NCBI RefSeq assembly: GCF_000621645.1
Contig: NZ_JHXR01000023.1
Coordinates: forward strand, 20,491-52,490
Length of the DNA stretch: 32,000 nucleotides
Reading direction: 5' to 3'
Source: Vibrio cholerae ATCC 14035
GTDB taxonomy: Bacteria; Pseudomonadota; Gammaproteobacteria; Enterobacterales; Vibrionaceae
Shown here: positions 1-32,000 of the stretch, piece by piece
Numbering within the stretch: the stretch's first letter is position 1
How the letters are laid out: every line of letters begins with the position of its first letter
Notes under the pieces: generated by a model
The model's database searches: none
The model's input: only the letters and a program-made list of their open reading frames with translations
Told to the model about the DNA's origin: nothing
Translations under genes and position numbers: made by a program

Positions 1-475
1 GGAAGACGTAATCGGTATCTTGCGCCATGACCATGGCGATAAACGCGAGTTGACGCTGACCACCACTCAGTTCATCCAGATACTGATACTGAATGGTTTC
101 GAGATCGAGATACTCGATCGCTTGGTTGATGATCTGCTCATCTTGTGTGGTCAATTTTCCTTGGCTGTAAGGAAAACGGCCAAAAGCCGTCAACTCTCGC
201 ACCGTAAAACGCATATTGAGCACATTCGATTGACGCAACACCGCTAGCTTTTGGGCCAGCGCCTTGGTGTTCCACTCCACCAACTCACGCTGCTCAATCC
301 AGACTTTACCGGCATCCCGATTGACCAAACGGCTCGCCATTGAAAGCAGCGTACTTTTGCCTGCGCCATTAGGGCCGATAATCGCCGTCACCTGCCCTTT
401 ATCAAACTGAGCACTGGCGTCATGTACCACGCGCTTGGTACCAAAATGTTTGGTGAGCTTTTCCAGTTGAATCAT
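1..475 (-). CDS. vctC: Siderophore ABC transporter ATP-binding protein, 3' end cut by the window edge
   Basis: Absent from the ORF track because it runs off the window. The reverse complement from the ATG at 475-473 reads MIQLEKLTKHFGTKRVVHDASAQFDKGQVTAIIGPNGAGKSTLL (Walker A). Near position 1 it reads ELSGGQRQLAFIAMVMAQDTDYVF (ABC signature). It starts 3 nt after the upstream permease stop, so the genes form a coupled operon. Confidence 0.85.
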   Translation of the reverse strand, partial: MIQLEKLTKHFGTKRVVHDASAQFDKGQVTAIIGPNGAGKSTLLSMASRLVNRDAGKVWIEQRELVEWNTKALAQKLAVLRQSNVLNMRFTVRELTAFGRFPYSQGKLTTQDEQIINQAIEYLDLETIQYQYLDELSGGQRQLAFIAMVMAQDTDYVF

Positions 476-477
476 TG

Positions 478-1428
478 CTAAACCACTTTATTGCGAAGTA
501 ACAGCGAGAGGAAATAGATCCCGCCGATAAAATTGATCACCACACTCAAGGTGGTCCCGAAATGAAACACTTTTTCGATGATCCACTGGCCTGACAATAG
601 TGCGCACACCGACATCGCCGACGTGGCAAGCAGCAAGGTGGAGTGACGATAAGAGCGGAACCATTCGCGAGTCAGGTTTGTCACCAGCAGCCCAAAAAAC
701 AGAATGGGCCCGACCAGAGCGGTGGAAATCGAAATCAGCAGCGCGCTGATCAGCAAGACATTACGCGTCACTTTGTGTACATCGACACCTAAACTCACCG
801 CGTTATCTTTATCTAACCAGAACACATCGAGCACACGATGCTGACGGAACAGCAGCACGCAAGCCAATAGCAGCAGAGGCGACACCACATACACCAACTT
901 GGTGTTGACGTTATTAAAGCTGGCGAACATGTTAGCCTGCACCGAAGCAAAATCGTTCGGATCCATCAACATCACAAAGAAAGAGGCGATGCTGGAAAAA
1001 AGCTGGCCTAAAATCACCCCAAGCAGTAACAGCACAATCAAGTTGCGATGCCCACTTCGGAAATAAAAAGTAAACAGCAGCGTCGAGAAGCTGAGCATCG
1101 CCGCCACCGACAGTGAAAAATTCCAGTACACGTTCATCGCAATACTGCTCATGCCCCCAAACAGCACCACGACCAACACTTGGGTGAACATGTATAAAGC
1201 ATCAAACCCCATAATACTCGGCGTTAAAATACGGTTATGGGTGATGGTTTGAAACGCCAACGACGACTGCGCAATCGCAATGCCAGCAAAGACCATAGCC
1301 AACACTTTCGGCACACGACGCGATAAAAAATACTGGTAGTTGTCCGCATTGAGCCCGACGCCAATAAACAGCGCCGCAAACAGCAGAGAAATCGCGATCA
1401 GCAGCAGTAATTTCGTTCTATCCTGCAT
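478..1428 (-). CDS. vctG: FecCD/BtuC-type siderophore ABC permease
   Basis: 316-aa ORF that is hydrophobic throughout and shows the typical FecCD-family permease pattern. Its ATG overlaps the vctD stop by 11 nt. It is followed immediately by the ATPase gene. Confidence 0.9.
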   Translation of the reverse strand: MQDRTKLLLLIAISLLFAALFIGVGLNADNYQYFLSRRVPKVLAMVFAGIAIAQSSLAFQTITHNRILTPSIMGFDALYMFTQVLVVVLFGGMSSIAMNVYWNFSLSVAAMLSFSTLLFTFYFRSGHRNLIVLLLLGVILGQLFSSIASFFVMLMDPNDFASVQANMFASFNNVNTKLVYVVSPLLLLACVLLFRQHRVLDVFWLDKDNAVSLGVDVHKVTRNVLLISALLISISTALVGPILFFGLLVTNLTREWFRSYRHSTLLLATSAMSVCALLSGQWIIEKVFHFGTTLSVVINFIGGIYFLSLLLRNKVV

Positions 1429-2356
1429 GACGCTGCCCTCGCAAAATCAAGGCAATAAACACCGAACCACCTAAAATACTGATGATCATAGAGATGGGGA
1501 CTTCATACGGGAAGATGATGACGCGCCCCACTAAATCACATAACAACACGAACATCGCCCCGAAAATGGCAGTGCGCGGAATATTTTTACGCAAATTATC
1601 GCCGTAATAGAGGCTGACTAGATTAGGCACAATCAAACCCAAGAAAGGCAGTTGACCGACAATCATGACCACGGTCGCCGACATGATGGAGACTAAGGCC
1701 ACACCGATGATCATGACCTGTTGATAATTCAAACCCAGATTGGTCGCAAAATCTTTTCCCATCCCCACGGCAGAAATGCGTGCGGCGTACAAATAGCTGA
1801 AAATAGCCACTGGGATTGCGATATAGAGCAGTTCAAAATCCCCTTTAAGCAGGTTGGCAAAATTGGCAACAGCCCAACCGGAAAGATTTTGGATAGCATC
1901 ATATTTGTAGGCAATAAAGGTCGCCAAAGAGTCAATCACATTGCCAAAAATGATGCCGATCAGCGGCACGAAAATGACGTTTTTAAACTGAATGCGCTGA
2001 ATGAAAAACACAAAGACCAGCGTACCCAACATGGAGACGCCGAAAATCAACCAGAGGTTTTGACCATGGCCAAACAGAACTAGGCTAAGCACGTAACCGA
2101 GCATGGCACACTCAATCGTGCCGGAAGTCGATGGTGAGGCAAATCGGTTTTGACTCACTTGCTGCATGATAAGACCCGCGATGCTTAAACCCGCACCGGA
2201 GAGCAAAATCGCTAATAATCGGGGGACTCGGCTAGTCAGCAGTAACTGCCAAGCTGACTCATCACCTTGAAACAAGGCTGCGAGGGATAAATTGCCCACG
2301 CCAACAAACAGGGAACAAAAACTAATAACAACTAAAACAAGCAATAACTTTTTCAA
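1418..2356 (-). CDS. vctD: FecCD/BtuC-type siderophore ABC permease
   Basis: 312-aa polytopic membrane ORF. The TTG start at 2356 has GAGG about 9 nt upstream. It is the second gene of the binding protein-permease-permease-ATPase operon. Confidence 0.9.
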   Translation of the reverse strand: MKKLLLVLVVISFCSLFVGVGNLSLAALFQGDESAWQLLLTSRVPRLLAILLSGAGLSIAGLIMQQVSQNRFASPSTSGTIECAMLGYVLSLVLFGHGQNLWLIFGVSMLGTLVFVFFIQRIQFKNVIFVPLIGIIFGNVIDSLATFIAYKYDAIQNLSGWAVANFANLLKGDFELLYIAIPVAIFSYLYAARISAVGMGKDFATNLGLNYQQVMIIGVALVSIMSATVVMIVGQLPFLGLIVPNLVSLYYGDNLRKNIPRTAIFGAMFVLLCDLVGRVIIFPYEVPISMIISILGGSVFIALILRGQRHAG

Positions 2357-2408
2357 AGTAAACCTCAGCCTGTCAGCAAGAGGAGAGTTCCCCCTCCTCC
2401 GTGCTTAT

Positions 2409-3320
2409 TTACTGCATACCAACTGACGCTTTCATGTCGGCAACCATCTGCTCTGTCGCTTTCACGCCAGAGATAGCGATGTACCAAGCATTCACATCGA
2501 GATAAGCAATATGGCCGTTTTTGTAAGCTGTGGTGGCTTTAACCAGATCATTTTCAAAGGTTTGGCGAATATTGGTTTCACCTTTAGTCACCACTTTATC
2601 TCGGTCAACCACCAGCAAGGTTTTCGGATTGTGTTCACGGATGTACTCAAATGAGATCAGATCACCATGGCTGCTCTCTTTGCTGACTGGCACGGTTTCA
2701 CTAAATCCAAAATCTTTGTACACCGAAGAGAAGCGTGAATTGGCACCAAAAGTCGTCAGGTTGCCGCCAGAGCTCATGACCAACATCGCATCACTTTTAT
2801 GTTGTTGGTTGTATTGCATGATGGATTTAAATTGCGCGTCAACTTGCTCAATTTTGGCTTCGACCGCAGGCTCAATCGCAAACACTTTGCCTAGGTTACG
2901 CCACTGCTGTTGAGTGCTTTCCCAATAACCTTGGTCAGCTTCAGCAGCAAAAACGATGGTCGGTGCAATTTTTGATAGCTCGTCGTAGCTTTTCGATGCA
3001 CGCGGCCCAATCACAATCAGATCCGGTTTTTGGGTATAAATCGTTTCAAAATCTGGCTCAAACAACGAACCTGCACTTGGATACTTATCACTCTTGTATT
3101 TGGCAAGATAGTCAGGAGTACCATCAAATTTGGAAACGGCAACCGGCTCAATACCGAAACTGTCGATAGCGTCCAGAGCCCCCACACCAATAACCACTAC
3201 ACGTTGCGGTTTCTGCTCAAGGGTGGTTTTACCCAAGCGATGTTCAATCGTTACTGTCTCTGCTTGTGCAGCAAACGCAGCCAATAATCCTAATGCAGCC
3301 CAATGAATACGAGATTTCAT
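2409..3320 (-). CDS. vctP: Periplasmic catechol-siderophore binding protein
   Basis: The ORF track extends to 3410. The internal ATG at 3320 is preceded by GGAAGGA and gives the signal peptide MKSRIHWAALGLLAAFAAQA/ETV. The body looks like a class-III (CeuE/FatB-like) binding protein. It is the first gene of the operon. Confidence 0.9.
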   Translation of the reverse strand: MKSRIHWAALGLLAAFAAQAETVTIEHRLGKTTLEQKPQRVVVIGVGALDAIDSFGIEPVAVSKFDGTPDYLAKYKSDKYPSAGSLFEPDFETIYTQKPDLIVIGPRASKSYDELSKIAPTIVFAAEADQGYWESTQQQWRNLGKVFAIEPAVEAKIEQVDAQFKSIMQYNQQHKSDAMLVMSSGGNLTTFGANSRFSSVYKDFGFSETVPVSKESSHGDLISFEYIREHNPKTLLVVDRDKVVTKGETNIRQTFENDLVKATTAYKNGHIAYLDVNAWYIAISGVKATEQMVADMKASVGMQ

Positions 3321-3365
3321 ATGTTCCTTCCGAAAGTGGTTGAGATAAGCAAGTGGAATCATTTT

Positions 3366-3384
3366 GATACTTATTCTCATTAAG
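3366..3384 (-). promoter_or_regulatory. Fur box upstream of vctP
   Basis: The minus strand reads CTTAATGAGAATAAGTATC, matching 14 of 19 positions of the Fur consensus GATAATGATAATCATTATC. It lies 46-64 nt upstream of the vctP ATG. vctPDGC is known to be iron/Fur regulated. Confidence 0.65.
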
Positions 3385-3527
3385 AGAGTGCGTACTATAA
3401 TCAAAACCAACTTGGCAATGCAACTGTGTGAGGGAAGATATCGTTGAACAATTTAGAAATGCACAAACCCTCGCCAATTCTTATCAATAGCAAGGGTCTA
3501 CAAGATTCATTTAATGAATTTGATTCA

Positions 3528-3725
3528 TACCCAAACCACTTGGAGTTGCAGGTAGGCGGCAAGTGAGTGACAAATTTGTCTGGAACAAATTTGCACAGCC
3601 ATCGGCTGGCCTTTGGTGAGAGCCAAGGATGGCTCTCACAATCCCCATGAACATAGATAGACTATGTGGTTGGGGAGAACTAACGTAGCCAACACCGCTG
3701 CAGCTTCAAGTAGGAAGGGGATAGC
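3528..3725. repeat. ERIC/IRU palindromic repeat carrying a 70-bp internal insert
   Basis: The arms ATACCCAAACCACTTGGAGTTGCAGGTAGGCGGCAAGTGAGTGA and ATCCCCATGAACATAGATAGACTATGTGGTTGGGGAGAACTAACGTAGCCAACACCGCTGCAGCTTCAAGTAGGAAGGGGATAG align with the 128-bp copy at 14862-14989 (reverse complement) and with the enterobacterial ERIC consensus as I recall it. The arms are separated by 3571-3640, which contains two perfect hairpins. Confidence 0.85.
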
Positions 3726-4484
3726 TTAAATAAGGTATGACTGACACTCAGCCCCAAGCACATGCGTAATGGTTTGTGGCTCTACCAATAACCAATTAGG
3801 ACAAGCATCCAAGGGCTCGGAGGCTAAGATGATTCCATCTTGCCAAGGTTTGCGGTAAACCGTCGGCGGTTGACCATCGGTACTGTAACGAACCAGCCAA
3901 AACTGTTGACCATCAGAGAGACAAATAGAGGCTTTAAACGGTAACACGACGCTTTTTACGACCATCAAGGCTTCTATTTCCGCAATGGTTTGGCGAATAG
4001 CTGCCACCGGATCTCGCTCTAAACCATTTTTGAGCATCAATAGGAAAATCAATTCGCTGTCCGTCGTACCGATGCGCCGAATGTATAAATGCTCAGGCAG
4101 TGAGCGCTCCAGCTCATATTTCACCGCACAATAGTCACCAATTTGGCCGTTATGCAGAAACATCCAGTGGTTATACATGAAGGGATGACAGTTTGAACGC
4201 GATACTTGCGTGCCCGTCGATGAACGAACGTGAGCCATAAAGCGATGTGAGCGAATATGGTGAGCCAATGAGCGTAGATTCTCATCTCCCCAAGCCGGTA
4301 ACACTTCGTGGAAGCGTCCCGGCGTGCTGCGCTCTGTGTACCAACCTAGGCCAAACCCATCCGCGTTGACTCGAGTTACCGCTTTACGCGCTTCCAGACT
4401 TTGGTGAACTAACGAATGCTCTGGTTGATAAACCAACTGCTCTAAATAGATGGGGCTCCCTTGATAAGCCAGCCAGCGACACAT
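3726..4484 (-). CDS. Class-II (Ntn) glutamine amidotransferase, YafJ/EgtC-like
   Basis: The ATG at 4484 gives MCRWLAYQGSPIYLEQL, with the catalytic Cys2 typical of class-II GATases. The ORF track starts 2 codons earlier at a GTG. The product is 252 aa. Confidence 0.8.
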   Translation of the reverse strand: MCRWLAYQGSPIYLEQLVYQPEHSLVHQSLEARKAVTRVNADGFGLGWYTERSTPGRFHEVLPAWGDENLRSLAHHIRSHRFMAHVRSSTGTQVSRSNCHPFMYNHWMFLHNGQIGDYCAVKYELERSLPEHLYIRRIGTTDSELIFLLMLKNGLERDPVAAIRQTIAEIEALMVVKSVVLPFKASICLSDGQQFWLVRYSTDGQPPTVYRKPWQDGIILASEPLDACPNWLLVEPQTITHVLGAECQSYLI

Positions 4485-4622
4485 AACCACGTCCTGTAAA
4501 AAAGTATTTCTGATTTCAATAAAGCATGTTTAGTTACAGGGTGCAATACGGGGTGAAAAATATAACTGAATTCTAGCCAACGCTTGCAGTATAAGGCTTC
4601 AATCCGCTCTCGATTCGTCGCC

Positions 4623-4679
4623 CTATCCCCTCTTTGTGACCGATCAACACCGCTGCGGCGTCAAGTAGGAAAGGGATAG
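4623..4679. repeat. Internally deleted (short) ERIC-like repeat
   Basis: CTATCCCCTCTTTGTGAC...CAACACCGCTGCGGCGTCAAGTAGGAAAGGGATAG retains both ERIC termini as inverted repeats (CTATCCCCTCTTT / AAAGGGATAG). The central part is missing. Confidence 0.7.
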
Positions 4680-5076
4680 AGTGTACCAAAACCGCTCACA
4701 CCACGACAGCGTCAAATCGAAACAAAATCAATGAAGCAAGATCAAATTATTTCCCTTTATTTTATCGTCAATCGAGTGATGGGATTTCGCATATATTGAT
4801 AGCATGTTTAATTTCACTGATTATTTATTGTGCTCTAATTGCTTTATTTAACAGACCTAACTAACAATTACGATGTTTTATATCGACATAGATATCATTT
4901 ATCCATGTCGATATTGTGCATAGTTAATTGTCTTATTAGTCATTTATTCGATTGATGATTTGTTTACTGAATGTGTTGCAAATGTGATGCTATGCCAAAC
5001 AATGAATAATTCAGGCTTGCTATGAATTATCGCCAGCCATAAATTGTTACAAATACTTTACATATGGATATGTACT

Positions 5077-5349
5077 ATGCGCACCCTATTTGGATTATGG
5101 GTAATCTGCTATTCCACCTTATTATTTGCCAATGCTCAGCCTAATGATGAAAAGCTAGTTAGTGCCTTGATTGAACAAGGCATTATCTGCGAAGGGCTTT
5201 CTTATGAGCAGCAACAAAAAGCATTATCCCTCTACTTACAGCAAAGGTTTAATAATAAGAATAACGATATCAAAGCTGATAGCGAATCCTCTTCCTCAGG
5301 TGAAAACCCTGAATTAAAGCCACGCTGTATTAATCCAGAGTCGCCATAG
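5077..5349 (+). CDS. Small secreted hypothetical protein with a PrtV/InhA pro-region-like motif
   Basis: The ATG at 5077 gives the signal-like N-terminus MRTLFGLWVICYSTLLFANA. The next 36 aa align without gaps to PrtV residues just after its signal peptide (11 identities). No convincing RBS. Lies 85 nt upstream of prtV on the same strand. Confidence 0.45.
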   Translation: MRTLFGLWVICYSTLLFANAQPNDEKLVSALIEQGIICEGLSYEQQQKALSLYLQQRFNNKNNDIKADSESSSSGENPELKPRCINPESP

Positions 5350-5433
5350 CCATCACCCAATCTGGTTAACCGAAGATTGTTATTTTCGGCTGGCCTTTTC
5401 ACACCTTAAATAAGGAAATATTAAGGAAATAAA

Positions 5434-8190
5434 ATGAAAACGATCAAAAAAACGCTATTAGCTGCCGCCATAGCCAGTTTTTTCAGCAGTGGATTATACG
5501 CTCAAACACCCATTGATTTAGGCGTGGTGAATGAGGATAAATTAATTGAAATGTTAGTCCGCACCGGACAAATTCCTGCCGATGCCTCTGACGTTGATAA
5601 ACGTATTGCGCTAGAACGTTATCTGGAGGAGAAAATTCGCTCCGGATTCAAAGGTGATGCGCAATTTGGTAAGAAAGCGCTCGAGCAGCGTGCGAAAATT
5701 CTTAAAGTGATCGATAAGCAAAAAGGCCCGCACAAGGCGCGTGTTTTTGCTTTAGATGTTGGTCAAAAGCGCACGGACAAAGTGCTCGCGCTATTGATCG
5801 ATTTCCCCGATCTCCCTTGGGATGATAACCGCCTGACGAAAGAGCATACTGAGATGCTCTACGATCGTTATGAGCCTTCTCACTACCAAGATTTGCTGTT
5901 CTCGGACAAAGGCTATACCGGTCCAAACGGTGAAAACTTTATCTCAATGCGTCAATATTACGAGAGTGAATCTGGCAACAGCTACAGTGTCTCCGGCCAA
6001 GCAGCAGGATGGTATCGTGCCTCAAAAAATGCGGCTTATTACGGTGGCAACTCTCCCGGTACCAACAATGATATGAATGCTCGGGAGCTGGTTCGCGAAG
6101 CACTGGATCAACTTGCGCGCGATCCAAACATTAACCTTGCCGATTACGATATCGAAGATCGCTATGACTACAACGGTAACGGTAATTTCCGTGAGCCAGA
6201 TGGCGTGATAGATCACTTGATGATTTTCCATGCCTCTGTGGGTGAAGAAGCGGGTGGCGGTGTGTTGGGCGCGGATGCGATTTGGTCACACCGTTTTAAC
6301 CTCGGCCGTTACCATGTTCTTGAAGGCACGAAAAGCAACGTTCCTGGACGCTTCAATGGCCAATTCGCTGCCTTTGATTACACCATTCAACCGATTGATG
6401 CGGCTGCCGGCGTGTGTGCCCACGAATATGGTCACGATTTAGGTCTGCCCGATGAATATGACACCCAGTACACAGGTACGGGAGAGCCCGTCTCTTATTG
6501 GTCAATCATGTCATCTGGCAGCTGGGCGGGCAAAATTGGCGGTACACAGCCCACGGCTTTCAGTTCATGGGCTAAGCAGTTCTTACAAAATTCGATTGGC
6601 GGACGCTGGATTAACCATGAGCAGCTTTCGATTAATGAGTTAGAAGCCAAACCGCGCGTGGTTACGCTATTCCAAACCACAGATAACTCACGCCCGAACA
6701 TGGTGAAAGTGACTCTGCCGATGAAACGGGTTGAAGGCATTAAGCCTGCAGAAGGTGAGTTCTCCTTCTACTCGAACCGTGGCGATGATCTGAAAAACCG
6801 AATGAGCCGTCCATTGACGATCCCAGCAGGCAGCCAAGCCACGTTGCGCTTTAAAGCGTGGTTCCAGATTGAAAAAGATTACGACTACGCGCGTGTGCTG
6901 ATTAACGGCAAACCGATTGCCGGTAATATCACGACGATGGATGATCCGTTTAAATCAGGTTTAGTACCTGCCATCTCAGGCCAATCTGATGGCTGGGTAG
7001 ATGCGCAATTTGATCTCTCTGCTTGGGCAGGCCAAACCGTTGAACTGGCATTTGATTACTTGACGGATGGCGGTCTGGCCATGGAAGGTCTGTATGTCGA
7101 TGACTTACGTCTTGAGGTGGATGGCAATCAGACCTTGATCGATAACGCAGAAGGCACATCCAGCTTTGCGTTCCAAGGTTTCACCAAAAACGGTGGCTTC
7201 CACGAAGCCAATCACTATTACTTGCTGCAATGGCGCAGCCATAATGACGTTGACCAAGGCTTAGCCAATTTGAAACGCTTCGGGCAACTGATGTCATTCG
7301 AGCCGGGCTTGCTGGTGTGGTATGTGGACGAATCTTACGCGGATAACTGGGTTGGCAAACATCCGGGTGAAGGCTGGCTAGGCGTGGTCGATGCCGACCA
7401 AAATGCCTTGGTCTGGTCAAAAACAGGGGAAGTGGCACAAACGCGTTTCCAAGTGCGTGATGCAACCTTCTCACTGTTTGATCAAGCGCCGCTCAAACTG
7501 GTCACGGCTGATGGCAATACGCTGGAAGATATGAACTTAACCGCGAATGCCTCGTTCTCGGACGATCAAGATTACAGCTCGCCTCAAGCTCCAGATTCTG
7601 GCCGCAAAGTGATGCCATTTGGTTTGAAGATCGACCTGCTCTCACAAAGTAAAGAGAATGAGTACGGTGTTGTTCGCTTGTCGAAAGTCACCACGGAAAA
7701 TATCGCGCCTGTGGCTCGCTTTGAACTGAAAGTCGAGGGGCTCTCTGTGATGTCACAAAACACCAGTAGTGATAGCGATGGCAATATCGTCAGTTATTTG
7801 TGGGATTTTGGTAACGGTCAAACCAGTACCGAAGCCGCTCCAACTTGGTCATATACCAAAGCAGGCAGTTACTCTGTCACTTTAACGGTGACGGATGACA
7901 AAGGCGATAGCGATACTCATCAGCAAACCATTAAAGTGGACACACCGAATGCGTTACCACAAGCCAGTGCCAACTATATCCATTTAGGTCGCTGGGTCAC
8001 CATGTGGTCAACCAGCACCGACAGTGATGGCCGCATTGTCGACACCGAATGGACACTGCCGAATGGTAAAATTAAGCGGGGTCGTATGTTTACTGCGATT
8101 TTCCCAAGCTATGGGCACCATGATGTGCAGCTCAAAGTGATGGATGACCGCGGCGCAGTCACCACCATCACCATCAAAGTCAAACTGTAA
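5434..8190 (+). CDS. prtV: Secreted M6-family (InhA-like) zinc metalloprotease with two C-terminal PKD domains
   Basis: 918-aa ORF with RBS AAGGAAAT and signal peptide MKTIKKTLLAAAIASFFSSGLYA. The zinc motif HEYGHDLGLPDEYD is encoded at about 6421. Two PKD-like repeats occur at the C-terminus (WDFGNGQTS...TLTVTDDKG and TDSDGRIVDTEW...KVMDDRG). Confidence 0.95.
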   Translation: MKTIKKTLLAAAIASFFSSGLYAQTPIDLGVVNEDKLIEMLVRTGQIPADASDVDKRIALERYLEEKIRSGFKGDAQFGKKALEQRAKILKVIDKQKGPHKARVFALDVGQKRTDKVLALLIDFPDLPWDDNRLTKEHTEMLYDRYEPSHYQDLLFSDKGYTGPNGENFISMRQYYESESGNSYSVSGQAAGWYRASKNAAYYGGNSPGTNNDMNARELVREALDQLARDPNINLADYDIEDRYDYNGNGNFREPDGVIDHLMIFHASVGEEAGGGVLGADAIWSHRFNLGRYHVLEGTKSNVPGRFNGQFAAFDYTIQPIDAAAGVCAHEYGHDLGLPDEYDTQYTGTGEPVSYWSIMSSGSWAGKIGGTQPTAFSSWAKQFLQNSIGGRWINHEQLSINELEAKPRVVTLFQTTDNSRPNMVKVTLPMKRVEGIKPAEGEFSFYSNRGDDLKNRMSRPLTIPAGSQATLRFKAWFQIEKDYDYARVLINGKPIAGNITTMDDPFKSGLVPAISGQSDGWVDAQFDLSAWAGQTVELAFDYLTDGGLAMEGLYVDDLRLEVDGNQTLIDNAEGTSSFAFQGFTKNGGFHEANHYYLLQWRSHNDVDQGLANLKRFGQLMSFEPGLLVWYVDESYADNWVGKHPGEGWLGVVDADQNALVWSKTGEVAQTRFQVRDATFSLFDQAPLKLVTADGNTLEDMNLTANASFSDDQDYSSPQAPDSGRKVMPFGLKIDLLSQSKENEYGVVRLSKVTTENIAPVARFELKVEGLSVMSQNTSSDSDGNIVSYLWDFGNGQTSTEAAPTWSYTKAGSYSVTLTVTDDKGDSDTHQQTIKVDTPNALPQASANYIHLGRWVTMWSTSTDSDGRIVDTEWTLPNGKIKRGRMFTAIFPSYGHHDVQLKVMDDRGAVTTITIKVKL

Positions 8191-8215
8191 TTCTTCCTTC
8201 TCCTTCCATGGATTT

Positions 8216-8240
8216 GGGCACCTTCGGGTGCCCCTTTTTT
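8216..8240 (+). terminator. Rho-independent terminator of prtV
   Basis: GGGCACC-TTCG-GGTGCCC followed by CTTTTTT, 26 nt after the prtV stop. It lies between convergent prtV and lipB. Confidence 0.85.
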
Positions 8241-8265
8241 AAGGCTCATGCCAATGCGAAAAGCC

Positions 8266-9120
8266 TTATTCTCCGTTATCTTTCAGCCGCTCTAACGCAT
8301 CAATACGCCGCCACTGCTCAGGCGCAAAGTGCTGCTCTCGTAACTGCTGAATTTGGGTTTGCTGCTCACTGGCCGAGAGCTCGTTGCGAACTAATATAGC
8401 GGCCCGCGCTTGATAATAGTCCTGAAACTGCTGTTCAAACGTCGCACGGGAATCATCGAGCTCCGCTAAACGCTGCGCCCCTTGCTCACCCACCAAGGCA
8501 ACGCGAGCCAAATAGCGTTGCTGCGTATCCCCCTGCCCCGCTTGAGTTAACTGCGGCAATAGCTGCGCTGTCGCCTCACTACGCTGAATAAAATCGGGCT
8601 GGTCGAGCAACAGCGCTTGCCAAGCTCGCTGCGCCTCTTCACTTTGCCCATACTGCTCATAAATTCGGCGCTTTTCGATCGCCAATTCGCGCAGCCGATT
8701 CTCCTCTGCAAACAGCGCTTGCTGCTCAGCAGAAAAATAACGAGCTTGCAGATCTAACAAGCTCTGGTGCAATTGCCACCACTCTTGGGTCGAAAGCCCC
8801 CCGCTGGCTTGCGGCAGCGTCAGCTCAGATAACGCCGCTTTATACTGCACATATTGTGCAAACAGACTGCTATCAATGAGCAAGCCTTGGTTTTCCTGCT
8901 CATAACGCTGCACTTGCTGCTGAATCACGGGTAAAGACGTTTCACCCAAGCCTGAGAGAAAATATTCCAAGAGATCGCGCGGACTCGATTGATCTGCTTG
9001 TATGTCCGCCTGCGATGGCGTGGTCACTAAAGGCCGAGAGGGATACCAAGATGGCCAAACAATCGCACAGAGTGCCCCTATGGTCACCAAAATCCCCAAA
9101 CTCCATGCGATTTTTTTCAT
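8266..9120 (-). CDS. lipB: Lipase-specific foldase/chaperone (Lif family)
   Basis: 284-aa ORF with an N-terminal membrane anchor (MKKIAWSLGILVTIGALCAIVW) and a Q/A/L-rich helical body. It starts 9 nt after the lipA stop. Confidence 0.9.
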   Translation of the reverse strand: MKKIAWSLGILVTIGALCAIVWPSWYPSRPLVTTPSQADIQADQSSPRDLLEYFLSGLGETSLPVIQQQVQRYEQENQGLLIDSSLFAQYVQYKAALSELTLPQASGGLSTQEWWQLHQSLLDLQARYFSAEQQALFAEENRLRELAIEKRRIYEQYGQSEEAQRAWQALLLDQPDFIQRSEATAQLLPQLTQAGQGDTQQRYLARVALVGEQGAQRLAELDDSRATFEQQFQDYYQARAAILVRNELSASEQQTQIQQLREQHFAPEQWRRIDALERLKDNGE

Positions 9121-9129
9121 GGCAAGCTC

Positions 9130-10215
<1,086 letters not shown>

Positions 10216-18510: not shown

Positions 18511-19716
18511 ATGTCTGCCTCACTTTCTGTCGCAAAACTGACCTTCTTTATCGCTATTCTGGCTGCTGTCGGCCAAGCGACACAAACCATGTATGTGCCT
18601 TCTATTGGTTACATGGCGCAAGAGTTTTTGGTTTCACCAGCAGCGCTGCAAGCTGTGATGGCGTGCTACCTGATCCCTTACGGCTTGTCGCAATTTGTTT
18701 ACGGTACCCTTTCTGATCGTATTGGTCGCAAACCGATCATTATTGCTGGATTGGCGATCTACATTATCGGTTCTTTGATTGCGCTCTTCGCCCATCAGTA
18801 TTCATGGTTTTTGATCGGTAGCTTTGTACAAGGTCTTGGGATTGGTTGTGGCGGTGCGATGTCTCGTACGCTCTCTCGCGACTGTTTCGAAGGCGCTGAG
18901 CTGCATAAAGTCAACAGCTTAATCAGTATGTGCCTGATTTTCTCACCGTTGGTCGCGCCGGTCTTAGGTGGCTACTTAACCGAAAGTTTTGGTTGGCGTT
19001 CAAGCTATTTGTTTCTGTCACTCTTTGCCATTGCCGTAGTGATCACCATGATGACGAGCATGGTAGAAACCTTGCCAGCGACAGCGCGTAAAAAAGAGCC
19101 CGTGCTGCGCAGTTATCATTACGTGCTGTCGGATCGTCGCTTCCAAGGTTACTTAATCTGTCTTGTCGCGACCTTTGCAGGCTTAGCCGTGTTCGAAGCG
19201 GCGGCTGGCGTGTTATTAGGCGGTGTATTAGGCCTACCTGCGACGACCGTAAGTTTGCTGTTTGTGTTACCCATCCCCGGCTATTTGGCGGGCGCTTGGC
19301 TCTCTAACGTGATTGCTCGCCACTGGCGTGAAAAAACCGCGATGCATGTCGGCTTACTCGCGATCTTAACGGGCTCACTGGTCATTATGCTGCCCGGCTT
19401 ATTGGGTATGACCACGGCCTTATCACTGATTGGCGGCGCAACCATTTACTTCTTAGGGGCTGGCATTTTATTCCCAGCCGCTACCACAGGTGCACTTTCT
19501 CCTTTCCCTTATCACGCGGGAACGGGCGGTGCAATTTTAGGTGGAATGCAAAATTTAGGGGCAGGTCTGGCTACGCTGTTTGCCGCCATGTTCCCAGCAT
19601 CCGATCAACTACCACTCGGTATTATTATGCTTCTGATGTCAGTACTGGCGTTGTGGGGACTTAAACGCGTTTACACCAAACAGCCACCGTCAGATGAGAT
19701 GCCGATTGCGATCTGA
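18511..19716 (+). CDS. MFS efflux transporter, Bcr/CflA-like
   Basis: The ATG at 18511 is preceded by GGAGA 6 nt upstream (the ORF track starts 13 codons earlier). The product has 12 TM helices and the MFS motif GTLSDRIGRKP after TM2. Confidence 0.88.
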   Translation: MSASLSVAKLTFFIAILAAVGQATQTMYVPSIGYMAQEFLVSPAALQAVMACYLIPYGLSQFVYGTLSDRIGRKPIIIAGLAIYIIGSLIALFAHQYSWFLIGSFVQGLGIGCGGAMSRTLSRDCFEGAELHKVNSLISMCLIFSPLVAPVLGGYLTESFGWRSSYLFLSLFAIAVVITMMTSMVETLPATARKKEPVLRSYHYVLSDRRFQGYLICLVATFAGLAVFEAAAGVLLGGVLGLPATTVSLLFVLPIPGYLAGAWLSNVIARHWREKTAMHVGLLAILTGSLVIMLPGLLGMTTALSLIGGATIYFLGAGILFPAATTGALSPFPYHAGTGGAILGGMQNLGAGLATLFAAMFPASDQLPLGIIMLLMSVLALWGLKRVYTKQPPSDEMPIAI

Positions 19717-19791
19717 GGTGAGAAAATTCTGACCCTTTAGCGAATATACCGGATGAGATCAATTTCACTGCAGAAATGGGGAAATTAAATC

Positions 19792-19819
19792 TTGTCGTCA
19801 CCTGAAAAGGCAGTAATAT
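19792..19819 (+). promoter_or_regulatory. Candidate sigma-70 promoter for the riboswitch leader
   Basis: TTGTCG, a 16-nt spacer, then TAATAT, about 50 nt upstream of the riboswitch P1 region. Confidence 0.35.
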
Positions 19820-19867
19820 ACGTCGTGTGTCACAGTTTCTGAGCCTAGCTCTTCGACGGGCACAAGT

Positions 19868-20042
19868 TCCTTTAAGTAGAGGCGCGCTGTTCATGAGTCG
19901 CCAGTCGTAGGTTGACCCCGATGATGACTGGTTAAAGGGTACAGCGCCGAAGTGATCGTTGCGTCATCAACGTTCGCTGGGCCAGCATTGAACAAATGCC
20001 GGACTGCCATAGTGTGTTGTCTATGGAGCGCTACCTTGAAGG
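19868..20042 (+). promoter_or_regulatory. Lysine riboswitch (L-box)
   Basis: Contains the conserved L-box blocks in the correct order: GTAGAGGCGCG, AGCGCCGAAGTGA, GCTGGGCC, GCATTGAACAAATGCCGGACTGCCA and ATGGAGCGCTACC. The flanks CCTTTAAG / CCTTGAAGG can close P1. It ends about 80 nt upstream of the transporter ATG. Confidence 0.8.
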
Positions 20043-20119
20043 ATAAGAAGTGTTATTTCGCTGAAATGTGTTTTTTATCCTGCTGGTAGATCTCCACCTG
20101 AAAAGGTGATGTGAGATCC

Positions 20120-21700
20120 ATGAATTTAGCCCCTTATTCTGACTCGGTTTACTCGGTCATCCCACCGCTACTCGCGGTGCTGCTCGCGATTACCACACGC
20201 CGAGTATTACTCTCTTTAGGCGCTGGCATTGTTGCTGGTGCGGTTATGCTTAACCATTTTTCCCCGCTGAGTACAGTACAATACCTGTTTGGAAAGATCA
20301 GCGGTCTGTTTTGGGCGGAAGGTGCAGCCAACAGCGATAACATCAATATGCTGCTGTTTATGCTGCTGCTGGGTGGTTTGATAAGCTTAATGACGGCCTC
20401 AGGCGCAACGCGTGCTTTCGCGGTATGGGCTGAGCGCAAATGCAAAGATCGCCGCAGTGCAAAAGCTCTGACGGGTTTGATGGTATTTGCTTTTTTCATC
20501 GACGATTTTTTCCATAGCCTATCTGTGGGTGCGATTTGCCGCCCAGTGACGGATCGCTTCCAAATCTCGCGCGCGAAACTCGCCTATTTGCTCGACTCTA
20601 CCGCAGCCCCTGTGTGTGTGATTACACCGATTTCCTCTTGGGGCGCTTACATCATCGCTCTCATAGGCGGCATTTTAGCGGCACACGAAATGACCGAAAT
20701 CAGTGCGATTTCAGCATTTGTACAGATGATCCCGATGAATCTGTACGCCGTGTTTACCCTGCTTATGGTGCTCGCGGTGATTTTCCTGCCGATGGATATT
20801 GGTCCCATGCGCCAACACGAAGCGTGGGCTCGTGAAGGTAAATTGTGGGACGAAAGCAAAGGCCGCCCTGCGGGCTTAGATATGGAAGGTGGAGAAACCG
20901 CTCGCGGTACCATGATTGATATGGTGTTGCCCATCGCAGTACTGACCATCACCACCTTGATTTTCATGATCCAAACCGGTAACGCCGTCTTAGCCGCTAA
21001 CGGTGAAGCGTTCTCTTTGATTGGCGCACTCGAAAATACCAATGTGGCTCAGTCACTGGTTTATGCGGCGCTGTGTAGCTTGGCGGTCTCGATAGTTCTG
21101 TCACTGCGCTTAAAACTCTCGGCGCAAACGTGGCTATCCACGGCACCCAAAGGGGTTATGGCGATGATGCCAGCAATCATCATTCTGCTGTTTGCTTGGA
21201 CGATTGGTGGTGTGGTGCGCGATCTACAAACCGGCATTTATCTCGCGTCTCTGACTCAAGGCAATCTACCGGTTGAACTGCTCCCCGCCTTGGTGTTTGT
21301 ACTTTCTTGCTTAATGGCATTCGCCACTGGCACCAGTTGGGGCACCTTTGGGATTATGCTGCCACTCGCGGGTGATATCGCTGCGGCATCAGACATCAGC
21401 CTAATGCTACCGACTCTCTCCGCCGTATTGGCCGGCGCAGTGTTTGGCGATCACGCCTCACCGATTTCCAGCACCAGTATCTTGTCAGCAACCGGCGCAG
21501 GTAGCCATCATATTGACCATGTCGTGACTCAGCTTCCTTACGCGATCAGCGCAGCAATGGGCGCACTACTGGGTTATTTGGCAATGGGCTTATTGCACTC
21601 CGTTTGGGCTGGTTTGGCCGCCAGCAGTGTATGGTTTGTGCTGTTTTGTGCCTTCAACCTACGCCAAAAACGTTGGCAGCAAGAACCTGTTGAAGCCTAA
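20120..21700 (+). CDS. NhaC-family Na+/H+ antiporter-like transporter, probable lysine-regulated transporter
   Basis: 526-aa polytopic membrane ORF. I prefer the ATG at 20120, which has AAGGTG 12 nt upstream, over the GTG at 20111. It lies directly downstream of a lysine riboswitch. Earlier comparative-genomics work predicted NhaC-family genes behind L-boxes (the lysW group) to be lysine transporters. Confidence 0.88.
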   Translation: MNLAPYSDSVYSVIPPLLAVLLAITTRRVLLSLGAGIVAGAVMLNHFSPLSTVQYLFGKISGLFWAEGAANSDNINMLLFMLLLGGLISLMTASGATRAFAVWAERKCKDRRSAKALTGLMVFAFFIDDFFHSLSVGAICRPVTDRFQISRAKLAYLLDSTAAPVCVITPISSWGAYIIALIGGILAAHEMTEISAISAFVQMIPMNLYAVFTLLMVLAVIFLPMDIGPMRQHEAWAREGKLWDESKGRPAGLDMEGGETARGTMIDMVLPIAVLTITTLIFMIQTGNAVLAANGEAFSLIGALENTNVAQSLVYAALCSLAVSIVLSLRLKLSAQTWLSTAPKGVMAMMPAIIILLFAWTIGGVVRDLQTGIYLASLTQGNLPVELLPALVFVLSCLMAFATGTSWGTFGIMLPLAGDIAAASDISLMLPTLSAVLAGAVFGDHASPISSTSILSATGAGSHHIDHVVTQLPYAISAAMGALLGYLAMGLLHSVWAGLAASSVWFVLFCAFNLRQKRWQQEPVEA

Positions 21701-21710
21701 GTTCTTTCTC

Positions 21711-21739
21711 ACACCGCCCTTTATGGGCGGTGTTTTTAT
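21711..21739 (+). terminator. Rho-independent terminator
   Basis: ACACCGCCC-TTTAT-GGGCGGTGT followed by TTTTTAT, 11 nt after the transporter stop. Confidence 0.85.
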
Positions 21740-21777
21740 CTACAACACACCTTCAACTTATAAACTAAGTGCAGCGC

Positions 21778-22752
21778 TTATTCATCGATAGGTGTCCAAT
21801 CTTTCGGCGGCGTTAACCCCCAGCGCGCAAACTCTTCTGGCTGATAAACACCTCTCCCTTGGCGGTTAATTTGGATCGGAATATATTTGGCAAGCTCTTG
21901 CTTATCCAAAATACGCGTCACCAGCTCAGCAGCCATCTCTCCTTGTTCTAACCCAAATAACACCACGCCACCCGCCGCTTTTCCTTTGCCGATCGAGAAA
22001 TCCCAAAAGCCAAACAGCGGCAGTTGAGAATGCTCATTCGTCCAACTCACAATATTTTCAGGAGCAGCATGTAACCCATCAATATTGACAAGGGTTTGAT
22101 ACAAACCCACCACTATGGCTCCAAAGCCTTCTTGATTCGCGTACTCAACCGCGTGTTTCCACTCTTGTTCGCTCTTAATAGAACGGATGTCCGCCTCTAT
22201 CCCCAAATTCTCCTTAATCAGCTTGTGTTGATCTTGCATATAATCCAAGGCAATTTTTGAGGTATTCCCTGAGTCAAACAACACCAAAACACGCCGTTTT
22301 TCTTTCGGTAACAAGCGGCCAATTTCAGCCATATTTTTTACAAACAAGGGTTGCTCTAAGATGCCCGTTACCTGCGCAATCCCCGAATACTCATCCAGCA
22401 ACTCTCTGGGATTTGAGTTGATGCCGAGAAAAACAATCGAGATGGGTTCGTTATACAGTTTGGGTAACAAATAATAGAGTGCGTTGTCATCGCCCAATAC
22501 CACCAAATCAGGTTTCAATTGCTGATAAGCTTGAAATGCACGATCGGCAGCCACGCTGTATTCTCGAGCGGGAATCCGTTTCGTATCCATTTCAAAAAAG
22601 TGTAATTGATGTTGGGCGTTAATCCCCTCTTTCAATCCTTTTGTGTAGGCTGCATCCCACGCGTAACCCGAGTGATAACTTTGAATCACCAACACATTGG
22701 CAGCCCATGCTTGGCCACTCAATAACCACACTATAACCATCCACCAGCGCAT
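21778..22752 (-). CDS. Periplasmic solute-binding-like protein (orphan ABC substrate-binding fold, no cognate permease or ATPase nearby)
   Basis: The ATG at 22752 is preceded by GGAGGAAG and gives the signal peptide MRWWMVIVWLLSGQAWA/ANV. The ORF-track N-terminal extension is translated ERIC repeat. The alternating beta-alpha pattern (VLVIQSY.., VVLGDDNA.., IVFLGIN.., VLVLFDSGN..) is typical of type-I periplasmic binding proteins. Confidence 0.8.
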   Translation of the reverse strand: MRWWMVIVWLLSGQAWAANVLVIQSYHSGYAWDAAYTKGLKEGINAQHQLHFFEMDTKRIPAREYSVAADRAFQAYQQLKPDLVVLGDDNALYYLLPKLYNEPISIVFLGINSNPRELLDEYSGIAQVTGILEQPLFVKNMAEIGRLLPKEKRRVLVLFDSGNTSKIALDYMQDQHKLIKENLGIEADIRSIKSEQEWKHAVEYANQEGFGAIVVGLYQTLVNIDGLHAAPENIVSWTNEHSQLPLFGFWDFSIGKGKAAGGVVLFGLEQGEMAAELVTRILDKQELAKYIPIQINRQGRGVYQPEEFARWGLTPPKDWTPIDE

Positions 22753-22772
22753 ATGGCTTCCTCCACGCTTTA

Positions 22773-22897
22773 ATACCCAAACCACTTGGGGTGGCAGATG
22801 CCACTGTGAGCTCATTCCCTTGAGCATAGAGAAACTATGCCTCTGAGATCAAAAACGTAGCCAACATCGCCGTTACTTCAAGCAGAAAGGGTATAGG
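22773..22897. repeat. Full-length ERIC/IRU repeat abutting the binding-protein gene RBS
   Basis: ATACCCAAACCACTTGGGGTGGCAGATGCCACTGTGAGC + ATTCCCTTGAGCATAGAGAAACTATG...ACGTAGCCAACATCGCCGTTACTTCAAGCAGAAAGGGTATAGG aligns with both arms of the copies at 3528-3725 and 14862-14989. It starts 21 nt upstream of the ATG at 22752. Confidence 0.85.
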
Positions 22898-23001
22898 CAA
22901 GTGTAGCTGATGTTTCTGCCTATAACTTGGCCAAGTGGGAAGGAAGGTACGGCATAGACCATCTATACTGAAATGAATTACTTCTAAAACAATAGATAAT
23001 A

Positions 23002-24948
23002 ATGAAAAACCGTGACGCAGAAGAAATGGACAGTAACCCGATGTTCAGCCGTATTGGCCGACGCATCATTCTCATCATGGTGATACTCAGTGGTGCCGTG
23101 ACTTTAGCCATGACGATTACCCAAACCTTCATCGACTACAACCGTGAGTTCAATAATGTCCAAGCTAGGCATGATGAAATCCAAACCATTCACGCCGAGC
23201 TTCTCGCCAGCTCACTGTGGAATTATGACTTAGTCGTGCTTACCCAAAGGCTGGAAGGCTTGGTCAACTTACCCAATGTCGATTATATGAAGATCACCTC
23301 TGGCGACTACCATTTCTCAGCCGGAGAACCCGTAACCAGCATGGCATTAAATAGCGAAATAGCACTGGAATACACCAACCCAGATACTCAGGTGACTGAG
23401 AATATCGGCACCTTATATGTCGAATCGGACGCCCAAGGTATTTATAACTATCTGATTCGCCAGTTTCTGCTCACCTTAGCCGTCAATGCGCTGAAAACCG
23501 CCATTGTGTGCTATTTAATCTTGCTGATTTTCCACGCCAGTGTGAATCAGCGGATTTTTGCGATTGCGCAATTTCTACGTCGCTACAATCCCCGCCACCC
23601 TAAAAAACCACTACAACTGCCTTATAACCCTTGGATTATGGAGAAAAATGATGAGTTACAATGGCTGGGAGATGAAACTAATCGGATTGCTAACAACGTA
23701 ACAACCCTTTACCGCACCATCAAATCGGAGCAAGAACGGTTGGAAGATTTTGCACAAGCCGCCTCCGATTGGTTATGGGAAACCAACTGCCATGGCGAGC
23801 TGATTTATAGCTCAGAAGCCATGTCTACTGCGTTAGCGATTGAGGAAGATTCCAAACCACTCATAGTAAGTATTGCTCCGCTTCAATCCTCAACCGCGCT
23901 CATGAACTGCTTACTCAAACAGCAAGATTTCTCAAATTGTGAAGTGGAATTGACACTCAGTGATGGCACTCAAGCCTATTTACTGTTTCAAGGCATTGCT
24001 CGCTATGCCGATGAGCAATTTCTCGGATTTCGTGGTACTGCAATCAACATTACCTCGCTCAAACTGGCTCAATTGAGTTTAGAAATCATGAACCAAGATC
24101 TGGAGCAGCAAGTCGCGAATCGAACGCAAGATTTAGCACTCAGTTTAACTCGTTTGCAAGAAACCCAAACCCAACTGATTGAATCTGAAAAGCTCGCCGC
24201 TCTCGGTGGCTTAGTGGCAGGCGTCGCACACGAAGTGAATACGCCGTTAGGTATTGCGGTGACAGCCACTTCTGTGATTCAGGAAACACGAGAAAGCTTG
24301 CTCAACGCCTTTAATCAGCAAACCCTCACCAGCCAACAGTTTGCAGAATTGATGGAGAGGATGACTCAAAGCACCCTGATGCTAGAAACCAATCTTAACC
24401 GTGCCGCACGACTGGTTCGAGATTTTAAGCAGACCGCCGTCGACCAAGTTTCGGAAAGCCGTAGCCAATTTCACGTAAAACAAGTCCTCGACGCGCTGAT
24501 GGCCAGCTTACACAGTGAAACCCGAAAAATTCCGGTGACTCCGCAACTGCATGGGGAGGATTCTGTGATGATGAACAGCTTACCTGGTGTACTGACACAG
24601 ATTATGACTAACTTGGTCATGAACAGTGTGAATCACGCTTTCGCAGAGACTGCTCAGCCAGAGATTGATATCCACTTCTATCAAAAAGATCAGCAGATCA
24701 TGATTGAATATCGAGACAATGGATGCGGCGTAGCAAAAGAACTGCATCAAAAAATCTTTGAACCATTTTTTACCACTAAGCGAGGTCAAGGTGGCTCAGG
24801 ATTAGGATTAAATCTGGTGTTTAATTTGGTTAAGCAAAAGCTGCATGGCCAACTGGCGTTTTCTTCCGAACCGGGGCACGGCGTGCATTACGTGATCACA
24901 TTACCCCAAGCGCTATCGATGCCTCAAGTAGCCGACTGTGCGACCTAG
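23002..24948 (+). CDS. Membrane sensor histidine kinase (periplasmic loop, PAS, HisKA, HATPase)
   Basis: 648-aa ORF. TM1 is IILIMVILSGAVTLAMTITQTF and TM2 is LLTLAVNALKTAIVCYLILLIF, flanking a loop of about 110 aa. It has a PAS-like segment (WLWETNCHGELIY..FRGTAINIT), H-box VAGVAHEVNTPLG, N-box NLVMNSVNHA, G1 DNGCGV, F-box FEPFFTTK and G2 GGSGLGLN. There is no receiver domain. Start-codon choice is uncertain (23002, 23026 or 23041). Confidence 0.9.
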   Translation: MKNRDAEEMDSNPMFSRIGRRIILIMVILSGAVTLAMTITQTFIDYNREFNNVQARHDEIQTIHAELLASSLWNYDLVVLTQRLEGLVNLPNVDYMKITSGDYHFSAGEPVTSMALNSEIALEYTNPDTQVTENIGTLYVESDAQGIYNYLIRQFLLTLAVNALKTAIVCYLILLIFHASVNQRIFAIAQFLRRYNPRHPKKPLQLPYNPWIMEKNDELQWLGDETNRIANNVTTLYRTIKSEQERLEDFAQAASDWLWETNCHGELIYSSEAMSTALAIEEDSKPLIVSIAPLQSSTALMNCLLKQQDFSNCEVELTLSDGTQAYLLFQGIARYADEQFLGFRGTAINITSLKLAQLSLEIMNQDLEQQVANRTQDLALSLTRLQETQTQLIESEKLAALGGLVAGVAHEVNTPLGIAVTATSVIQETRESLLNAFNQQTLTSQQFAELMERMTQSTLMLETNLNRAARLVRDFKQTAVDQVSESRSQFHVKQVLDALMASLHSETRKIPVTPQLHGEDSVMMNSLPGVLTQIMTNLVMNSVNHAFAETAQPEIDIHFYQKDQQIMIEYRDNGCGVAKELHQKIFEPFFTTKRGQGGSGLGLNLVFNLVKQKLHGQLAFSSEPGHGVHYVITLPQALSMPQVADCAT

Positions 24949-25005
24949 CCACGCCTAGCGCTCCATCGGTATTCATTTCTGCCGGTATTCACTTTTGTCG
25001 CTGTC

Positions 25006-26547
25006 CTAGTCAGGCAGCGAAGCACGGATAGCAATAAACTCATCCCAGTGTTCGAGTAATAGCTCAACCAGTTTCGGCTCAAAGTGACGCCCTTTTTGCG
25101 CCATTAACTCTTCTCGGATCTGTTCATCTGTCCACGGATCTTTATAAGAACGTTTCGCGCCTAAAGCATCAAAGACATCGGCTATCGCAGTAATACGGCC
25201 TGAAATGGGAATATCATCGCCTTGTAAGCGGTTCGGATAACCACTGCCATCCCATTTTTCATGATGAGTGGCGGCAATTTCTTTCGCCACTTGCATTAAT
25301 CGCCGTTTAGAACGGTTAAGGATTTCGACCCCATACTCCACATGCTTTTGCATGATCGCCCATTCTTGGGCATCAAGTTTACCAGGCTTATGCAAGATAC
25401 TGTCTGGAATGGCGACTTTGCCAACATCATGCAAAGGTGAGGCATTTTTGATCATGTCAGCCTCAGATTCAGCTAAACCGTATAAATGGGCTAATCGCTC
25501 ACAATACAAGGCAACACGTTGTACATGTGCGCCGGTTTCTCGGCTACGTGCTTCCACGGCATTGGCTAAGTTGTATACCAACTCTTTCGACGTCTCACGC
25601 AAGTCCACCATCAAGTTAATGTTTTCAAAGGTAAGACCGATGTTGTACATGTAGATCTCAAGCAATTTTCTATCCAGTTCAGAAAGCTCCTGCTCAAAAC
25701 CTACATACAGAACGCTATCAACACCTCGTTCATCTTGTTTAAAGAACACGTAAGCATCGCCGTAGTCGCGAGTCGTGCGCTGACTCAACACTTCTTTGCA
25801 ACGACGCTGCACGTCTTCCGGTAAACCTTTAAAGGGAGATTCAACGTATAACTCAACCCGTTCAGCAGTTGTTGCCACGGTTAAAGCGTTACATTTTTCA
25901 CTATCGGGACAAGGTGTCGCCACGCAATAAAAAGCTGAAGCGTGCAATTTCAGCAATGAAGTCAATTGGTTCAAAACCGCAGTAGCGTAAGACTGGAGAC
26001 TTTTCGTATTTTGAACATTCGCAGAGGCTTCAATCACATGACTTAAACCGAGCTTCTGATCTTCAATCAAGCACAAATCTCGGTAAGCACGCAGCATAGA
26101 ATAGAGCAAGGTGCGCAGTTTTTGAGTCGTCAACTCTGTTTTTTCTTTGTAATCATCAATCTCATACTCTTTGATGACCCTATCTTCAGGAGCCTGCCCT
26201 GCTTGTCCGGTGCGCAGCACTAAACGCACTTGACGGTTCTGGAGTTCTTCGCGGATGTAACGCACCAAGTCTAAGCCCGCGTGTTCGGTTTCCATCACTA
26301 CATCAACCAGCGCCAGTGCGATATCCGAGCGCTCCGCCATCACTTTTCGCGCTTCTAGGCCAGAAAGAACCGAAATTAATTCAAGGGGACGATTTTGAAA
26401 CTTGAACCCCGTCAATGCTAAACGTGTGATTTGGTGCATCTGCTCATCATCATCGACTAACAACACACACCAAGGCTCTTGGCTATGCATGACTACCCGT
26501 TCTTTTTCCCCTGCGGCCTCTTGGCGCATATCTGCAAACAGATCCAT
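25006..26547 (-). CDS. Response regulator with REC, central accessory domain and HD-GYP phosphodiesterase domain
   Basis: The ATG at 26547 is preceded by GGAG 7 nt upstream (the ORF track starts at a TTG 9 codons earlier). REC is VLLVDDDEQ...ALVDVVM. A middle domain of about 160 aa has no motif I can name. The HD-GYP domain has HDVGK and HHEKWDGSGYP. By synteny this is probably the locus I recall as VCA0210. Confidence 0.9.
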   Translation of the reverse strand: MDLFADMRQEAAGEKERVVMHSQEPWCVLLVDDDEQMHQITRLALTGFKFQNRPLELISVLSGLEARKVMAERSDIALALVDVVMETEHAGLDLVRYIREELQNRQVRLVLRTGQAGQAPEDRVIKEYEIDDYKEKTELTTQKLRTLLYSMLRAYRDLCLIEDQKLGLSHVIEASANVQNTKSLQSYATAVLNQLTSLLKLHASAFYCVATPCPDSEKCNALTVATTAERVELYVESPFKGLPEDVQRRCKEVLSQRTTRDYGDAYVFFKQDERGVDSVLYVGFEQELSELDRKLLEIYMYNIGLTFENINLMVDLRETSKELVYNLANAVEARSRETGAHVQRVALYCERLAHLYGLAESEADMIKNASPLHDVGKVAIPDSILHKPGKLDAQEWAIMQKHVEYGVEILNRSKRRLMQVAKEIAATHHEKWDGSGYPNRLQGDDIPISGRITAIADVFDALGAKRSYKDPWTDEQIREELMAQKGRHFEPKLVELLLEHWDEFIAIRASLPD

Positions 26548-26782
26548 GCCATCTCCATATTTAAACCACTTCAACCTTCTTTAGGTTTAGCACAATAGCT
26601 TGAAGTCCGAGAGGTATGGGCACTATTTTCAATGATAAATTCGTGAATATGTGTGTGGCTGGGCCATCATAAAATCATATTCAGCGCCTCATTCCACCGT
26701 TAATACGCGCGCAGTAGAGCTCGCGTCCTAGATTGAGCAGTTCGAGGTGCAGCAACATGAATGAAATAGCTACGATGGGGCA

Positions 26783-26810
26783 TTCACTGGCTGAATCCTC
26801 AGCCAGTGAA
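26783..26810 (-). terminator. Stem-loop immediately downstream of the NadD-like gene (candidate terminator, no U tract)
   Basis: TTCACTGGCTGA-ATCC-TCAGCCAGTGAA is a perfect 12-bp stem 3 nt from the stop at 26814-26816. Confidence 0.45.
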
Positions 26811-26813
26811 AAT

Positions 26814-27341
26814 TTAGAAGCTTGGGCTAGTGTAAAGCTGCTGCTGGTGCAAAAGGCGCTCAACCCCTGACGTGGTCATGTCTGTAATCGGTTGTCCATT
26901 TTGCAGAGCATCGCGAATCGCGGTACTGCGGATAGGCAACCTTTCAGGGCATGCCATGACTGTCCAACGCTGCAGTATTTCATCCGCTTTGTAGAATTTT
27001 CCAAAGTGAAGCAAATTGTCCGGCCCGATCACAAACGTCAACTCATCCTCCGGATACAGAGCTTGCAATCGCGTCAACACCGCATAAGTAGTGACGGCCT
27101 CTGGCGGAGCATATAAGGCTTGCTCGACATCAGAGCGCTGCACTTTATTTGAGCCAATATCTTGGATGAATTGATCCACCAGTTGACTGCGCAACTCGTA
27201 ATCAAGCATGGTTTTCCCCCAAGCGTGGGCAATGCTCGGTACTAGCAAAATCAAATCAAAATGACCAAGCGAATCAATAATACTTTTGTGACCTAGGGTC
27301 GGCGGATTAAAGGCGCTGCCAAACACCGCAATCTTTTTCAT
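26814..27341 (-). CDS. Short nicotinate/nicotinamide-mononucleotide adenylyltransferase-like protein (NadD/NadM superfamily)
   Basis: 175-aa ORF. It has the nucleotidyltransferase motif [12 protein letters not shown] ((H/T)xGH) near the N-terminus and an ISSTxxR-like IRSTAIRD near the C-terminus. It is divergent from nadE. Confidence 0.8.
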
Positions 27342-27443
27342 TGTGCACCTTGCCGATCGGGAAATGCCCTTTCTCGGTTTTCTAATTCAACGATTGCGGT
27401 ATCATACACCGAAAAATTGACATTGCTTGCAGGAAAGGAACCT

Positions 27444-32000: not shown

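What the first reader, a model, noticed from the sequence alone, without database searches (positions are those of the whole stretch)
21778..26574. Orphan periplasmic binding protein, sensor kinase and REC-HD-GYP regulator: a candidate three-part cyclic-nucleotide signalling module
Three adjacent genes look functionally linked.
- A secreted type-I binding-protein-fold gene has no ABC permease or ATPase anywhere nearby.
- Divergent from it is a classical (non-hybrid) histidine kinase with a periplasmic loop of about 110 aa and a PAS domain.
- Convergent on the kinase is a response regulator whose output is an HD-GYP phosphodiesterase. About 160 aa of undefined domain lie between REC and HD-GYP.

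The arrangement resembles LuxP/LuxQ or TorT/TorS logic, where a binding protein presents ligand to the kinase. Here the output would be cyclic-dinucleotide hydrolysis.

If this is the locus I recall as VCA0210, its HD-GYP protein was reported to hydrolyse 3'3'-cGAMP as well as c-di-GMP. Neither the upstream kinase and binding protein nor the ligand has, to my knowledge, been connected to it. A periplasmic signal controlling degradation of the DncV/CBASS second messenger would be new biology.
Basis: inference. Interest (0 to 1): 0.72.

Follow-up and report, generated by a model that had tools for sequence, protein, structure and literature searches.

The report
Binding-protein, kinase, HD-GYP signalling trio
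Three neighbouring Vibrio cholerae genes (VCA0212, VCA0211, VCA0210) most likely form one pathway in which a periplasmic binding protein tells a membrane kinase when to switch on an enzyme that destroys cyclic-dinucleotide messengers; the enzyme and the kinase link are already published, but the binding-protein partner is not.

Summary
The three ORFs are exact matches to V. cholerae VC_A0212, VC_A0211 and VC_A0210 (V-cGAP2).

- **VC_A0212:** a secreted type-I binding protein, a divergent relative of PF04392.
- **VC_A0211:** a non-hybrid histidine kinase with a periplasmic CHASE5 domain.
- **VC_A0210:** REC, DUF3369 (GAF-like) and an intact HD-GYP.

No ABC genes lie within 10 kb. Pfam did not confirm the kinase's PAS domain.

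The linkage is well supported.
- In 50 Vibrionaceae loci the binding protein sits beside a CHASE5 kinase in 45, and the full trio is kept in 39.
- The window's own flanking genes recur in only 1-5 of those loci.
- In 66 non-Vibrio CHASE5 loci, 53-54 have an orphan SBP_bac_3-like gene immediately upstream. CHASE5 sensors therefore appear generally paired with a solute-binding protein.

The novelty claim is only partly right. A July 2026 paper already links VCA0211 to VCA0210 (H410A and D91A mutants) and names L-arginine as a cue. It calls the pair BaeS/BaeR, never mentions HD-GYP or VCA0212, and reports DNA binding by a protein with no DNA-binding domain.

The cGAMP/CBASS emphasis is weak, because the trio is spread across Vibrionaceae.

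Verdict: a new variant of LuxP/LuxQ-type sensing. Interest is moderate.

The parts
21778..22752 (-). VC_A0212: orphan periplasmic solute-binding protein, 324 aa from M26 (the ORF extends to 22827). A divergent PF04392-like type-I fold.
   Evidence: ORF. SD GGAGGA before M26. Exact match to VC_A0212. AF2 pLDDT 89.8. Foldseek best hits 3lft, 6hni, 3lkv, then LuxP. Profile against PDB: 3lkv E=3.5e-5.
22702..22752 (-). Signal peptide of VC_A0212 (MRWWMVIVWLLSGQAWA)
   Evidence: Hydrophobic N-terminus ending in AWA. The protein was detected among periplasmic proteins in culture supernatant (PMC12369372).
22753..23001 (.). Divergent intergenic region between the binding-protein and kinase genes (249 bp), presumed to hold both promoters
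   Evidence: Coordinates. The consensus scan found no sigma-70 match inside it.
23002..24948 (+). VC_A0211: non-hybrid sensor histidine kinase, 648 aa
   Evidence: H410 is the residue mutated in PMC13442452.
23134..23454 (+). CHASE5 periplasmic domain (aa 45-151), between TM1 (aa 22-40) and TM2 (aa 159-181)
   Evidence: Pfam E=2.6e-49. TM segments. AF2 model pLDDT 93.7 with an alpha2-beta4-alpha layout. Nearest PDB folds are the WalK/YycG and LapD-type periplasmic domains.
23602..24156 (+). Cytoplasmic linker with a possible HAMP-like helix and PAS-like region (aa 201-385); not confirmed
   Evidence: No Pfam PAS hit at E<=10. Weak profile hit to the VicK HAMP/PAS junction, E=0.014. About half of the CHASE5 kinases sampled carry Pfam PAS domains.
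24202..24909 (+). Kinase core: HisKA (24202-24381, H410 codon 24229-24231) and HATPase_c (24592-24909)
24949..25005 (.). 57-bp spacer between the convergent kinase and regulator genes, with a weak hairpin at 24965-24986
25006..26574 (-). VC_A0210 (V-cGAP2): response regulator with HD-GYP phosphodiesterase output. 522 aa from TTG, or 513 aa from the ATG at 26547.
   Evidence: Activity on c-di-GMP and 3'3'-cGAMP is from PMC4212101 and PMC4423081.
26137..26466 (-). REC domain (aa 37-146); phospho-acceptor D91 at codon 26302-26304
   Evidence: Pfam Response_reg E=1.9e-5, 25.2 bits, below the 30.2-bit gathering cutoff. Acidic pocket DDD and D91. D91A mutant in PMC13442452.
25606..26106 (-). DUF3369 (aa 157-323), a GAF-like middle domain
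   Evidence: Pfam E=9.7e-42. Described as GAF-like in bioRxiv 10.1101/2021.11.05.467447.
25069..25566 (-). HD-GYP catalytic domain (aa 337-502) with HDVGK (382) and HHEKWDGSGYP (437)
   Evidence: Pfam HD_5 E=3.8e-33. Motifs located.

Best explanation
VC_A0212, VC_A0211 and VC_A0210 form one three-part sensory pathway.

1. VC_A0212 is exported to the periplasm and binds a small solute in its inter-lobe cleft. The solute is probably an amino acid.
2. It does not feed an ABC transporter. It docks on the small sCache-like CHASE5 domain of the kinase VC_A0211 and changes the kinase/phosphatase balance across the membrane, as LuxP does with LuxQ and TorT with TorS.
3. VC_A0211 (H410) controls phosphorylation of D91 in the REC domain of VC_A0210.
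4. That signal passes through the GAF-like DUF3369 domain and sets the activity of the HD-GYP phosphodiesterase.
5. The phosphodiesterase lowers c-di-GMP and, in strains that make it, 3'3'-cGAMP.

Shown here: the domain content, secretion signal, fold, gene order, co-inheritance, and the general pairing of CHASE5 with solute-binding proteins.

From the literature: the PDE activities, and genetic dependence on H410 and D91.

Inferred: docking, the ligand, the sign of regulation, and phosphorylation control of the PDE.
For: **Identity and domains:**

**Co-inheritance in Vibrionaceae**
- Among 50 loci whose binding protein is at least 48% identical, 45 have a CHASE5 kinase next to it.
- 39 keep the whole trio in the window's arrangement.
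- The window's flanking genes (NhaC, MFS, GGDEF, NMNAT, NadE, DcuB) recur in only 1-5 of the 50. The trio therefore travels as a unit.

**The pair persists through rearrangement and duplication**
- It is found divergent, in tandem kinase-then-binding-protein order, and in tandem binding-protein-then-kinase order. Paralogous pairs occur in V. amylolyticus and V. kyushuensis.
- Salinivibrio has two CHASE5 kinases beside one binding protein. The second kinase is followed by another HD-GYP protein.

**Independent partner swap**
- In 66 distinct non-Vibrio CHASE5 loci, 53-54 have a co-directional ORF of about 250 aa, bearing a signal peptide, from one SBP_bac_3-like family. It lies -16 to about +60 bp upstream.
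- One locus has a Peripla_BP_4 protein instead.
- ABC_tran and BPD_transp are not among the 25 most frequent families shown for the 114 flanking ORFs, each of which has at least 2 members.

**Distant VC_A0212 homologues**
- They sit beside MCPs or small membrane proteins whose periplasmic domain is CHASE5-like (hhalign 79%, E=1.6e-5).

**Ligand-binding capacity**
- The invariant residues of the binding-protein family lie at or just after the C-terminal ends of the beta-strands of both lobes in the model. In type-I binding proteins that is where the ligand cleft lies, so ligand binding appears conserved.

**Weak co-evolution signal**
- Pairwise distances of the binding protein track those of the CHASE5 region best: r=0.88 against 0.79-0.84 for the other domains.

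**Literature**
- Loss of the L-arginine response in H410A and D91A mutants (PMC13442452).
- PDE activity.
Against: - No physical or genetic test of the VC_A0212-VC_A0211 interaction exists. I could not model the complex.
- CHASE5 has an sCache-like fold, a fold that in other sensors binds small ligands directly.
- 5 of the 50 Vibrionaceae binding-protein homologues lack an adjacent CHASE5 kinase. Many distant homologues sit beside unrelated genes such as FAD/FeS oxidases and helicases.
- The metagenome sample of CHASE5 loci was drawn with one subfamily motif, so the 80% pairing may not hold for all CHASE5 proteins.
- The REC match is below Pfam's gathering cutoff (25.2 against 30.2 bits).
- The only functional paper reports a transcriptional output through DNA binding, not PDE regulation.
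- McKee et al. saw PDE activity of over-expressed VCA0210 without any added signal.
Confidence: 0.62

Rival explanations
1. The kinase senses its ligand directly through the sCache-like CHASE5 domain. VC_A0212 is not a co-sensor. It would be a co-regulated or regulated neighbour, for example a scavenging protein whose expression shares the divergent promoter region.
For: The CHASE5 model is a small alpha/beta PDC-like domain, a fold class that often binds ligands directly. No interaction data exist.
Against: This does not explain why three unrelated solute-binding-protein families (PF04392-like, SBP_bac_3-like, Peripla_BP_4) each sit next to CHASE5 genes with no sign of transporter genes among the neighbours. 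It also does not explain why the pair is duplicated and rearranged as a unit.
Confidence: 0.15
2. VC_A0212 is a transport binding protein that serves an ABC importer encoded elsewhere in the genome. Its adjacency to the kinase reflects regulation of uptake or a dual role, as with ChvE or CBP.
For: Its closest solved relatives are ABC-transporter binding proteins for aromatic amino acids (PMC10443332). Databases name it an ABC substrate-binding protein. Dual-use binding proteins are known (PMC8050422).
Against: There are no permease or ATPase genes within 10 kb. None turned up among the neighbours examined at other loci. The protein is so diverged from PF04392 that Pfam does not score it. The only ABC genes in the window are FecCD-type with their own binding protein.
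Confidence: 0.1
3. As published in 2026, the pair is a 'BaeS/BaeR' transcriptional two-component system whose regulator binds the salX promoter directly. PDE activity would be secondary.
For: PMC13442452 reports EMSA, ChIP-qPCR, and H410A and D91A phenotypes.
Against: - VC_A0210 has no recognisable DNA-binding domain, only REC, DUF3369 and HD-GYP.
- The kinase scores 59 bits against the NCBIfam BaeS model, whose cutoff is 603. The regulator has no BaeR or OmpR-type output hit.
- The paper never mentions HD-GYP or c-di-GMP.
- The salX effects could be indirect, acting through c-di-GMP-responsive regulators.
Confidence: 0.08
4. The physiological role of the module is to control the DncV/CBASS messenger 3'3'-cGAMP rather than c-di-GMP.
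For: VCA0210 linearises 3'3'-cGAMP in vitro, and V-cGAP mutants affect DncV-linked phenotypes (PMC4423081). UniProt names it V-cGAP2.
Against: The trio is conserved in at least 39 Vibrio and Salinivibrio species. DncV is carried on VSP-type islands, reported only in V. cholerae strains and V. mimicus. The enzyme also hydrolyses c-di-GMP and changes motility and biofilm. I could not test for dncV in those genomes.
Confidence: 0.08

Closest known systems
LuxP/LuxQ (Vibrio AI-2 sensing) and TorT/TorS (TMAO sensing)
   Same: An orphan type-I periplasmic binding protein is encoded next to a membrane sensor kinase and presents ligand to its periplasmic domain. The VC_A0212 model aligns with LuxP in the LuxP-LuxQ complex (2hj9, E=2.4e-7).
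   Different: - The receptor domain is CHASE5 (about 110 aa, a single sCache-like module), not the LuxQ dCache-like domain or the TorS helical-bundle domain.
- The kinase is not hybrid.
- The binding protein is PF04392-like, a family absent from the 13 binding-protein families listed for such systems in PMC8050422.
- The output is an enzyme, not a phosphorelay to a transcription factor.
RpfC/RpfG and the 'RpfY' class of REC-DUF3369-HD-GYP regulators (e.g. DVU0722)
   Same: A two-component kinase controls a response regulator whose output is an HD-GYP c-di-GMP phosphodiesterase. VC_A0210 is the type example of the REC-DUF3369-HD-GYP architecture (bioRxiv 10.1101/2021.11.05.467447).
   Different: From my own knowledge, RpfC is a hybrid kinase that senses DSF without a binding protein. 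RpfG lacks DUF3369. No periplasmic binding-protein partner has been described for the class.
NspS/MbaA (V. cholerae) and ArtI/STM1987 (Salmonella)
   Same: A periplasmic solute-binding protein relays a polyamine or L-arginine signal to a membrane c-di-GMP enzyme (PMC8050422; PMC8846402).
   Different: In those systems the binding protein acts directly on a GGDEF/EAL protein with a dCache domain. Here a kinase and a phosphorylation step lie between the sensor and an HD-GYP enzyme.
PF04392 (ABC_sub_bind) binding proteins such as S. pneumoniae 3LFT, C. difficile CD0873 and V. cholerae 3LKV
   Same: They are the best fold and profile matches to VC_A0212. Many VC_A0212 homologues carry a precomputed PF04392 hit.
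   Different: Identity is only 13-17%. VC_A0212 itself is not scored by the Pfam model. The solved members bind L-Trp, L-Tyr or L-Phe (PMC10443332); from my own knowledge they are ABC-importer components. VC_A0212 has no transporter genes nearby.
E. coli BaeS/BaeR (the name given to VCA0211/VCA0210 in PMC13442452)
   Same: Both are a membrane histidine kinase plus a REC-containing partner.
   Different: From my own knowledge, BaeR is an OmpR-type DNA-binding regulator. VC_A0210 has no such domain. The NCBIfam BaeS model scores 59 against a cutoff of 603. The name is not supported by the sequence.

Membership tests
Solute-binding-protein-dependent sensor kinase (LuxPQ/TorTS type, defined by function) | The binding-protein gene is adjacent to the sensor gene and not to transporter genes | tested here: met
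   Divergent genes 249 bp apart. No ABC genes within 10 kb. Adjacency kept in 45 of 50 Vibrionaceae loci.
Solute-binding-protein-dependent sensor kinase (LuxPQ/TorTS type, defined by function) | The binding protein is exported to the periplasm | tested here: met
   Signal-peptide-like N-terminus. Listed among periplasmic proteins found in supernatant (PMC12369372).
Solute-binding-protein-dependent sensor kinase (LuxPQ/TorTS type, defined by function) | Physical binding of the binding protein to the sensor's periplasmic domain, and ligand-dependent change in kinase activity | not testable with these tools
No published interaction data were found.
LuxQ / TorS sensor families (by homology) | LuxQ-periplasm (PF09308) or TorS sensor domain in the kinase | tested here: not met
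   The periplasmic domain is CHASE5. NCBIfam LuxQ scores 67 against a cutoff of 1200, and TorS 70 against 676.
CHASE5-domain sensors (PF17149) | Pfam CHASE5 match above the gathering score, located between two transmembrane helices | tested here: met
   166 bits against a cutoff of 27. TM helices at aa 22-40 and 159-181.
PF04392 ABC_sub_bind | Match to the Pfam model above the gathering score | tested here: not met
   No PF04392 hit for VC_A0212 even at E<=10. Relatedness shows only through a profile (3lkv, E=3.5e-5), the fold, and precomputed hits on homologues.
PF04392 ABC_sub_bind | Encoded with its ABC permease and ATPase | tested here: not met
   and the neighbours at other loci.
HD-GYP phosphodiesterase response regulator (REC-DUF3369-HD-GYP, 'RpfY') | REC with a phospho-acceptor Asp, a DUF3369 domain, and intact HD and HHExxDGxGYP motifs | tested here: met
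   The REC score is 25.2 bits, below the 30.2 cutoff, but the acidic pocket and D91 are present.
HD-GYP phosphodiesterase response regulator (REC-DUF3369-HD-GYP, 'RpfY') | Hydrolysis of c-di-GMP, and of 3'3'-cGAMP for V-cGAP2 | not testable with these tools
   Taken from PMC4212101 and PMC4423081. The sequence is identical to the UniProt V-cGAP2 entry.
BaeS/BaeR | Kinase orthologous to BaeS, and a regulator with an OmpR-type winged-helix DNA-binding domain | tested here: not met
   NCBIfam BaeS scores 59 against a cutoff of 603. No DNA-binding domain in VC_A0210.

The most novel reading that the evidence does not exclude
CHASE5 is a dedicated docking domain for orphan periplasmic solute-binding proteins, across histidine kinases, chemoreceptors and cyclic-dinucleotide enzymes. 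Different lineages have plugged in unrelated binding-protein families: SBP_bac_3-like, Peripla_BP_4 and PF04392-like. In V. cholerae, VC_A0212 would be the missing receptor for the host amino-acid cue reported for VCA0211/VCA0210 (L-arginine). It would couple gut amino-acid sensing to degradation of c-di-GMP and 3'3'-cGAMP.
Probability: 0.3. Interest if true: 0.72.

Novelty: new variant of a known kind. Interest (0 to 1): 0.52.

Why it matters
- **An upstream input for VCA0210.** VCA0210 is one of the few V. cholerae enzymes shown to degrade both c-di-GMP and 3'3'-cGAMP, and nothing was known about what switches it on. Placing a ligand-binding protein and a kinase upstream gives a concrete, testable input.
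- **A way to re-read the 2026 study.** That study found an L-arginine response but no receptor, and it proposed DNA binding by a protein with no DNA-binding domain. The model here offers a receptor candidate and an alternative route through c-di-GMP.
- **A functional hypothesis for CHASE5.** CHASE5 is a widespread sensor domain with no assigned ligand. Most CHASE5 sensors sampled have an orphan solute-binding-protein gene beside them. This suggests the ligand should be sought on the partner protein rather than on the sensor. It would add a new receptor-domain family and a new binding-protein family to the short list of binding-protein-driven signalling systems.

Tried and rejected
- **Pfam and NCBIfam on VC_A0212:** only sub-threshold noise, plus a weak TrpX hit.
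- **Literature search for 'CHASE5':** only unrelated papers. A PF17149 hit in one preprint could not be found in its main text.
- **The search for homologous proteins with the kinase N-terminus (200 aa):** only 9 fragmentary hits, so a search was largely wasted.
- **The search for related loci with the diverse CHASE5 alignment A3:** A narrower subfamily alignment (A4) worked, but it biases the sample.
- **VC_A0212-family HMM against 80 non-Vibrio CHASE5 loci:** no hit at all. I therefore rejected the idea that CHASE5 is always paired with this particular binding-protein family. Looking at the upstream ORFs instead revealed the SBP_bac_3-like partners.
- **hmmsearch of a Vibrio CHASE5 HMM against MCPs next to distant binding-protein homologues:** marginal. 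Profile-profile comparison gave moderate support.
- **PAS domain in the kinase:** not confirmed.
- **Mirror-tree correlation:** in the expected direction but too weak to count.
- **Reading the interrupted hlyA as a biotype marker bearing on the cGAMP argument:** considered and dropped, because the indel pattern did not match what I recalled.

Full report
**1. What is in the sequence**

Exact-sequence look-up shows they are VC_A0212, VC_A0211 and VC_A0210 of Vibrio cholerae. UniProt lists VC_A0210 as 3'3'-cGAMP-specific phosphodiesterase 2, V-cGAP2. The window is therefore V. cholerae chromosome II. A 19-kb stretch is 99.95% identical to another V. cholerae genome.

*Binding protein (VC_A0212).*
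- The ORF starts 25 codons too early. M26 at 22752 has a GGAGGA ribosome-binding site and opens a typical signal peptide.
- The mature protein gives a confident AlphaFold model, pLDDT 89.8.
- Its best PDB matches are PF04392-type amino-acid binding proteins (3lft with L-Trp, CD0873, V. cholerae 3lkv), followed by LuxP in its complex with LuxQ.
- Pfam itself does not recognise the protein. A family profile reaches 3lkv at E=3.5e-5. It is a strongly diverged relative of that family.

*Kinase (VC_A0211).*
- It has two transmembrane helices that bracket a CHASE5 domain, E=2.6e-49.
- It has HisKA (H410) and HATPase_c, with no receiver or Hpt domain.
It is only hinted at by a weak profile match to VicK, E=0.014.

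*Regulator (VC_A0210).*
- The architecture is REC (D91), DUF3369, then HD-GYP with both catalytic motifs intact.
- DUF3369 has been described as GAF-like, and VCA0210 is the reference example of this architecture (bioRxiv 10.1101/2021.11.05.467447).

*Surroundings.*
- Within 10 kb there is no ABC permease or ATPase.
- The only ABC genes in the window are two FecCD permeases with their own class-III binding protein, 18 kb away.

**2. Are the three genes linked?**

I collected 80 genomic loci that encode relatives of the binding protein and probed them with each domain of the kinase and regulator.

- Among the 50 loci from Vibrio and Salinivibrio (binding protein at least 48% identical), 45 have a CHASE5 kinase next to the binding-protein gene.
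- 39 keep the complete trio in the window's arrangement: regulator convergent on the kinase, binding protein divergent from it.
- This is not background synteny. The window's other neighbours (NhaC, MFS, GGDEF, NMNAT, NadE, DcuB) are found within 10 kb in only 1-5 of the same 50 loci.
- The binding-protein and kinase pair also survives rearrangement and duplication. V. amylolyticus and V. kyushuensis carry the trio plus extra pairs in tandem orientation without a regulator.
- Salinivibrio has two CHASE5 kinases beside one binding protein. The second kinase is followed by a stand-alone HD-GYP protein.
- Pairwise divergence of the binding protein tracks the CHASE5 region slightly better (r=0.88) than any other domain (0.79-0.84). 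This is in the expected direction but weak.

**3. A broader pattern: CHASE5 sensors come with a binding protein**

An exhaustive search with the CHASE5 domain found 262 representative proteins. Of 69 full-length ones scanned, 59 are kinases, and a few carry GGDEF/EAL, HD-GYP or SpoIIE outputs.

I then fetched 80 non-Vibrio metagenomic CHASE5 loci.
- None encodes a VC_A0212 relative.
- Almost all have a co-directional ORF of about 250 aa, ending from -16 to about +60 bp before the CHASE5 gene.
- 41 of 61 scanned are Pfam SBP_bac_3.
- 53-54 of 66 distinct ones form a single homologous family, and they carry signal-peptide-like N-termini.
- One locus has a Peripla_BP_4 protein in that position.
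- Among 114 further flanking ORFs, ABC_tran and BPD_transp are not in the 25 most frequent families that the scan lists, all of which have at least 2 members.

Conversely, distant VC_A0212 relatives in Shewanella and Sedimenticola lie beside chemoreceptors or small membrane proteins. The periplasmic domains of these neighbours align with CHASE5 in a profile-profile comparison: 79% probability, E=1.6e-5, 102 columns.

Three unrelated binding-protein families have thus been recruited next to CHASE5-type domains, apparently without transporter genes. This is what one expects if CHASE5 works through a partner binding protein.

The CHASE5 model (pLDDT 93.7) is a compact two-helix, four-strand, one-helix module. 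It most resembles the extracellular domains of WalK/YycG and of a LapD orthologue, with weak E-values of 8e-4 to 2e-2. From my own knowledge, both of those domains act through protein partners. This is suggestive only.

The 2021 review of binding-protein-driven signalling lists no CHASE-type receptor domain, no PF04392 protein and no HD-GYP output.

*Caveat.* The metagenome sample was retrieved with one CHASE5 subfamily motif, so the frequency may not generalise.

**4. Likely mechanism**

1. Ligand-loaded (or ligand-free) VC_A0212 docks on CHASE5 of VC_A0211.
2. The kinase/phosphatase balance changes.
3. The phosphorylation state of D91 in VC_A0210 is passed through DUF3369 to the HD-GYP domain.
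4. This sets the rate of c-di-GMP hydrolysis, and of 3'3'-cGAMP hydrolysis where that messenger exists.

*Shown here:* architecture, export signal, folds, co-inheritance and the general partner pattern.

*From the literature:*
- PDE activity on both nucleotides (PMC4212101, PMC4423081).
- Dependence of an L-arginine response on H410 and D91 (PMC13442452).

*Inferred:* docking, the ligand, the sign of regulation, and control of catalysis by phosphorylation.

*The ligand is unknown.*
- The invariant residues of the family fall at or just after the C-terminal ends of the beta-strands of both lobes. In type-I binding proteins that is where the cleft lies, so a conserved ligand is likely.
- Solved PF04392 proteins bind aromatic amino acids (PMC10443332).
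- From my own knowledge, SBP_bac_3 proteins typically bind amino acids.
- The only reported cue is L-arginine.
- An amino acid is therefore the best guess.

**5. Prior art and conflicts**

PMC13442452 (July 2026) treats VCA0211/VCA0210 as a two-component pair and reports:
- induction during colonisation;
- H410A and D91A phenotypes;
- L-arginine as a cue, with the direct receptor explicitly unresolved.

That paper has problems.
- It names the pair BaeS/BaeR and reports direct binding of the regulator to the salX promoter.
- It never mentions HD-GYP, c-di-GMP or VCA0212.
- The sequence does not support the name. The BaeS model scores 59 bits against a cutoff of 603, and the regulator has no DNA-binding domain.
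- An indirect effect through c-di-GMP is a simpler reading, but it is untested.

VC_A0212 appears in the searched literature only as a periplasmic protein seen in a secretome.

**6. The cGAMP angle**

The trio is spread over dozens of Vibrionaceae species. DncV is carried on VSP-type islands, reported only in V. cholerae strains and V. mimicus (PMC4423081). c-di-GMP is therefore the more probable ancestral substrate, and cGAMP hydrolysis a shared chemical capability. I could not check dncV in those genomes.

**7. Verdict**

No mechanistic step has been tested.
- It is a new variant of a known kind: binding-protein-dependent two-component sensing with a new receptor domain, a new binding-protein family and an enzymatic output.
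- The regulator is already characterised, and the kinase link and a candidate cue are already published.
- The most useful new product is the CHASE5 and binding-protein pairing rule, together with the nomination of VC_A0212 as the missing receptor.

Noticed in passing
window 12361-14632 (-): The hemolysin gene hlyA is split into two overlapping ORFs: Hemolysin_N at 13841-14632, and Leukocidin plus lectin domains at 12361-13866. Compared with another V. cholerae genome (L081), the window has 6 extra bases (TGATCA) at 13838, which create an in-frame TGA, and 3 extra bases at 13102. In L081 too, the N-terminal reading frame runs into a stop shortly after that point.
   Followed up: partly
window 478-3410 (-): Two FecCD permease genes and a Peripla_BP_2 binding-protein gene form a siderophore-type ABC uptake cluster. 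It runs off the window start. These are the only ABC genes in the window and are unrelated to VC_A0212.
   Followed up: partly
window 16922-18001 (+): A GGDEF diguanylate cyclase gene lies 4 kb from the trio, on the binding-protein side. It is not co-conserved with the trio (2 of 50 loci).
   Followed up: partly
L017 4914-12598; L026 (Salinivibrio): Two tandem CHASE5 kinases share one VC_A0212-like binding protein. The second kinase is followed by a 330-aa stand-alone HD-GYP protein. The REC-DUF3369-HD-GYP regulator sits on the other side of the binding protein.
   Followed up: partly
L051-L054, L058, L061 (Sedimenticola); L056, L070 (Shewanella): Distant VC_A0212 homologues lie next to chemoreceptors. 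In Sedimenticola the order is: a 942-aa FAD/FeS oxidase, the binding protein, a 231-244-aa membrane protein with a CHASE5-like periplasmic domain, then an MCP. This may be a binding-protein-dependent chemotaxis input.
   Followed up: partly
L082-L161 (metagenomic CHASE5 loci): 53-54 of 66 distinct genes immediately upstream of CHASE5 sensors belong to one orphan SBP_bac_3-like family. One locus (L160) has a Peripla_BP_4 protein instead. ABC transporter families are absent from the 25 most frequent families listed for the flanking ORFs.
   Followed up: yes
L044, L046, L050 (V. kyushuensis, V. amylolyticus): Extra paralogous binding-protein and CHASE5-kinase pairs have no adjacent regulator, in genomes that also carry the full trio. 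Several sensors may feed one HD-GYP regulator.
   Followed up: partly
literature: PMC13442452: The 2026 paper names VCA0211/VCA0210 'BaeS/BaeR' and reports promoter binding. The regulator has no DNA-binding domain and is the known HD-GYP enzyme V-cGAP2, which the paper does not mention.
   Followed up: yes
window 26547-26574 (-): The regulator has two annotated starts in public records: TTG at 26574 (522 aa) and ATG at 26547 (513 aa). The ATG has the better ribosome-binding site (GGAG). The published residue number D91 uses the 522-aa form.
   Followed up: partly
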